From a virus (taxonomy: Duplodnaviria; Heunggongvirae; Uroviricota; Caudoviricetes), in IMG/VR virus record IMGVR_UViG_3300026472_000003, positions 18,851-82,850 of that record: a DNA stretch of 64,000 nucleotides, one strand, 5' to 3'. Shown here piece after piece: positions 1-64,000 of this stretch. The position numbers and the translations under genes are program-made. The notes under the pieces are model-generated. The model was given only the letters and a program-made list of their open reading frames with translations. It searched no databases and was not told the DNA's origin. Positions within the stretch are counted from its first letter, which is position 1, and each line of letters opens with the position of its first letter.

Positions 1-1
1 G

Positions 2-1084
2 TTGCTCCAAAACGCGGTGGACACTAAGGACTACGATGTGATTTTTGATACTGACACCATTAAAATCATTTCCCGTGGTGGAAAAATCCCTGTGAATGCA
101 CTTTTACTGGGGAAAACAACCAAAAAAGACGATGACTCCACTATCGGTAAGTTCGGTGAGGGTATGAAGCTCGGATTTCTGGTTCTCAAGCGCCTTGGTG
201 CCAAGATTGTCATGAATAACGAAGGGGATCTGTGGTCTCCTGAGATGGTCATGGATGAAACCTTTGGTGAGAACGTCCTGGCGGTGAATATCGAAGAAGC
301 TGTACTTCCAAAAGTGGAAGGGACAGTCGAGATGACCATTTCCGGCCTGCCGAAAGAAGCCATCACCGAGGTGAGGTCTAAATTCGCGCCGTGCCAAGAC
401 CGTGAGGTGGTCATTGAGAACTCCCGAGGGAAGGTCTACAAGAAAAAAGGTAACCACGAGGTGTGCCACCTGTTTGTTAAGGGTATTTTCGTCACAGAGG
501 TGAAAGGCCGATTCAAGTTTGACTACGACTTCATGCCTGCGGCTTTTGTTCTTGATCGTGACCGTGATACTGCCAGCAATTGGGAAGTAAAACACGAAGC
601 GGCTCGTCTGATAAAGGACTCACCTGACATTTTGCTACTGGCAGAGCTGGCGGCGCAGAATTTTGACGACTTGTCTGAGTTCCGTGGGGAGTTTTCGGAC
701 TACAGCCGTGCCAACCGTGGCAGTAACTACGAAAGCGACGACCCAGACGGACTGAGTCCATTTGAGGACAGGGCCGGACAACTCTTCCGTGAGAAATACG
801 GACACGAGTCCTTCCCGATCAACTCAACATGGGACGCAGCAAAGAAACGTGTTGCAGTTCTTGAGATCACAAAAGCGGGATGGGTTCCGGTGGAAGTAAA
901 ACCAGCCCTGTTTGTGATCTTGGAAAATGAATACCATGTTGACGAGAACATCGAGGCCATGGTAAATTTCAAACCTCTTCCTTTCTTGGAAAAGTTCTTA
1001 AGCAAACACCGCCGAAAGATGTACAGCAAGGCTATTCGTGAGCTAGAGTCCACGATCACTCTGTTGAAGGCCGTGCAGGGATGA
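2..1084 (+). CDS. GHKL (Hsp90/MutL-like) ATPase domain protein, 5' truncated by the window edge
   Basis: N-box (E)LLQNAVD at the window edge; G-box IGKFGEGMKLG; later DRDR motif resembles the SRE-type motif of rIIA/Hsp90-like proteins. Confidence 0.75.
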   Translation: MLQNAVDTKDYDVIFDTDTIKIISRGGKIPVNALLLGKTTKKDDDSTIGKFGEGMKLGFLVLKRLGAKIVMNNEGDLWSPEMVMDETFGENVLAVNIEEAVLPKVEGTVEMTISGLPKEAITEVRSKFAPCQDREVVIENSRGKVYKKKGNHEVCHLFVKGIFVTEVKGRFKFDYDFMPAAFVLDRDRDTASNWEVKHEAARLIKDSPDILLLAELAAQNFDDLSEFRGEFSDYSRANRGSNYESDDPDGLSPFEDRAGQLFREKYGHESFPINSTWDAAKKRVAVLEITKAGWVPVEVKPALFVILENEYHVDENIEAMVNFKPLPFLEKFLSKHRRKMYSKAIRELESTITLLKAVQG

Positions 1085-1371
1085 AGAAATACAGAGGCCC
1101 TAAACCATTGGTTCCGGCAACCCGTCAAGTAGGTATGCACATTACTTGGGCGTGGCACCAGCAAGCCTATGGAAAGGATAGGCGTGAGGCCATCGTGAGA
1201 TGGTTGGAAGAGGATAGTGACAGGTACATCCCTATTAATAAGAAGTATTGCCCTGTGTTAAGGAAAGACCCAGACCTGAAACGAATGCTGAAAGGAGGGG
1301 TGTTGAAAATGCATAAAATACCATGGGGTGGAAGATGCACACTGAGTGTGCTAAGGCTTATGCAACAATGA
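1081..1371 (+). CDS. hypothetical protein
   Basis: ATGA overlap with the upstream gene; 96 aa. Confidence 0.7.
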   Translation: MKKYRGPKPLVPATRQVGMHITWAWHQQAYGKDRREAIVRWLEEDSDRYIPINKKYCPVLRKDPDLKRMLKGGVLKMHKIPWGGRCTLSVLRLMQQ

Positions 1372-1565
1372 CGGTGTATTCAATCAAGGGGCGGATGTCT
1401 ATGGACTCCGGCTCCCGTATGGGAGAGTGGTATCTCCTAAAGAGTGGTGTGCTGGAGGAGGAAGTGAAAGATAAATTCTGGCACTACCGTAAATTCTGGC
1501 GTTTTGTCGAAGTCACTGAGGAGAAAAGCGGTGTAAAACTCCCAGACGACCATTTTTCGAATTAA
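1368..1565 (+). CDS. hypothetical protein
   Basis: ATGA overlap at 1368; start moved from the track's 1323. Confidence 0.65.
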   Translation: MTVYSIKGRMSMDSGSRMGEWYLLKSGVLEEEVKDKFWHYRKFWRFVEVTEEKSGVKLPDDHFSN

Positions 1566-1574
1566 GAGGAAACC

Positions 1575-1946
1575 ATGAGCAGAAAACAACCAAATCCATG
1601 TCCCGACATTGCCAAAAAGGTAAGACCCGCACCCCCGCCAGCCCCTCCGGCGGGGGCTAAGTGTACTTGCGAGGTGAATTGCAAGGGTGTGTTTCGGGAT
1701 TGTCCGGCGGCAACTTCTTTGGAGGGCGGTTACTTTTCTTGGGCGGGAGAATACTACCAAGAGGCCAAAGTTGACGACATCACTGTTACGATAGGCTTGT
1801 GCGACGGTGTTGATATTCAACAACCTGGGGACAACCCAGAGGAACCCGACCTGATTCTCTGCCTTGGGATAGAGAGCCTTAAGAAGCTAAGGATAGTCTT
1901 GCAACAAGCAGAGAAGATAATCGCAAAACGGGAGCTAGTTACATGA
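1575..1946 (+). CDS. hypothetical protein, Pro/Cys-rich N-terminus
   Basis: GAGG RBS; PAPPPAPPAG and CTC/C..C motifs. Confidence 0.7.
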   Translation: MSRKQPNPCPDIAKKVRPAPPPAPPAGAKCTCEVNCKGVFRDCPAATSLEGGYFSWAGEYYQEAKVDDITVTIGLCDGVDIQQPGDNPEEPDLILCLGIESLKKLRIVLQQAEKIIAKRELVT

Positions 1947-2398
1947 AACACTGCAATAATTGCTCAAAATGTTGTGAGTTGATCATGCTTGACGGGGTAT
2001 CACCTGCGGACGTGGAGGATAAACACAGGCGCGGTGCCATTGACAAGATTTATGTTGAGATACTGGCCCCTATTTCCAGAGCCGAGGCGTTACAGAAGAA
2101 CGAGGCCGCTGTGTTGGAGAGAGAGAAACACAATCTGAGTATGACCTCTGCCCGTGGGCTACCACCACGGGAAGTCTTCTTCTACTCTTGCCCGAAGCTG
2201 GTGAACGGGCGTTGCTCTGAATACGACCGACGACCAAGCATGTGCTCAACATACCCTTTCAGGCCGAACGAGGCGTCCCTTTCTGAGGACTACAACTCAC
2301 ATGCTTGGCTATCTAAGCGGCAGTATGTTATAAATGAGCCAAGGTACTCGAATAATTGCTCCTATTTACCTGGGATGATTCCAGTGGTGAATCTATGA
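1943..2398 (+). CDS. YkgJ/CxxCxxCC family Zn- or Fe-S-chelating protein
   Basis: CNNCSKCC at the N-terminus; CPKLVNGRCSEYDRRPSMCSTYPF at the C-terminus. Confidence 0.8.
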   Translation: MKHCNNCSKCCELIMLDGVSPADVEDKHRRGAIDKIYVEILAPISRAEALQKNEAAVLEREKHNLSMTSARGLPPREVFFYSCPKLVNGRCSEYDRRPSMCSTYPFRPNEASLSEDYNSHAWLSKRQYVINEPRYSNNCSYLPGMIPVVNL

Positions 2399-2706
2399 TT
2401 GAATATGACGTGCTGGATGGCTCCAGCAAGGGAACGAAGAAGCGGATATTCCAACTTATCTGCAAGTACCACAGTTTGCTAAGTCACTACCAAGACACTT
2501 GGTGCTCATTGTTCAAATCTGACGGGTACAAAAAGGCAGAAAAAGTCAGGACGCAGGTGTCGAAACATCTGGTAAGATTTATCCGCAAGGCCTACCCTGG
2601 GGTAACTCTCTGGGACGTGGATTTTATGGGGAGTAAGCGACTGACTGATGTACAGCAATGTCGCAGGCAGAAATTCTTGTTGAAAATAACCAAAAAGGAT
2701 GTATGA
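2395..2706 (+). CDS. hypothetical protein
   Basis: ATGA overlap at 2395. Confidence 0.65.
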   Translation: MIEYDVLDGSSKGTKKRIFQLICKYHSLLSHYQDTWCSLFKSDGYKKAEKVRTQVSKHLVRFIRKAYPGVTLWDVDFMGSKRLTDVQQCRRQKFLLKITKKDV

Positions 2707-3083
2707 TGGGCCGACCGACATCGCCTACAGACTGCATAAGCAGGTTCCCAGAGTCAAATGTTAGAATGAGGGCCGCTTGGGGGTTAAATCCTAAGTCACA
2801 ACAGGAGGTTGTGATCCTAAGGGCTGGCAAAGATAAAAGTGAGAAGTGGCTATTCAGTTGGTTTACTCTGTGTGGTGCAAGACTCTATTGCCGAGAAGAA
2901 GGGCGACATCACTCAACCCTTATCAACTGGGATAAAGGTGACCAACTTTTCCTGAACAACAAAGAGGCAAACATCCAGATTGTTTACAACGCAATCTGTG
3001 AAAAGGCGAGGCTGGATACCAGATCCGAAGAACTACAAAAACTCATAGAAGAAAAACTTGAGGAAATTAAGAATGAAAACTAA
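2703..3083 (+). CDS. hypothetical protein
   Basis: ATGA overlap at 2703; AAGGA RBS. Confidence 0.65.
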   Translation: MMGRPTSPTDCISRFPESNVRMRAAWGLNPKSQQEVVILRAGKDKSEKWLFSWFTLCGARLYCREEGRHHSTLINWDKGDQLFLNNKEANIQIVYNAICEKARLDTRSEELQKLIEEKLEEIKNEN

Positions 3084-3240
3084 AACACCAGAAGCCATAG
3101 CTCGGGCAGAAGAACGAAAGAAAGCAAGGGCCGAAGAGCGGAGACTTGAAAAGCTGGCCCAGCAAAGGCTTTTCAATTTTGCGAAAGGCAGTGGCAACTA
3201 CTACGACCCACATGTTTACTTACAAACAACGAGAGGATAA
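3073..3240 (+). CDS. small basic hypothetical protein
   Basis: GAGG upstream; tightly packed in the operon. Confidence 0.6.
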   Translation: MKTKTPEAIARAEERKKARAEERRLEKLAQQRLFNFAKGSGNYYDPHVYLQTTRG

Positions 3241-3242
3241 CC

Positions 3243-3425
3243 ATGAAACTGTATAAATCTACCCGCACTGGACGCTACTACACCGTGAAGGACAACGCTG
3301 ATATGTCCTCTATTTTCCTACAAGGTATTGATATCTCCTCGGGTCGTCGCGGGAACATCGCAGCCGCCGCCGGGGCAGGTCAGCTTGTACTGATCGGCAT
3401 CAACTATGAAGCCTACGGGAAGTAG
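3243..3425 (+). CDS. hypothetical protein, paralogue of 3432-3620
   Basis: GAGGA RBS; LYKSTRTGRYY...LVLIGINY pattern shared with the next ORF. Confidence 0.65.
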   Translation: MKLYKSTRTGRYYTVKDNADMSSIFLQGIDISSGRRGNIAAAAGAGQLVLIGINYEAYGK

Positions 3426-3431
3426 ACGGAT

Positions 3432-3620
3432 ATGGACTCAGGGGTCAATCTTTATCGGAACAGTCAAACAGGATTCTTCTACCTGATCCGGTCTGATTTT
3501 AAAATGACTGACAGGGAAGTCCACGGCCTGAACTTGGACTCATTGCTTCCTCAGGATGTGGCCGACGCGGCGAATATGGGCCTTCTTACCCTGGTGGCTA
3601 AGAACTGGAGGATGGTGTGA
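3432..3620 (+). CDS. hypothetical protein, paralogue of 3243-3425
   Basis: LYRNSQTGFFY...LTLVAKNW. Confidence 0.65.
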   Translation: MDSGVNLYRNSQTGFFYLIRSDFKMTDREVHGLNLDSLLPQDVADAANMGLLTLVAKNWRMV

Positions 3621-3787
3621 AAAAGAAAAAGGGCTTTCATAATTCGCCGGAAGATTTTGACTATCACCTTTGGGGGTGGAAGGATTACCTTTGGCAGTGG
3701 ATGAACATCTTGGGGTGGGTGGTAGTCGGATTCGGTATCTTTGTGATAATCGTGTCATTATTAGAAAGAAACCTGTTGACACCATAA
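3617..3787 (+). CDS. small membrane protein (56 aa, not in the ORF track)
   Basis: GTGA overlap after GGAGG; manual translation MKKKKGFHN...WMNILGWVVVGFGIFVIIVSLLERNLLTP with one TM helix. Confidence 0.55.
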   Translation: MKKKKGFHNSPEDFDYHLWGWKDYLWQWMNILGWVVVGFGIFVIIVSLLERNLLTP

Positions 3788-3804
3788 ACTGACTCCCGTA
3801 TCAT
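3776..3804 (+). promoter_or_regulatory. sigma70-type promoter
   Basis: TTGACA-17 nt-TATCAT, upstream of the AAGGAG RBS at ~3830. Confidence 0.8.
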
Positions 3805-3840
3805 CCACACATCAACCAAATAATCTCACAAGGAGACAGT

Positions 3841-3993
3841 ATGGACTTATTTACCGGATTGCTTTTACTATTGGCTAACATTTTCTGCGGGGTGAGCATG
3901 GTAACCAGTCCTGAACCCCACCGTAAAATCTTGGGGATGTTCAACTTCTTTGCTTGCGGTCTAATTGTTGCCGCTATGGTGATTACATCGTGA
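3841..3993 (+). CDS. small two-TM membrane protein (50 aa, not in the ORF track)
   Basis: AAGGAG RBS; MDLFTGLLLLLANIFCGVSM...FNFFACGLIVAAMVITS. Confidence 0.65.
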   Translation: MDLFTGLLLLLANIFCGVSMVTSPEPHRKILGMFNFFACGLIVAAMVITS

Positions 3994-4178
3994 TTATTTT
4001 AATGGCATTCTTGTGGGGTTTGATGGCTGTGGTCTCTATGGCCTCTTCGGTACTGTCTTTCAATTTGTGGAAAGACTATGGTGGTAGAGGCAATGTTTGC
4101 CAGGGGGTTGTGATGGCTGGGGTGAGTGTGGCATCACTAGTGATAATGGTTGCCGTGATTGTCAAGGCGGTGGCATGA
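3990..4178 (+). CDS. small two-TM membrane protein
   Basis: GTGA overlap; two hydrophobic segments. Confidence 0.6.
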   Translation: MIILMAFLWGLMAVVSMASSVLSFNLWKDYGGRGNVCQGVVMAGVSVASLVIMVAVIVKAVA

Positions 4179-4357
4179 GGGCCTTCTGGTTTTCTGTAGC
4201 CGTACTGTCATTCAGCATCGCCTCCGGCGGGGCCATGAGAGAATACGTCAAGAACGGAGATAGCTGGCAGCTCATATGGTCTTTGTGCAACTTCGGCGGA
4301 GCCGCCTTTGCGATGTTCTTACTGATCCACACTTTGGATGAGAAAAAAGATGTGTAG
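4175..4357 (+). CDS. small two-TM membrane protein
   Basis: ATGA overlap at 4175 (MRAFWFSVAV...). Confidence 0.6.
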   Translation: MRAFWFSVAVLSFSIASGGAMREYVKNGDSWQLIWSLCNFGGAAFAMFLLIHTLDEKKDV

Positions 4358-4571
4358 CTGCCCCCGTTGTGGAAACGGGTCTGCAACAGCCAGTGTAACA
4401 GAAAAATACGACTGGACAGTCGATTTCTCAGGAGTTCCGTTTGGAACATCCAACAACAGGGTCATCGCTGGAGGTCGAAAATTTCTTTGCGATACCTGCG
4501 GGGAGAACGTGTCTACTCTCATTAGAAAAAAAAAACACCGACAAAATACTGAAAATAGGAAGCAGCCATGA
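4350..4571 (+). CDS. zinc-ribbon protein
   Basis: CPRC...CDTC; alternative start at 4338. Confidence 0.6.
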   Translation: MCSCPRCGNGSATASVTEKYDWTVDFSGVPFGTSNNRVIAGGRKFLCDTCGENVSTLIRKKKHRQNTENRKQP

Positions 4572-4864
4572 ATCCCTATAAGACTCTGGGTAAGGAGAGA
4601 CTCTTGGAGTTTCATAACGATTGTCTTGAGGCCGCAAACAAATGCCCTCAGCACAACTATGACCCATTTGAGGATGTAGACATTCTCCGTGGAGAGGTCA
4701 AGAAATCTGCGGTTGTAAAGTTATGGTCAGAGGATAGCACACTCTGGAGCTTTGGATACTCCGAAGAGCTGAGTGAGGAATCGGTAGCCATCATTATGGC
4801 CTTCCGTGTGAAACAAGCGAAGAAACAAATGAAGAAGCTCGGGAGAGATGATGAAGACGAATGA
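4568..4864 (+). CDS. hypothetical protein
   Basis: ATGA overlap; AGGA RBS. Confidence 0.65.
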   Translation: MNPYKTLGKERLLEFHNDCLEAANKCPQHNYDPFEDVDILRGEVKKSAVVKLWSEDSTLWSFGYSEELSEESVAIIMAFRVKQAKKQMKKLGRDDEDE

Positions 4865-5135
4865 ACCAAGCAATCTTGTCCTTATTATCGTGATGCTCAC
4901 CGTCCTTGTTGTCGGGGTAATCGGCGTGAACATATCCAGAGAAATGCTTGATACGATAATGTCAGGCTTGGCCGCTTGGTGTGTGGTCATCCTGTGCATC
5001 GCCTCTTGGCTAATCTGCTTCTGCTGTCGGATAGACATCTTCTATCGCCTACTCGCAGCTTTGGTGGCCTGCTCATTAGGTGGAGTGGCGGGGGTTCTCA
5101 TCATAGGCACCTACAGACTGTGGTCAGCACTTTAA
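4848..5135 (+). CDS. three-TM membrane protein
   Basis: three hydrophobic stretches; GGGAG RBS. Confidence 0.65.
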   Translation: MMKTNEPSNLVLIIVMLTVLVVGVIGVNISREMLDTIMSGLAAWCVVILCIASWLICFCCRIDIFYRLLAALVACSLGGVAGVLIIGTYRLWSAL

Positions 5136-5154
5136 CAAAACTCATGGCTCATGG

Positions 5155-5180
5155 AGCCGCCTAACGGGCGGCTTTGTTGT
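5155..5180 (+). terminator. intrinsic terminator
   Basis: AGCCGCC-taacg-GGCGGCT followed by TTGTTGT. Confidence 0.65.
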
Positions 5181-5208
5181 ATCCAAACACACAAAGGGAA
5201 TATGCACT

Positions 5209-5520
5209 ATGGTGGCCCATGCCTGGAACGTACCAAAACAGTATAAAAGACCACAACAAAACATGGGTGTTCAACGGCTCAACGATCTGGAGTGCGTAGG
5301 AATCCAAGCTCAATTAATAGCCCTCAGTTGCAGTAAAGGTGTACAGTGGTACGGCATATACGATAGGCATGACGTATGCGACGTCTTGGACAGCTACCAA
5401 AAACTCAGGTTAAGTGTGAAGGCTCTTGGCGAGCTTCTTCCTTGGGAAGATGTATACCTGAGGTCTCTTTTCCGAGGGGTTGTGTCCCTGAGGGACAGCC
5501 ACCTTCCGTCGTGTCGATAA
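5209..5520 (+). CDS. hypothetical protein
   Basis: 103 aa; AGGGA upstream. Confidence 0.6.
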   Translation: MVAHAWNVPKQYKRPQQNMGVQRLNDLECVGIQAQLIALSCSKGVQWYGIYDRHDVCDVLDSYQKLRLSVKALGELLPWEDVYLRSLFRGVVSLRDSHLPSCR

Positions 5521-5746
5521 AACACCAAAATGTGTACATGTCTTCGTAACGTGTACACGCCATAAGCATATCCCAAAAACTATCTCATCGACATGCGTAA
5601 TGTCCCATCTGTCCCTCCATCTGCTGGCCCCGCCAGCATCTGAACACCCTGCGTAATGGCTCGTCTCTTCACCATCTTCTTTGTTGACAAGGCCCATCTT
5701 TTGAGTGTACATTCTTTATAATAACCAACAAACACACGGAGAAAAC

Positions 5747-6196
5747 ATGACACCAACACACGATGTTCTCATCCACAGGATTGCCCAAAGTCCCGTCAGT
5801 GGAGACGAAGACCCCAAGAAAATACTGGTCGTCTATCCTGAGCACATGGATACAGACCTGCCACCTGGCGGTCTTCGCTTCGCCTACCGACTGAACACTT
5901 TCAAGTTCCTCAATGAGAACTGTCGTTTCGTCAGGGCCATAGGTGGGATGAGACTGCACGGTCTTATCATTGAAGAAGGTGTGACGATGACTGCCCACAC
6001 AGATATGGAGTATTTCCTGACCAGGCTCTATACTGACACTCCCGACATCATGTTGATGAGTGTGGAACAGGCGAAGATGTTCAGGCGTGTTGTTGAGAGT
6101 AAACTCTATTCACTGGAATCTTCTGGTCGATACACAGCTTACTTGGAAACATACATGCGTAATGTCCTCAGTCGGATAACCACACATCCGGCTTAA
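5747..6196 (+). CDS. hypothetical protein
   Basis: GGAG RBS before ATG 5747 (MTPTHDV...). Confidence 0.6.
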   Translation: MTPTHDVLIHRIAQSPVSGDEDPKKILVVYPEHMDTDLPPGGLRFAYRLNTFKFLNENCRFVRAIGGMRLHGLIIEEGVTMTAHTDMEYFLTRLYTDTPDIMLMSVEQAKMFRRVVESKLYSLESSGRYTAYLETYMRNVLSRITTHPA

Positions 6197-6375
6197 CGCC
6201 CGTCTAATGTCCCGTCCTCCAGGCGCGACACCCCGCCCCCGCCTCTGAGCGGGGCCTCCTCAGTGACCCTCTCTTTCCTTATCCAAAACAACTTCCTTAT
6301 CTGAACAGCTAAGGTAATGATTCAAGGTATCCAAAAAACACAAAAAGGAAAACCGCCAAATGGCGGTCTACGACT

Positions 6376-7368
6376 TCATTCCAACAAGCCCTCTGCCGAG
6401 GTACAGGAGTCAACTATCTTCTGATAATCCTCAACTGTAAATGTTTCTGTGTGACCGTCTGGTAACCACTCAGGTAAGCAGATGCTTCTCTGGAATGTAT
6501 CCTTTATTTTCTTTTCTGCCAGGGCCGCTTCAACCCTTGTTTTGAATTTAAACACACGTAAAACCTTATGCTTGAACATCCCCATCTTCTGTTGTTGTTT
6601 CAATCTTGTTTTTGTGTCGTTAGATATCCCAACTTTCAGACACTTGAAGAAAGGGGCGTACAACTCTTGAATGTAGAGTTCACAAGATGATGTCTCAGGT
6701 TTCAGGTTTATCGTTTCCTTTTTCGGGGTGGTTGGTTTATTTTTCCTTTGTTTTTCATTGGTGTATTTGGGAGTGCAGACAACATCCCAGTTATGGAGGC
6801 GGTCAAGAGGGGTGTTCTTTAAACACAGAACATTCACCGCCTTGTCTACACTGTCGACAATTAGATCCTTGCCGCAGGCAGGGCATTTTCCCACCATTCG
6901 GGTGAATGTAGGATGTGGCCCACCGAATATCCCCAAGCTAAGAGCGAGGGGTATGTCAGCCTCCTCCCAAAACCTTTTCTTCATCTCTACCACAGCGTAT
7001 TCAAACCCCTCCTTTAATGACCGCATACCTAAAGTGATTTGATGATAGGTGGTGTGGAAAAGGTTGACTTGTTGGTGAGACTGGGATGTCCTACTGTGTA
7101 TATGGTAAGGTATGTTCACCAAAGTAAGGTCACCAAAACGATCAACAACTGCGTATTCCCAACCATTTGATGATAGGTAGGGTATTGGTTCCCCAACAAA
7201 AGAGAATATCCCCAAGTCTCTGGCAAGACTAGCCCTCTCCTCTTTTGTTGCTTCGGACAAGATTTCTCTTATAGCCAACCTTGAGACTTCTGTGAAGTAC
7301 CAGTTACCTCTATCTTCATCATACTCCTTATCCAGCTTCTCTATCCTATCTGACAGTATGGACATCAT
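6376..7368 (-). CDS. GIY-YIG superfamily (T5orf172-like) endonuclease with a long N-terminal region and a CPAC Zn knuckle
   Basis: C-terminal LYIQ...LKVGISNDTKTRLKQ...EAALAEKKIK...DGHTETF; AAGGGG RBS. Confidence 0.65.
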   Translation of the reverse strand: MMSILSDRIEKLDKEYDEDRGNWYFTEVSRLAIREILSEATKEERASLARDLGIFSFVGEPIPYLSSNGWEYAVVDRFGDLTLVNIPYHIHSRTSQSHQQVNLFHTTYHQITLGMRSLKEGFEYAVVEMKKRFWEEADIPLALSLGIFGGPHPTFTRMVGKCPACGKDLIVDSVDKAVNVLCLKNTPLDRLHNWDVVCTPKYTNEKQRKNKPTTPKKETINLKPETSSCELYIQELYAPFFKCLKVGISNDTKTRLKQQQKMGMFKHKVLRVFKFKTRVEAALAEKKIKDTFQRSICLPEWLPDGHTETFTVEDYQKIVDSCTSAEGLLE

Positions 7369-7369
7369 T

Positions 7370-8940
7370 ACCCCCTTCTTATTTTCTGATAGAATGAAGT
7401 ATAATCCTTTTTGTGTGAAGTGGCAACCCTCCCTAGTGGCCCTTATCCGTACCTACATATTCTGTACCCATATGTCCCTACCCACATAACCGTACCCCCA
7501 CCTTGTACCCCAGGCATACCCCACCCTAATTTCCAAGCAATGATACCCACCCCCGCCCCGTGGGCAGACGCTATACAGGCCCCTATCTCTTTATTTTGTG
7601 GGAAGAAAATATCTATTAGTGAGCGGAGCGAGCTGGCCTCTGGCTGGCGGAGACCTTACTTGCTTCGCTAACTTGTGTAAGGACTCGTGTAATGGGCTGG
7701 CTCCCTTGAACTTTGGGGCGAGTAGAGTCTTGAGTGTTTTAGTGTCCTTCGGACTCTCCGAGGTGCTAGACGTGTTACCACAGCCCATCCGGCCTGTCAA
7801 GGATTATTTTAAAATATCTTTGTGCCTAAGTTATTGTTATCGTTACCCTTTCCTTTCCTCACCGTTTGGAATCGGGTGGCCTTTTGCTATGCAAAATGAG
7901 CTTGACAAATACCGACATCACACATTTCTTGCATCTAGTTCTTGACATCTTGATCGTTCTCTGAGTCTGGCAATTTAACATAATACACCTTATACGCACT
8001 GAGTTACCCACACATTCAACGGCTCAACACTTAATCATTCTTTGACGCAACGATAAGGCGCGGAGCGTTGCCAGGCTGGCAAGATTGCAGGGTTTTAGGG
8101 TGTTGAGTGACGCGGAGCGGCACGGGGTGATCAGCCATTTCTACACGTATTTTGCTTGACTCTATTCATGATATGTGCCTACACTCATAGGCTGGTAACG
8201 GTGATGATTCTCACCTGAAACCACGTACAAAAATAAAAATAAAAAATAACTTGACATGAAGAGATAAACTTGTCTAGCACAAAGGCCACTCCGTGGCCTC
8301 CTCTGCCTCCTCAGTCACTCCATTACCTGAGCCATTAAACCTTTGTTCTCGCTAGCAATTATTCTTTTTTGGTGTGGATCTGTAAGCCCTGACGATCATT
8401 GTATTGTCTTGTATTGTCTTATGTCTTTACAAGGGATTGGCAGGGAATTAGCGGGGATTTAAACAGTGGTTAAACCCTATTTGTCAAGATTTAATTTGCG
8501 TATTTAGCGGATTATTTAGCGGGTTATTTTTTATGTCTTTTTGCTATCTTTTACCACTTCCCGCCATAGTCAGTTATGGAGGAAAAAACATCGTTTTTTC
8601 TTGACGTTTGGCGGAAAGAATGATTTGTGATTTGGTGTTCTGTAGAATGATGATCTTTTGTGTTTTGTGGTGTTTTGGTTATTTGATCTTTTGGGTGTTG
8701 GTCTTTTGCCTTGTCGTTTCACGCCAAACGGCAATAAACAAAATCACGGTAGTGATTTGGGTTACTCCATAACTGACTATGGCGGCGCTCCGCGCCGCCT
8801 CTCTGCATCGCGTGAAAAGTTGATTTGTGATAGTGCCGTGATCAGGGGATCACGGCAAGGGAGGGAAAAGAAAAGGATTTAACGGATATCTAAAGCGGTT
8901 GTTTGTTGTTTGTTTGAACTAGCGTTGATTAGCATACTAA
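7370..8940. other. long non-coding tract with short tandem repeats and hairpins (candidate genome terminus or repeat junction)
   Basis: only weak low-complexity ORFs without RBS; TTAGCATACTAA x2 (8929-8952), TATTTAGCGG x2 (~8501-8522), TTGTATTGTC x2 (~8399-8419). Confidence 0.6.
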
Positions 8941-9204
8941 TTAGCATACTAAAGAGGTAGCGCCAACCAGCAATAACGGTGCATCATAGCGAGTCAAGCT
9001 ACCGCAAGCCGCCAGGCGGGTAAACGTATAACCTACAATCTGTAAGACGTCGATCAGGTTGTTTACGTTGTTTACTGAGCTAGCATTAAAAAAGATTGCT
9101 CCGGTAGTGTTGAAAGCGTTGTTTGTGATGATTCCGAAAAGACACGCCACGGCGCAAGCTGCTACAAGGTTGATTTTTGACAGGTTGATGATGATTGCTT
9201 TCAT
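8941..9204 (-). CDS. small membrane protein, last gene of the leftward early island
   Basis: AAGGT RBS; hydrophobic N-terminus; promoter directly upstream. Confidence 0.6.
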   Translation of the reverse strand: MKAIIINLSKINLVAACAVACLFGIITNNAFNTTGAIFFNASSVNNVNNLIDVLQIVGYTFTRLAACGSLTRYDAPLLLVGATSLVC

Positions 9205-9249
9205 TTGGTGTTACCTTACATTAACGCCGCCAGACTTGACGACAAAAAC

Positions 9250-9286
9250 ATAATAGCAAAAAGCGCCGCCTGATGGCAAGCGCTTT
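9250..9286 (-). promoter_or_regulatory. sigma70 promoter in an inverted repeat, copy 1 of the AAAGCGC cassette
   Basis: minus strand AAAGCGC-TTGCCA-18 nt-TATTAT; spacer contains GCGCTTT. Confidence 0.7.
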
Positions 9287-9328
9287 GGCACCTTTTTAGC
9301 GATTTATTTTACTGCCTTTTTCGCTTTC

Positions 9329-9574
9329 TTAAACGCTCCACGTTCTGGCATAATCCATCAATGCACGGATGTAGCCACGATAACCGCCGTATGTCGTGTG
9401 GCGCTTTAATTTAGCGTTACGATACCATGCGACAATGACCGATCCGCCTTTAGTAATACCGCCAAAAATACCGCGATCTCCGTGCTCGCCAGCCTTGACC
9501 CATTGCCCACGCTGCAAACTGGTTAGGTCTATGCTTTCATCCCATATGTTAACTGTTTTTGTGAATTTTGCCAT
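9329..9574 (-). CDS. hypothetical early protein
   Basis: GAGGT RBS; own promoter. Confidence 0.75.
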   Translation of the reverse strand: MAKFTKTVNIWDESIDLTSLQRGQWVKAGEHGDRGIFGGITKGGSVIVAWYRNAKLKRHTTYGGYRGYIRALMDYARTWSV

Positions 9575-9616
9575 GATGTTGACCTCTTTGTTTTTGGCTG
9601 AAACTTCAATATGGAT

Positions 9617-9652
9617 AAGATAGCAAAAGCGCCGCCTGATGGCAAGCGCTTT
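9617..9652 (-). promoter_or_regulatory. sigma70 promoter, copy 2 of the AAAGCGC cassette
   Basis: AAAGCGC-TTGCCA-17 nt-TATCTT; nearly identical to 9250-9286. Confidence 0.7.
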
Positions 9653-9663
9653 AACTTTTGGTT

Positions 9664-9870
9664 TTAGATGTTGTCTGCGTGAAAGTAAAAAAGTTCTTGC
9701 GCTCTTTGGGCGGGGTAATCGGTCTCTGTAGTGTTTACAGTCTGGTCTACTCTTTTCCCTTCTATAAGCCCGTGGACGTGAAAGAAAGTCTCACCGTCAA
9801 GCTGTACGGCATCCATGATAATAATATTACTTTCGTTATTGCTCTTTTCCTGAATGCGGATCGTTGTCAT
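9664..9870 (-). CDS. hypothetical early protein
   Basis: start moved to ATG 9870 (MTTIRIQEK) behind GGGGTTACAGC. Confidence 0.65.
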   Translation of the reverse strand: MTTIRIQEKSNNESNIIIMDAVQLDGETFFHVHGLIEGKRVDQTVNTTETDYPAQRAQELFYFHADNI

Positions 9871-9917
9871 GCTGTAACCCCTTTGATTAGTTTTTAGCGC
9901 TTTGTTTTGACAGAGAG

Positions 9918-9953
9918 AGGATAGCAAAAGCGCCCACACAATGCAAGCGCTTT
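9918..9953 (-). promoter_or_regulatory. sigma70 promoter, copy 3 of the AAAGCGC cassette
   Basis: AAAGCGC-TTGCAT-17 nt-TATCCT. Confidence 0.65.
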
Positions 9954-9972
9954 GTTTATTCATCCTTTCCCT

Positions 9973-10242
9973 TTAGTCTTGGAATAGTTGATTCATCAAT
10001 TCAACCAGGCCCAGATCACACGGTGGCGGCGTGGGTATGACGTAATAGCCAACTTTACGAATAGAGACGCTCATCACGTCGAACTCTTCACGGCTTATGA
10101 TAAACCGACCGTTTCCCAAGTGCGCCCAGTATTCACAGCTTACACGCTCAAAAGACACGGCGATAACATGCACGGGGATTATTTCTGCTTTAAAAGCGTT
10201 GTCCATCGGGTTACGGGTAGGTTGTAAGGTGATATTGTCCAT
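9973..10242 (-). CDS. hypothetical early protein
   Basis: AAGGA RBS. Confidence 0.65.
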   Translation of the reverse strand: MDNITLQPTRNPMDNAFKAEIIPVHVIAVSFERVSCEYWAHLGNGRFIISREEFDVMSVSIRKVGYYVIPTPPPCDLGLVELMNQLFQD

Positions 10243-10252
10243 TCTCTGATCC

Positions 10253-10888
10253 TTAATAAAAGTCTAAGTTTTCGGGATTTAAAAATTCAAAATTACGATG
10301 TATCGGTGTACCCGTTTCACCGCTACCCCATTGATTAAGATTATAGATCGCCGTGCGGCGGATTGCTAGCCCTTTTTCTATCTTTTCCTCTGCCTCTTTT
10401 TGCTTTCCATCTAAAAAGGTGTGAAACGTGGGGCGCGGTGCGTTGTTCTCTTTTTCCCACGCGGTTAAATCATCCCTTTCAGATAGTGCAAACATCAGAT
10501 CACTAAAGCCTTCATTTGCCATAGCTTGCCCAGTGCCAAACATTGAATGATGATAGCTGAAAGTAACATGAAAGGGTTTTACTTTTGGTAGTTTGGAATC
10601 TTTCGGCAATGGCTTGCAAGTGGCGATATGTTTATTTTCATCAATAGCGGAATTGATTATAAGCGCCTCAGTGTGGGCGGTTTGGATGCTAAACCATTCA
10701 TTTAGCCATTTGTTGTATTTGGTGAAAGTGGTGATCATGGTTGTTTCAGAACGGTGAGAAGAAAGATAGGTGTTCGGTGCGCCGTTCTGGCAGATAATCA
10801 ATGTATTGTCTATAGCTTTAATGTGGGCGGTAACTCCTATTTTATTGTTTGCATCGATCAGGATTGCGAAAAATTGTGACTTGTTCAT
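10253..10888 (-). CDS. hypothetical early protein
   Basis: GAGGTTACGAT-ATG start at 10888. Confidence 0.75.
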   Translation of the reverse strand: MNKSQFFAILIDANNKIGVTAHIKAIDNTLIICQNGAPNTYLSSHRSETTMITTFTKYNKWLNEWFSIQTAHTEALIINSAIDENKHIATCKPLPKDSKLPKVKPFHVTFSYHHSMFGTGQAMANEGFSDLMFALSERDDLTAWEKENNAPRPTFHTFLDGKQKEAEEKIEKGLAIRRTAIYNLNQWGSGETGTPIHRNFEFLNPENLDFY

Positions 10889-10937
10889 ATCGTAACCTCG
10901 CATTGATTATCTGGCGGTTGCCTTGCGGTATGAAAAG

Positions 10938-10966
10938 AGTATACACATAAGGCTAACCGCAATCAA
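10938..10966 (-). promoter_or_regulatory. sigma70 promoter bracketed by an inverted repeat
   Basis: TTGATT-17-TATACT; arms TTGCGGT (10923-10929) and ACCGCAA (10956-10962). Confidence 0.65.
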
Positions 10967-10991
10967 TAGGCCTGGCACTCAATTTACATGA

Positions 10992-11489
10992 TTATTCTTC
11001 TACTAAAGCGTAGTAATCATCCTTTCCCGATACCCTGCTGATCACATCCTTTACACTGGCGACTAATTGACACATCTTTTTAAGCACATAACGTAAATGA
11101 TAAAAATGATGTACATATGCTTGCATTGTTTCCAACTTGCTAGCGCCTGGCACGATGGTAAACAAGTCTAAGGCGTAATAGTGATTATACCAGTTAACGA
11201 CTGCCGGATTATCTAGCGGATCATCCGTTTCGCTGTACTCATTCAAGCCGTATGAGTGAAACACCTTTAGATAGTCGATCAGTGTTTGATATGCCGTTTC
11301 CTTGTCACTTGCCCAGAACTCTATCGATTCCGTCAACCATTCCCGATCATCTTGGGTTACATCATCACGATCAGCGTAGGGAAGAAATGACAAGCTGAAA
11401 AGCGTCAATCCTGGTTGACGTGACAGAGTGTAGTTTTCAGACCTGAGTGATCGGCCTTTTGCGTCCTCAGTCTCTATAATATGTTTCAT
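10992..11489 (-). CDS. hypothetical early protein
   Basis: AGGGGTGAG RBS; 165 aa. Confidence 0.75.
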   Translation of the reverse strand: MKHIIETEDAKGRSLRSENYTLSRQPGLTLFSLSFLPYADRDDVTQDDREWLTESIEFWASDKETAYQTLIDYLKVFHSYGLNEYSETDDPLDNPAVVNWYNHYYALDLFTIVPGASKLETMQAYVHHFYHLRYVLKKMCQLVASVKDVISRVSGKDDYYALVEE

Positions 11490-11525
11490 AACTCACCCCT
11501 TAAAGTAATCCGACGGTAAAAAATC

Positions 11526-11921
11526 TTATCCTAGATGGATAAATTCATCATCACCAATCACGGGACTTTGTTCGCCATAGGTTTTTGATAGTTCTGTCAG
11601 GCGGTCGCCCAAATCGCCCAGGCCACGATCCCAGAATCCAACGCCGTGACCGTTGCGAGTTAACCAAAAATCATGGCCTATCAATTCCCACACGTTATAA
11701 TTTCCACGCTGATAGTGGTCTGGTAATTCTGAGATAAGAACGCCACCAGCAAACAAAAAAGAATCACAATCACTACGGATCAGGCGCTTTGCTTCTATTG
11801 ATAATTCATTTGGCAAGCCGTCCAACGGTTCGCCGTTGTCGTCGGTACTACTCCACAATAGCGCCTCAGTGTAGCCCTGGATGATTAAATCTAACGGTTG
11901 TCTAGTGTTTTGATTGCTCAT
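11526..11921 (-). CDS. phage hypothetical protein with a GHDFWLTRNGHGxGFWD motif
   Basis: 131 aa with a strongly motif-like C-terminal block. Confidence 0.75.
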   Translation of the reverse strand: MSNQNTRQPLDLIIQGYTEALLWSSTDDNGEPLDGLPNELSIEAKRLIRSDCDSFLFAGGVLISELPDHYQRGNYNVWELIGHDFWLTRNGHGVGFWDRGLGDLGDRLTELSKTYGEQSPVIGDDEFIHLG

Positions 11922-11927
11922 CTTCTT

Positions 11928-12236
11928 TTATCCTTCCAGCGGGAAAACATCATTAACAATTGCAACGATAACACCGCAAGCCGCCGTCGATGACGGTAGC
12001 GGATCGCTTTCGGCTTGTTGAATAGCGCCCATACTGTAGGACACATTGAAAGACTGTTTTACCGCGTCTTTGTCGATAAGGCGATCAGATTGAACTGTAA
12101 CGATTAACGGGTCTGCCTGGGCCTTGTCGTCAACATGACAAAAGGTAAATACTGTTTTCTTTCCAACCTGCTGATAATCACACATTACAGAATCTGAAAC
12201 ACCTGAAAGAATAAATAACTGATTTGCCTTGAACAT
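11928..12236 (-). CDS. hypothetical early protein
   Basis: GGCGGTTAC-ATG start. Confidence 0.7.
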   Translation of the reverse strand: MFKANQLFILSGVSDSVMCDYQQVGKKTVFTFCHVDDKAQADPLIVTVQSDRLIDKDAVKQSFNVSYSMGAIQQAESDPLPSSTAACGVIVAIVNDVFPLEG

Positions 12237-12273
12237 GTAACCGCCTTAACTTGATGTTGTTTGCTCGAATGGA

Positions 12274-12301
12274 ATGATAACAGAGTGACATATTATGTCA
12301 A
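12274..12301 (-). promoter_or_regulatory. sigma70 promoter whose -35 is one arm of a hairpin
   Basis: TTGACA-16-TATCAT; CAGAG(T)TGACA-taata-TGTCACTCTG. Confidence 0.6.
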
Positions 12302-12317
12302 CTCTGATCACGTCTTT

Positions 12318-12500
12318 TTATTCGTTTTCTTCCCCTGGGTACTCAATACAGACCGGATCGACATAGCGAGGATCACGGCGAACATCAGCGGCGGCAATCT
12401 CACAGGTTAGCGGATCATCATACGTTGCCAGGGAATAATCATCGCACTGGGTAACGCCTAACGTGGTAAACATGCAAATACTAGCGAAAATTTCGAACAT
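12318..12500 (-). CDS. small four-Cys protein, DUF1482/YebW-like
   Basis: hydrophobic N-terminal strand-C...C..xxxTY...C...C spacing; GAGGT RBS. Confidence 0.55.
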   Translation of the reverse strand: MFEIFASICMFTTLGVTQCDDYSLATYDDPLTCEIAAADVRRDPRYVDPVCIEYPGEENE

Positions 12501-12509
12501 GATAGACCT

Positions 12510-12728
12510 CTATTTTTTAATCACAACGGCCTGAATGGTATCACCCTGTTTAACGCCGTCTTTCAATTCGTCACACATTGCGATGTGTTCACCTTTCAAT
12601 AGCGTGTAGCTATTTTCATGTGCGGTGCATTCTGCAACTGTTTTAAACGTCTTTCTCACTTCCCAATCACATTGCAATGATACGTTAGTGAATGAGATAT
12701 GACAAGCCAGAACAAGGAAACCGATCAT
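12510..12728 (-). CDS. small four-Cys protein, DUF1482/YebW-like paralogue
   Basis: MIGFLVLAC...C...TFKTVAEC...C; start moved to 12728. Confidence 0.55.
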   Translation of the reverse strand: MIGFLVLACHISFTNVSLQCDWEVRKTFKTVAECTAHENSYTLLKGEHIAMCDELKDGVKQGDTIQAVVIKK

Positions 12729-12907
12729 ACAGTAGCCCCCGCCAGATGGTTGTTTTCGATCACATCCTGCAATGCACAATTAACCTGGTATTCATCAATA
12801 ATGAAGGGTTCTTGAGAGTAACTATTTTGTAACCCATCACAGACTAACATAAAAAACTCGCCTTTGTAATGCTTTGATACTAAGGCCTCTATCTTTTCAC
12901 GGGTCAT
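12725..12907 (-). CDS. hypothetical early protein
   Basis: GGCGGTT RBS before ATG 12907 (MTREKIEAL). Confidence 0.6.
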   Translation of the reverse strand: MTREKIEALVSKHYKGEFFMLVCDGLQNSYSQEPFIIDEYQVNCALQDVIENNHLAGATV

Positions 12908-12937
12908 AATAACCGCCTTAATTGTCTTTGTGTTGAG

Positions 12938-12967
12938 AGTATGCGCCCCAGGTGGGGCGCTTGTCAA
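12938..12967 (-). promoter_or_regulatory. sigma70 promoter with a palindromic spacer
   Basis: TTGACA-aGCGCCCCacctGGGGCG-CATACT. Confidence 0.7.
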
Positions 12968-12971
12968 TATC

Positions 12972-13244
12972 TCATTTGTTTATTTTATTTGTGGTGTTGT
13001 ATTCACCGTAACGATTAACAGAGATAGTGACAGATTGCGGGAGTAGACAACGGACACGGGCGGCGCGGTCTTCATAATTTTTTATATGTGACGGGGTATT
13101 GTTGCGGGTAAATTTGACACGTAAACGCAATTCTTTTGGGTTGCGATCATCAATACCAGTTACCACACCAAAAGCAATTTGGCCATAATTATGATAAACC
13201 ATTTTACCTAAGTATTTTAATTCTAATTGCTCTTTAGTGAACAT
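12972..13244 (-). CDS. hypothetical early protein
   Basis: GAGGTTACAAT-ATG. Confidence 0.7.
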   Translation of the reverse strand: MFTKEQLELKYLGKMVYHNYGQIAFGVVTGIDDRNPKELRLRVKFTRNNTPSHIKNYEDRAARVRCLLPQSVTISVNRYGEYNTTNKINK

Positions 13245-13325
13245 ATTGTAACCTCTTTTTAAGTTATAGCGGGTTGCTATGTGGACATATTATCATGTTG
13301 GTTCGTTGTGTCAATACCTGAAAAC

Positions 13326-13357
13326 GAAAAAAACCACGGCTTTTTATACCGTGGCTT
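13326..13357 (-). terminator. intrinsic terminator
   Basis: minus strand AAGCCACGG-loop-CCGTGGTTTTTTTT. Confidence 0.65.
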
Positions 13358-13388
13358 GTTCTCTCTCTGTGAGCCTCTCTATCAGGCT

Positions 13389-13619
13389 TTAATAATCAGG
13401 CATGTATAACGCCGATTGATGATGTAAAGCGCGGCGGCGCTCTGCTGCCTGCTTTAAATTGCGGGGGGTGTATCCGTCTGGTTCCATCCCTACAATAACC
13501 CGCCGTGGCTTGTTCAGTTTATCATTACGTTGGCGTCTTTCGTCAACCTCACCATATCCCAAACGTACACGGGTACGGTTTGATTTTATTTTTTCAGTTA
13601 TGCCGTTTGTTTGTTGCAT
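13389..13619 (-). CDS. basic hypothetical protein
   Basis: GAGGG RBS; Arg-rich. Confidence 0.65.
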   Translation of the reverse strand: MQQTNGITEKIKSNRTRVRLGYGEVDERRQRNDKLNKPRRVIVGMEPDGYTPRNLKQAAERRRALHHQSALYMPDY

Positions 13620-13631
13620 CTTTCGCCCTCA

Positions 13632-13982
13632 TTATCCTGGTCTTTGTGTTTCGTGGTCAATACATACACCGTCACGATCTGCGATCTCATCGTTTCGTGT
13701 ATCGATGTACTCATTAACAAAATCTTTTGTTCCGCTTATGTGTCTGAGTATCACACCGTTTCGGCGTTTTACTTCCATTACTAGACCAACGCCTTCCAGA
13801 TCATTTAATGCACCTGATCGCCGTGTATGATACTTGTAACCTTGGAACGAATATTCTACATAATGGAACATATATCTGACCCTATATTGATACCAGAAAA
13901 ATAAAACCAGTCTTTTTACTATGACGTGAACCTTAAAAACATAGGCTCCGACACAAATAATAATTATGGTTGACAATTCCAT
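13632..13982 (-). CDS. hypothetical protein with an N-terminal TM segment
   Basis: starts 1 nt after the upstream stop; hydrophobic first 25 aa. Confidence 0.65.
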   Translation of the reverse strand: MELSTIIIICVGAYVFKVHVIVKRLVLFFWYQYRVRYMFHYVEYSFQGYKYHTRRSGALNDLEGVGLVMEVKRRNGVILRHISGTKDFVNEYIDTRNDEIADRDGVCIDHETQRPG

Positions 13983-13983
13983 T

Positions 13984-14550
13984 TTAATAGTCTTCCAAGA
14001 TAGTCTCTATTTCTTGCAACTCTTTACCAGAAAATACTTTTCTCAACTCTTCGCCAACCTTCTGACAGGATAAATATAATTCTAGACCTTTCCGGCTGTC
14101 AACATCATAACCCAGATTAGCGCAAAAATCAGAATGGGAATCTTGAGATAATGACATATCACTTAATAAACCATAAAGAACGCTTGCCGCTGATGGGGTG
14201 GGTACGAAAACTTTAAAACCAAAAGACATGGCTTTATTATTGTTGCGTTTATGATCTTCACGCGACCAGTTAGCTTGACTCACGATTGAAACCGTCGCTA
14301 CCACTTTGTCAAGTTCTTTTTTGTCCGTACCTGTTAGGCCAGTGGCGCGGCCTACACGGTGGCCCGTGCCTGTCTTAAACTCGGTGCGGTAGACCTTCCC
14401 AGCCTTTTCAAACGACACGAAAAACAGATCCGCTTCCCATTCAGGATCAGGATTAACGCCGCCGTTAACCGCTTTAAATGTAATACCTTTTTCGTTCAGG
14501 AAGTTAAAAACAGCAACATCTTGATCGTTGAAACTGATTTGATTATTCAT
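13984..14550 (-). CDS. phage hypothetical early protein
   Basis: GAGGTTACACC-ATG; motif-like DFCANLGYDVDSRKG. Confidence 0.8.
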   Translation of the reverse strand: MNNQISFNDQDVAVFNFLNEKGITFKAVNGGVNPDPEWEADLFFVSFEKAGKVYRTEFKTGTGHRVGRATGLTGTDKKELDKVVATVSIVSQANWSREDHKRNNNKAMSFGFKVFVPTPSAASVLYGLLSDMSLSQDSHSDFCANLGYDVDSRKGLELYLSCQKVGEELRKVFSGKELQEIETILEDY

Positions 14551-14604
14551 GGTGTAACCTCTTTTGTTTGTAATTAAGGGCGTTTCCCTTACTTGATAGG
14601 GCTT

Positions 14605-14633
14605 ATCTTAAAGCCCCATCTATTAAGAGTCAA
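14605..14633 (-). promoter_or_regulatory. sigma70 promoter with the -10 hexamer as a hairpin loop
   Basis: TTGACT-17-TAAGAT; GGGCTT-[TAAGAT]-AAGCCC. Confidence 0.7.
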
Positions 14634-14637
14634 CAAA

Positions 14638-14865
14638 TTAAATTAGATTATCAAAAAAATCTTGCGGCTTGATTATTGCATTTTTGCCGCCATTGCCTAA
14701 CCACTTATTAATATGGCGTGTTGTCGTGGCGCTGTACTTGCGATCCGTTTTATAACTGATCCCGTCTGTGATCGCCGCTACTGGTGTGCTATAGCTTACA
14801 AAAACTTGATCACCGTTTGACTTTGTGATCTCTGTTTGGTTTGCTGAAATGCTGTTAATTTTCAT
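14638..14865 (-). CDS. phage hypothetical protein (SYxTxVA...YSxTTxRH type)
   Basis: AAAGGG RBS; motif-like SYSTPVAA and KYSATTTRHINKW. Confidence 0.7.
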   Translation of the reverse strand: MKINSISANQTEITKSNGDQVFVSYSTPVAAITDGISYKTDRKYSATTTRHINKWLGNGGKNAIIKPQDFFDNLI

Positions 14866-14867
14866 GA

Positions 14868-15266
14868 TTAAAGCCCTTTCAAATAATTATTGGTTACCCG
14901 GTAAACATAGCGATAAGCGCGTTTTGTGGCGTGGGTTACCGTGAATGATTCATAGGCCAGATCATAACCGATTTTTTCAAGCCAGTAAAGCGCCATTTCT
15001 TGCCCGTCGTTTCCGGTTTGTTCACGGCGACGCGGCGACGTTAGGATCTCCAGGGAAAAAGCCCCGGTGTAATTGTTTTGAACGGTGACCAGGTCGCCCC
15101 GGTGCAAGGTGGCGCGGTACTTATTGATCACGTTGCCGTTAACGTCCCGGCCAAAATCAAAGGCATCGACAACCACGAAAAAATCACCCTTAGAATTTAC
15201 AGACGGGTTAGCAGTAAGGCGGCGGACTGCATCAGCCAGATTGATGGATGTTTTAAACTTTGCCAT
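14868..15266 (-). CDS. hypothetical early protein
   Basis: GAGGTTTACATC-ATG. Confidence 0.75.
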   Translation of the reverse strand: MAKFKTSINLADAVRRLTANPSVNSKGDFFVVVDAFDFGRDVNGNVINKYRATLHRGDLVTVQNNYTGAFSLEILTSPRRREQTGNDGQEMALYWLEKIGYDLAYESFTVTHATKRAYRYVYRVTNNYLKGL

Positions 15267-15310
15267 GATGTAAACCTCTTAATAATTACGTTTCACTTGA
15301 ACATAAAGAG

Positions 15311-15339
15311 AATATAATCTCTTTATGCGCCAGTGTCAA
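15311..15339 (-). promoter_or_regulatory. sigma70 promoter with the -10 in a hairpin loop
   Basis: TTGACA-17-TATATT; 10-bp arms CATAAAGAGA (15302-15311) and TCTCTTTATG (15318-15327). Confidence 0.7.
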
Positions 15340-15344
15340 CTATA

Positions 15345-15635
15345 TTAAATCAATGAAAGCATTTCTTTATAGGTTGATTCTGTTATTTCAGTGATAGACT
15401 TAACCCGGACAAGGTGCGCCCCGCAATCAGACCAATAACCGCTTTCATCTTTTTCTTGAATGGAATCAAAGGAGTAGTGACCATCGCCGCAACGGCTTTC
15501 CGCTTCAAACGCCGCCGCTTCAATGTCCGATTCTGCGATCAGGTCTACAGTGGGAAACTCTTTTCCATCATACATGACATAAATTTTAACGAGAAAGAAT
15601 TTTTCATTTTGTGATTTGCTATTTACTGTAGACAT
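15345..15635 (-). CDS. acidic hypothetical early protein
   Basis: GAGGTT RBS. Confidence 0.7.
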   Translation of the reverse strand: MSTVNSKSQNEKFFLVKIYVMYDGKEFPTVDLIAESDIEAAAFEAESRCGDGHYSFDSIQEKDESGYWSDCGAHLVRVKSITEITESTYKEMLSLI

Positions 15636-15716
15636 TTTAAAACCTCTTTTCTTTGTTATGCGGGGATGTTTCCCCGCTATGAATATAAATATAAACCATC
15701 TAATTTTTTATTTCAA

Positions 15717-16076
15717 TTACTTAATGAAGTTTTTTAAATCTTTTCTTCTCATATCCGTTCTTTGGGTAACGTTTATTTTTATTCCTTTTTCTTTTGCCCA
15801 GTTATCCAGATATCCCCTGGTTGGTGTTTCCCCGATAATAAGTAGTAAGTCTTTTAATGCAACATCTAAAGCGTGGGAACCGTACCCATATTTAAGATCA
15901 CGGCTTTTATTTAAAGTCAACCATTCATTTGTTTCAGGACAAGTAAATGATAATTCATACACAAAATAAGTATTAGCATAAGAATCAGTCCAATCTAAGG
16001 AAACAAAATCCAGCACCGCTGTTTTATCAGTAAGTGCTTTTTTAAACAGCTCAACAATATTAATATTTTCCATCAT
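15717..16076 (-). CDS. hypothetical early protein
   Basis: GAGG upstream of ATGATG at 16076/16073. Confidence 0.65.
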
Positions 16077-16205
16077 ATCCAGCCTCTTAATCTTATTCAA
16101 ACAAACATCATTAAATAACTTTCATAACTACCGGATCGACGGGTTATTTTTAAGTTGATTCCAGGATTGACAAGTTTATCAGCCTGAAAGTTATTTAATG
16201 ATGAT

Positions 16206-16235
16206 ATTATGCGCCCCAGCAGGGGCGCTTGTCAA
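16206..16235 (-). promoter_or_regulatory. sigma70 promoter with a palindromic spacer, sibling of 12938-12967
   Basis: TTGACA-aGCGCCCCtgctGGGGCG-CATAAT. Confidence 0.7.
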
Positions 16236-16238
16236 TCA

Positions 16239-16478
16239 CTATCTCACAGATATATGTTCACCTTTAACAATAACATAGCAGCAACCTGAATTACTAAAAA
16301 TGTCAATGTAAACACGACGTAAGCGCCCCGCAAAATTAATTTTGTTTTCCGTCGGTAATTTCTTGCCATAACCTGATAATGTTTTTCTTAAACCTTTAAC
16401 CTGCCACCACAAAGGATCATGAATCAGCACGGTTTCAACATCATCAGCCTTGAAATTCCCCACTAATACCGTTGTCAT
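16239..16478 (-). CDS. hypothetical early protein
   Basis: GAGGTTACAAA-ATG. Confidence 0.7.
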   Translation of the reverse strand: MTTVLVGNFKADDVETVLIHDPLWWQVKGLRKTLSGYGKKLPTENKINFAGRLRRVYIDIFSNSGCCYVIVKGEHISVR

Positions 16479-16524
16479 TTTGTAACCTCATTAATTAGTT
16501 TGTGAGAGTATTATATATTATACA

Positions 16525-16935
16525 CTACACATGTAAAGCTATTTGATTATTATTTTTGCGCCAATCAACTGGAATTTTTCGCCCGTTGTGGCCTTGAGCT
16601 TGTGTTGTTCGTGCTGCAAACGGGTAACCGCTACGTGTAAATAATCGTTGTTTACGTTCACCTAAAAGATGTTGAGGAATAGATAACACCGGGTTACTAA
16701 CAGGCGCTTTAATTTCTTTCCCTGGCAATGATACACTGACTTTAACGGCGTTATCATTCTTCCATTGTGCATGTTGTGCGGCTGTCTCAGTCATAGCCTG
16801 GTGTAACTGGTCTGGCATCTCAATAGACCAGCGTTTACCTTTTGGCGCGTCACTTCCATTATCAATAGGTTTTAAACCAGCCAGGCGAGCGGCATCACGG
16901 CAAGCGGTGCGGGTAGGAAAGAAAATGTTTTTCAT
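16525..16935 (-). CDS. hypothetical early protein
   Basis: 136 aa; GAGA upstream. Confidence 0.7.
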   Translation of the reverse strand: MKNIFFPTRTACRDAARLAGLKPIDNGSDAPKGKRWSIEMPDQLHQAMTETAAQHAQWKNDNAVKVSVSLPGKEIKAPVSNPVLSIPQHLLGERKQRLFTRSGYPFAARTTQAQGHNGRKIPVDWRKNNNQIALHV

Positions 16936-17001
16936 GATATGATTCTCAATGTAAATTAAAATTGCTGGATAATGTGGCGGGTTGCCCCGCCGATGTAGCT
17001 A

Positions 17002-17547
17002 TTATTGATCGGATTGTTTTTCGCTGTCAATGTTTATTTTCGATAAAACTTCCACTTTCGATAAAATTTCTTTTACTGCCTCTTTTGCCTGGGTAACGGC
17101 GTCATCAATGGCGCTTTCGTTGAAGACCGTTTGTGCAATGTCTAAGAGTGTTCCCTCATCATCATAAGAATAATCAAATGAGCAACCTATACATTCATCA
17201 TTGAATAAGTCTACCCCTTCCACGCTGGCTGATACCCTAAACCCATAATCTGAGGCGTTTAAATCCCTTTCAAGCGCTTTTGTTGCCGCCTCATAAGCTG
17301 AGGCGCAAGGGTTCGGATCGCCGTTGTCTCTCAGATATCCGGCACGTTCTGCCAAACTAAACTCAGGAATGGCATATTTATAGCCGCCTCTATGATGGGA
17401 TGGATTTTTAATTGTTACCCCGCCTTGATGTTTATCCGTCATGGTGTACATTTCAGAGAATAAAGCGAACTCATTATAACAAACAACACTTACAGAAAAA
17501 TCAATACCATCTTTTGAAAAAGAAAAACTCTCAATAACGTCTGACAT
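17002..17547 (-). CDS. acidic hypothetical early protein
   Basis: GAGGTTACT-ATG; 181 aa. Confidence 0.8.
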   Translation of the reverse strand: MSDVIESFSFSKDGIDFSVSVVCYNEFALFSEMYTMTDKHQGGVTIKNPSHHRGGYKYAIPEFSLAERAGYLRDNGDPNPCASAYEAATKALERDLNASDYGFRVSASVEGVDLFNDECIGCSFDYSYDDEGTLLDIAQTVFNESAIDDAVTQAKEAVKEILSKVEVLSKINIDSEKQSDQ

Positions 17548-17598
17548 AGTAACCTCACATTGTTTGATTAATAAGGCTGTTTCGCCTTGATGTGGTAC

Positions 17599-17627
17599 AT
17601 AGTAAACATCATGCTATGAGGAGTCAA
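17599..17627 (-). promoter_or_regulatory. sigma70 promoter heading the leftward island
   Basis: TTGACT-17-TACTAT; -10 flanked by TGATGT/ACATCA arms. Confidence 0.7.
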
Positions 17628-17730
17628 TACCCCAAAAGAAAAATAATTAAATTCTTTTTCTCTCTGTTATCGCTTGCGCCTGGTGTTGGTTAGTGTATTA
17701 TAGACGGACAAACAAAGGGGAGTTAATAGC

Positions 17731-17943
17731 ATGACAATTAAAAAGCCGTACAAATCAGGCGGGGCTTTGGTGACGGACGGTAACGGAAACATTTTGCGAT
17801 TCACTAAAGCGCAAGTAATGAAAAGAGTGAAGGCAGTTCAAAAGAGATTAGGCCTACAATCACATATCAATTTTTACAATGTGAGTGATTGCGGGGAGTA
17901 TTGGACGGCGCAAGCTGGCGTAATAAGTAAACCATTTAATTAA
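17731..17943 (+). CDS. hypothetical protein
   Basis: GGGGAG RBS; divergent from the leftward island; TTGCGC-16-TATTAT at 17674-17701. Confidence 0.7.
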   Translation: MTIKKPYKSGGALVTDGNGNILRFTKAQVMKRVKAVQKRLGLQSHINFYNVSDCGEYWTAQAGVISKPFN

Positions 17944-17953
17944 TAGGTGCATC

Positions 17954-18229
17954 ATGACTAATACAGAATTATTAATGAAGGCGCTAGGTTGGCAAGGTGG
18001 GACGGTTCACCAGGTGGCCCAGGCTACGGGGTTAACAGTCACTGAGATTTTAGATCTTGATACATTTCAAAATCTATGCCACAACACGCCGCGCCGACAA
18101 GGCCGCATTGATGCGGATGAAAAATGTGTTAAGGCTGTCTACCTGGTGAGAAAAGAACAGTTTGCAGAAAAAGCAACATTGATATCATACTGGTTCGGCG
18201 TTGTGGATTATCTGAGAGAATTAGAATAA
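17954..18229 (+). CDS. hypothetical protein, possible HTH at the N-terminus
   Basis: AGGT RBS; GTVHQVAQATGLTVTEIL resembles an HTH. Confidence 0.65.
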   Translation: MTNTELLMKALGWQGGTVHQVAQATGLTVTEILDLDTFQNLCHNTPRRQGRIDADEKCVKAVYLVRKEQFAEKATLISYWFGVVDYLRELE

Positions 18230-18234
18230 AAATA

Positions 18235-18264
18235 TTGACGCCCCGTGTAATGCGGGGCTATACT
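18235..18264 (+). promoter_or_regulatory. sigma70 promoter with a palindromic spacer
   Basis: TTGACG-18-TATACT; GCCCCG-tgtaatg-CGGGGC. Confidence 0.6.
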
Positions 18265-18385
18265 ATTCAGACAAAGACAGACAAGCCCACCAGCGGCGAT
18301 AAACCTGGCTAGCATAGCGAAAGCATGTAAGGTGGATCGCCGGTAGTTCGCCTTGAATTTGTTTTGTAAAGATTGAAAATAACTA

Positions 18386-18414
18386 TTGACCTGGCAGACA
18401 GGATCACCGATAAT
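18386..18414 (+). promoter_or_regulatory. sigma70 promoter for the 18447 ORF
   Basis: TTGACC-17-GATAAT. Confidence 0.6.
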
Positions 18415-18446
18415 AACCACATGGCGCAGGGTAACGGGAGTAAACA

Positions 18447-18911
18447 GTGGGAAATAAAAAAGATGTCCGCCGGAAATGGCAGACTAAAAAGGACGATGCA
18501 AAGAAAAGAGGTATTCCATGTTCTCTCACACTTGAGGAATATAAAAAATTGATGCAAGATGCAGGGATAACCCTTGATCAGATAGGGAGTAAGAAAGGCC
18601 AGTTTGGTCTGGCAAGGTTCGGGGATATTGGCGGGTATTCTCTCAACAATTGCAGGTTTATAACAACCTCAGAGAATCAGAGAGAAGCATCAAAGACAAA
18701 ACCAAAAAACGGTTTACCGTTAGGTGGTGGATCTTATGAGTCTGTCAAAGGCTGCAATCATTACAAAGATAGAGGGTTGATTGTTACCCCGTGGGGGATT
18801 TTCGACACCATTAGATTGGCGGCGCTTGCCCCTGGTTGTACATGTAGCGCCGCAACAATACATAGAAGAATAAAAAATAATATACCTGGATTTTTCTACT
18901 CCTCCTATTGA
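18447..18911 (+). CDS. HNH-like endonuclease with a C-terminal NUMOD/IENR-type HTH
   Basis: AKKRGIPCSLT...GGYSLNNCRFITTSENQRE; C-terminal FDTIRLAAL...ATIHRRIK. Confidence 0.6.
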   Translation: MGNKKDVRRKWQTKKDDAKKRGIPCSLTLEEYKKLMQDAGITLDQIGSKKGQFGLARFGDIGGYSLNNCRFITTSENQREASKTKPKNGLPLGGGSYESVKGCNHYKDRGLIVTPWGIFDTIRLAALAPGCTCSAATIHRRIKNNIPGFFYSSY

Positions 18912-18936
18912 CAGGAGGGATGGGATAAGGGATAAT
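18908..18936 (+). promoter_or_regulatory. sigma70 promoter pointing into the non-coding repeat cluster
   Basis: TTGACA-17-GATAAT; -35 lies between CCTCCT and AGGAGG arms. Confidence 0.7.
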
Positions 18937-19092
18937 GTCATTCAGCGGGAACATTGAAACCGGAGTACAAGACACCGCCCCTGCCTGCTATTCTTGGGAT
19001 GAAAAAATAAATTTTGGAAAATCATTTTGCATGGATTGAGGTTCACCCTTTCTCAAAAAATTTTTCTGTATAGAAAATTCGGGGCCGGATTT

Positions 19093-19511
19093 GAAAAACC
19101 TATCGAGACCCTCAGGCTTTTGAAAAAGCTATCGAGACCTGACCTGAGACAAAATGAAAAAGCTATCGAGACCCAGGTTTTCTGTATCGAGATCATTTTC
19201 TACTGCTGGTGGTTTGTTTCCATCTTAATTGAAAAAGCTATCGAGACCCAACAACATTTCTTTACTGGTGCTTTTTGAGATAAGGCTTCATTACCTTTTG
19301 AGATAAGAGTCGGACACAGGTAAGGATATGCTGGCTTGAATCAGCGAGTTAAACAGTTTGTTTTGAGATAACAAGTAAGGGAGTTTGATTTATCATTACG
19401 TCATGAAATAGAAATCCCTCTGAGTCCTGAGGGATATCCTGTTTAAAATGTGGATTAGGATTTGAGTTATAACCTATCGAGAAATATCTGCACAAATATC
19501 TGTATAAATAT
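19093..19511. repeat. iteron-like direct repeat cluster (three families)
   Basis: GAAAAA(G/C)CTATCGAGACC at 19093, 19122, 19156, 19231 (partials 19183, 19471); TTTTGAGATAA at 19273, 19296, 19361; AAATATCTG(C/T)A tandem at 19482-19511. Confidence 0.85.
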
Positions 19512-19518
19512 CATAGAC

Positions 19519-20340
19519 TTAGCTCTTCATTGAAAGTATCTCACTCCTGACCTGAGAAATATCCCATACCTTCTCTGTCGCCATAGTGTATACTGCCTGC
19601 TCTTTAGGTGTTGGGTTGAGCCAGTCATTAAAATATGTCCCGAAGTCTCTCCAGTCATGCATCTGTCCCACACCGTTGACAAATATGGTGAAGTGTTCTT
19701 TACTTGCCACAAGAGTACGACCACCCAACCAGAATGTGATCCCCTGGTTGTCATACTTCAACCAATCCCCTCTGCCAAAGACAAGCCGATGGGCTGCGGA
19801 CTTATCCTCCAACACATCCATAAAAACTGAACGTCCATCAAGGAACTGTTTTACTCTCTCAATAACAACACTAGGCCACAGGTGATTGGTCATCATGGTG
19901 TAGAGAGATGTGGATTGGTTAGTAAAGACCCCGTCCAGTTCTGACTTGATGTCAATAATCTTGTCAAGTAGGCTGTTAGTGATACTTTTATCAAGACTCG
20001 ATGTGGAGATTAGTTCCTCAAGTTTATTGACCTGGGCAAACGCAGCCAGGCCAGAGTTCCCCATGTCCTCGACCATTCCTCGGATAGCCGCGCTCTGTTT
20101 GGTGTAGTCCTCTATGTCCTTCGGGATATCCGTGCTGAAATGATCCAAGCTGCGGGTCGCATCGTTCACCTTACTCTCAATCTCTTCCCGAGTATCGTCT
20201 GCAAAATCAATCCTGCGGAGGTCGTAGCAAACATCTTTAACTTTCTCTTTTATAATCCCTTCAAGGTCAGGTTCGTCCTCAATAAACTGCGCCTTGGTAA
20301 CCGACCACTGAACAATGCCGTGAGTATGGAATATGTCCAT
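19519..20340 (-). CDS. hypothetical protein, coiled-coil N-terminal half
   Basis: 273 aa; GAGGGA RBS. Confidence 0.75.
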   Translation of the reverse strand: MDIFHTHGIVQWSVTKAQFIEDEPDLEGIIKEKVKDVCYDLRRIDFADDTREEIESKVNDATRSLDHFSTDIPKDIEDYTKQSAAIRGMVEDMGNSGLAAFAQVNKLEELISTSSLDKSITNSLLDKIIDIKSELDGVFTNQSTSLYTMMTNHLWPSVVIERVKQFLDGRSVFMDVLEDKSAAHRLVFGRGDWLKYDNQGITFWLGGRTLVASKEHFTIFVNGVGQMHDWRDFGTYFNDWLNPTPKEQAVYTMATEKVWDISQVRSEILSMKS

Positions 20341-20471
20341 ATTTTGTACATCCCTCTAAAACGAGCTGTATCGCTCTATGCTGCGTTTTGTACATAAGTA
20401 ATACATTCGCCTAGGTACACCCCAGAAATGCCAACAGAGGCCGTTTTAGAGGCCTCTTATTTGATTGTGGA

Positions 20472-20633
20472 TTACTTAGTTCGGTCAGGCATGGTGTATC
20501 TCATGTATGCCATGTTCCGTTTGTGTTTCAAGTCCCAAGTGAAAGGCAGGTCGCCCAGCACATACCAGGACGCTACGTGGGCATATTCCCACATCTTCCA
20601 CAGCGCTTTATCTTTCTTTCGTTGCCAAGACAT
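20472..20633 (-). CDS. small Trp-rich protein (53 aa, not in the ORF track)
   Basis: AGGAG RBS; MSWQRKKDKALWKMWEYAHVASWYVLGDLPFTWDLKHKRNMAYMRYTMPDRTK. Confidence 0.55.
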   Translation of the reverse strand: MSWQRKKDKALWKMWEYAHVASWYVLGDLPFTWDLKHKRNMAYMRYTMPDRTK

Positions 20634-20641
20634 TTCTTCTC

Positions 20642-20833
20642 CTAATGCACCTGCTCTGTTGTTATGACGACCGCGTCGTCAACCCCGACATCAAGGTCAT
20701 GAACTATCCTCACCACCTTGAAAAGCCGATGCTGGCAACGTATGTGCTCACCCATGCGGGGGAGTTGATACGTTGCAGATGTTGACCAAGCCTTCAATAC
20801 ACCATGGTATCGGTCTTCGATTTTTACAAACAT
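20642..20833 (-). CDS. hypothetical protein
   Basis: GAGGGG RBS. Confidence 0.65.
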   Translation of the reverse strand: MFVKIEDRYHGVLKAWSTSATYQLPRMGEHIRCQHRLFKVVRIVHDLDVGVDDAVVITTEQVH

Positions 20834-20841
20834 GACCCCTC

Positions 20842-21150
20842 CTATGGGACTCTGGTTGTCATTCCCGCAGGAAGGTCAATAACCATACCTGGGGAAATGA
20901 TATTTGGATTATGAATAACTGAGCGGTTCAGGTCGGCTACCTTGGGCCACAAGTCGCCATCACCAAGGAATCTTTTTGCAATTGAATACAAGGTATCACC
21001 TGAGCGTACCTCATACTGCAACTTGAAGTCAAACTTTATCTCCGATGGTTTGGTTATGTCATCCAAGATCTGAGCCTTAATGTCTTCTTGGGAGGAACCA
21101 AGGTAAGTCCTTCCCTTGTATGTTGCCTTGATGAGAGGGGACTTACTCAT
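20842..21150 (-). CDS. LysM domain protein
   Basis: YEVRSGDTLYSIAKRF...LN...NPNIISPGMVIDLP. Confidence 0.85.
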   Translation of the reverse strand: MSKSPLIKATYKGRTYLGSSQEDIKAQILDDITKPSEIKFDFKLQYEVRSGDTLYSIAKRFLGDGDLWPKVADLNRSVIHNPNIISPGMVIDLPAGMTTRVP

Positions 21151-21539
21151 AGTTCTTCCTCTGGGATGTTACCACTTAAACAGTGATAGCATTGGTCATA
21201 AAGATCGTTGAGGAACTCCTCACAGTGTGTGGAAGTTATGTCAACACCATATTCATTTGCCTGAGAGATAAAGCTCTCCTTGAGTATTCCATAAACCTCA
21301 TCAGGATGCAATCTCTTTTTGGCATGAACTGCTGCGATCCGTTCAGCTCGGCTACGGGGTTCTTCCAGCTCCGCGACCAAATCGACATGAGGGACACCTT
21401 GCTTCCATTGGCTGTTAACAAAGATACCCGACCCTTCTTGTTTCTCGGCTACCTCTAAGTGATATCCTAGCATTGCGGATCGAGCAACAACGTACAAGCC
21501 TGGTTTTGTTTTTTCATCGTTATCTTGCCACTTTATCAT
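21147..21539 (-). CDS. hypothetical protein
   Basis: overlapping start/stop junctions on both sides. Confidence 0.7.
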   Translation of the reverse strand: MIKWQDNDEKTKPGLYVVARSAMLGYHLEVAEKQEGSGIFVNSQWKQGVPHVDLVAELEEPRSRAERIAAVHAKKRLHPDEVYGILKESFISQANEYGVDITSTHCEEFLNDLYDQCYHCLSGNIPEEEL

Positions 21540-21835
21540 TACGATTCTCCTTTCATAGCCTCGTCAATCTGACTGCGAAGCGTTGTGTGATAAGGCTCAT
21601 GGTCATCACTATCGCACTGTGCATGAAACTTATAATGACTACCGTAAACCATCGGGTCACGGACTTCAACTGCTTTGGAGCACAACCAATCCAACCGCTC
21701 TTTATCACCGTTAACCAGCGACTCCAGAGCAATCCGAGCCACCTCTCGAACATTAGCACTGTACTCTGAGGTGTCTTTCCGGTCAATCATGTGACGGGCA
21801 GTTTTGATCAGGATGTCTTTCTTATCTTCTGTCAT
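21539..21835 (-). CDS. hypothetical protein
   Basis: GAGGAGG RBS; ATGA overlap. Confidence 0.7.
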   Translation of the reverse strand: MTEDKKDILIKTARHMIDRKDTSEYSANVREVARIALESLVNGDKERLDWLCSKAVEVRDPMVYGSHYKFHAQCDSDDHEPYHTTLRSQIDEAMKGES

Positions 21836-21975
21836 GAATCCTCCTCATCTTCCAAATCCACAGGCTGGTCACAGTGAGGGCAATAGCCATCAGCCTCTTG
21901 CAACGACCCAGTAGTAAACATCTTACGACATGACCAACAGCGAACATTCTGTTGTGAATCAACTATCTTATTCAT
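21832..21975 (-). CDS. zinc-ribbon microprotein (47 aa, not in the ORF track)
   Basis: MNKIVDSQQNVRCWSCRK...YCPHCDQPVDLEDEEDS; ATGA overlaps at both ends. Confidence 0.65.
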   Translation of the reverse strand: MNKIVDSQQNVRCWSCRKMFTTGSLQEADGYCPHCDQPVDLEDEEDS

Positions 21976-22370
21976 AGCGTCACCTTTGCACGTTTTCGTG
22001 CCTCTGTTACCATAGCCTTGACCTCTTCTTGGCGATCAGACCGTTTAATCCCCAGAATCATGCCTTCCAACTGCTCTTTCATTGGGATCAGTACAGGCAT
22101 ATCATCAATCCAGATGTCGGGTATCCATCCATAAAGGGCTGTTACTTGGGCTTTCTGGAAATAATTACAGAAAATGATTTCAATACCCAACTCTTCGGCT
22201 GCGGCCTGAATGTCCTCGTTGTTGCCACTCTTCTCATAACGATAGGTGACAAATTTAACCTCAGACTGTTCAGACTTCATGACTTCGACAATCTTTTTCC
22301 ACATCTCAGGGTGTGCGGTGTAAGTCTCATCGTAGTCAAGGGCAATCTTTAGTCCGCTCCATGGTTTCAT
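21972..22370 (-). CDS. HAD-superfamily hydrolase (capless, small)
   Basis: IALDYDETY (DxDxT) and IWIDD motif IV; start moved to the ATGA overlap at 22370. Confidence 0.7.
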   Translation of the reverse strand: MKPWSGLKIALDYDETYTAHPEMWKKIVEVMKSEQSEVKFVTYRYEKSGNNEDIQAAAEELGIEIIFCNYFQKAQVTALYGWIPDIWIDDMPVLIPMKEQLEGMILGIKRSDRQEEVKAMVTEARKRAKVTL

Positions 22371-22693
22371 TGGTACGTTTCCTTCAAGCCATCCCATTTG
22401 TCGCACTTGTGATCAACATATTTTTCTATTTGTCTTTTAAGCATAGCCAAGTTAATCGCGCCTTTATTAATTCCCTGTCGGTCAAGTGCCTCCACCTCCA
22501 TCATGTAAACCAAATCCACGGCGCTGTTGAGAACATCAGCTATCTCTGCAATTGGAGGTTCAGTGCAGCGGTGCGGTCTATTCAAAGACCTCGCTAGTTC
22601 ACCAACCTCTTCCACCAAGATTTTGAAGACTGAATCTACAGTACGGGGCGGGGCCTGAACACTTGACTGTAAAACGCGGTCGATTATTTCCAT
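22367..22693 (-). CDS. mazG: MazG-like nucleotide pyrophosphohydrolase
   Basis: KILVEEVGELA...AEIADVL (EExxE...ExxD). Confidence 0.75.
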   Translation of the reverse strand: MEIIDRVLQSSVQAPPRTVDSVFKILVEEVGELARSLNRPHRCTEPPIAEIADVLNSAVDLVYMMEVEALDRQGINKGAINLAMLKRQIEKYVDHKCDKWDGLKETYQ

Positions 22694-23301
22694 TAGTTCT
22701 CCTGGGTTTTTGTTTCTTTTTCGGTAGCTGGTGCCGCAGCGGCGTCCAACTCTGTACTATACTTCTTGATAGCCTTGTTTAAGAAGTCGATTGAGTTACC
22801 TGCCAGCTCACGCACTTCGGGGGTCTCCGAGACCGTCTGCCCAACATAAGCAGCTAACATTTTGTACGCTGTGTCTTTGGTGGGCATAAAGTTTGCATAT
22901 CCAATCCCCAGAGCGGAAACCAAGCAGACCCAAAAAACAAGCCTGCGGAAAGGTTTTAGGATATCCCCTTTCCCTGGATCTGGCGCAACTACTTGGCTGA
23001 TAGCTGAGAATTTTAACCAAGTGGAATCTGCCCCGTTGGGATAAGTGACTTTCATGGTTGCATCACTGTTATCAACGTTCAGGATAACCAGATTATCCCC
23101 CGTCTTAAACGTTTTGAAGTCTTTGGTCAGAGTCATTACTTTGCCAACATAAAAGTTATGTACCCCAATACCAAAGGAAATCTTAGCTACAGCAAGAGCG
23201 ATGTAGCCACACATACCGAAGAATAAGAAGAAACCCCAACCACCATAGCGCCCATCGGTGCTAAGAACATCAATTGCGTAAATTAAAAAGGCCCAAGACA
23301 T
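22693..23301 (-). CDS. membrane protein
   Basis: two or three hydrophobic segments; GAGGAG RBS. Confidence 0.7.
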   Translation of the reverse strand: MSWAFLIYAIDVLSTDGRYGGWGFFLFFGMCGYIALAVAKISFGIGVHNFYVGKVMTLTKDFKTFKTGDNLVILNVDNSDATMKVTYPNGADSTWLKFSAISQVVAPDPGKGDILKPFRRLVFWVCLVSALGIGYANFMPTKDTAYKMLAAYVGQTVSETPEVRELAGNSIDFLNKAIKKYSTELDAAAAPATEKETKTQEN

Positions 23302-23328
23302 AGTTATCTCCTCGTGAGATTGTTTTTG

Positions 23329-23574
23329 TTAAAATGGTAAGGATAAGAAATCGAAGTCTGATTGGAAAAGGACAACATCCTTCCCGTCAACCTTCAAATC
23401 CGTGATGTACATACGGTTAAACCGTTTTGGGCCAGGCCCTCTGTAGATACCTTCATCCACAATATTAAAGCTCTCAGCGTTGTTCAGAGCCTCAGCAGCG
23501 GCTATACCCCTGTCACCTAGCGCTGTGCCTGCGGCTAACATGGCGGCTTTATCTTCCACAAAGAATTTAGGCAT
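23329..23574 (-). CDS. hypothetical protein
   Basis: AAGGAG RBS. Confidence 0.7.
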   Translation of the reverse strand: MPKFFVEDKAAMLAAGTALGDRGIAAAEALNNAESFNIVDEGIYRGPGPKRFNRMYITDLKVDGKDVVLFQSDFDFLSLPF

Positions 23575-23884
23575 CCGCTACTCCTTTAGAGGCTTTTCGT
23601 GCTGATTCTTCTTTCCGGTATTGTCTTGCGTAAGCCTGTCTCATTTTCCAAATCTCCATTGGTTGTGTTTCATACTCCCAGTACCGCTTCCGCTTACGCC
23701 ACCATTTGTAGACAAGGTGGGTCTCTCCGTTGTCGTGGAATTGAGTCACGAAGTGGAGCAAACGACCGAACGGGCCATTCTCTTTGAATTTTTTGTTAAT
23801 CATCGTCGCGGCCTCCTCAGCCTCTGTCATCGACTTCGTCAGTTTGGCACATTTTTCTACCGCGCTGTCGCTTGCTTTCCACAC
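23567..23884 (-). CDS. basic hypothetical protein
   Basis: follows the promoter at 23905-23933. Confidence 0.65.
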   Translation of the reverse strand: MWKASDSAVEKCAKLTKSMTEAEEAATMINKKFKENGPFGRLLHFVTQFHDNGETHLVYKWWRKRKRYWEYETQPMEIWKMRQAYARQYRKEESARKASKGVADA

Positions 23885-23904
23885 ATTGAAAATCTGATAT
23901 CCTG

Positions 23905-23933
23905 ATACTACGCTCCGCTGGCTGACCTGTCAA
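23905..23933 (-). promoter_or_regulatory. sigma70 promoter
   Basis: TTGACA-17-TAGTAT. Confidence 0.75.
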
Positions 23934-23970
23934 CCAGAAAACTAACAAAAAGAAAAATCAAACACCCTAT

Positions 23971-24080
23971 AAGATCTTTTAAAGATCTTTAGTGTTTAAG
24001 GTTTTAGATCTTTATTATCTTTCTTTATTATATCGTAGGTCACCCATGACCTGGGTAGTCCGGTCACCCATGACCTGGGT
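23971..24080. repeat. origin-like element: three AGATCTTT in an AT-rich tract plus two 19-bp direct repeats
   Basis: AGATCTTT at 23972, 23983, 24006; GGTCACCCATGACCTGGGT at 24038 and 24062. Confidence 0.8.
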
Positions 24081-24083
24081 TGG

Positions 24084-24380
24084 TTAGTTTTTAATCGCTT
24101 CGTCCTTCGGAATATACAGGCTTGTTTTGCCTGGGCGATTGACGATCTCAAGGTAGCCTAAGGACGCAAGTTTATCCAACGCCCGACGTACAGTCTTCTC
24201 AGAGACAGCCACTTCTTTTGAAATGGTTGTGGTGGATTCGCAGAACTCATCTCCCCGACTCTGAAAGAATTGCCACCTGAATTTTATATACAGATAAACC
24301 CTAAGGTCTGTTGGGGATACCTCTTTGTTGGAGAGTATCCCGTAAGAACATAAGACACTGAAAGACTTATCAATCCTCAC
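24084..24380 (-). CDS. winged-helix DNA-binding protein, like the N-terminal domain of phage replication initiators
   Basis: LSNKEVSPTDLRVYLYI...STTTISKEVAVSEKTVRRALDKLASLGYLEI; GTG start at 24380 chosen by overlap. Confidence 0.7.
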   Translation of the reverse strand: MRIDKSFSVLCSYGILSNKEVSPTDLRVYLYIKFRWQFFQSRGDEFCESTTTISKEVAVSEKTVRRALDKLASLGYLEIVNRPGKTSLYIPKDEAIKN

Positions 24381-24729
24381 CTTTAAGTGCCTCTTGGATT
24401 TGACGGTTGAGCCAATTACGGGCATGATCCTCAGAGGCATCATTGTTGAACAGGACGGCAAGCCCACACCCTATGTCGTAGAGATGACGGTCGAAGCCGT
24501 CAAGATCCCCCGCCATGGCTATGACAGACCTCTCTGCGTTTGTTGGGTTCAACGGATCACCGATATCATTCTCATCGATGATAGTCTCTCCTCCCCTCTG
24601 CACCCTCACTGTACGTCTCCCAGCTTGGATAGAATAGGATGTGTATGTCTCAGGTTCAGACCTTATGTGGAAAGAGGCAGACACGCCTCTCCTGTTCATT
24701 TCTACAATTGCATGGGATTTACTTTTCAT
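24370..24729 (-). CDS. hypothetical protein
   Basis: GGAGGAG RBS before ATG 24729 (MKSKSHA). Confidence 0.65.
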   Translation of the reverse strand: MKSKSHAIVEMNRRGVSASFHIRSEPETYTSYSIQAGRRTVRVQRGGETIIDENDIGDPLNPTNAERSVIAMAGDLDGFDRHLYDIGCGLAVLFNNDASEDHARNWLNRQIQEALKGED

Positions 24730-25234
24730 CACTCCTCCCGTGATTTTTGTGGTATCCATAAACCCTATTAGCGACCATCCTTGCCTCCACTGCCTCCTCA
24801 AAAGAGGAAAACCTACCAACAGTTTTCTTTTTTCCTCCCCCAGTTCGGATATGGACTGCCCATTTTTCTCTGGATTTGTCCCAACAAACACCTGTTGCAC
24901 CTGATTTATTCAATGGATTAAGTTTCAAATTGGTTCCATTACCACGGTTTGTGGTCACGCGCAGGTTGTCCAGTTTGTTGTTGCCCCGATCATGATCAAT
25001 ATGGTCTATGACCATCCCTGTAGGTATTTCACCATAAACCATAATCCAAATTGCCCTGTGGCAGTCTATCCGCCCCTCTGGTATTCTTAACCTTCTGTAT
25101 TTACTCCTTTTATCTACAGACCCAGCCACGTCACCAGCTTTTATGGTTGTCCATTTTCTTGATGTTTTCCAGTACATATTGCCCGTCTTTGGGCAATAAG
25201 TGAAGAGGGTATCTAAAACGTCCTTTGTTATCAT
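24719..25234 (-). CDS. HNH homing endonuclease with a C-terminal AP2 domain
   Basis: IDHIDHDRGNNKLDNLR...N; SGATGVCWDKSREKWAVHI. Confidence 0.85.
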   Translation of the reverse strand: MITKDVLDTLFTYCPKTGNMYWKTSRKWTTIKAGDVAGSVDKRSKYRRLRIPEGRIDCHRAIWIMVYGEIPTGMVIDHIDHDRGNNKLDNLRVTTNRGNGTNLKLNPLNKSGATGVCWDKSREKWAVHIRTGGGKKKTVGRFSSFEEAVEARMVANRVYGYHKNHGRSDEK

Positions 25235-26655
25235 TTTTCATCCATATTAACTGCCCTGCCGAAAGGGGCAACCCAGTTACGACGCCCGCCGCAGATGACC
25301 CACAGAGTGTCCCACTTCCTACCCCAATCCTTCCTGTTGTTTAAATCCTCAATGTACCCATCCGTGAAGATGATTACATCTTTGGCCTCTGGAATGTTGT
25401 CTTCAATATACTTAAACGCACATGAAGCAGACGTCCCCCCCGTACTGGTGACTTTATAGTTTGCTAGGTCACGAATATTATCCTCAGTATAGACACAAAC
25501 ATTACCAACCTTGGTACTCCAGCAAAATAAGGTTACACGAAAAACCTTGTACAGTATACAAATACCGATGATCTCACTATAGATCCGACGAAGAGTCTCT
25601 GGAGAAATAGATCCTGACACATCAAACCCGATTACAATGTCAATCTTTTCTTTAGGCAACCGACCAGGTAATATCATACTGGCCTTTTTGGATAACCCTC
25701 CGTATTTCCTCATGGCAAAGGTAAGACCCCCACCCCGCTTAGACAAGCGTCGGAAAGAGCGATTAGACTTCACCCGAGAGACCATACGTTGTTTAATCAT
25801 TTTAAGGTAGTCAACCTTCGGATTCTTCCATTCAGCTATCATAGCCCGAGCCTCCTCAGGGCCTTCGCCACCTGCCGATTTCAAGGCAGTGTCTATCATG
25901 TGGCGAGACCAATCGGTAATGTCGTCAAGTTCCTCTTTTGTCAATTGAGGACGTTCTTTACGATAACCAAGAATGTTCAGTTCATCGTCTTTCTCATCTC
26001 GGTGCATGTGGTTACCCACGGGGCGACCCTTCGGTGCGTTGGTCAACATGTCAATGTAGATCTGCTCCGATGTCATCCCTAAGTATTTGAAATTACAGTA
26101 TGCAAAATGGAGAAAACCGAACTCCTTGTCAGGATCGAAAACAGAGGCCCTACCATTGGGGAACCAGCACATAGGTTTTGATCGGTTAGAGTGTTCCATC
26201 ACGATTGTTGTGTTGATGTATTCATCGGTAGCGGCATTGTGCAGCTTGGGATCAAAACTTTTACCACGCCATATGTGGTTATTTGTGACGTGACGCACCT
26301 CATGTTTACAGACGAAGGTCAATTCCGGCATCGTCTTTCCGCGATAGAAAGTACGAATAAATCTCTCCTCCTCCGCCTTCTCTGCTGGAAGCATGGTTGG
26401 GTGGTTTCTTAGCCTCTCCATCACTAACTTTTCCCGTTCCTTAGGCATCCCACAAACGAACTCAGGATTGAAGAAAAGGTTCTTCCCATCGGTGGCGGCA
26501 GTGGTACACCAATCCCAATTAGCTATCAAAGGCATAGAGCTTAGTAGTGTCCCATAAAAAGGATTGACAGAAAGAAGAGCGATCCTCGCAGCTTGGATTC
26601 TTCTACGAGCCTCTGGCTCTAGTGCCTCAATCATTTTGTATTCATCAGGGTACAT
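25231..26655 (-). CDS. metallopeptidase-vWA domain protein (DUF2201-like; MoxR partner)
   Basis: TAATDG...HEVRH (HExxH); MIDAS FDVSGS...TGGT...FTDG. Confidence 0.85.
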   Translation of the reverse strand: MYPDEYKMIEALEPEARRRIQAARIALLSVNPFYGTLLSSMPLIANWDWCTTAATDGKNLFFNPEFVCGMPKEREKLVMERLRNHPTMLPAEKAEEERFIRTFYRGKTMPELTFVCKHEVRHVTNNHIWRGKSFDPKLHNAATDEYINTTIVMEHSNRSKPMCWFPNGRASVFDPDKEFGFLHFAYCNFKYLGMTSEQIYIDMLTNAPKGRPVGNHMHRDEKDDELNILGYRKERPQLTKEELDDITDWSRHMIDTALKSAGGEGPEEARAMIAEWKNPKVDYLKMIKQRMVSRVKSNRSFRRLSKRGGGLTFAMRKYGGLSKKASMILPGRLPKEKIDIVIGFDVSGSISPETLRRIYSEIIGICILYKVFRVTLFCWSTKVGNVCVYTEDNIRDLANYKVTSTGGTSASCAFKYIEDNIPEAKDVIIFTDGYIEDLNNRKDWGRKWDTLWVICGGRRNWVAPFGRAVNMDEK

Positions 26656-27237
26656 CTATCCCTCCTCTTTCAAATTTTTTATATTTTGCAACAACCCATC
26701 AAACAGGTCTGGGTGAATGGTGTTACAAAGTCTTTTGTATCCAATGGCGCGTCTCATCTTCTCTTCATACCACGCCAAGTGGGCTTGTTGTGGGGAAAGA
26801 AAACTACCTAAATGCTTTTGTTTCCCATTCTTACCGTCTGAAATTTGGGCAGTGTATTTTCCATCACGGTAACGAACCCCTAGTGGTTGATCGCCTCTTG
26901 AAATCATCCGGCAAGCCACAAAAGCGTTCAACTCAGAGGGGACATAGACACAACCCTTCGGGGAGTACACCCTATTTCCAGGTATTAGTATGTCCTTGTC
27001 CAGAACCCACCCTTCCCTGTAATTTTCATCATGCCACGTATTGAATTTGGAGAATGTGTGCCAGACCTCGGCTACAGAACATCCCTCATACGTTGGTCGA
27101 AATGGTTTATGATCATAAGCTCTAAAAAGCATGGTTTTCCAATTATCATACGATTTTAAACGGACTGTTTTTCCGTTCTCGGTATGTGAAGTGGAACCCC
27201 GCATGTCATTAAAACCTACACCCATGACAAGTTTCAT
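26656..27237 (-). CDS. HNH-like homing endonuclease (LDKDIL family) with an AP2-like tail
   Basis: WVLDKDILIPGNRVYSPKGCVYVPSELN; start moved to ATG 27237 behind GGAG. Confidence 0.75.
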   Translation of the reverse strand: MKLVMGVGFNDMRGSTSHTENGKTVRLKSYDNWKTMLFRAYDHKPFRPTYEGCSVAEVWHTFSKFNTWHDENYREGWVLDKDILIPGNRVYSPKGCVYVPSELNAFVACRMISRGDQPLGVRYRDGKYTAQISDGKNGKQKHLGSFLSPQQAHLAWYEEKMRRAIGYKRLCNTIHPDLFDGLLQNIKNLKEEG

Positions 27238-27249
27238 TTCTTCTCCAAT

Positions 27250-27277
27250 AAAAAAGGCCATCTGTTATGATGGCCTA
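27250..27277 (-). terminator. intrinsic terminator
   Basis: minus strand AGGCCATC-ataaca-GATGGCCT-TTTTT. Confidence 0.75.
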
Positions 27278-27293
27278 GTATACACGTTTCAGA

Positions 27294-27548
27294 TTACTTT
27301 TCAACCTTTTTGACGATTGTTGAAGGAAAATAATCCTTGTCACCCTTCATGCGGTAGCCCCAAGCATATCCGTTTTGGATGGCGAAGAGGACAATGGCAT
27401 CCACCTCTCCTACCCGCTTGGTTTGCTGGTTGTTAACTACATCCCCAAGTTTGTACTCAGGGATAAAGTTATCGGACAAGGCCTTGGCCTCAATCTCGGC
27501 AGGGGGTCTGCCCAAAATCTCTTCGTATGGAGTTACTGCCGAACTCAT
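27294..27548 (-). CDS. hypothetical protein
   Basis: ATGA overlap with the upstream gene. Confidence 0.65.
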   Translation of the reverse strand: MSSAVTPYEEILGRPPAEIEAKALSDNFIPEYKLGDVVNNQQTKRVGEVDAIVLFAIQNGYAWGYRMKGDKDYFPSTIVKKVEK

Positions 27549-28441
27549 TTCACCGCCTTATTGAACATTGCTGCAATCTTAGGGACACTCATTCCCGTAG
27601 CAATCATCATGGATGTCACAGCATCACTGATCTTCTTATCCACAACCAAGAAGTTATCCTTGGCAAAACCCGCCTGCAAATCCAGGATAAGGACATGCTT
27701 TGGCTCTTTGTCCAGAGGCGCTCCAGTCAGGGAGCACACCTTGCGGATGTATTTAGCCTTGAATTGTGCAAAAGAAACAGAGACTTTCATACCAACCTGC
27801 GAGAAATCAGTGCAGTATTTTGAGTAAGCCAGTGCAACAGCTACATCCTCAGGGACTGCCTCTGGTGTCGGGATCAGACACTCTTCTGGTTGAACTTCCT
27901 GGCATAGGTCACCCTGTGCCACAGAGATGTTGTTGCCTGCTTGCATAGTCTCTTCCACTTGTTCTTCCTCCGGTTGGTTAGCATTGGGGATGTATTTAGT
28001 TTTCAAGCTCTCCATGTGGGCTTGAGACATATAGAGCATCATGCTCTTGACAATCTCACGATCTAAAGGCTCCACGATAGTGGTGGCAATCTTCTTGTCC
28101 AAGAGATTGTCTTTCAACTGATTAGCACGTTGCATAACGACACAGATATTACCACGAACATAACCTTTGGTGTCGTCAATACGCTCAATGGTAGGGTAGC
28201 GTGGGTGAGATGAGTCCCCGTTAGCCCCAGCAATGAGGGTACTGAATGTCAGATTGGTGTAGTCACAAGCCCCGTGACCGAGTAGTTTAAACCCAATCAT
28301 GAACATATCTTCCATAGTTAGATTACACTCAAGACCTCGATCTGCTGCATTTTTCTGTTTAGCCACCAGGCGGCGACCAAGACGTGCCTGTTCGTCTGTC
28401 GTAAATTTACTGCTTAAGTCTTTGATAGAAACGCTATTCAT
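27545..28441 (-). CDS. Srd-like / HNH-fold protein with a duplicated domain
   Basis: AADRGLECNLT...CDYT...TIERIDDTKGYVRGNICVV...ANQLK; degenerate second copy after an acidic linker. Confidence 0.55.
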   Translation of the reverse strand: MNSVSIKDLSSKFTTDEQARLGRRLVAKQKNAADRGLECNLTMEDMFMIGFKLLGHGACDYTNLTFSTLIAGANGDSSHPRYPTIERIDDTKGYVRGNICVVMQRANQLKDNLLDKKIATTIVEPLDREIVKSMMLYMSQAHMESLKTKYIPNANQPEEEQVEETMQAGNNISVAQGDLCQEVQPEECLIPTPEAVPEDVAVALAYSKYCTDFSQVGMKVSVSFAQFKAKYIRKVCSLTGAPLDKEPKHVLILDLQAGFAKDNFLVVDKKISDAVTSMMIATGMSVPKIAAMFNKAVK

Positions 28442-28579
28442 TCTCTTCTCCTACAACTACTGATGTTGGGTTATTCCCGTTTTGTTGAGGCTATTCTGAC
28501 ACGGGATATAATTATGTCAACCCCTTGAAGGTATAATTTTTTATCTGTATACTTAGGAAATCAAACTAAGGAGAATATC

Positions 28580-29632
28580 ATGGCTAACATCAGTGGAGGA
28601 TGGGATGAACCTTGGAAATCCCTCCTAGAAGAAAAGAGAAATGGATTCAAGAACCCTCATGAGGCTCTATATTATGAGAAGTACCTTACCAACAACCATT
28701 TCTGGGACGAAACTAACCGACAAAGTGCGAAGAACGCTGTGGATGAAATGCAGGCTGTTGAAAGAGCTGCTAACACATTTTCTATTCCTTGGCTTTTGGT
28801 TGCGTTGTCCCAGATGGGTGAAGGATACTTTCTCTTGGATAGATATGGCCCCGACTTGGCATGTGCTCTTGAAGGGGAGAATGTAAAAGATAAGGGTTAC
28901 TTTAAGGGTATCACTGTAGAAAGAGTGAGATCCAACCCAAGAACCAACAGGTTCTTATTTGATGACGATGTTAGGCGGCTTGAGGCATACATAACCATGC
29001 CAGATGGTGAAGGATCTGTCTTCAAAGATTTCTGTGGTTTTCTACAAAGGGGTTATCATTCTGGTAACAGGTTGGCGGGGATACTTGCTGACGGTGATAA
29101 CGGATTTTTTGGTACGACCAAAAGAGACATTCTTATCCAAGTAGATATAAAATATACCCGCCATCGTCCTGGTTCTGACGAAGAGAAAAATTTCTTTACC
29201 CGTATGGCGAGTAGCAATGACCAATACACTGTTGTTGCTGCCTCTATGCATGTTGGTAAGTGGAACTTTAAGCAGTACCTATTTCCAAACTCTCAAAGAA
29301 TGGAGAGGTTGAAGTATCTCGGGTACTTAGACCAAGTAGGATTAACAGTGGAAGGGACGAAAGGCTTAGAGGAGTTGGTAATTTATACTCAACCATCGCT
29401 GGACTCTCCCCCACTGTACGAAATAATCCACCATGGAGAGCTTCAAGGGATGAGAGAGGGAGAATCCTGGACAGAAAAAGAGTTATCTCTTTTAGAGATG
29501 ATGGAGTTAAAGGGTGAAATCTTTATTGACACAAACAATCCCCCACGTATAATGAAGATCCTAAGAGAAGCCACAGGTGGCTTTCTCGAAAATAAATACA
29601 ACTTTACTTCAACCAGGAAAATGATGCTATGA
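28580..29632 (+). CDS. hypothetical protein (350 aa)
   Basis: AAGGAG RBS; no motif recognised. Confidence 0.8.
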   Translation: MANISGGWDEPWKSLLEEKRNGFKNPHEALYYEKYLTNNHFWDETNRQSAKNAVDEMQAVERAANTFSIPWLLVALSQMGEGYFLLDRYGPDLACALEGENVKDKGYFKGITVERVRSNPRTNRFLFDDDVRRLEAYITMPDGEGSVFKDFCGFLQRGYHSGNRLAGILADGDNGFFGTTKRDILIQVDIKYTRHRPGSDEEKNFFTRMASSNDQYTVVAASMHVGKWNFKQYLFPNSQRMERLKYLGYLDQVGLTVEGTKGLEELVIYTQPSLDSPPLYEIIHHGELQGMREGESWTEKELSLLEMMELKGEIFIDTNNPPRIMKILREATGGFLENKYNFTSTRKMML

Positions 29633-30141
29633 CCGATAAACTGAGAATCCAAGAGTTGACCCCTACCCAGGAATTATCTCTTGCTATCAAACTGGCGGCA
29701 GAGGGACATCTTGATCAGAAGGATAAGGGTGGAAACCCATACATTCTTCATCCTCTTAAGGTGATGCACTACCTGAAAACGGACGACTTTCAGTTGATGG
29801 CTATCGGTGTCATGCATGATTTACTGGAAGATACAGATTTGATTGCAGCGGATCTGGTGTTGATGGGGTTCTCTCAGCGCGTCATTGGTGGGACAGTCCT
29901 CTTAACCAAGAAGGAAACCCAGACACCGGAGGAATACTTGACAGGTATTCTCAGTAACTATGACGCAATCCGCGTCAAACTGTGCGACTTACGCCATAAT
30001 ACCGATGTTCGTCGTCTGAAAGGTGTGGGACATAAAGATTTGCTTCGGATTCAGAAGTATCATGATATGTACGTTCGTCTGAAAACAGCAAAAGAACTCC
30101 ACGAATCACTTAACGCCTTGAGTGTGGGAGCAGTATCATGA
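29629..30141 (+). CDS. HD-domain (p)ppGpp hydrolase-like protein (Mesh1/SpoT type)
   Basis: H.DQKDKGGNPYILHP...MHDLLEDT...VKLCDLRHN. Confidence 0.85.
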   Translation: MTDKLRIQELTPTQELSLAIKLAAEGHLDQKDKGGNPYILHPLKVMHYLKTDDFQLMAIGVMHDLLEDTDLIAADLVLMGFSQRVIGGTVLLTKKETQTPEEYLTGILSNYDAIRVKLCDLRHNTDVRRLKGVGHKDLLRIQKYHDMYVRLKTAKELHESLNALSVGAVS

Positions 30142-30257
30142 ATATCTGTTACGGAGAGATCGCTTTTGGTTTTACCAACAATGAGTTCATTCTCCTTTGT
30201 TGTCTTCTTGGAGGCATCACAGGCCTCCTCATCTCTTATTTTTGTAACAGAGGGTAA
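30138..30257 (+). CDS. membrane microprotein (39 aa, not in the track)
   Basis: ATGA overlap; GGGAG RBS; one TM helix. Confidence 0.45.
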   Translation: MNICYGEIAFGFTNNEFILLCCLLGGITGLLISYFCNRG

Positions 30258-30262
30258 TTATC

Positions 30263-30364
30263 ATGGGTGGAGCGGAGACGTTAGGTGCAGGCATGGCCTT
30301 TATTGTCGTTGGTCTTGTTGTGTATGTGGTATGGAAGATCCTCAAATTCATTTTTTGGGGGTAG
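30263..30364 (+). CDS. membrane microprotein (33 aa, not in the track)
   Basis: GAGGG RBS; MGGAETLGAGMAFIVVGLVVYVVWKILKFIFWG. Confidence 0.5.
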   Translation: MGGAETLGAGMAFIVVGLVVYVVWKILKFIFWG

Positions 30365-30365
30365 C

Positions 30366-30776
30366 ATGAACCTATTAACTCTGCTTCGTACAAACCTATA
30401 CACCCAAAAACAGATGGGGTTTTTATTAGGAATAAAACCGTACAGGGTTAGTGAGCTGGTCTGTTTGTTGGAGCGGCGGGGATACATCGAGGTTAACCGG
30501 AGCTTTGTACAAGGTAATCGAGGTGGAAGGAATATTGTAATTAACGGCATGAATCTTTATAAAACAAAACTATATAGGAGACAAACGTGGGATCTCGAAA
30601 AGAGTTTACTCATCGCGGTCAAATTAGAAAACCATCGCTTGGATGGGGCTGGTCTGAACAACTGCGAGAAACAGACAGACATTGGATCTCCAGTGTGCAA
30701 ACAACAAACGGAGAGATCGTCAAGTACCGGAAGAAGGACGGTAAGCGTGTGGGTGGCGAAGATGTTCTCGATTTAA
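30366..30776 (+). CDS. winged-helix DNA-binding protein
   Basis: YTQKQMGFLLGIKPYRVSELVCLLERRGYIEV; start moved to 30366. Confidence 0.6.
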   Translation: MNLLTLLRTNLYTQKQMGFLLGIKPYRVSELVCLLERRGYIEVNRSFVQGNRGGRNIVINGMNLYKTKLYRRQTWDLEKSLLIAVKLENHRLDGAGLNNCEKQTDIGSPVCKQQTERSSSTGRRTVSVWVAKMFSI

Positions 30777-30789
30777 CCTCGATAAAGGA

Positions 30790-31146
30790 GTGCAAATAAT
30801 GGCAAAACTTAGCAAACACACAAATAAGTGGGAGATGGTTCGCATCCTCCTGTCGTTCCAAGGGACAGAAGAATCCTTCGTGTCTCAGAATAAGGCTGAC
30901 ATTGACCAGATTCTCGTCTCATTGGCCTCTGTCCCTCCCGAAGAGAAGCAACGTTTCCATGTGGCTTCACGGGCGATCCTATTAAAATACTGGAACGTTG
31001 ACCGCAAGGCTTGTACAGAATATCTCGCTGGCAAGAAACCTGCTCTGGACAAAATGTTTCTGCGTCGTGCCACTCATGGTGGGAACTCAAACTACACAGG
31101 TATGTTTGATGATGCAGAGAAAAACATATCTATATGGAAAAGCTGA
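30790..31146 (+). CDS. hypothetical protein
   Basis: AAGGAG RBS (likely start ATG 30799). Confidence 0.7.
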   Translation: MQIMAKLSKHTNKWEMVRILLSFQGTEESFVSQNKADIDQILVSLASVPPEEKQRFHVASRAILLKYWNVDRKACTEYLAGKKPALDKMFLRRATHGGNSNYTGMFDDAEKNISIWKS

Positions 31147-31147
31147 T

Positions 31148-31360
31148 ATGAGTAAAAATGTAACTGCTAAGGTATACATGCGCCTGTCTGTGGAGGTTCA
31201 TGTTGGTAATTGGTGCGGGGGTCAGGACTTTAACTCATTGTATAATCAAGCACTGAGAGAAGCCCGTAATTCTGTTGCCCACATCTGCAAGAACACAAAC
31301 GTCAAGCTAATAGACGCCCATAAAGGTGAAATGAACGTCCACATACAGGAGGGACATTAA
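31148..31360 (+). CDS. hypothetical protein
   Basis: start moved to ATG 31148 (MSKNVTAK). Confidence 0.6.
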   Translation: MSKNVTAKVYMRLSVEVHVGNWCGGQDFNSLYNQALREARNSVAHICKNTNVKLIDAHKGEMNVHIQEGH

Positions 31361-31361
31361 T

Positions 31362-31574
31362 ATGGATGCTCATTTATCAATCGTCAGACCCGGTTCTTGC
31401 GATGACACTGAGATCCGTGTCATTATTAGAATTGAGATGGGTAAAACAATAACTGCGGTACTTAGTCCTGAGGATCTCGCTTTAACTTTAACCGGAAAAT
31501 CAGATGTACCTGTGGTTTTGAAATTGCGTAATGTCTCCCTCGACCTGGATAAAGGAATAAAGAATGTCTCGTAA
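31362..31574 (+). CDS. hypothetical protein
   Basis: GGAGG RBS. Confidence 0.65.
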   Translation: MDAHLSIVRPGSCDDTEIRVIIRIEMGKTITAVLSPEDLALTLTGKSDVPVVLKLRNVSLDLDKGIKNVS

Positions 31575-32775
31575 TATTTTTAAAGAGAATCAGATTAATT
31601 TACGGGAGATGAATGATATTGTGGCCTGTTGTGCTCGCAATAAAATCTCCTTGCTAATTTATGGTGGCCCAGGCTTGGGAAAGAGCCAGAAAATCCAGCA
31701 GTTGGCAGATGAAATGTTCGGTGTTCGCCACATAGGCCAAGAACGAAACGTAGTGGACTTCCGCCTGGCGGATAAAGAACCATCGGACGTCGCCGGACAC
31801 CAAATACCTGTAGAGGTTGAGGGTAAGTTCAAAACTGTTTATGCGGTTCCTGACTTCTGGCCTACCGACCCCGCCTGGGAAGGATTCATTTTCATGGATG
31901 AGTTGCTCAATGCAGAGCCTTATCTCCAGAATGTGGCCTTTCAAATCATGCTTGATCGCCGTATTGGGACGTATGAGTTCCCGAAAGGTGCAGTCATGGT
32001 GGGTGCGGGCAACCGTGACGGAGATGGTGGGGCGACCCATGCCATTGTTCCTGCACTGGCTAACCGTATGATGATCGTGGAACTGGAATATGATGCCACA
32101 GTCTTTATTGAAGACTATGCGATTCCCTACAATGTTCACACAAACATTATTGGTTTGTTAAAAACTCGTGGTGATTTCATCGAGAACTATGAGAAGCAGT
32201 GTGTGGAACAGGGGTCTCCTTCTTACACAACACCTCGTTCTCTAGCTCAGGCGAGCAAGATCCTCTATGAACGTGACGCTGGCCTGATCACTGATCGCCA
32301 GATGGGGGTTATGTTGCAAGGCCTTGTGGGGAAAATGACCTCTGATGCTCTGATTCTTCACCGTCGTAACAGCAAATTACCTCAGATACGGAAAATTTTA
32401 TCTGGAGAGGTGACTGTGGCTGGTTCAGATATCACGGATGACATGCAGTTTATCTTAGGTTTGGAGGGGACAAGAATCCTACGTGAAGAAATCATGAAGG
32501 ACTCTCGCTCTGATGAAGAAATTTTGCTGTCAGCAAAGAACTTCTTAACATATCTGCATACCAATTTCGCAGAACGCAACGCCGACTTCGTGATGTCCGT
32601 GTTCTTGAAGTTCCTCAACAAATCCCCTGAGGGAGAGGCGTTGCTGAAAGCCAACCCACTGCGTGAAAAACTGATACCGAAAATGGCTAATAACTACGAG
32701 GTGGTCATGGAGATCATCAACAAATACCATGATGAGTTTTCTAAATCTGTTGCTGAGGCAAAGAAAAGTTCTTAA
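31564..32775 (+). CDS. MoxR-like AAA+ ATPase
   Basis: Walker A GGPGLGKS, Walker B FIFMDE, sensor GAGNR, Arg finger LANRM. Confidence 0.9.
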   Translation: MSRNIFKENQINLREMNDIVACCARNKISLLIYGGPGLGKSQKIQQLADEMFGVRHIGQERNVVDFRLADKEPSDVAGHQIPVEVEGKFKTVYAVPDFWPTDPAWEGFIFMDELLNAEPYLQNVAFQIMLDRRIGTYEFPKGAVMVGAGNRDGDGGATHAIVPALANRMMIVELEYDATVFIEDYAIPYNVHTNIIGLLKTRGDFIENYEKQCVEQGSPSYTTPRSLAQASKILYERDAGLITDRQMGVMLQGLVGKMTSDALILHRRNSKLPQIRKILSGEVTVAGSDITDDMQFILGLEGTRILREEIMKDSRSDEEILLSAKNFLTYLHTNFAERNADFVMSVFLKFLNKSPEGEALLKANPLREKLIPKMANNYEVVMEIINKYHDEFSKSVAEAKKSS

Positions 32776-32780
32776 TGGTA

Positions 32781-32809
32781 TTGACAGCCCAGGGACGGGC
32801 TGGTATTGT
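32781..32809 (+). promoter_or_regulatory. sigma70 promoter with a palindromic spacer
   Basis: TTGACA-17-TATTGT; CAGCCC-aggga-cGGGCTG. Confidence 0.7.
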
Positions 32810-32838
32810 GGTGTCAACAAAACAAAATAGGTTACATT

Positions 32839-33150
32839 ATGAAATCTAAAGCTGAAAACATAGACAGGTTTGGTATTATCTACCTGACAGGAATGGATGG
32901 TAATTCCAGAAGTGTTTCTCTGAAAAGTATAAACACAGCCGAGTTAAAGTATCTTCTGCATTGCCGTCCGTTAGCAAGTGAAACTCGACTGACGGAAAGA
33001 AAGTTCGGTGCTGAAATTTCCTTTTGTGTAGAAGAGAAACCGAAAGAGATATTGGATATCATCGAGTACCACGATGAGTATTTTTCCAGCGATGTTCGCG
33101 GTTTCCTTGAACGGAACGGCCTTGTGGCAATTAAAGGGGAGAAGTTCTAA
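32839..33150 (+). CDS. hypothetical protein
   Basis: AGGTTACATT-ATG start at 32839. Confidence 0.7.
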   Translation: MKSKAENIDRFGIIYLTGMDGNSRSVSLKSINTAELKYLLHCRPLASETRLTERKFGAEISFCVEEKPKEILDIIEYHDEYFSSDVRGFLERNGLVAIKGEKF

Positions 33151-33710
33151 TGCAATGTCGTGAACTACAATGGCGTGAAGATGAAATCCGCTTAGATACA
33201 GAAGCGTTTAACTTATGGCCCCACAGCGATCTTAGTGAGGCCGAGAGGGAAGCACTCAATAAGCTAAACATTGAAATAGTTGACCTCATGAAAAAACACA
33301 ATATTAAGGTTGTATTTCCTACGGGATTGGAGCCTTTAAAGTCCCAGTTGGAAGCTGACTTCACGGGTATCGAAGAGTCTGCCAGAAAGTTTATGGAAGA
33401 TGCCCAACTCTGGGATGACCGTATTTATGGGGCAGATGAAGAGTTTGTGGAAACGGCTGATGTCAAGTTGCCAAGAAACTTATTCGCCCGTGAAGAGACT
33501 GACGGAGGAAAGAAGATTGTTGTCCTCGGTGCCGGACATGGGAAGATTTGCTCCACTCTAACGGCTGCACTTCTGGCAGGAGTTACGACACTCTACAACG
33601 ACACTTGGTCTCCGAATCATGTCGAGAGAGCTTTGTTCTCTGATTATAACCAGACCAGACTCCGCAAGGGTAAAGGCCACAATCGCTACAAGAAGGGTAA
33701 GAAGAAGTGA
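33150..33710 (+). CDS. hypothetical protein with a basic C-terminal tail
   Basis: AGGGGAG RBS; ends RLRKGKGHNRYKKGKKK. Confidence 0.75.
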   Translation: MQCRELQWREDEIRLDTEAFNLWPHSDLSEAEREALNKLNIEIVDLMKKHNIKVVFPTGLEPLKSQLEADFTGIEESARKFMEDAQLWDDRIYGADEEFVETADVKLPRNLFAREETDGGKKIVVLGAGHGKICSTLTAALLAGVTTLYNDTWSPNHVERALFSDYNQTRLRKGKGHNRYKKGKKK

Positions 33711-33797
33711 CTTTGACCCTTTTTAATGTGAGTGTTGTTGCTGGGATTGTTGGGCTTATTGGGCTTTTTCTTGTTGGTTTTGTTATGTATCAATCAC

Positions 33798-34244
33798 ATG
33801 GTGGAAGAAATGACTGATCGTGAACTTATTAAATTGTGTCATAATTTGATTGCTCGGCACGGTACGTTGCGGTTTTGTTGTGGTGGCCCGTGTGCCTGTA
33901 TGGGGTGTGTGAATAGAGACCTGTCAAAAGAGCAGTATGAATATGCCTTGACATTACCGCAAATCCAGGAGATGTTGGAGAACCCTCCCCACCTCTGGCG
34001 GGATCGTCCTGATGGGTCTCTTGCACAGCGCCTTGAGGCTTACAAACGGTCTAAGTTGCCAGCGGAGTCTGCTTTTGATGAAGGTGTGCGTTTAGCGAAA
34101 GAAGGTGTTCTTCTCTCAGATACTTGGGCCAAGACATCCCATGAAAACTTCGATAAGTTGGATGACGTACTCGAAGGATGGATGTCCATAAACGGGAGTG
34201 ATGATGGCAAAAAAGATCAAACTAATCCCATCTCTCCTGAATGA
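33798..34244 (+). CDS. Cys-cluster hypothetical protein
   Basis: FCCGGPCACMGC motif; start uncertain (33798 or 33810). Confidence 0.65.
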   Translation: MVEEMTDRELIKLCHNLIARHGTLRFCCGGPCACMGCVNRDLSKEQYEYALTLPQIQEMLENPPHLWRDRPDGSLAQRLEAYKRSKLPAESAFDEGVRLAKEGVLLSDTWAKTSHENFDKLDDVLEGWMSINGSDDGKKDQTNPISPE

Positions 34245-34383
34245 GTTTTGGGAAGTTGAACGGGTTGACTGCTATCTTGGCGGTTTTACCTACCGGAGAC
34301 AGAGGGTTTTCTGTTGTTGTGCAAGAACCAAACAACAAGTGAAGGACTCTATGGCTGAATATAAAAAACGGATGTGTGAATAA
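34201..34383 (+). CDS. hypothetical protein
   Basis: GGGAG RBS. Confidence 0.5.
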   Translation: MMAKKIKLIPSLLNEFWEVERVDCYLGGFTYRRQRVFCCCARTKQQVKDSMAEYKKRMCE

Positions 34384-34385
34384 CT

Positions 34386-34625
34386 ATGGCTAATCAATAC
34401 TTCTTTACCTTCGGTGCCAACCATGTATGCCGCGAAGGGAAATCATTGGGTGCCCGTTTCGTCAAGGTAACGGCGGAGAGCATGGAAGAAGCCCGAGAGA
34501 TTATGTGGCGAGCAAGAGGTGACAAGTGGGCATTCTGCTACACGGCTGAGGATTTTAGACCGCAGGTTGGCTTCTATCAGCTTGCGGAGATTGACATTTA
34601 TGATGCCGCCTTTATGCGGATTTAG
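34386..34625 (+). CDS. hypothetical protein
   Basis: YFFTFGANH...W motif-like; packed in the operon. Confidence 0.7.
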   Translation: MANQYFFTFGANHVCREGKSLGARFVKVTAESMEEAREIMWRARGDKWAFCYTAEDFRPQVGFYQLAEIDIYDAAFMRI

Positions 34626-34637
34626 AGGAGTGATTTT

Positions 34638-35150
34638 ATGGTAGAGTTAAAACTTGACACGATGGCGCTTAACGCACTGTTCCCAGAGGGGACAGAGGCC
34701 CGTGTGGCACTACAACAAGCTGTAATCAACAACATAACCACAAACATTTTGGATAAGCGTATTAACAAGGATATTACGCAACAGATCCAATTGGCGGCGG
34801 AAGCCTTTGGGGTTAATACCAGTATGCAGGAACAGATACAGACGCAACTGAAAACGTATCTCACTGCACGTAGTTGGAATAAGCCTGTTAAGATTCAGGA
34901 TTCACGTTCTTCCGAGGTGAAGAGCCTTGTAGAGAGTGAGGTGAGAACATACACCCATGAACTTTTTGAGAATATCATCAAGACCTGCACCGAAGAAGCG
35001 AAAAAACAGTTTGAAGTTGGCATGGAGCGCAAGATCAAATATGCCCTCAGTCAGGCTGAGTCTCATTTCGCCAGCCGTCTGAACGAAAACTTCAAGGGGG
35101 TCTTGGATGCTGCCTTGGCGCAACGTCTTGGACTACAGGTGAAAGAATGA
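34638..35150 (+). CDS. helical hypothetical protein
   Basis: GAGGAG RBS. Confidence 0.75.
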   Translation: MVELKLDTMALNALFPEGTEARVALQQAVINNITTNILDKRINKDITQQIQLAAEAFGVNTSMQEQIQTQLKTYLTARSWNKPVKIQDSRSSEVKSLVESEVRTYTHELFENIIKTCTEEAKKQFEVGMERKIKYALSQAESHFASRLNENFKGVLDAALAQRLGLQVKE

Positions 35151-35704
35151 GTCTGAAATATAAACTTGGTGATCTGATAGCAGCGGCTAATAGTGGGGAA
35201 GTAAATGTTATAGCCCACGGCTGTAATTGCTTCACAACAATGGGGAGCGGCATAGCCCCGCTGGTTAAGGCTGCTTTTCCTGAGGCTTGGAAGGCTGACT
35301 TACAAACATCAAAAGGAGACAAGAGCAAGCTAGGCTCTTACTCTGTTGGGGGTACGTCCTCTGGGTTACTGGTCTATAATTTGTATTCCCAATACGGGTA
35401 CTCAGGTCGTAATAAAGGCATCAGGGATTTAGACTACAACGCTCTGTATGATTCTTTAACAGCGATGAAAAAGAATCTTACGGTCAGAGGGTTGGGGTCA
35501 GAGGGTTTTCGTGTTGGATTGCCGAAAATTGGTGCGGGGCTGGCTGGCGGCGACTGGAATGTCATTGAAGCCATGATTATGTCTGTGTTCGAGTCATACG
35601 ATGTGACCATCTATGTCTTAAAGTCGGACGAGATTCCACGTAAGGCTTTCAAAGATCCTGAGTTATGGCTTGACCATGCACTATGGCCTTTGGAGGTAAT
35701 GTGA
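35147..35704 (+). CDS. macrodomain protein (ADP-ribose binding/hydrolase, T4 Tk.4-like)
   Basis: IAHGCNCFTTMGSGIA; NLYSQY; LPKIGAGLAGGDW. Confidence 0.9.
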   Translation: MSLKYKLGDLIAAANSGEVNVIAHGCNCFTTMGSGIAPLVKAAFPEAWKADLQTSKGDKSKLGSYSVGGTSSGLLVYNLYSQYGYSGRNKGIRDLDYNALYDSLTAMKKNLTVRGLGSEGFRVGLPKIGAGLAGGDWNVIEAMIMSVFESYDVTIYVLKSDEIPRKAFKDPELWLDHALWPLEVM

Positions 35705-35919
35705 TTCCTGAACCGCAGCCAGGGACAGTCGTCCATGCAAAGAGTGTTGAACTCTTTGACTCAAGAGGAAACTCTTACACATATTCTGCCCCTCGTGGGC
35801 AGAGATTTGCCATGATTTTGATGAATGTTGTTCCGACACCAAAAGATGCAGAAGGGATCATCCACGCAGACAATTGGCTCAAAGAACAAGGTTGGGACTT
35901 AGTCCCAGACAATAAATAA
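35701..35919 (+). CDS. hypothetical protein
   Basis: GGAGGT RBS; GTGA overlap. Confidence 0.65.
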   Translation: MIPEPQPGTVVHAKSVELFDSRGNSYTYSAPRGQRFAMILMNVVPTPKDAEGIIHADNWLKEQGWDLVPDNK

Positions 35920-35937
35920 GTCGAGGAGACAAAAGGT

Positions 35938-36492
35938 ATGACAACCAAATACGTTTTAACGCAGGACTACACCACAAGCGATGACGCGAAGAAAGGCACA
36001 GTGGTTTACCGCCTTGCAGGCAGCGATTATGGCCTGGCCCGTGATGACACCGTCGCCACAGGTGTTGAGCATGTCTCGGTAACACTGAAACCGGATGGTG
36101 ATTACCCCTCGTTCACTTACCCTACACATCTGTTGCAGAAGGTGGTTTCGGCACCACATACGATTACCATGATCGGTGGTAAGCAATTTGCAGGCCGTGT
36201 TGCGAATGCTCGTCCTTTTACAGAGCAATGGCCCCGTTGCATTTGTGGTTTACTGGTAGGTAAAGACCTGAAAGGTCGTGGTTTTGATAACCATCCGATC
36301 CGTACCTCCATGGTTGAGCGACTACTACTGGAAGGTGGTAATTTGTACGCTATCACCATGAACAGCGCTTATCTGTTGGTGAATGTGGAGCTTGAAAAGT
36401 TCCTCTTGTGTCCTGAGTGGGCCGACGACCTTGATGACCTCATCACTCAAGGTACGCGCCCAGCGGTAGCAAAATCTAAATCAGCCGTTTAA
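35938..36492 (+). CDS. hypothetical protein, two-domain
   Basis: GAGGAG RBS. Confidence 0.75.
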   Translation: MTTKYVLTQDYTTSDDAKKGTVVYRLAGSDYGLARDDTVATGVEHVSVTLKPDGDYPSFTYPTHLLQKVVSAPHTITMIGGKQFAGRVANARPFTEQWPRCICGLLVGKDLKGRGFDNHPIRTSMVERLLLEGGNLYAITMNSAYLLVNVELEKFLLCPEWADDLDDLITQGTRPAVAKSKSAV

Positions 36493-36507
36493 TACAAGGA
36501 AAAACAA

Positions 36508-37560
36508 ATGACTGCACAAAAAGTTATGAAATATCCGAGCACATCTCAGCTCCGCCAGGTTGTTCGTACAGTGAAAGAGTGCCTCACCTTTGATGGTGTG
36601 GACACTGACGGAAACATCAAACGTAAGACGCCAGAGTCTTGGGTTGTGCCATACGTTGGCACCGTTAAGATTCATGGAACCAATGGCTCTATCGTTTTCC
36701 ACAGCGAAGACGAGATTGTCTATCAATCCAAAGAGCGTATTCTCGCTATTGGTGAGGACAACCAAGGCTTTATGGCCCGAATGATGCACATCGACCATAC
36801 CCGTCTGCTCGACCAGGTGAAGTACATCTGTGAGACAAACAAAATTCCATTTGCATATCCGGTAGAGGTTGCAGGTGAGTGGGCAGGTCGCGGCATTCAG
36901 AAAGGTGTTGCGGTAACCGATGTTGATCCATTCTTCACCATTTTCCGCGTGGCTGTTGGTAAGGACGAGAGCGGTTTGAACTGGCTGTCACCAATGCTAC
37001 TACTTGGTTTGACCATGGCAGACGAAGACCGTGTGTTCAATGCTCTGGACTTCGGATTCTGGATCGCAGACCTAGATTTCTCTGAGCCAGAAGGCTTTAC
37101 GAATTATCTGGTTGACATTACGGACAATGTTGAGGCAGAATGTCCTGTAGGTAAGAAGTTCGGTGTCTCTGGTGTTGGTGAAGGTGTTGTGTGGACTCCG
37201 CAAAATCCATCCCTCGCCAAGAACTCCGGCCTGTGGTTCAAAGTTAAGGGGGAGAAACACTCCGTGTCTAAAGTGAAGACGCTGGCGGCGGTTGACCCAG
37301 AGCACCTGAACTCTATCCGTGAGTTTGTGGATTACGCAGTGACTGAGAACCGTCTCCGCCAGGGCGTTGAAGAAGTTTGCAAAGAAACAGGCTTCGACTT
37401 GGCCCTTATTGGAGACTTCTTGGGTTGGGTTAGCCGTGACATCATCAAGGAAGAAGGTGATGTTCTGGCACACAACAACTTGGTCATGAAGGACGTGGGT
37501 AAGTACATTTCCAACAAGGCTCGTGCTTGGTATCTTGAGCAATTAAACAAAGGATTCTAA
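36508..37560 (+). CDS. RNA ligase, Rnl2 family
   Basis: motif I KIHGTN, III GEWAG, IV EGVVW, V FKVKG; C-terminal helical domain. Confidence 0.85.
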   Translation: MTAQKVMKYPSTSQLRQVVRTVKECLTFDGVDTDGNIKRKTPESWVVPYVGTVKIHGTNGSIVFHSEDEIVYQSKERILAIGEDNQGFMARMMHIDHTRLLDQVKYICETNKIPFAYPVEVAGEWAGRGIQKGVAVTDVDPFFTIFRVAVGKDESGLNWLSPMLLLGLTMADEDRVFNALDFGFWIADLDFSEPEGFTNYLVDITDNVEAECPVGKKFGVSGVGEGVVWTPQNPSLAKNSGLWFKVKGEKHSVSKVKTLAAVDPEHLNSIREFVDYAVTENRLRQGVEEVCKETGFDLALIGDFLGWVSRDIIKEEGDVLAHNNLVMKDVGKYISNKARAWYLEQLNKGF

Positions 37561-37561
37561 G

Positions 37562-37726
37562 ATGGCACTGATTGTCTCTACATCTAAGGCTGTGATTAAG
37601 GGCGGAAAACTCCGCTCTACAAGTGAAACACTGGTCTTTGAAAATGAAGACGAGGGCAGAAAGTATGTGGAACAAAATAAAACGTGGGTTATCCACTCTC
37701 AAAAAGCGAGGCTTATCAATGAATAA
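37562..37726 (+). CDS. small hypothetical protein (54 aa, not in the track)
   Basis: AAGGA RBS; fills the gap between neighbouring genes. Confidence 0.5.
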   Translation: MALIVSTSKAVIKGGKLRSTSETLVFENEDEGRKYVEQNKTWVIHSQKARLINE

Positions 37727-38072
37727 CGTAACAGTCAACGGGCAGGTTGTTTCAGGTGACCTCATCATAGGCAAAGTGGTTAACATCTCCTCGAATGGTG
37801 ACCGTGTCATCATTAATGGTCGAACTGTCTTGACTACAGAAGAGAAAGAGATTACAGTCATCATTAACGGAAACGTAGATGGTGGCGTGGAGACAGCATC
37901 TGGTAATGTAACGGTGCATGGGGATGTCTTCGATTTTGTCAAAACCATGTCTGGGAGCGTCCAGGTGGACGGCGGGGTTGACGGCGGTGTTAAGACAATG
38001 TCGGGCAACGTTACTGCCTCTGACATTACGGGCAAGGTGAGCACCATGTCTGGAGATATCCGCACCCGATAA
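37719..38072 (+). CDS. beta-solenoid repeat protein (DUF4097-like TxSG repeats)
   Basis: VETASGNV / VKTMSGSV / VKTMSGNV / VSTMSGDI; GAGG RBS before 37719. Confidence 0.7.
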   Translation: MNNVTVNGQVVSGDLIIGKVVNISSNGDRVIINGRTVLTTEEKEITVIINGNVDGGVETASGNVTVHGDVFDFVKTMSGSVQVDGGVDGGVKTMSGNVTASDITGKVSTMSGDIRTR

Positions 38073-38128
38073 GCAAGTGTTTTACAATGGCCCCTTTTCC
38101 TGAGGGGCTTCGTCAATAAGAGGTTAAT

Positions 38129-38638
38129 TTGAAAAAACTCATCCTATCCATTCTCTGTGCTCTTTCCATAACTACCGCCCAGCCTGCACTAGCTATTGAA
38201 AAAGCAAAGAAGCCCAAGGTTCAACACATCTGCAAAAAGAATGATGTAGCAGTGAACATTCTTGCTTGCAATATCTACCGTGAGGCACGGGGCGAGAGTG
38301 ACTACGGCATGTTGGCAGTTGGTTTCGTCACAATAAACCGGAAAGACCATGATAAGTTTCCGACATCGATCAAAAAGATTGTCTACCAAAATGGACAATT
38401 CTCTTGGACAGCATTCGGAAGTGGTTTCAAGGTGTACGAGATAGACCAGTGGCACAAGGCAAAATCTTTTGCTGAAACACTGATAAAACTTCACAAGTCA
38501 AACAAAGTTGTGTATGATACTTTAGATGTGACTAAAGGTGCCACCTATTTCACACATAAACGTATAAAACCAACATGGGCTAAATCAATGGTGAAAACAA
38601 CTACCATTGATAACCACTCGTTTTACAAAGAAAAATAA
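38129..38638 (+). CDS. cell wall hydrolase, SleB/Hydrolase_2 family, with a signal sequence
   Basis: LACNIYREARGE...AVGFVTINR...FPTSIKKIVYQNGQFSW...GATYF. Confidence 0.9.
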   Translation: MKKLILSILCALSITTAQPALAIEKAKKPKVQHICKKNDVAVNILACNIYREARGESDYGMLAVGFVTINRKDHDKFPTSIKKIVYQNGQFSWTAFGSGFKVYEIDQWHKAKSFAETLIKLHKSNKVVYDTLDVTKGATYFTHKRIKPTWAKSMVKTTTIDNHSFYKEK

Positions 38639-38661
38639 CCACACGAAGAGGGAAAGACGCA

Positions 38662-38853
38662 ATGAAAGGTACATTTCTGAATATTTTTGTTTTTATCATA
38701 ATGTGGGTAAGCGGCTGCGCCGTTTGTTTAAGAATATTGGGGCCTGACGCTGCGACCTCCACAGCTATTTTTGTAGGAGGAATAAACTATGTTGTCGCAG
38801 ACACTGTGGCAAATCTCGTCGCTGTTATCACCTCTAAGAGAGAAGGCAAATGA
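38662..38853 (+). CDS. two-TM membrane protein
   Basis: hydrophobic; GAGGG RBS. Confidence 0.65.
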   Translation: MKGTFLNIFVFIIMWVSGCAVCLRILGPDAATSTAIFVGGINYVVADTVANLVAVITSKREGK

Positions 38854-40844
38854 TTGTAACAAGAGAGTACACCGAAGCGAAGGTGTCAGATAAAGTTGAA
38901 TCATACGACGGAGGTATCGCCTTTAATGCGGAGACATTCCGTATTATTATCTCCGGCATCTACAAAGATAAGCGCCTGGCGGCGGTACGTGAGCCGCTGT
39001 TCAACGCCCTGGACAGCCACATTGAGGCTGGAAAGCATAGCACACCGATCCTCATCCACAGCCCGACGAACTTGGAGCCGTGGTACTCTGTTCAAGACTT
39101 CGGTCTTGGTATGGATAAGGACATGATAACCAAGACGTTCATGGTTCTTGGTGAATCTACCAAGCGAAACAGTAACAAGGTTGTTGGCTCGAAAGGTATC
39201 GGGTCTAAAGCTCCTTGGGCCTACACCGATATGTTCACTATCACTTCTGTTTATAACGGTGTGCAGACGGTTTATTCCGCCTACCTGAGCCGTGGTTTAC
39301 CGAAGGTTTCTGTGTTGGGGTCTCAGCCATCAGCGGATTGTAACGGGATTGAGATCAAATTCCCAGTCAACCCTAATGATGTTGACGCATTCCGTCGTGC
39401 TATAAAAGATTGCTTGACGTATGTCAAGAAACCATACGAGATCAATGACCCCTACGTTAAGGAGATCATCGATACCCACGCACCAAGCTGTTGGCACCGC
39501 CGCGAGCATGAAGGTTGGACGGTGGAGTTCTATCGGGAAAGAAAGGGCCACACCAATGTGGTCATTATGGGTGAGCAGCCTTATGTATCTAAAACCTTGA
39601 AAGACTACCCGCCCTGCTCTGTCACTATCCCTATCGGGGATTGTGATGTGTCGCCAGGCCGTGAGTACACAGAAGAGGGTGATGACGACGGTGGATTTGG
39701 TGAGCGACTAGCTGGCTTCATGAAGAAAGTCTCCGATGAGATCGGGAAGGAAATCACCGATGCTTTGGAGAAGACAACCAACATCCTGGAGGCTCGTGAG
39801 TGCTTCAAGAATAAAGAGACATCTTTCTTCGTTAAGCGATACGGCTATGAGTGGGTGTTTAAGAAGATAACCAATCTTGTAGGTAGTATTGAACTCTCTC
39901 GTAGCTCTTATTCAAAAACAGGCACACGGGCCGGATGGGTTCTTTCGGACAGCAAACCCCTTAGCCCTTTGCACTTGTTAAGCACACCTGTTGTTCTGTA
40001 TGCGGATAAGAAGTCAGCATTGAAGAGAAAGGCTGTTCATCTTGGCACAACGCACGATATTGATCGTGTACACATCGTGCATATAGGTGATAAAGGCGAG
40101 GAGCTGGCTAAAAATGAATACTTTAAGCCGATGTTCATCTATGCCACATCATTCAATGCACCGAAGCTACCAACAGTTAAGGTGGCTCGGTCAGGAAACA
40201 TCCGTGTCTGTGTGATTCGCAGAGAGGAAGAGGCCTATGACCAGTGGGTAAATAAAGCGGCCCTTGCTGATGTAGAATACTATATGATCAAAAGGGCTAA
40301 AAACCAAGATGATGCAACTTGGATGGGTTCTTTCCGAGAGGCCAAACACTATGCCAAGTTGCAATTCGACCAATTAGGTGTGGATGGGGATGAGATCTGG
40401 TTGGTAACGGAGTCCATCGAGAGACATCTTCCTAAGGGGGCTGTAAAAGTAACAAAAGAAACTTGGTTAGAGAACACAAAAGCCAGTTACCGGAAGTGGC
40501 ACATACGAAGAAATCTCCACAAGGTGGAGAAGGTTAAGAAGGCTCTGCTGGAATTTTTCGAGGTGAAAACATTGGGGCTTTCACCTACAAACGAAGAATT
40601 TCCTTACGGTTTTGGTTACTTTCGCTCAGGTGGACACTTTCACGAGACATACGGGGCGGAGGAGCAGGCGGAAAAAATCTTAAGTCGATACTCAAGACGC
40701 TTGGATGCACTTAAGGAATCTGCTCGCCAGAAGTATCCTTTGGTTTCCAAGGTTGGGTTTGACCACTGGAGCAGCCCAGAGTTCTTACATTACCGTAAAC
40801 TTATTGATAAAGAAGGAGAGGAGTGTGGCAAAACATCTATTTGA
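38850..40844 (+). CDS. rIIA: rIIA-like protein (GHKL ATPase)
   Basis: IYKDKRLAAVREPLFNALDSH, DFGLGM, STKRNSN...GSKGIGSKAP; directly upstream of rIIB. Confidence 0.9.
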   Translation: MIVTREYTEAKVSDKVESYDGGIAFNAETFRIIISGIYKDKRLAAVREPLFNALDSHIEAGKHSTPILIHSPTNLEPWYSVQDFGLGMDKDMITKTFMVLGESTKRNSNKVVGSKGIGSKAPWAYTDMFTITSVYNGVQTVYSAYLSRGLPKVSVLGSQPSADCNGIEIKFPVNPNDVDAFRRAIKDCLTYVKKPYEINDPYVKEIIDTHAPSCWHRREHEGWTVEFYRERKGHTNVVIMGEQPYVSKTLKDYPPCSVTIPIGDCDVSPGREYTEEGDDDGGFGERLAGFMKKVSDEIGKEITDALEKTTNILEARECFKNKETSFFVKRYGYEWVFKKITNLVGSIELSRSSYSKTGTRAGWVLSDSKPLSPLHLLSTPVVLYADKKSALKRKAVHLGTTHDIDRVHIVHIGDKGEELAKNEYFKPMFIYATSFNAPKLPTVKVARSGNIRVCVIRREEEAYDQWVNKAALADVEYYMIKRAKNQDDATWMGSFREAKHYAKLQFDQLGVDGDEIWLVTESIERHLPKGAVKVTKETWLENTKASYRKWHIRRNLHKVEKVKKALLEFFEVKTLGLSPTNEEFPYGFGYFRSGGHFHETYGAEEQAEKILSRYSRRLDALKESARQKYPLVSKVGFDHWSSPEFLHYRKLIDKEGEECGKTSI

Positions 40845-42012
40845 TTCACGCAAGAAGGCCCGTGAGTATGCAGCCCTGCACGGTGGGAGAATAAAAGATC
40901 GCGGTGCCTTTTTTGCAGAGAAGCGCTGGGCAGTTATTGGGGCGAGTGAGGATTCGCCTTCTGTTGTCACCACAAGGGTTTTCCTCAAGAGCCGAGGCAA
41001 GGCGCGTAAATTTTGTGAGGAAGTCAATGGTGTATTAACAGACCACGCCAAAGGGAAGGGCGAATACATCAAGAAAGACTTAGAGGAGAAGTGCCTCCGA
41101 TGGTCGGTGGAATATCGTGACCCTGCGGCAGCTACGGAAGCGGATATGGCGATTTACCGTGGGATCGCAGAAGGCCACCCGAGTCACCAAAAGCGTGACC
41201 CAGAGAAGTGCTACCCAGGGGAGAACGGTGTTCAGGGAAAAGAACCCATCGTTGTCATGACGTTGAACAACATTTGCGTCACGACTGAGGACGGTCAGCA
41301 GTTGGTCATGACACGGTCACATGAAGACTTTAAGGTTGTGGTTCAACTTTTTATGGACGGTGACCTGAAAGCTATGATTGATGTTATGTCTGTGGAGAAA
41401 AAGCCCCGTGAGTGGACATTTGGCAAGGACATTTGCGTCATGGGTGGGAAGCTGTACCACTATGGTATGGAAGTCCCACAGACTGTTTTGGCACGACGTA
41501 TCATAAGTGATTGTGAGTCAGGCCAAGACCCAGAGAAGTTTGTGAACTTTTTCCGTAAGATGATGCTTAACCCGTCTTACAGAGCCATCAGGCATATCTA
41601 TGAGTTTGTGGAGCACCACGACCTTGAGATCTTGGATGATGGAAACATCCGAGCTTGGAAGATGATCACATCAGCGGGATATGCTTATCGCGGAGTTCCT
41701 AACTTCAAAGGTATGACTATCCAGATGCCACGGAACCAGGTGGAGGATAATCCCGAGGTCACCTGTTCTTATGGGCTTCATGTTGCGGCTAAGGAATACT
41801 TCAAACACCACTTCAACGGGTATATGTTGGTAGAGGTTTCTGTGAGTCCACAAGACATTGTTTCTGTCCCAACGGACTACAAAAGAAGTAAATGCAGATC
41901 CTGTAAGTACACCATCCTTACGGGTCTACCACGTCCGGCTGACGTACCTGAGTTTTTGCAGATTGATAAAAATGGTAATCGACTAAAGGAGATCCCAGAA
42001 TATGACAAATAA
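40825..42012 (+). CDS. rIIB: rIIB-like protein
   Basis: NPSYRA...IYEF, MPRNQVEDNPEVTCSYGLH, P.DIVSVPTDY...K.R.C.Y; GTG start at 40825 behind AGGAG. Confidence 0.85.
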   Translation: MAKHLFDSRKKAREYAALHGGRIKDRGAFFAEKRWAVIGASEDSPSVVTTRVFLKSRGKARKFCEEVNGVLTDHAKGKGEYIKKDLEEKCLRWSVEYRDPAAATEADMAIYRGIAEGHPSHQKRDPEKCYPGENGVQGKEPIVVMTLNNICVTTEDGQQLVMTRSHEDFKVVVQLFMDGDLKAMIDVMSVEKKPREWTFGKDICVMGGKLYHYGMEVPQTVLARRIISDCESGQDPEKFVNFFRKMMLNPSYRAIRHIYEFVEHHDLEILDDGNIRAWKMITSAGYAYRGVPNFKGMTIQMPRNQVEDNPEVTCSYGLHVAAKEYFKHHFNGYMLVEVSVSPQDIVSVPTDYKRSKCRSCKYTILTGLPRPADVPEFLQIDKNGNRLKEIPEYDK

Positions 42013-43312
42013 GTTTGGTGTTGGGACTGATGATGCACTCAAGGCGGTGATGGGTGGGGACAATGTCTTCATCACTGGCCCTGGTGGAAGCGGAAAGACC
42101 CACACAATCAAACGTATCCAGTCACTTTTTCCTGAGTCTACTCTGACGGTGGCCCCCACGGGGGTTGCCGCCTTGAATGTGGATGGCATGACGGCACACA
42201 GGGCCTTCGGGCTGAGTATGGGTATCTCTACAGATGAGGATGTGATGGCTATCAAGCCTCGTCACAAGAAACTCATGAAGAGCCGTGACTTGGAGCGTAT
42301 CATCATTGATGAAATCTCCATGGTGCGAGCAGATAAGCTGTGGGAAATCAGTGAGAAGCTGAAATTAGTCAGGAAAAATCCGAAGCCGTTCGGAGGTGTT
42401 CAGATGATCTTCTTTGGTGATTTTTACCAAAACTTGCCAGTTCTCACCTCAGCGGAGGAGGATTTGTATCGGGATCGCTTTGACACAGAGCTGAGTTGTT
42501 GGTCGGATACTTGGAGAGATGCCAATCTATACCCTGTGCTCTTGGAGAAAATCTACCGTCAGAAGAGTGAGAATTTTGCTAACGTGTTGAATTGCGTCAG
42601 AAAAGGGGAGAGATTGGATGAGGTTGTTGATTACATCAACACCAATTGCTACCGCAAAGAGGTTAATCCTCAAGCGGTTACTCTTACCAGCACAAACAAC
42701 CAAGCAGAGAGAATCAACAAAAAATTCTTTGACGAGATTGACAGCCCAATCAAAGAATACAAGGCAAAAGTGATTGGTGATTTCAGCTCACTGCCAGGGC
42801 CGGAAGTTCTCCAGTTGAAAGAGGGGTTGAAGGTGATGATTACTGCCAACCAAGTTGTTGAAGGAGACCAGACCCCTGCCTATGTCAATGGGTCTATCGG
42901 TGTCATCAAGAAACTGTTCAATACTTTTGTTGTGGTTGAGCTGTCGGATGGCAAAGTGGTTGAGATCAACAACAATGTATGGGAAAATGTGGAGTACGCG
43001 CCGGAGAAATACATTGACCCTGTGACGGGTAAGCAGAAGTCTAAGATCAACAAAAAAGTGATTGGTGAATTTTCTGCTTTACCTCTCCGTGCTGCCTATG
43101 CTATAACTATTCACAAGGCTCAAGGGCTTACCCTGCCAGCAGTGAACATTGACTTCGGCTATGGCGCTTTCTCCGCTGGGATGGCATACGTGGCGTTGAG
43201 TCGGGCAACACATTCAGGTGGACTGAGAATGATTAAACCGTTGAAAAAGAAAGACATAATGGTTGACCCACGAGTCATTCAGTTCTACAATCAAACATTC
43301 GAAGGTAGATAG
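42002..43312 (+). CDS. SF1B DNA helicase (Pif1/RecD-like)
   Basis: FITGPGGSGKT, APTGVAA, IIIDEISM, GDFYQNLP, AYAITIHKAQG, YVALSR. Confidence 0.92.
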   Translation: MTNKFGVGTDDALKAVMGGDNVFITGPGGSGKTHTIKRIQSLFPESTLTVAPTGVAALNVDGMTAHRAFGLSMGISTDEDVMAIKPRHKKLMKSRDLERIIIDEISMVRADKLWEISEKLKLVRKNPKPFGGVQMIFFGDFYQNLPVLTSAEEDLYRDRFDTELSCWSDTWRDANLYPVLLEKIYRQKSENFANVLNCVRKGERLDEVVDYINTNCYRKEVNPQAVTLTSTNNQAERINKKFFDEIDSPIKEYKAKVIGDFSSLPGPEVLQLKEGLKVMITANQVVEGDQTPAYVNGSIGVIKKLFNTFVVVELSDGKVVEINNNVWENVEYAPEKYIDPVTGKQKSKINKKVIGEFSALPLRAAYAITIHKAQGLTLPAVNIDFGYGAFSAGMAYVALSRATHSGGLRMIKPLKKKDIMVDPRVIQFYNQTFEGR

Positions 43313-43321
43313 GAGTAAATT

Positions 43322-43795
43322 ATGGCATCAGCATCTCGTCAAGAATTAGTGGCTAAGTTCCGAAAGGAACTTGCAGACTACAACGCTTTCAGTGCATTAC
43401 GCTCTGAGGAGAGTAAAGATACCACCCATATCCAGATGGCGTCTGTTGACGAGATGATGTCTGCTTATGGTTATGTTCCACGTCGGGTGGCACGTTACCC
43501 ACATATTACCGATGGTCGTTTTGGCTATCAGTTGGTTAAGGCGGACAAGGGCTACGACAGCCGTATGATCTTCATGTCGCTGGAAGCGGCGGTGCGGATG
43601 CACAACGGAACCACAGGAGGTTTCAGAACTCTTTCCTCCGCTAATCGAGGCAAGAGCCGGAGTGCCTTCGCCCGTAGCAACCGGATTGTTGAGACCGTGT
43701 CCCTCCAGCGTAACAAGCGCTGGGGTAATGACGCCTCCGGCCTGAAATCTCAGACACGTTGGGTTAAGTTTTTGGAGCAAGAGAATGGAAGTTGA
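43322..43795 (+). CDS. basic hypothetical protein
   Basis: AGGAG RBS. Confidence 0.75.
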   Translation: MASASRQELVAKFRKELADYNAFSALRSEESKDTTHIQMASVDEMMSAYGYVPRRVARYPHITDGRFGYQLVKADKGYDSRMIFMSLEAAVRMHNGTTGGFRTLSSANRGKSRSAFARSNRIVETVSLQRNKRWGNDASGLKSQTRWVKFLEQENGS

Positions 43796-43979
43796 GGCCT
43801 GCGTCTTCTGTAACAATCCACTGGCGGATGTAAAGGCAAAGAGAACCCAAACCAGCCGCTTGGTGTTTCATTCGGTAGAATGCCCCAAATGCGGGGCAAC
43901 AGGCCCCAGGGCATTGACGCCAAAGACAGCCGTATCACTATGGAACAAGGGGAGTAAAAAAGAAGATGGAGACTGTTGA
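43785..43979 (+). CDS. Lar-like restriction alleviation zinc-ribbon protein
   Basis: CVFC...VECPKCGATGP...AVSLWN matches the Lar family pattern. Confidence 0.7.
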   Translation: MEVEACVFCNNPLADVKAKRTQTSRLVFHSVECPKCGATGPRALTPKTAVSLWNKGSKKEDGDC

Positions 43980-44136
43980 GGACTTCACAGACTTGGCTCA
44001 ACTCAGCAATGAGAAGCTGTTGAAACTCCGTGACGTTGCAAACAGCAACGCGAGAAAACTTAACAAAGAAGCCGCAGATGCCATGCAACGCTTGCGGGAT
44101 ATTCTTGACGAATTGGAGAAAAGAAAAAATGTTTGA
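43966..44136 (+). CDS. small coiled-coil protein (56 aa, not in the track)
   Basis: manual translation METVEDFTDLAQLSNEKLLKLRD...; overlaps both neighbours. Confidence 0.55.
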   Translation: METVEDFTDLAQLSNEKLLKLRDVANSNARKLNKEAADAMQRLRDILDELEKRKNV

Positions 44137-44410
44137 CAAAATCCTTAATTGGCTATTCCCTGGGCGCGTCGAAGAGGATGTCCCTGTTATCATCCATGAC
44201 TTCACAGAGCGCTGTGTAGGCCACGACATCGCTTTGCATTACAACCCTGCCGATGACACAGGGTCTGCCCTTATCTCCTCACTGGAGCGCATACAGGTGG
44301 GAGAATTTATCGATACACCCGAGGTTGGTTCGCTGTTCATCGTTACCGAGGTGAAAGAAGAGGCCCCGATGCTGTATCGTGTTGAACTTAACTTGGTGGA
44401 TCAAGAATGA
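44129..44410 (+). CDS. hypothetical protein
   Basis: start moved to ATG 44129 behind GGAG. Confidence 0.65.
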   Translation: MFDKILNWLFPGRVEEDVPVIIHDFTERCVGHDIALHYNPADDTGSALISSLERIQVGEFIDTPEVGSLFIVTEVKEEAPMLYRVELNLVDQE

Positions 44411-44685
44411 GTGATAACAGAATAACGATAGAGTTCCCCTATGATCATCCAGATCGTGGCTCGGTCAATGTGGAGGCTTCTTTTACAATTCAGCCGAAGG
44501 ATATCCACGGGGAGAGTGACTGGGACTATAACGGGTTCCAAGAACTGGATTACCTAGCTGTTTTCCAGAAGGGCCAGCAGATCTTCGTTGACATTCCAGA
44601 CGATGTTCTGTACCATCATCTAAGAGACAAGCTCCGAGATCTGGAAATCTCGGGCTGTTATTCCAAAGAGAACGGGGAGATTTGA
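44407..44685 (+). CDS. acidic hypothetical protein
   Basis: ATGA overlap. Confidence 0.7.
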   Translation: MSDNRITIEFPYDHPDRGSVNVEASFTIQPKDIHGESDWDYNGFQELDYLAVFQKGQQIFVDIPDDVLYHHLRDKLRDLEISGCYSKENGEI

Positions 44686-44933
44686 AGAAAATGAGCCATA
44701 AAGTTAAAATCTTAGACTTTGAACGTAAGGCTATCAGAGTAGGGGATGCTCAACAAATTCTGGAAAAGTATCTTGATGAAGGGTACACCATAGCGGGGGT
44801 TTGTGAGGCAAATGGTTTTGTCACTTATACTCTCGTAAAAGTTATCATTGAGGCCCGTTGTATACCAGAGATGATCCACGTCAGAGAACGTCGCAAAGCG
44901 ATAACAGCTCATGGCGAGGCGGGATTGCACTGA
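44682..44933 (+). CDS. hypothetical protein
   Basis: GGGGAG RBS. Confidence 0.6.
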   Translation: MKKMSHKVKILDFERKAIRVGDAQQILEKYLDEGYTIAGVCEANGFVTYTLVKVIIEARCIPEMIHVRERRKAITAHGEAGLH

Positions 44934-45328
44934 TGACCACTGATTACCCTATCCAGGAGGGTGTGTCGTTAGACACACTCCCGAGCATATGCATAAAAAG
45001 CTGGGTCGATAATGATGGGAATACAACCCGAGTGCAGAGAAAAATTGTCTGTGCAGCAAATCGGTTTGAACTTACATCAGGGGGTAGTCTTGTTATCCCT
45101 GCCTCGCGGCACTACAGCCCGATAATGCGGGGCTTGTCGAAGAGACTAGCTCAAGCAAAAATGATCAAGACAATGATGGTCTGCGGTGATGATCAAGGGT
45201 TTATTGACCAGTTCGATGATTACCATACCCGAGAGGATGCTTTGGTGATTGTCAAACACTCAGGGCAGACCTTCCATCCAGATCGGAATGGTACAGGGAA
45301 AGAACTATTCAGCGAGGGACTTTACTAA
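44933..45328 (+). CDS. phage hypothetical protein
   Basis: TGATG overlap; CAANR...RHY...DQGFIDQF..Y.TRE motif-like pattern. Confidence 0.7.
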   Translation: MTTDYPIQEGVSLDTLPSICIKSWVDNDGNTTRVQRKIVCAANRFELTSGGSLVIPASRHYSPIMRGLSKRLAQAKMIKTMMVCGDDQGFIDQFDDYHTREDALVIVKHSGQTFHPDRNGTGKELFSEGLY

Positions 45329-45388
45329 TGGTATTCTTGCTATCGATGATAATCATCCTGCTGTTCTTAGCGGGGAGTTGAGGAAGAT

Positions 45389-45763
45389 ATGGGACAAAAC
45401 ACACTGATAGAGGTGAACGGTGAACTCTTGATTAGAGCCGCTGAACACTTGACTAAGTGTCAGAAAATAGGGGAGTTAGCCATTGAACGGCTGAAAGAAA
45501 AAAAGGTAAAGGTTCGACATTGGCTCTTCTTCAAGAAAGAGGTCAGCCTTTGGAGTCACTTCCTTCGCACTGGCACCAACTCTTGGAGTCCTACGGGATA
45601 CTTGGCACACCGTTTCGGTTTGGTGACTGAGGAAGAGGGTCAGTGTATTGACCTGGTTCGTTGTAACTACGACTTCCGCAGCTACACAAAGCACGGGCGT
45701 GGTTTTTACTTGGATGCCAGTGAGTATATGCTCATAGACCGTATTCTGAGCATAAAGGTTTAA
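45389..45763 (+). CDS. hypothetical protein
   Basis: GAGGA RBS. Confidence 0.7.
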   Translation: MGQNTLIEVNGELLIRAAEHLTKCQKIGELAIERLKEKKVKVRHWLFFKKEVSLWSHFLRTGTNSWSPTGYLAHRFGLVTEEEGQCIDLVRCNYDFRSYTKHGRGFYLDASEYMLIDRILSIKV

Positions 45764-45783
45764 TTTATCAAGTTGGAGGAAGG

Positions 45784-46476
45784 TTGGTAAAAAAGGTGAT
45801 CATTCTTTATGACTACACCTCGGTAATGGCACAGCCTTGGCTAAAGGCTGGCTATGAGGTGTGGACATTTGACGGGCAACACTTACCAGGAATAACCAGA
45901 GAAGGGAATCTTGTTAAGGTTGGGATGTGGTTCTTCCACGACAAGACACAAGAGCAAGCCTTTGAGATCAAGGAGATGGTTGGTGAGGGTGTGAGTCTTG
46001 TTTTTGGGTTTCCAGAGTGTACCCATTTAACCAACGCTGGTTCTCGTCACTGGGCCAAGAAACGCGCCGCAAATCCCGACTTTCAAAAAGAAGCTATGGA
46101 TCTGTGCCTCTTGGTTGAAAAGTTGGGAAACGAATATGCAGTTCCTTGGGCGTTCGAGAACCCCGTGGGAGTTCTTTCTTCCATGTATCGGACACCAGAC
46201 TATTACTTCGACCCCAAGGATTATGGTCAGTATCTCCCAGAGGATGATATACACCCCCTATATCCGAGCATATACCCCGCCAGAGACGCTTACAACAAGA
46301 AGACATGCATTTGGATGGGGAACGGGGCAAAACAGCCCACAAAGCGTCCTGTGAAGGAACTGAGCAAGGACAATCCTGGTTGGAAACTCTGCGGAGGTAA
46401 GTCTACCAGAACAAAGAACATTCGAAGCTGTACTCCTCGCGGGTTTGCTGAGGCGTTCTTCCAAGATAACCATTGA
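45784..46476 (+). CDS. DNA cytosine-C5 methyltransferase-like protein
   Basis: catalytic FGFPECT (PC motif IV) and FENPVG (motif VI); YNKKTCIW. Confidence 0.75.
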   Translation: MVKKVIILYDYTSVMAQPWLKAGYEVWTFDGQHLPGITREGNLVKVGMWFFHDKTQEQAFEIKEMVGEGVSLVFGFPECTHLTNAGSRHWAKKRAANPDFQKEAMDLCLLVEKLGNEYAVPWAFENPVGVLSSMYRTPDYYFDPKDYGQYLPEDDIHPLYPSIYPARDAYNKKTCIWMGNGAKQPTKRPVKELSKDNPGWKLCGGKSTRTKNIRSCTPRGFAEAFFQDNH

Positions 46477-46486
46477 TGGGAGGGGC

Positions 46487-48517
46487 ATGAAAGACGGATT
46501 ATTTGGCGGCTATACAAAAGGGGGGTCAAACCCCAAAGCGTTCAAGAAAGGTGGAGGCGGATTGACATTTAAGATTGAAGAGACCATTGATGATATTGCA
46601 AGCTACCCGTGTTTAGCAATACCAGAACGGGGCATTACCCGAGAGACGGCTGACCACTTTGGGATCAGGGTTAAACTTGACCCGCAGACAGGGATGAAGC
46701 ATGAGGCTCACTACTTCCCTTATTACTACGACGGCAAGCTGGCTGGGTACAAAAAGCGTGACTTGACAAAGCCCAAGGCAGACAAGGGCCACTTTACAGT
46801 TGTAGGTTTCCAATCTGTGGCGTGTGAGCTGTTTGGTATGCAGGCCGCTAATAGTACAGGCGGCAAGAAGGTATTCATTACGGAAGGTGAATACGATGCG
46901 GCTGTGCTGTACCAAGTCATGAAAGAGAAATACCCACGAGGAAATCCTAGTGTGGTGTCAATCTCTAACGGGACAGGAAACGCTGTACAAAACATCGGGC
47001 AAAAGGTGAACATGAAGTTCATCAAACGCCATGGGGAGATTGTTCTTTGTTTCGATGCAGATAAGGCCAATGAAGCAGAGAAGCAGAAGAAGATCATGAA
47101 GGGGCGCGATGCCACAGCAGCGGTCTACTCGTTAATCCCAGAAATAAAAGTGGCTGACTTCCCTGACGACTTTGACCCTTGCGACATGGTTGCACAGGGG
47201 ATGGCGGAGCAGCTCTACTGGTCAGCAATGAAACCTGTGGAGTATGTGCCTGAGGGTTTCCGTACTTACGACCAGATCCGAGCTAAAGCCCAAGAGCTAC
47301 CACGCTTGGGTCGCCCATGGCCTTGGCCTACAATGACCAAGATGACCTTGGGTCGCCGTGAAGGTGAAGGGTATTTCATTGGCGCTGGCGTTAAGATGGG
47401 TAAATCCGAGTGGCTTAACCAACTTGCGGAGCATATCTTCAAGGTTGAGCGCACCAAGGTGGCACTGTTTAAGTTTGAGGAAGAGAACGCCATCACCTGT
47501 AAGAAGATTGCAGGTAAGCTCTATCACAAAGATTTCACCAACGCAGAGAAGGTGTGCTTACCAGACGGCCTCGGTGGGTGGATTGATGTGTGGGGTAATC
47601 CGGTAACACCGGACATGCGTGGCTACTTTGTGCAGGAAGAGTTAGTGTCGGCAACTGACGAAGTCGGTGACAACATTATCTACTACTCAAACTATGGTCG
47701 TGCTGTTTGGGACGAAGTAAAAGGTGCTATCCGACATGCTGTACTGGTAGAAGGTGCTAAGGACGTCTTCATTGACCCTATCACCCGTCTGACCCAGGGG
47801 ATGACCGCCAGTGAGGCTAACACCGAGCTGGAGAGATTTTCGGATGAGATCTCGAAGATGGCGAAGGAGCTTGGTTTCACTTATTACTGCTTCTGTCACC
47901 TGAACAAGCCTGAAAACGGTAAGCCTCACGAGTTTGGGGGTCAGGTTCAATCGGCACAATTCGCAGGTAGCCGTGCAATGATGAGGAACACGTACTACAT
48001 GGTGGGGATCGAGCGTAACAAAGACCCTGAGCTGACGCCGAAAGAGCGTAATACCTCCTACTTCGTCATCTTGGATGACCGTAAGCATGGTCGTGCTGGT
48101 AAATTTGCTGTGTTCTATGATGTTGACACAGGGGATTATCTTGAACCACCAGAAGGATTCTTGGACTCGGAGTGCCAAACACTACGGGAGTGGTACAACA
48201 TTCATCCTGAGAGCAAAGACGCAGTGATATTGGGGTCGGTGAGGGAGTTGTCTCCTGATAACCAGGCAAACCAACACTACACGGATTTGACCGAGGAGAA
48301 CATTCCGTCGGATGGTGACGACAAAGCACACATCCAAGAGTTCAAGCAAGTGTTAGGCGAGGCTATTGGCGTCCCAACGGATGTTCAACCTCCTCAGCCT
48401 TCAACACCAATACCTGACATAGGCCAGGTGTTCACGGGAATGGATGACGAAGCGCCTCCTTTTGCACCGCCAGGGTTACAGTATGCAAGACATGCAATCA
48501 GTGCGTTGTACCCGTAA
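46487..48517 (+). CDS. fused DNA primase/helicase (TOPRIM plus DnaB-like)
   Basis: RGIT.ETA..FG, FITEGEYDA, CFDAD, Walker A GAGVKMGKS, FIDPI, HLNKP, GSRAM; start at 46487 behind GGAGG. Confidence 0.92.
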   Translation: MKDGLFGGYTKGGSNPKAFKKGGGGLTFKIEETIDDIASYPCLAIPERGITRETADHFGIRVKLDPQTGMKHEAHYFPYYYDGKLAGYKKRDLTKPKADKGHFTVVGFQSVACELFGMQAANSTGGKKVFITEGEYDAAVLYQVMKEKYPRGNPSVVSISNGTGNAVQNIGQKVNMKFIKRHGEIVLCFDADKANEAEKQKKIMKGRDATAAVYSLIPEIKVADFPDDFDPCDMVAQGMAEQLYWSAMKPVEYVPEGFRTYDQIRAKAQELPRLGRPWPWPTMTKMTLGRREGEGYFIGAGVKMGKSEWLNQLAEHIFKVERTKVALFKFEEENAITCKKIAGKLYHKDFTNAEKVCLPDGLGGWIDVWGNPVTPDMRGYFVQEELVSATDEVGDNIIYYSNYGRAVWDEVKGAIRHAVLVEGAKDVFIDPITRLTQGMTASEANTELERFSDEISKMAKELGFTYYCFCHLNKPENGKPHEFGGQVQSAQFAGSRAMMRNTYYMVGIERNKDPELTPKERNTSYFVILDDRKHGRAGKFAVFYDVDTGDYLEPPEGFLDSECQTLREWYNIHPESKDAVILGSVRELSPDNQANQHYTDLTEENIPSDGDDKAHIQEFKQVLGEAIGVPTDVQPPQPSTPIPDIGQVFTGMDDEAPPFAPPGLQYARHAISALYP

Positions 48518-48947
48518 ATCGTGTTTCAAGTGCGGGGTTGACAAGCCCCTCACTGATTTCTACAAGCATCCAACAATGCCGGATGGTCACGTCAACAAAT
48601 GTAAGGAGTGCAACAAAAAAGATAACCACCGGAACCGAGAAGCCAGATTGGAGTATTACCGAGAATTTGACCTTAACCGAGCAAGGAAAGATCGGCACAA
48701 AGCCCCTGGGGAATATGACAAGAGGAATCCAGAGAAAAAGAAAGCGCACAATGCAGTGAACAACGCTCTCAGAGACGGGAGATTAACAAAAGCTGTTGCT
48801 TGTGAACACTGTGGAGAGGAACGACGACTGTCAGGGCATCATCACTCTTATGCGGAAGAGTTTCGTTTAGATGTGGAATGGCTATGCAGCCCCTGTCACT
48901 CGAAAGAACACAAGCGACTTTTATCGTTGGGAGTTGATCCTGACTAA
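48483..48947 (+). CDS. HNH endonuclease with N-terminal Zn fingers
   Basis: CFKC...CKEC; CEHC...HHHSY...DVEWLCSPCHSKEH; start uncertain. Confidence 0.8.
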   Translation: MQDMQSVRCTRKSCFKCGVDKPLTDFYKHPTMPDGHVNKCKECNKKDNHRNREARLEYYREFDLNRARKDRHKAPGEYDKRNPEKKKAHNAVNNALRDGRLTKAVACEHCGEERRLSGHHHSYAEEFRLDVEWLCSPCHSKEHKRLLSLGVDPD

Positions 48948-48997
48948 ATCCAAGGACGGGCGGCAGTACAGCCCAGCCCGTTCCACCGGAGGAATAC

Positions 48998-51364
48998 TTG
49001 AAAGGTCTGTTTATACACGATACCGAAGCCGACGGACTGTTGGAAGAGGTAACTAAATACCACTGTACTTTGCTGAAAGAGTATGGTGTAAATAACTGGA
49101 ACTTGTTCCTTGATCCTACCCACGAGGAGTACGAAAGTGCTGTCAACTTCGCAAACAACCAGGGGGTCAACTTAACAATCCGCTCATACGATGAACTTGA
49201 GGCATTCTTAAAGACCTGTAAGGGCCTTGCTTGCCACAATTCCTTCGGCTACGACCACAGATTATGGTTGAAACTGTCGGGGATTGAGTACAACATGTTC
49301 AAAGATAAAGGTTGCCGTGGAACCATCGGGGATACCCAGGTGGATCTGTACGATACCTTATCCATGAGCCGAGTTTTGTTCCCAGACCGCCCATTACCAG
49401 CGGGATGCCCTGATAGTGTGCAGAACCCTGTTACAGGGAAAAGCCAGAAGGTGGGGCCACATGGATTACTTGCTTGGGGCTATCGAGTCGCTAACAAGAA
49501 AGTCCAGATTGATGATTGGCGTAATCAGCCGCTATGGGAATATGTCCACCGTGTGTGGGAAGACGTCCTGATAAACGAAGCGGTCTGGTCTGAGTTGATG
49601 AAGGAAATCTCAGGCAAAAGATGGCCTGATGATGCAGCCTTTATGTACAAAGATAAGCCAGAGGGTATGCACCAGATCAACTGGAAGAACTCCCTTCGTC
49701 GCAGAATGCTTACTGATTACCTGATGATCGAACAAGAAATCCAAGGTGTGGCGTTTGATGCAGCCGCTGCTAGGGCCTTGTGCGCTCACATCGACATTGA
49801 GATGCACAAGATTGAGGACGAAGTAGAACCTCAATTGCCAATGAAGGAGCTTTCAAAGTCACAGCAGCCTAAGTTCCCTGCCGCGCCGTTCGATGGGTCG
49901 GGTGCCATTTCTCACCACGGGTGGAATTGGTTGGAGAACCGCTTGGGATATCCGGTAAATCGTGAGGCCTTAGACCACAAAGCTCCCCCGAAGACTGCCT
50001 TTAAGGCGGATGGGTCGGTTAGTGTTGCAGGTGAGAACTATTGCAAAAAGAATGGTGTTGAAGATCCCGCAATGTTTGCTGATTACATTAGGACACAAAG
50101 GGTAGCCGAGCAGACGCTGACGCCGTTACCTCCTGATCTGATGGAAAAAGCAGTTGCTGATCTGAGAGCACAGACCATGCCTGACATAATGGTTCCGATG
50201 AAAATTGCTAACCAGGACGACATTAAAAAGTACCTGATTCGTGATGCAAACTGGAAGCCCACTATCTGGCGCACAAAAGATGTGACAAGAGACCAGTTCA
50301 AGAAGAGCAGATCCGAAGCAGAGATCCGAGAACTGGTGACAAAATACATGGATGCCTTGGGTGAGTCCGAGTATAAAAACCTTATCTTTGAATACCTTAA
50401 CCAGACGGATGGTAAGTTCAAAGTCACTGTGAGGAAGTTTGATTCCCGCAAGGATAACTTTAAGGTTGAAGAGGAGATCTTCAAGAAGTTCCTGAGAAAG
50501 GCACGGCAGCTACCAACATCGCCGCAGTTGAAGGATAACTTCGGTAAGCTCTGCCCAAACTTAGAAAAGATTGATGGTCACTTGGCAAAACTGATTGTTA
50601 AATGGTTGTCATACCGGAACCGACGGTCTGTGCTTGACCCTATCGACGAGGAAAAGACGGATACAGGATTACTGAATCACCCACGATTGTTGGTGGACGG
50701 TAAACTTCCGGCCCGATATTCTGGGATAACGAATACAGGGCGCTGTAAGCACACCGTTTGTGCCAACATGCCCAAGCCAGACCCTAAGGTTCTCCTCGGG
50801 AAAGAGATGAGGGGGTTGTGGGGTGTTGATACAGATGAGTATTACCAGGTTGGTATCGATGGGTCAAACCTGGAGGGTATGGTGGCGGCGTGGGGGGCAT
50901 TCCAGTTTGATAATGGAGAATACCTCCGTATCATGGAGAGTGGTGATGCCCACGCAAGAAACGCCGAAGCGTACACCAAAGCGGCAGGCAAGGAAGTAAC
51001 ACGTAATGGTGGCAAAGGGGTGACCTACGGCATCATGTACGGCGCTCAGGCTGCGAAGATAGCTTCTATGTTGGACATTTCTCTTGAGGCCGCACAGCGA
51101 GTTATAGACGCATTCTGGGATAGCAACTTCGGGTTGAAGGGTCGTAAGGAATGGTTGGAGAATTTCTACGAAGCCTCAGGCAAGAGATTTATCCCTGGGA
51201 TCGATGGTCGTAAGATTTGGTGTCGCTCTAAGCACTCTTTGCTGAATGCTTACCAACAAAATGGTGGTGCCTCACTGTTCGATTTGGTTGGGATTCTCCT
51301 CCACTGGGAACTGGTAAAGCGTGGATGGTATGACGACGGCGTTCGTAGAATAATTTATTACCAT
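48998..51364 (+). CDS. family A DNA polymerase, exon 1
   Basis: ExoI HDTEADGL, ExoII CHNSFGYD, ExoIII DV; motif A IDGSNLE; motif B RNGGKGVTYG..YG; ends IIYYH, the first residue of motif C HDE. Confidence 0.93.
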
Positions 51365-52095
51365 AAATAACATTGTGGCTTTGTGAGGTAACTCACATCG
51401 AAAAACTTCTTTAATTGCTGGGAGTCCTAAAGGCACAAATACTACAAAGTGATCCGTGAGGATGGACTTGACAGTTTGAAAGATTTGTGTATGATTCCTC
51501 TTTTTGGGAGGAAGAAATGGATAATCAGCAGGAAAGACAACTTACACGTATCCCAGATTTTAAGGGTTACTATTTTTGCGAAGAAGGGCACATTTATTCA
51601 GACAAGAGGGGGGAACTTAAGCGTCTGAAAGAGCACAAGCACGGAGGTAAGACAAAGAAAACTTACTACCGAGTAAAGCTCTGGAATAAATGTTACCTAG
51701 TTCACCGTTTGATTGGAGCATACCTTGAAGGAAGAGAACTGCTACCTGATGAGCATGTCAACCATATAGACGGGAATACAGAGAACAACAGACCACCAAA
51801 CTTGGAGATAGTTTCTCACAAGGGGAATGTTGAACATGCTGTCAAGAACAACCTGTATTGCTCTGGGGACGCTTGGTATGCCGCAAGAGGTAAGTTGTAA
51901 TCTTCAGAGACTATCGAAAGGCAACGGGAGTTGAACCGAGTAGAGTAGGTGACCAAGTGGCATCGAAATGGGAAGCATCCTACCTGAAAAGAGGATGGTG
52001 ATATAGTCCGATCCTACGTGAAAACGTATTGGCAACGCAAAGGTGATTACTTGCACTGTGGCGTGGGCGAGCGTAACGACCTCGTTAAACGAATG
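51365..52095 (+). mobile_element. group I self-splicing intron (731 nt) in the DNA polymerase gene
   Basis: P AATTGCTGGGA (51413), Q AATCAGCAGG (51523), R TCAGAGACTA (51904), S GATATAGTCC (52000); exon ends in U pairing with IGS GUGG; terminal G at 52095; splicing restores YYH|DEY in frame. Confidence 0.93.
51517..51900 (+). CDS. intron-encoded HNH homing endonuclease
   Basis: NUMOD4-like IPDFKGYY...G.IYS; VHRL...HVNHIDGNTENNRPPNLE...N; GGGAGG RBS before ATG 51517. Confidence 0.88.
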   Translation: MDNQQERQLTRIPDFKGYYFCEEGHIYSDKRGELKRLKEHKHGGKTKKTYYRVKLWNKCYLVHRLIGAYLEGRELLPDEHVNHIDGNTENNRPPNLEIVSHKGNVEHAVKNNLYCSGDAWYAARGKL

Positions 52096-52428
52096 GATGA
52101 GTACCAACTACAAGTACCGAAGAAATACCGCAAGACTTGGGAGTTCGACACCATGGCAGAGGCTGACGCTTTCGCCAAGCAATGTGAAGAACAGGGTCGT
52201 GTTCTCGACGGGCATCCGTACAAGGAAGCTCTGAAAGATATGGAAGGCAATAAGGTCAAAGGGCAATACGTCCCGATCCTGAATGAGAATGGGAAACTTC
52301 AAATTCAGTATTGCCCTGTTGGTGAAATGGTGGTAAGGTGTGTTGAGAAGGCAGCTCAGATGATGGGGTCACCTGTCATGATCACAGGCGCATACCTCAC
52401 TGGAAACAACTGGGCGGAATGCCACTAA
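52096..52428 (+). CDS. family A DNA polymerase, exon 2
   Basis: begins DEYQLQV (motif C); ends GNNWAECH; spliced product 899 aa by coordinate arithmetic. Confidence 0.9.
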   Translation, partial: DEYQLQVPKKYRKTWEFDTMAEADAFAKQCEEQGRVLDGHPYKEALKDMEGNKVKGQYVPILNENGKLQIQYCPVGEMVVRCVEKAAQMMGSPVMITGAYLTGNNWAECH

Positions 52429-52453
52429 GCAAGGCATTGATAAATAAGGGGAA

Positions 52454-52957
52454 ATGATGATTGACCTTTTCGACGTATCTTATGACGGGAAGGTCGTCAC
52501 TAGGACGAAGACAGGGAACACACTCAAGCAAACCGTTATGAAAAACGGCTATGTTAAAGTCCACACCATGATCGAAAAGAGAATGGTGAATGTTTTGGTT
52601 CATCGTCTGGTGGCGACAAAATACTTACCGAAACCGAAGGGTAAAGACTTTGTAAACCACAAAGACGGTGATAAAACCAACAACCATGCAGGTAACCTTG
52701 AGTGGGTCACCGAGTTGGAAAACATGCATCATGCAAAGGTGCATGGACTCCTTAATCCAGTGCTGAATGAAAAGCATCCTGGACATAAGCTGACTAACTT
52801 AGAGGTTGAAGAGATTCGCAGTCTGTACATCCCACGCTGTAGGACAAACGGAACACGGGGATTAGCTCGAAGATTCAGGGTAAACCAATCGGTTGTCTCG
52901 GAGATTGTGAACAATAAGGCGAGGAAAAATAATGGCAATGAACAAAAAAGAACGTGA
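52454..52957 (+). CDS. free-standing HNH homing endonuclease with a C-terminal HTH
   Basis: VHRLVA...VNHKDGDKTNNHAGNLEWVT..EN; KLT...V.EIR...LARRF.V..S.VS.I. Confidence 0.88.
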   Translation: MMIDLFDVSYDGKVVTRTKTGNTLKQTVMKNGYVKVHTMIEKRMVNVLVHRLVATKYLPKPKGKDFVNHKDGDKTNNHAGNLEWVTELENMHHAKVHGLLNPVLNEKHPGHKLTNLEVEEIRSLYIPRCRTNGTRGLARRFRVNQSVVSEIVNNKARKNNGNEQKRT

Positions 52958-53333
52958 GCAGTTAGATGCCACGATTCGTGAAGCACAAGTGAACAAGGCG
53001 CTTCGCTGGTCAGATTATGAAGTGGAGCCTGATTTGTCCCCACCGCCGTACTCTTATGCCCCCGAAGAGAAGATAACCAACGGGTGGAGCTTCAACGCCC
53101 ATAATGGTCGAGTGTACCAGACATGGTCTGAATCCTCTTCTCATGGGGATGGTTGGAGAGTGGTGGGGGAGAAGAACACTTACGGCTCCCAGAGAGGCAT
53201 CTCTCAATACAGCACAAAAGAGAAAGCCTTGAAGGCCCTTCGTGTTAAGCTGGAAAACAACTTTGCCAAGGCTTTGGCTGATGTGGATATTCTGATCAAA
53301 TTGGAGAAAGATAAGAATGAAGGTCAGAAATAA
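52932..53333 (+). CDS. hypothetical protein
   Basis: GAGG RBS. Confidence 0.7.
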   Translation: MAMNKKEREQLDATIREAQVNKALRWSDYEVEPDLSPPPYSYAPEEKITNGWSFNAHNGRVYQTWSESSSHGDGWRVVGEKNTYGSQRGISQYSTKEKALKALRVKLENNFAKALADVDILIKLEKDKNEGQK

Positions 53334-53613
53334 CGTTGAGTGCGACACCCTTGATGAAATCATAACTGTATTGGGTGACCCCAATCGTATTGGTAAAGAC
53401 ATCACTTGGGTGGCAAAGAACTATTCAGCAAAACAGCTCATTCTTGACTTGCGTAAAGTACAGGAGTCCCTGAATCAGGGGCTTCCTTCTGAGTTTGTAG
53501 ATGACTCTCGTGAAGCAATGATCGAGATGATTTTCAACGGCGGGAGTCCTTATGTCAGTGCCAAAACAAAAAAAATGAGCCTTACGAGGGGAGCTGGCTC
53601 CTCTATGGGATAA
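53317..53613 (+). CDS. hypothetical protein
   Basis: GGAG upstream; overlaps the previous gene. Confidence 0.7.
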   Translation: MKVRNNVECDTLDEIITVLGDPNRIGKDITWVAKNYSAKQLILDLRKVQESLNQGLPSEFVDDSREAMIEMIFNGGSPYVSAKTKKMSLTRGAGSSMG

Positions 53614-53668
53614 TTGCACAGGCCTTTTTCATTGGGCTTCTCGTAGGTATGATAATTAGCTAGGAGGA

Positions 53669-53986
53669 ATGATGAGTGTAGCCACACCAAATGTAAATAG
53701 TATCAAAGAACGCACAGGTACCGACCTGAAAGACGACGCAACCCGCCGGAGAGCGCTGTACTTCTGGGGGCTATGTTATCTTGATGAGGTTGGTGCAGAG
53801 TCAGGCGACTGTCACCAGGCTTTTGCTAACTTGTTAGAGTGCTCTCGTCAGGATGCAAAGGAAATCTGTTATGTTATCCATTACGTCTCTAACTGCCATG
53901 CATCAAAATTCCTTATAGAGAAATACAAGGACTATAAAGAATTTCAAGAAACTCGAAAAAATGTGTTGACGACAGAAACTGAGTAA
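53669..53986 (+). CDS. hypothetical protein
   Basis: AGGAGG RBS. Confidence 0.7.
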   Translation: MMSVATPNVNSIKERTGTDLKDDATRRRALYFWGLCYLDEVGAESGDCHQAFANLLECSRQDAKEICYVIHYVSNCHASKFLIEKYKDYKEFQETRKNVLTTETE

Positions 53987-53994
53987 AGCATAAT
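53966..53994 (+). promoter_or_regulatory. sigma70 promoter
   Basis: TTGACG-17-CATAAT upstream of a TAAGGAG RBS. Confidence 0.7.
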
Positions 53995-54046
53995 AGCCAC
54001 ATCAAGACAAAACGTCTTAACAAACAACTCTCATAAGGAGAATGCA

Positions 54047-56088
54047 ATGACTGCAACAGCTCAATACCCAAACAACCCATCTTTCACAGAGTTTCGTGAT
54101 GCAATTCGTGCTCAGTTCGCACTGATGCAGACCTTAGGTGAAGTCTACACAGTAGACCTGGAGAAGAACGCTCTGTTCGAGTTCTACTTGGATTCTTACC
54201 CAGAAGGCACCAACGTATTGTACCGTGAGCGCCGTGAGTATGATGGCAATTACGATAAGAGCTTCATCCGCACTATCGGTCGCACAGTTGTGTTGCATAA
54301 CAACAAGCCTGTTTCAGTCTGGGATATTCAGATTGGTGGTTACTACCAAGTTGTTGTTGACGCGATGAGGGAAATGGTTGAAGGCGCACCGATCAAAGAC
54401 CGATTCTTCCACTTGGAACCAAGTGTCGGCGTAGAGAAGAATGTTGAGCTGAACGAGGCAACAGGCAAAACCAAAACCTGGACTCACTTCTACACCCGAC
54501 TGCCAAGCAGCCTCGTTAAGCGTGGTGACCAGATTGGGCCTTTGAAAGGTGAATTGCGTGACAACTTCTCGGTTCTGGAGCGTTCCCTCCGCGACATCAC
54601 CATGGAATCGGCGGAGATTGTCCGCGACCTGATTGACCAGAAGTCTCTTTATAAAGGTGATGAGAAGAAACACCTCGTCGAGGCCTTTATCAAAGCGAAG
54701 AAGGCATATGATAAAGTTCCACCACACCGTCGTGTTAATTTCTGCTGAAAGAGAGTGAAACTCTTGGCAAGGTTGGACGATTCCGTAACGATGTGATCGG
54801 CACTCTATTGAGCGACCTGTCCGAGGGTGTTGACCTTGAAGCTGCTGTTAAGAAGTTTGAAGATAAGGTGTCCGGCACCAACTACAAACGTCCAACGGCG
54901 CTGGTAACGACCGCGATGGTTAAAAAAGCACAGCAGAAAGTTGAAGAGTTGGGATTACAGGATGCTCTGGCTCGTCGCTTCGCGGTTGCTCCAGACCTGA
55001 CGATCAACAACGTCTTGTTTGCTGACCGCACTGCCAAGGTTCAGATGAACGCCTTTGACGTGCTGGCTAAAGAATCAAAAGGTAGTCCTAAGAACTTGGA
55101 CAAAGTTGAAGAAATCAGCATTGAAGATTTCATCTCTAATGTTCTGCCGAAGGCTGGAAGCATTGAAGTGCTGGTTGAGAACCGCTTAACACCGAACTTG
55201 GTCAGCCTGCTTGCTCCGGCAAATGAGGGCGCACCGAACCTGTTCCAGTGGAACAACGGTTTCTCTTGGTCTTACAATGGTGAAGTTACTGACTCCATCA
55301 AAGAGAAAGTAAAAGCAGCGGGTGGTCGTGTTGACGGCGCTCTGCGTGTATCCTTGTCTTGGACAAACTCAGATGACTTGGATCTCCACATGCATGGGCC
55401 AAAAGGTAGCCATGTCTACTACAGCCGCTCCCATCGCCGTGCCAATGGTGCTTTCTTAGACCTTGACATGAACGGCATGGATAAGCATGATGACATCAGC
55501 CCTGTTGAGAATATCATCTGGGAAGATGAGAATCGGATCGATGAGGGTGTGTACCGTATTGTTGTGAATCAATACAACAAACGCATGAATGACCGTGAAG
55601 GGTTCATTGTTGAGCTTGATTTCAAGGGCCAGGTGTACACCTTCAACTATCCAAAGGCACACCGCAGCGGTAACATTGAAGTGTTGACCTTCAAGTACAG
55701 CAAAAAAGGCGGCGTGGAGATCATTGACAGTATTGGTCACACCAAGCAAAGCAAAGAAGTGTGGGGAATGAATACTGAATCCTTCCAAAAGGTCAGCTTG
55801 GTGATGAACTCACCTAACTTCTGGGATGGTCAGACTAACGGTAACAAGCACTACTTCTTCATGTTGGAAGGTTGTGTTAACCCGTCAGCAACACGCGGTT
55901 TCTACAATGAGTATTTACGTGGTGAACTGCATGAACACCGTAAAGTGTTTGAGCTGCTGAGTGGAAAACTCAAAGCAGAGTTCACCGAAGAGCAGTTGAG
56001 CGGCTTAGGCTTCTCTTCCACTCAACGTAACGACTTAATTGTCAAGGTTGGCGGTTCCTTTAACCGCACATTAAAAGTTAAATTTTAA
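54047..56088 (+). pseudogene. single ~680-aa gene split by an apparent 1-nt deletion at ~54747 (track ORFs 54047-54748 and 54793-56088); YfaP/DUF2135-like C-terminal domain
   Basis: TGC TG- AAA GAG AGT...: restoring one G reads NFC-W-KESETLGKVGRFRNDVIGTLL continuously; ORF2 has no RBS; LRVSLSW...DLDLH motif. Confidence 0.7.
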
Positions 56089-56300
56089 TGATGAAGGGGT
56101 TGAAACCAACCCCGATAACTGATAGAGTGTTTGCATGTCTGGAGGGAGTTGTTCCTCCAGAAAACCCCTTCAAGAGAGTTCGAGAAGAATTTGGTTGCAC
56201 CTACATGACTGCCAAGAAACTCGCATTCTGCTTGGGTTATCGGGCTACAGAAGAACAATTGGCTGCGATTCTTGAAGAACGTGGCATCTTAAAAAACTAA
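56088..56300 (+). CDS. hypothetical protein
   Basis: TAATG overlap. Confidence 0.65.
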   Translation: MMKGLKPTPITDRVFACLEGVVPPENPFKRVREEFGCTYMTAKKLAFCLGYRATEEQLAAILEERGILKN

Positions 56301-56314
56301 AGAGGAGATTTACC

Positions 56315-56719
56315 ATGTCAGATACTAACAACTTATTCGCCACTGCTACTCGTTTGAAACTGCGTTTCCAATCACCACGCGGGATCAACTCCCTTGCTGT
56401 TGAAGACCTTTGGGATCTGCCGTTGAAAGGTTCTGTATCCCTGGACACCGTGTCACAACTAGCAAACCGTGACGTAAAAGCCTCTGAGGAAGAGAGTTTT
56501 GTTGAGCCAACAACAAAAGCTAACGCGACCGCAGTGTTGAAGCTCGATGTCCTGAAATACATCATAGCGATCCGTAAGGCAGAAAAAGAGGCCCGTGAGA
56601 AAGAAGGTGAGAAGGCCGAACGTAGACGTCAGATCCTTGACCTGTTGGCACAGAAAGACAGCGAAGCTGATGCCGTTAAGACCAAAGAAGAGTTGCTGGC
56701 TGAACTCGACGCCCTTTAA
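56315..56719 (+). CDS. coiled-coil hypothetical protein
   Basis: GAGGAG RBS; KLRF.S.RG..L.VEDLWDLPL motif-like block. Confidence 0.8.
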   Translation: MSDTNNLFATATRLKLRFQSPRGINSLAVEDLWDLPLKGSVSLDTVSQLANRDVKASEEESFVEPTTKANATAVLKLDVLKYIIAIRKAEKEAREKEGEKAERRRQILDLLAQKDSEADAVKTKEELLAELDAL

Positions 56720-56735
56720 TCGAACACCTTTAATT

Positions 56736-56760
56736 AAGCCCCGCATGGGGCTTTTCTTGT
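56736..56760 (+). terminator. intrinsic terminator
   Basis: AAGCCCC-gcat-GGGGCTT-TTCTTGT. Confidence 0.8.
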
Positions 56761-57036
56761 ATGGAGGACGAAGTGGAGAAAAGAGAAATAGGCTATCATC
56801 TAAAGGACATCCCAAAACGCAACTATGGGTCTTTTGGCAAGATACAGGAAGAGCTGGAAGAGCTTGATGACGCTCATCGGCAAGGCAGTAAGGTAATGAT
56901 GCTGGTCGAACTCAGCGACATGTACGGTGCGATAGAGGGCTATCTGGAGGAGAACTTCCCTGGCATGAAGATGCACGACTTGGCTAAGTTCTCCGACATC
57001 ACAAAACGTGCATTTAAAAATGGATACCGCCAATGA
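56761..57036 (+). CDS. MazG/all-alpha NTP-pyrophosphatase-like small protein
   Basis: KIQEELEELDDA...VELSDMYGAI (EExxE...ExxD); start uncertain. Confidence 0.55.
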   Translation: MEDEVEKREIGYHLKDIPKRNYGSFGKIQEELEELDDAHRQGSKVMMLVELSDMYGAIEGYLEENFPGMKMHDLAKFSDITKRAFKNGYRQ

Positions 57037-57596
57037 ACATTAACCTTGACTTAGTTATGGAGGCTGTTGCTTTTTATGGCAATTGGTGCCATCCGGCAAC
57101 TGTACCTTACCTTGTTGACCCCGACATTATGGCGTTCACCTGTCCCCCAGGGGTTGTTGACCGCCGTCTAACGCACTTCGACGGAAAGCAGTATGTTGCC
57201 AGCGCGGAGCAATCTTTCTTGCAAATAGAAAAAGAAGGTAAGCTAGGCCCCACCTGCCCACCGCTGATGGCCTTAACCCCTTGTTATCGGGATGAGAGTG
57301 TTCTTGACGATGTCCATCTGAACATCTTTCTTAAACTGGAGATTTTTGATTACAACCCACCAAGCAAAAAAGACACCCCTTTGTGGTGGGCTGAAAGGAT
57401 GGTTGAGTTCTTCGACGGGAGAGGTGTTTGGACTCACATTGTGAAGACGGACATTGGCTATGACGTACTGACAAAGTCAGACTTAGAGTTGGGTTCCTTC
57501 GGCTACAGAACCTCACCACAAGGCGTTCGGTACGTCTATGCGACTGGGCTAGCAGAGCCACGGGCTTCCATCGCTATCGAGGAGGAAAATGGCTAA
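57033..57596 (+). CDS. minimal class II aminoacyl-tRNA synthetase-like catalytic core
   Basis: motif 2-like TPCYRDE..LDDVHLNIFLKLE; motif 3-like YATGLAEPR; ASAEQSFL; only 187 aa with no anticodon-binding domain. Confidence 0.7.
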   Translation: MNINLDLVMEAVAFYGNWCHPATVPYLVDPDIMAFTCPPGVVDRRLTHFDGKQYVASAEQSFLQIEKEGKLGPTCPPLMALTPCYRDESVLDDVHLNIFLKLEIFDYNPPSKKDTPLWWAERMVEFFDGRGVWTHIVKTDIGYDVLTKSDLELGSFGYRTSPQGVRYVYATGLAEPRASIAIEEENG

Positions 57597-57927
57597 GATC
57601 TTAAACTTTTACCACATCGGTAAGGTTATCCCTCCCAACGCTGAGTACATGGGGCGAGCAATGCCCCACCTCGGCCTTAAGCAATCCAAGTTTGCAAATC
57701 CTTTTAAACTGTCCAAGGGTGAACCTCGTGGTGCCACGATTGAGCGCTATCGCGTCTGGTTGTGGCAGCAGATCCGCTCCGGTAAAATAACTATACAAGA
57801 TTTGCTTGACTTGGATGGCAAAGACCTTGTATGCTTCTGTAAACAGCCAAACAAAGAGGTGGAGTGTCATTGTGATGTCATAATGGCAGCTATCGAATGG
57901 GCCAAAAAACAGAGGAAACCACCATGA
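57589..57927 (+). CDS. DUF4326 domain protein
   Basis: YMGR...SKFANPF...Y..WL...LDGKDLVCFC...CHCDVI. Confidence 0.8.
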   Translation: MAKILNFYHIGKVIPPNAEYMGRAMPHLGLKQSKFANPFKLSKGEPRGATIERYRVWLWQQIRSGKITIQDLLDLDGKDLVCFCKQPNKEVECHCDVIMAAIEWAKKQRKPP

Positions 57928-58226
57928 AAAAATTAATTATTGCTCTTGCTTTATTTTGTTCTGCGGCGAGTGCCAACTCTTTAGACCACGTATTTTATGA
58001 CGAGAACGGAGTCCGTGTCTTAAGCGCAGAACAAAAGGCAGAACTCTCCAAACAAGTAGGCCCTGAAATTGTGGAGATGTTGCAATATCAACAGACCCGA
58101 GCAGCTTACAATGTCCTGATTGCCAAAATGGAACTCAAGTTGGCAGAAGCCGAGCGAGACAAGGCGCTACTTGAACAAGAGCTTTCTATTCACCGTAAGA
58201 GACTTGGAAAAGCCAATGAGAAATAA
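57924..58226 (+). CDS. secreted coiled-coil protein
   Basis: signal peptide MKKLIIALALFCSAASA; ATGA overlap. Confidence 0.7.
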   Translation: MKKLIIALALFCSAASANSLDHVFYDENGVRVLSAEQKAELSKQVGPEIVEMLQYQQTRAAYNVLIAKMELKLAEAERDKALLEQELSIHRKRLGKANEK

Positions 58227-58443
58227 AAAACAAGGGTTGCTCAGAAAGGCACTTTGGGTTATCATCGGCTTAGTGGTTATCTTGTTTGTCTGGAGAGTAG
58301 CCGACGAAGAGATTGATACCTACAAAAGGAAATGTATCCCCAACGGGCAGCAGCGCATGGTCAACACCTTTGATGGGATACGAGTCGAAGACCAGTTGAT
58401 CTGCAAAGATGGTCGCACCAAGTGGGTCATGCAGTACAATTAG
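58216..58443 (+). CDS. single-TM protein
   Basis: start at 58216; ALWVIIGLVVILFVW. Confidence 0.65.
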   Translation: MRNKKQGLLRKALWVIIGLVVILFVWRVADEEIDTYKRKCIPNGQQRMVNTFDGIRVEDQLICKDGRTKWVMQYN

Positions 58444-58474
58444 TTGGAGTACAAATAAATAATCTCACAAGGAG

Positions 58475-58714
58475 ATGAAGATGAAATTCAAACAACTAGC
58501 CTGGTCTCAGGATAGTGACGGACACAATACTCTCATGTATGACTCACAGATGGGTTGGTTTACAGGCTTGGCTTTTTTCAAAGGTGGTTTGTGGCGGTTA
58601 AACTCTGAGAATAAAGACCCATCAGAGCAGCTTGCAACGGCATCCTCTCTGGAGGAAATCAAATCCATAGCCCAAGAGCTGCACAACACAAGTGTTAAAA
58701 CCGATTTCTTTTAG
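58475..58714 (+). CDS. hypothetical protein
   Basis: AAGGAG RBS. Confidence 0.7.
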   Translation: MKMKFKQLAWSQDSDGHNTLMYDSQMGWFTGLAFFKGGLWRLNSENKDPSEQLATASSLEEIKSIAQELHNTSVKTDFF

Positions 58715-58724
58715 GAGAGAATAG

Positions 58725-58910
58725 ATGGTTTCAGTTGTTTCACCACAAAAAGTTATGCAAGCGACCTGCTACAAATGCAAGGCCGGACTTGAATATGTCT
58801 TCACTGAGATAAAAGAGAAGACCACCACTGACTACACAGATGGACGGGATGTAGTAAAATACATCGTCTGCCCTGTGTGTAACAACCATGTAACTGTAGG
58901 GTTTTTATAA
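58725..58910 (+). CDS. zinc-ribbon protein
   Basis: CYKC...CPVC; AGGAG RBS. Confidence 0.75.
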   Translation: MVSVVSPQKVMQATCYKCKAGLEYVFTEIKEKTTTDYTDGRDVVKYIVCPVCNNHVTVGFL

Positions 58911-60001
58911 TGCAAACTGTAAACGGCCTGATTTTTGGTAAATTTGCCCCATTGACGCTGGGTCACATTGAACTGATCAACCAAGCACTCCGACAGTGCG
59001 ACCATTTATATTTGTTCTTGTCCTTCGACCAGAAGTTCTTGAACAGTCAGCCTGAGTGGCTCCAGGCGAAGCTGGGCCTTGTTGATCGTCTACGTGACTT
59101 AAAGGATGTTGTGAGTAACGCCCCCGAACACGTAAGAAGCTCTATTACTGTCTCTTATGTGGATGAGTCCAACATACCTGACTACCCAGAAGGGGCGAAG
59201 GCTTATGAAGGCTTAATCCGTGCAGGTTTGCCAGAGGGAGTGGTTCTTCATAAGGCCTTCTCTTCTGAACGAGAGTACACGGCTTATTTCTCGGAGCACT
59301 TCCCTGAATGCGAGCACGTAGTGATTGACCCAGACCGATCTGAGGTGCCTATCTCTGCGACGAAGATCCGTGGCAATGTGTACAGCAACTTCAATATGCT
59401 GGCACCTCCGGCGAAGAAGCGTTTTGTCAAAAAGGTGGCTATTGTTGGGGTGGAAAGCACGGGTAAAACCACGCTCTCACAACTCTTATCGGAACACTTC
59501 TCGGCCCGTTATACATCGGAAATAGGTCGGACAATTTGTGAGGAAGACTTCTACGGGTCGGAGTTCCTGATGCATCGTGAGGACTACCTCGCCATTGCGA
59601 TGGATCACCGCCAAGTGGAGAACTATCATGCTAAACTCTCGGATGTTGGAGTGACGTTCTCTGATACGACAAATCTAATCACCCACTTCTCGGCTGTGTG
59701 CTCGTTGAAGACAGATTTGCTCGACCCGTTATTCTTGGCCCTTGATAAAGAAGAAGGTGACAATTTCTATGACTTGGTGCTGTACTTACAGCCCGATGTG
59801 CCTTGGGTAGCAGACCCACTGCGCCTCCAGGATACACCGGAGAAGCGAAAAGAAACAAACGAATTGCTTGACTCCATGATCACTAAGTCGTATAGTGGCA
59901 CCCAAGTCGTTAAGATCGACGGTGATAACTACAATGTCCGAACTGCCAAGGCAATTCAGATTGTTGAAGACTTCTTGATGGGTAAAGTATTGGAGATTTA
60001 A
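58910..60001 (+). CDS. nadR: NadR-like bifunctional NMN adenylyltransferase / nicotinamide riboside kinase, lacking the repressor HTH
   Basis: FGKFAPLTLGH (HxGH type), PISATKIR, P-loop GVESTGKTT, FSDT, PWVADPLR. Confidence 0.92.
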   Translation: MQTVNGLIFGKFAPLTLGHIELINQALRQCDHLYLFLSFDQKFLNSQPEWLQAKLGLVDRLRDLKDVVSNAPEHVRSSITVSYVDESNIPDYPEGAKAYEGLIRAGLPEGVVLHKAFSSEREYTAYFSEHFPECEHVVIDPDRSEVPISATKIRGNVYSNFNMLAPPAKKRFVKKVAIVGVESTGKTTLSQLLSEHFSARYTSEIGRTICEEDFYGSEFLMHREDYLAIAMDHRQVENYHAKLSDVGVTFSDTTNLITHFSAVCSLKTDLLDPLFLALDKEEGDNFYDLVLYLQPDVPWVADPLRLQDTPEKRKETNELLDSMITKSYSGTQVVKIDGDNYNVRTAKAIQIVEDFLMGKVLEI

Positions 60002-60002
60002 A

Positions 60003-60425
60003 ATGAAAGAAGTTCTCGAAATGGTATTCAAAAATCTCGGTGAGTGGACGTTTGTCTCCGATGTTGAAGAGATTGTAGGCAAAGATAGAGCACAAAGCGT
60101 TCTTAATGATCTGATCAAAAGAGGATTCGTCAAGTATTGTGCTTGTGGTTGCAGTGGCTTCATGGTCACAGACAAGGCAATTAAACACCTTAAAGCTCAG
60201 ACACAGCCGGAAACGGCTGTGTGGACAACACAGGACGGATTGAAGATCCGCGTAACCCACATGTCCAATGAACACTTAGTCAATGCAATCAATTGGTTAA
60301 TCATTGAGAAAGAGGTAGGGCCAGAAGATAATTTCTCTGCCTTGACGGATGAATATCAAGGTATTATGATAGGCACTTGGGTAAAAATCCTCAGTCAAGA
60401 ACTGTACAATCGAATCCCTAAATAG
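60003..60425 (+). CDS. hypothetical protein with an N-terminal winged helix
   Basis: GGAG RBS; WTTQDG...MSNEHLVNAI motif. Confidence 0.7.
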   Translation: MKEVLEMVFKNLGEWTFVSDVEEIVGKDRAQSVLNDLIKRGFVKYCACGCSGFMVTDKAIKHLKAQTQPETAVWTTQDGLKIRVTHMSNEHLVNAINWLIIEKEVGPEDNFSALTDEYQGIMIGTWVKILSQELYNRIPK

Positions 60426-60436
60426 GAGAAACTAAA

Positions 60437-61087
60437 TTGGTCTATGGTAAGGGTATAAACGACTCCCCGACCCCGTGTCAGAAATTCAAATGGGAAGATG
60501 GTAAGCCCAAGCTGGTGTGGAGATGCCCTTACTACGACCTGTGGACGGGTATTTTGTACAGGTGCTACTCACCATCTTTTCATAAAAAACAACCAACCTA
60601 TGCTGGTTGTTGCGTGGCAGATGAGTGGTTGACTTTCTCTGCTTTCAAAGATTGGGTGTTGAGAGATCCACTGCACAAAGAGTGGTTGAATAAGGAAGGA
60701 GACCTCCAGCTCGACAAAGACATCCTCTTGGAAGGAAATAGAGACTACACCCCGGCAGCTTGTGTTTTTATTCCTAAGTATGTGAATACTGCCCTGTCTT
60801 ATAGTAAGAACAGTGGATTGCCTATGGGTGTCACCCAGAGACCAGGACGATCGGGGTACGAAGTGGGATGCACTTTCTTGGGAAAAAGAAAATACTTGGG
60901 TACAAGACCAGACCCTTGGTCGGCCCATGCTCTATGGCAATACCAGAAGGTGTTGAATCTATTGTCTATTTTGAAAATGTACTCAACATCCAAATTCTTC
61001 AACAGTCATGTCGGAGATTCCTTAAAGAAAAGAATTGACAGAATCAGAAACGATCTCCAAAATGGGGAAGAGACAACACACTTATAG
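60437..61087 (+). CDS. HNH-like homing endonuclease (LDKDIL family), paralogue of 26656-27237
   Basis: W...FSAFKDW...LDKDILLEGNRDYTPAACVFIPKYVN. Confidence 0.75.
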   Translation: MVYGKGINDSPTPCQKFKWEDGKPKLVWRCPYYDLWTGILYRCYSPSFHKKQPTYAGCCVADEWLTFSAFKDWVLRDPLHKEWLNKEGDLQLDKDILLEGNRDYTPAACVFIPKYVNTALSYSKNSGLPMGVTQRPGRSGYEVGCTFLGKRKYLGTRPDPWSAHALWQYQKVLNLLSILKMYSTSKFFNSHVGDSLKKRIDRIRNDLQNGEETTHL

Positions 61088-61100
61088 GAGAAATGAGTAC

Positions 61101-61832
61101 ATGAAGAGTCTATACACAATGACGGCCTGGACAGACTTCTACGGGTGGAAGCCTCTTGAATATGCTTGGTTGGCTGTCTGCTCAATAGCTATCGCTATTA
61201 CCTCTGTCGTCATGGGTGGTGGGGTGATTGAGTTCATCTCCTCCGTGACGGGGATTATCGGTGCCATTTTGGTGGCGAAAGGTAAGCTGTCCAGTTATTA
61301 CTGGGGTTTCATCGCTACGGTGTTGTATGCGTACATCTCGTACAAGTACCAGCTCTATGGTGAGGCCATCATGTACACGATCCTGTTCACACCGATGCAG
61401 GTGATTGGGGCCTTTATCTGGGCGAAGAAATTAAAGGTATCCGCCGACGGCAGTCGGGCGGATGTTGTGAAGAAGTATCTGACCACAAAACAACGCTGGA
61501 TTGTTGGTATCGGAACATTAATCGTGATTGCTGTGTATGCTGAGTTTATCAGTCTACTGAATGGGGCAGCGCCAGGGTTGGATTCAGCAACAGCTATCTT
61601 GTCCATTCTTGCCACTTATCTGATGATGAAACGCTATGCAGAACAATGGTATGTGTGGATCATTGTTAACGTCGTGGCGGTAACCCTTTGGATTCAGACA
61701 GCCCTCCACCACGAGACACAAGGCTGGGCAGTGTTGGCAATGTGGACGGCGTTCCTACTAAACAGTATCTTTGGTGCCTACTTATGGCGAAAAATAGAAA
61801 AGGAAGAGGAAAACTATGCTCTCGTACATTGA
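61101..61832 (+). CDS. pnuC: PnuC nicotinamide riboside transporter
   Basis: about seven TM helices; GKLSSYYWG, LDSATAILSILATYLM.KRY.EQW..WII.N. Confidence 0.92.
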   Translation: MKSLYTMTAWTDFYGWKPLEYAWLAVCSIAIAITSVVMGGGVIEFISSVTGIIGAILVAKGKLSSYYWGFIATVLYAYISYKYQLYGEAIMYTILFTPMQVIGAFIWAKKLKVSADGSRADVVKKYLTTKQRWIVGIGTLIVIAVYAEFISLLNGAAPGLDSATAILSILATYLMMKRYAEQWYVWIIVNVVAVTLWIQTALHHETQGWAVLAMWTAFLLNSIFGAYLWRKIEKEEENYALVH

Positions 61833-62175
61833 TTGGTTGTTTACTGGTTATCATTACTTGCCCTACATTATTATGTTCGTTCTTTGGGGTTCGCTTGGGG
61901 CAATTATAATGTCCGGCAACTGGGTTTTCCGATTGAAAAGTATGGTGGCTTACGGGATTCTCTGCGGTGCGTTGTTTGGAGGAATGTCTACATCGCAAGA
62001 TTACCGTCTCTATAAAAACAATATGACGACCTGCATGAAACCTGCCGCGATGGCGGCGGGGTATGTCTTCGACGCACAGTCTGAGAAGTGTATGAAACCG
62101 TTCGTTGGTTATGTTCCAGTGTCGAGCTATGGGAACATTGAAGTTAAACCAAAACCTAACCCCATCACTATTTAG
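61816..62175 (+). CDS. membrane protein
   Basis: GAGG RBS; two TM segments. Confidence 0.7.
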   Translation: MLSYIDWLFTGYHYLPYIIMFVLWGSLGAIIMSGNWVFRLKSMVAYGILCGALFGGMSTSQDYRLYKNNMTTCMKPAAMAAGYVFDAQSEKCMKPFVGYVPVSSYGNIEVKPKPNPITI

Positions 62176-62183
62176 GAGAGACC

Positions 62184-62579
62184 ATGTTTAAATGGCTAAA
62201 GAAGTTCTTCACTAGCAAGAATGAAGATATCGTTGATGCTATTCTTGAAAAGGAGAAAGCCAAAAAGGTTGATGAATACATCTTGGCGAAGCGCCTGTTG
62301 GAGAGTGAGATCAAATACCCAACACCGCCACGGCGACAGAATGTTCGTCCGGTACGTGTTGACGACAAACCGCGTTCGACAGAGCAGTCTCGGACTTCCA
62401 CCCAGACTCCATCTGATGATACGGCGGTAATCATTATGACAACGGCGATAGTGGCGGACTCCATGCAGACCACTTCACATATTCCGTCATCCTCACCGAG
62501 TTACTCTTCACCTTCTTGGGGTGGAGATAGCAGTAGCTGTTCCTCCGACTCAGGTGGTGGCGGAGGTGGGTGTGACTAA
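62184..62579 (+). CDS. hypothetical protein with a Ser/Gly-rich tail
   Basis: AGGAG RBS; ends SSSCSSDSGGGGGGCD. Confidence 0.75.
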   Translation: MFKWLKKFFTSKNEDIVDAILEKEKAKKVDEYILAKRLLESEIKYPTPPRRQNVRPVRVDDKPRSTEQSRTSTQTPSDDTAVIIMTTAIVADSMQTTSHIPSSSPSYSSPSWGGDSSSCSSDSGGGGGGCD

Positions 62580-62613
62580 AACAACACAAATAACGATACA
62601 GGAGAAACACAGC

Positions 62614-62832
62614 ATGAAATTTTTAACAGCACTCGGGCTTGCCTTTATTATCCTGAAACTTTGCGGTGTGATCGCATGGTCTTGGTGGTTGGTACTGTTA
62701 CCGTTGTACTTCGGCATTGCAGCTCTGTTCTTCTTCTTGGTTGTGTTCATTGCCAGTGCATTTGGTGTCGCCCTGGCAGGAACGGCCCTTGAAGGAATCC
62801 AGAGAGCACGAGGTAAGAAGAAAAACAAATAA
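62614..62832 (+). CDS. small membrane protein
   Basis: LAFIILKLCGVIAWSWWLVLLPL; AGGAG RBS. Confidence 0.75.
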   Translation: MKFLTALGLAFIILKLCGVIAWSWWLVLLPLYFGIAALFFFLVVFIASAFGVALAGTALEGIQRARGKKKNK

Positions 62833-62836
62833 CTAA

Positions 62837-62865
62837 TTGACATTGAACTGTCAAAAAGGTAAGAT
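62837..62865 (+). promoter_or_regulatory. sigma70 promoter whose -35 is one arm of an inverted repeat
   Basis: TTGACA-ttgaac-TGTCAA...; 17-nt spacer; TAAGAT. Confidence 0.75.
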
Positions 62866-62904
62866 TATCAATCTCAGAATACTGCACCAAACAAGGAGAA
62901 TGAA

Positions 62905-63258
62905 GTGACACAAGAAACAGCTCAATCAACTGAGACAGCCTACCTGGGTATGAATCCAAGTCAGTTCGGGATTCTGATGTCTTTGACCAGCTTGTCTCGT
63001 CAAATGCAACAGATGGTCGAAGGACAGGACATGAAGGATGTTATGGTCAAACTGATTGAAGACCACCCAGGAAAAAGCAGTGAAGACACCTTAGCTTGGG
63101 TTCGTATGCAAAGAAACCACCTGCTGAACGTGCTTCATGGTGTGATGATGTCACAGAATATTCTGGCGCAAATTGACGACGCGATTGTCAATGACTTGCT
63201 CTCCACTAAGGCAAAAGTGGAAGCGGCACCAGAAGTAAATGAACAAACTGAACAATAA
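62905..63258 (+). CDS. helical hypothetical protein
   Basis: AAGGAG RBS; GTG start. Confidence 0.75.
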   Translation: MTQETAQSTETAYLGMNPSQFGILMSLTSLSRQMQQMVEGQDMKDVMVKLIEDHPGKSSEDTLAWVRMQRNHLLNVLHGVMMSQNILAQIDDAIVNDLLSTKAKVEAAPEVNEQTEQ

Positions 63259-63272
63259 CAGACGGAGAGAAG

Positions 63273-64000
63273 ATGACTGCGATTCAAGAATATAAAGACC
63301 CAATGTCCGGCAAAATTAACACCTTTGCCCGTGGCAGCATTAAATTCATCAGCATTAAACCTGTCAAACCAGGCCCGAATGTTGTTGACGGCCTGAAAAC
63401 CACTTACATCAAGGTGCCAGGCCAACCGGATAAAAAGATCGAAGCCACACACTCAATCAGTGTCCTGCTACAATCTGTGGACGATAACTTAAATGTTGTC
63501 GATTCCAACGAACAGGGTGAGTGGGTGAGCATGGGTGAGAAGAAACTGCACCCGAGCCACGCGGATAAAATCCAAGTCAAGTTTGACACTGGCTATAAGG
63601 ATATCCTCCCTGGTATGGTTGTTTCATTCCCGTTGAAGGTTTCTAAAAACGGCGACAAAACTTACTACAACGGCACGTTAAGCGGTAAAACGTTCAACGT
63701 TCTGGATGAGAGTAAGGCAGGCGCTCCGGCACCACGCAGCAATGCTCCGGCTTCCGCCCCTGCGGCAGCGACACCAGATGCTGGCTCAGTGAAGATCTTC
63801 GGTGAAATCACGGCTATCAATGGCAATGTTGCGACTGTCAATGACGAGCACATGGGGCCAGGCGATGTTGTTCTGTCGGATGAGCAATTATCCAAGGTAA
63901 AAGTTGGTGGACGTTTGGGTGCTTTTGTTGTGAAGGCAACTGGCGAGATCTCCGGCGGATTCCGTCCTTACGGCCCTGCGGGTCAGAATGCAAGTTCTGG
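63273..64000 (+). CDS. beta-rich protein, 3' truncated (candidate ssDNA-binding protein); not in the ORF track
   Basis: GGAG RBS; open from MTAIQEYKDP to the window end; Ala/Pro linker between two beta-rich domains. Confidence 0.6.
   Translation, partial: MTAIQEYKDPMSGKINTFARGSIKFISIKPVKPGPNVVDGLKTTYIKVPGQPDKKIEATHSISVLLQSVDDNLNVVDSNEQGEWVSMGEKKLHPSHADKIQVKFDTGYKDILPGMVVSFPLKVSKNGDKTYYNGTLSGKTFNVLDESKAGAPAPRSNAPASAPAAATPDAGSVKIFGEITAINGNVATVNDEHMGPGDVVLSDEQLSKVKVGGRLGAFVVKATGEISGGFRPYGPAGQNASS

What the first reader, a model, noticed from the sequence alone, without database searches (positions are those of the whole stretch)
56761..57927. Candidate undescribed three-gene system: NTP-pyrophosphatase-like + minimal class II aaRS-like ligase + DUF4326
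Seen: directly after a terminator, three overlapping genes (ATGA and 8-nt overlaps). The middle one keeps class II synthetase motif 2 (PCYRDE...H...F.KLE) and motif 3 (ATGLAEPR) in only 187 aa, with no anticodon-binding domain. Established: truncated class II paralogues (EpmA/PoxA, AsnA, amino acid:carrier-protein ligases) adenylate amino acids and transfer them to non-tRNA acceptors, and synthetases can form Ap4A-type dinucleotides. Inference: this unit aminoacylates a host or phage protein, nucleotide or damaged tRNA, or makes or removes a nucleotide signal. The MazG-like protein could drive or clean up the reaction, and DUF4326 (recalled as linked to NAD/ADP-ribose gene neighbourhoods, unverified) could process the product. 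It lies just upstream of the NAD salvage genes.
Basis: partly seen in the sequence, partly recalled or inferred. Interest (0 to 1): 0.75.

Follow-up and report, generated by a model that had tools for sequence, protein, structure and literature searches.

The report
Phage mini seryl-synthetase core with MazG partner
Two of the three overlapping phage genes form a widespread, unstudied pair (a stripped-down serine-activating core of seryl-tRNA synthetase plus a small MazG/HisE-like pyrophosphatase, fused in some genomes), whereas the third gene, DUF4326, is an independent neighbour that belongs with the NAD-salvage genes.

Summary
The three overlapping genes exist as described, just after a terminator hairpin. 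The middle protein (187 aa) is a complete class II synthetase core. It is closest to seryl-tRNA synthetase (Z 19.5, 187/187 residues aligned), and every ATP-, Mg- and serine-binding position that aligns with SerRS is invariant. It lacks the tRNA-binding arm and has a short, acidic motif-2 loop.

The first protein (83-87 aa) keeps the EExxE...ExxD signature of MazG/HisE pyrophosphatases. These two genes travel together: 273 versus 269 phage records with matching host taxa, and 56 of 59 fetched loci. They are fused (core then MazG, linker 0-3 residues) in Microcystis phages and in contigs binned to CPR/DPANN. The family has over 1,100 clusters at 50% identity and is almost all viral.

DUF4326 is not part of the unit. 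It occurs in 918 phage records with other hosts, lies 3-67 kb from the pair in other phages, and in Proteus phage Mydo, whose DUF4326 region holds no pair, it sits between NadR and PnuC.

Function is untested. My best reading is a two-part enzyme that makes seryl-adenylate and acts on a non-tRNA, probably nucleotide-type, acceptor. This scan has already noted the same pair on other DNA (27 notes, at least 26 genomes). I found no paper on it.

The parts
56736..56762 (+). Intrinsic-terminator-like hairpin (AAGCCCCGCATGGGGCTT) plus T-rich tail. It closes the upstream operon and lies directly before the pair.
   Evidence: 7-bp stem, 5 G-C pairs, loop 4; sequence
56761..57036 (+). Small MazG/HisE-like all-alpha protein (phrog_6408). 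It is 91 aa from ATG 56761, but more likely 87 aa from GTG 56773, which has a GGAGG ribosome-binding site. Invariant positions (numbered on the 87-aa form) include E26 E27 E30 ... E46 D49 (the EExxE...ExxD motif), GYH at the N-terminus and TKRAFxxGxR at the C-terminus. It is the obligate partner of the next gene.
   Evidence: PRA-PH E 0.043, below cut-off; phrog_6408 E 6e-42
57033..57596 (+). Mini seryl-tRNA-synthetase catalytic core (187 aa, phrog_4806, labelled 'histidyl/seryl tRNA synthetase' in databases). It has motif 1 (P25), the TxE-like S57-A-E59, motif 2 R86/E88/F99, K101/E103, E152/S155, and motif 3 T171/R177. It has no N-terminal tRNA-binding arm, and its motif-2 loop is short and acidic.
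   Evidence: SerRS 2dq3 E 2e-7; pLDDT 94.5; SerRS Z 19.5, rmsd 2.5, 187 aligned
57589..57927 (+). DUF4326 protein (112 aa). It is a neighbour, not part of the conserved pair, and belongs with the NadR/PnuC NAD-salvage neighbourhood of this phage group.
   Evidence: PF14216 E 2.7e-18, 66.8 bits against cut-off 25; PMC9503650

Best explanation
The conserved unit is two genes, not three. A homodimer-type class II core derived from seryl-tRNA synthetase works with, and probably binds, a small MazG/HisE-type nucleotide pyrophosphatase. The core keeps everything needed to bind ATP-Mg and serine and to form seryl-adenylate. It has lost the tRNA-binding arm and the basic motif-2 loop that holds the tRNA acceptor stem, so the acceptor is most likely not a tRNA bound in the usual way. 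I infer that it acts on a small, probably nucleotide-type, molecule or an RNA/nucleotide end. The MazG-like partner would bind or cleave a nucleoside-triphosphate-type substrate, either to supply or present the acceptor or to remove a product. The fold, the invariant catalytic positions, the co-occurrence and the fusion are shown here. Serine specificity, the physical complex and the acceptor are inferred. DUF4326 is a separate gene of the NAD/ADP-ribose neighbourhood (DUF4326, NadR, PnuC), next to which the pair happens to sit in this lineage.
For: Fold and ancestry. The AF2 model has pLDDT 94.5. VIA-align against 48,161 chains puts SerRS structures on top (7u2a Z 19.5, rmsd 2.5, 187/187 aligned; other SerRS Z 17-18), with AsnA at 13.2 and LysRS at 13.1. 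Foldseek returns PylRS and SerRS catalytic domains with TMq 0.73-0.77. The family profile hits SerRS cores in PDB (E 2e-7). hhalign aligns residues 1-187 to residues 173-405 of a full-length SerRS.

Active site. A56 S57 A58 E59 Q60 F62, P83 C84 R86, F99 K101 E103, E152 G154 S155 G157, and T171 A174 P176 R177 are invariant in 51 diverse members. They align with the SerRS blocks TxE, CFRxE, FxKVE, ExxS and GT(A/G)LA..R.

Not tRNA-like. The family has median pI 4.9 and net charge -9. The motif-2 loop has 12 residues, with a mean of 3.7 acidic and 0.35 basic residues. tRNA genes lie within 6 kb in only 9 of 41 lineages.

Partnership. 273 and 269 phage records carry the two genes, with matching taxa. 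The MazG-like gene lies within the fetched flank in 56 of 59 loci and 39 of 42 lineages. Fusions occur in MaMV-DC and in four contigs binned to CPR/DPANN, and in 9 of the 150 best library representatives, always core then MazG with a 0-3 residue linker. Gene order is sometimes reversed.

Size of the family. 1,144 clusters at 50% identity score E <= 1e-30. Clusters are 86-100% viral.

DUF4326 is separate.
Against: There is no biochemical data, and I found no paper on the pair. MazG/HisE membership of the small protein rests on the motif plus weak hits. Pfam PRA-PH scores 14.7 bits against a cut-off of 21.3. Foldseek gives E 0.6-0.9. VIA gives Z 5.5-5.8, tied with generic helical hairpins. Known truncated class II paralogues load proteins or carrier proteins, or amidate an amino acid; none is known to load a free nucleotide. 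In some lineages the neighbours are RNA-end repair genes (RlaP in 4 lineages, CCA-adding enzyme in 3, RNA ligase in 2 proteins of the census), and in Caulobacter phage CcrBL9 the pair lies inside the tRNA array, so a tRNA 3'-end substrate is not excluded. Three lineages (Acj61, L025, L049/L053) show no MazG-like gene in the flank.
Confidence: 0.55

Rival explanations
1. tRNA-end reading. The mini-SerRS acts on the 3'-terminal adenosine of tRNAs (phage or host tRNA-Ser, or damaged or blocked tRNA ends). It recharges or protects them, and the MazG-like partner clears a blocking group or nucleotide. This would be a counter-measure to tRNA-targeting defences.
For: In Certrevirus-type phages and the L008 contig the pair lies 2-6 kb from a CCA-adding enzyme and an RlaP nucleotidyltransferase. 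The neighbour census also found RNA ligase, HAD_SAK_2, an Rv2179c-like exoribonuclease and DSP phosphatases. In CcrBL9 the pair is inside the tRNA array. This phage encodes 20 tRNAs, three of them tRNA-Ser. The serine-binding positions are conserved.
Against: The core has no tRNA-binding arm, and its motif-2 loop is shortened and acidic rather than basic. The whole family is acidic. tRNA genes are near the pair in only 9 of 41 lineages, and tRNA-Ser in one. In this phage the CCA-adding enzyme, RlaP and RNA ligase lie 20-60 kb from the pair. Unselective serylation of tRNAs would cause mistranslation.
Confidence: 0.2
2. Dinucleoside-polyphosphate reading. The core uses seryl-adenylate only as an intermediate and transfers AMP to the terminal phosphate of a nucleotide held by the MazG-like partner, making Ap4N or a similar compound; or the partner degrades such compounds. 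The pair would set the level of an alarmone, cap or signal during infection.
For: Ap4A synthesis needs only the class II catalytic core, and SerRS is an established Ap4A maker (my own knowledge: Belrhali et al. 1995; not checked in the library). All ATP- and Mg-binding residues are invariant. In every fusion the MazG-like N-terminus follows the motif-3 helix directly. Neighbours are often nucleotide-metabolism genes: anaerobic RNR, ThyX, kinases and Nudix.
Against: No MazG-family enzyme is known to bind an acceptor for a synthetase. Making and then destroying the same compound would be futile. There is no direct evidence for this reading.
Confidence: 0.12
3. MazG-like, mini-synthetase and DUF4326 form one pathway tied to NAD/ADP-ribose.
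For: The three genes overlap here and in Erwinia Henunavirus phages. DUF4326 is predicted to process phosphates on ADP-ribose derivatives (PMC9503650). NAD-related genes lie near the pair in a few distant lineages. This phage has NadR and PnuC. Bacillus phage G has NadD and NadE 2-3 kb upstream. A Saccharibacteria chromosome has an operon of AAA_28 kinase, MazG-like gene and core, with a divergent Nudix. A Magnetococcales contig has an NAD(P)HX dehydratase next door.
Against: DUF4326 is adjacent to the pair in 1 of 42 lineages. It is 3-5 kb away in phAPEC8-type phages and 67 kb away in CR8. It occurs in 918 phage records with a different host spectrum. In Mydo it sits between NadR and PnuC with no pair nearby. 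One apparent NMNAT neighbour (L006) turned out to be CoaD-like. Overlapping starts are ordinary here.
Confidence: 0.07
4. Sensor reading. As HisZ does for HisG, the core is a non-catalytic amino-acid/ATP sensor that regulates the MazG-like pyrophosphatase.
For: HisZ and HisRS-like chains score almost as high as SerRS by structure (3rac Z 17.7, 3od1 Z 17.0, 1z7m Z 15.3). The partner is HisE-like.
Against: All catalytic residues (motif 2 and 3 arginines, Mg ligands E152/S155, adenine-stacking F99) are invariant across 51 members down to about 30% identity. That is not expected of a pure sensor.
Confidence: 0.06

Closest known systems
Bacterial/eukaryal-type seryl-tRNA synthetase (SerRS, class IIa), catalytic domain
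   Same: Same fold over all 187 residues (Z 17-19.5, rmsd about 2.5). Motifs 1-3 and the blocks TxE, FxKxE, ExxS and GT(G/A)LA..R align and are invariant.
   Different: No N-terminal coiled-coil tRNA arm and no C-terminal tail. The motif-2 loop is about 6 residues shorter and acidic, and several inter-strand loops are deleted. The gene is always paired or fused with a MazG-like protein. The family is almost entirely viral.
Amino acid:[carrier-protein] ligases (SerRS-like class II homologues such as Bll0957, PDB 3mey)
   Same: A SerRS-like core without a tRNA-binding domain, encoded next to a small helical protein of about 80 aa. Structural match Z 17.1.
   Different: The small partner here carries the EExxE...ExxD metal-binding motif of MazG/HisE. 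It has no conserved phosphopantetheine-attachment serine: S48 is often Ala. The ligases are about 300 aa, against 187 here.
HisZ (HisRS-like regulatory subunit) and HisE (PRA-PH) of histidine biosynthesis
   Same: A class II-like protein and a HisE-type all-alpha pyrophosphatase in one functional context. Structural hits are to HisZ (Z 15-17) and HisE.
   Different: The core is SerRS-type with intact catalytic residues. No HisG-like gene turned up among the neighbours scanned. The partner does not reach the Pfam PRA-PH cut-off.
MazZ-PurZ pair of phages with 2-aminoadenine DNA (my own knowledge; not checked in the paper library)
   Same: A phage MazG-family pyrophosphatase works with an ATP-dependent ligase that uses an amino acid. 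This is a precedent for a MazG enzyme feeding a nucleotide to a ligase.
   Different: PurZ is an adenylosuccinate-synthetase homologue, not a class II synthetase. Nothing here indicates DNA base replacement.
DUF4326 (PF14216), a rhodanese-phosphatase-like clade of viral NAD/ADP-ribose networks (Iyer et al. 2022, PMC9503650)
   Same: The third gene is a clear member (66.8 bits) and lies in a NadR/PnuC neighbourhood, as that paper's context predicts.
   Different: It is a stand-alone 112-aa form. It is not linked to the MazG/mini-SerRS pair outside this lineage.

Membership tests
Class II aminoacyl-tRNA synthetase catalytic core | Six-stranded antiparallel sheet fold with motifs 1, 2 and 3 | tested here: met
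   AF2 pLDDT 94.5. Foldseek returns PylRS/SerRS with TMq 0.73-0.77. VIA gives Z 19.5 with 187/187 aligned.
Class II aminoacyl-tRNA synthetase catalytic core | Invariant motif-2 Arg and motif-3 Arg, adenine-stacking Phe, Mg ligands | tested here: met
   R86, R177, F99, E152 and S155 are invariant in 51 members.
Seryl-tRNA synthetase (functional SerRS) | SerRS-specific active-site blocks (TxE, CFRxE, FxKVE, ExxS, GT(A/G)LA..R) | tested here: met
   Profile-to-PDB alignment and hhalign to a full-length SerRS.
Seryl-tRNA synthetase (functional SerRS) | N-terminal coiled-coil tRNA-binding arm (Seryl_tRNA_N) | tested here: not met
   The protein begins at the equivalent of SerRS residue 173. The window protein has no Pfam hit. 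No longer homologues were found.
Seryl-tRNA synthetase (functional SerRS) | Long basic motif-2 loop that holds the acceptor stem | tested here: not met
   The loop has 12 residues, with a mean of 3.7 D/E and 0.35 K/R. It is shorter than the loop of the full-length SerRS aligned.
Seryl-tRNA synthetase (functional SerRS) | Serylation of tRNA-Ser | not testable with these tools
   Needs an aminoacylation assay.
Amino acid:[carrier-protein] ligase system | Adjacent carrier protein with a conserved phosphopantetheinylated Ser | tested here: not met
   The partner's only candidate Ser (S48 in ELSD) is not conserved, whereas the MazG-type acidic motif is invariant.
MazG/HisE all-alpha NTP pyrophosphatase superfamily (small protein) | EExxE ... 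ExxD metal-binding signature on consecutive helices | tested here: met
   E26, E27, E30, E46 and D49 are invariant in 44 members. They lie on helices 21-37 and 40-61 of the model.
MazG/HisE all-alpha NTP pyrophosphatase superfamily (small protein) | Significant match to the family models or fold | tested here: inconclusive
   PRA-PH E 0.043, 14.7 bits against a cut-off of 21.3. The top Foldseek hits are HisE and MazG, but at E 0.6-0.9. VIA Z 5.5-5.8 is tied with generic hairpins. Atlas neighbour clusters carry PRA-PH and MazG. Two homologues carry PF01503.
DUF4326 (PF14216) | Match above the Pfam gathering score | tested here: met
   66.8 bits against 25, E 2.7e-18.
Proposed three-gene system (MazG-like + mini-synthetase + DUF4326) | The three genes co-occur across genomes | tested here: not met
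   DUF4326 is adjacent in 1 of 42 lineages. It occurs in 918 records against about 270, with different hosts. Mydo has DUF4326 with no pair in the 8.3 kb around it.
Two-gene module (MazG-like + mini-SerRS) | Co-occurrence, adjacency and fusion across distant genomes | tested here: met
Known anti-phage defence components (PADLOC) | Match to any defence-system model | tested here: not met
   No hit for any of the three proteins at E <= 0.01.

The most novel reading that the evidence does not exclude
The mini-SerRS core and its MazG/HisE-like partner are one enzyme of a kind not yet described. It uses seryl-adenylate chemistry on a free nucleotide or nucleotide-derived cofactor: either it serylates the ribose, or it transfers AMP to a phosphate to make an Np(n)N- or NAD-like compound. 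On this reading it is kept by more than a thousand lineages of large phages and by nucleotide-scavenging CPR/DPANN cells as part of nucleotide salvage or signalling.
Probability: 0.15. Interest if true: 0.85.

Novelty: new variant of a known kind. Interest (0 to 1): 0.6.

Why it matters
Truncated class II synthetase paralogues (EpmA, AsnA, HisZ, carrier-protein ligases) have each revealed unexpected chemistry. This one is the smallest complete SerRS-type core I could find and has an intact active site. It is locked to a nucleotide pyrophosphatase across more than 1,100 sequence clusters, which come from large phages and also from at least one bacterial chromosome with a reduced genome. Databases label it 'histidyl/seryl tRNA synthetase', and label its DUF4326 neighbour 'ribonucleotide reductase NrdA-like'; both labels mislead phage annotation. 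Identifying its substrate would define a new viral enzyme activity. It would also bear on how little of a synthetase is needed for catalysis.

Tried and rejected
- **Carrier-protein idea.** The 83-aa helical partner might have been an ACP-like acceptor, as with aa:CP ligases. I rejected this because the only candidate Ser is not conserved, while the MazG acidic motif is invariant.
- **A universal third partner.** All-against-all clustering of 883 neighbouring ORFs, a Pfam census of 296 neighbours and targeted jackhmmer searches found only lineage-specific neighbours. One apparent cluster (c1) was the antisense ORF of the MazG-like gene.
- **NAD link.** It recurs in a few distant lineages, but it is not general, and one case (L006) is CoaD-like rather than NMNAT.
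- **Linkage to tRNA genes.** It is not general.
- **Longer fused forms.** None above 414 aa was found (weak evidence).
- **Sequence-only PDB searches.** The single proteins gave nothing, and the small-protein profile gave only noise.
- **Acj61.** Its downstream 107-aa gene is not a divergent MazG-like protein.
- **Other checks.** PADLOC gave no defence-family hit. The literature searches found no study of the pair. VIA-align on the small protein was uninformative.
Full report
**Observation.** The window holds three co-directional ORFs at 56761-57036, 57033-57596 and 57589-57927. They overlap by ATGA and by 8 nt. A terminator-like hairpin at 56736-56753 precedes them. The first gene probably starts at GTG 56773, which has GGAGG upstream; this gives 87 aa, the length of the exact-match protein in the public collection, and homologues are 83 aa. 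Overlapping starts are ordinary in this phage group: 10 of 17 junctions overlap in the annotated Erwinia relative. The next gene, a signal-peptide protein from ATG 57924, also overlaps DUF4326 by ATGA. Overlap is therefore not evidence of a unit.

**The genome.** It is a complete 146,850-bp phage with terminal repeats and 20 tRNA genes. Its nearest relatives are the Erwinia Henunavirus phages (Vequintavirinae), at about 73% nucleotide identity over this region.

**The middle protein.**
- It has no Pfam or NCBIfam hit. It matches phrog_4806, which is labelled 'histidyl tRNA synthetase' (E 9e-56).
- A 51-member alignment (A1) has 20 invariant columns. Its profile hits SerRS catalytic domains in PDB (2dq3 E 2e-7).
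- The AF2 model is confident (pLDDT 94.5, pTM 0.89). Foldseek returns PylRS and SerRS catalytic domains.
- An exhaustive VIA-align run ranks SerRS first (7u2a Z 19.5, rmsd 2.5, all 187 residues aligned). Below it come HisRS/HisZ (about 17), the carrier-protein ligase Bll0957 (17.1), PylRS (16.6), AsnA (13.2) and LysRS (13.1).
- hhalign places residues 1-187 on residues 173-405 of a full-length SerRS. VASAEQSF aligns with the TxE block, TPCYRDE with CFRRE, FLKLE with FNKVE, ELGS with EVGS, and ATGLAEPR with NTAIATSR. From my own knowledge of SerRS structures, these are the positions that bind ATP, Mg and serine. I could not confirm the residue roles in the paper library.
- Missing parts are the tRNA-binding arm, about six residues of the motif-2 loop, and several other loops.
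- The family is uniformly acidic (median pI 4.9). Its motif-2 loop is acidic rather than basic.

**The first protein.**
- It matches phrog_6408 (E 6e-42).
- Across 44 members, GYH, K-x-x-EE-x-x-E, E-x-x-D and TKRAF-x-x-G-x-R are invariant.
- Pfam PRA-PH is a sub-threshold hit. The best Foldseek hits are HisE and MazG, but they are weak. VIA is uninformative. Atlas neighbour clusters carry PRA-PH and MazG.
- I read it as a probable minimal MazG/HisE-type pyrophosphatase.

**Partnership.**
- tblastn finds the two proteins in 273 and 269 of 50,697 phage records, with nearly identical taxon counts. The hosts span coliphages of the phAPEC8/phi92 type, Certrevirus, T4-like Acinetobacter phages, Caulobacter and Brevundimonas jumbo phages, Microcystis phages and Bacillus phage G.
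- In 59 fetched loci (42 lineages below 65% identity), the MazG-like gene lies in the flank in 56 loci, usually immediately upstream and sometimes downstream.
- The two are fused in Microcystis phage MaMV-DC and in four contigs binned to CPR/DPANN. They are also fused in 9 of the 150 best representatives of a library of 1.84 billion proteins. The order is always core then MazG, with a 0-3 residue linker.
- That library holds 1,144 clusters at E <= 1e-30. Atlas clusters are 86-100% viral.
- Only 15 of about 185,000 species genomes hold the core, almost all of them MAGs.
- One is a genuine chromosomal site in a Saccharibacteria genome, between fusA and rpsG/rpsL/rpoC. There an AAA_28 kinase, the MazG-like gene and the core have overlapping starts, and a Nudix gene lies divergently upstream.

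**DUF4326.**
- The third protein is a clear PF14216 member.
- Iyer et al. 2022 describe DUF4326 as a rhodanese-phosphatase-like clade.
- It is adjacent to the pair only in this phage and the Henunavirus phages. It lies 3-5 kb upstream in phAPEC8-type phages and about 67 kb away in CR8.
- It occurs in 918 phage records, dominated by Klebsiella, Salmonella, Erwinia, Pseudomonas and Vibrio phages.
- In Proteus phage Mydo it sits between NadR and PnuC, and no pair is annotated in the 8.3 kb around it.
- It therefore belongs to the NAD-salvage neighbourhood. In this window that neighbourhood is NadR at 58910-60001 and PnuC at 61035-61832.

**Search for other partners.** Clustering of neighbouring ORFs and a Pfam census of 296 neighbours gave no universal third gene. 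Recurrent but lineage-limited neighbours were:
- RlaP (4 lineages), CCA-adding enzyme (3), RNA ligase, and DSP phosphatase (3 related jumbo phages);
- Nuc_deoxyri_tr2, anaerobic RNR genes, ThyX and helicases;
- NAD genes;
- in three contigs binned to CPR/DPANN, a small MoaA/viperin-like radical-SAM protein translationally coupled to the fused gene.

The general theme is nucleotide, NAD and RNA-end metabolism. tRNA genes are near the pair in 9 of 41 lineages. In this phage the CCA-adding enzyme, RlaP and RNA ligase are 20-60 kb away.

**Mechanism.** Shown here: a complete, conserved SerRS-type adenylate-forming site; loss of the tRNA-binding elements; and an obligate, sometimes covalent, link to a MazG/HisE-like protein with an intact metal-binding motif. 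Inferred: the core makes seryl-adenylate, the two proteins form one enzyme, and the acceptor is not a canonically bound tRNA but a small nucleotide-type molecule or a nucleotide/RNA end. The rivals are tRNA 3'-end charging or protection, dinucleoside-polyphosphate synthesis, the three-gene NAD system, and a HisZ-like sensor. They are weighed in their own sections.

**Prior knowledge.** I found no paper on the pair. Genome papers and databases call the core a seryl- or histidyl-tRNA synthetase. This scan has reported the same pair on other DNA many times, with the same conclusion.

**Verdict.** The two-gene unit is real and uncharacterised. The three-gene system is not supported.

Noticed in passing
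window 57897-58226 (likely start ATG 57924, overlapping the DUF4326 stop by ATGA): A small protein with a clear N-terminal signal peptide (MKKLIIALALFCSAASANS...). It has a weak, sub-threshold resemblance to T4 Spackle (PF25676, E 0.072), so it may be a periplasmic superinfection-exclusion-type protein.
   Followed up: no
window 54047-54748 and 54793-56088: Two consecutive ORFs match the N-terminal part (3-225) and the C-terminal part (242-673) of one PHROG family (phrog_1735, 673 positions). In the Erwinia relative the corresponding region holds a single 680-aa CDS (L001 919-2961). The gene is therefore split or frameshifted here, as another note on this window says.
   Followed up: partly
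L055 6938-8390 (Saccharibacteria MAG, 797-kb contig): A chromosomal operon with overlapping starts: an AAA_28 (NadR-type) kinase, the MazG-like gene and the mini-SerRS core. A Nudix gene lies divergently upstream. The site lies between fusA and rpsG/rpsL/rpoC. It is a rare cellular, non-phage context for the pair.
   Followed up: partly
L044 8822-9487, L052 8789-9475, L050 7299-7973: In three contigs binned to DPANN/CPR, a small radical-SAM protein (221-228 aa) lies directly beside the fused mini-SerRS-MazG gene. Its weak best hits are to MoaA, viperin and NrdG, and all are below their cut-offs. In two of the three contigs the genes overlap by 4 nt.
   Followed up: partly
L051 5801-7096 and 7980-8795: A full-length SerRS gene (431 aa, with the Seryl_tRNA_N arm) lies about 900 bp upstream of the fused mini-SerRS-MazG gene, in a contig binned to Nanoarchaeota. 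The mini form therefore does not replace the real synthetase.
   Followed up: partly
L002 4551-5939 (phage phAPEC8 gp043): A 462-aa protein overlaps the end of the mini-SerRS gene by 8 nt. It is labelled 'ribonucleotide reductase' (phrog_15930) but has no Pfam or NCBIfam hit. It lies just upstream of the anaerobic RNR genes nrdD and nrdG.
   Followed up: partly
L008 7202-7987; L060 3495-4118: The MazG-like module also occurs with extra domains: a 180-aa N-terminal extension in a metagenomic phage contig, and a C-terminal extension of about 130 aa in Acinetobacter phage AM101. Neither extension matched a known family.
   Followed up: no
RefSeq and PHROG annotations seen: There are systematic mislabels. 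DUF4326 proteins are named 'ribonucleotide reductase NrdA-like', and the mini-SerRS core is named 'histidyl tRNA synthetase'.
   Followed up: yes
own genome G000:C1:41355-41492 (- strand; window about 22505-22642) and 135154-135762: The phage also has a second, unrelated weak MazG-like ORF (PF03819 E 5.5e-4, below cut-off) and a SIR2-family gene. These may correspond to the sirtuin/RNA-repair neighbourhood that Iyer et al. 2022 describe for rV5/Mydo-type phages.
   Followed up: no
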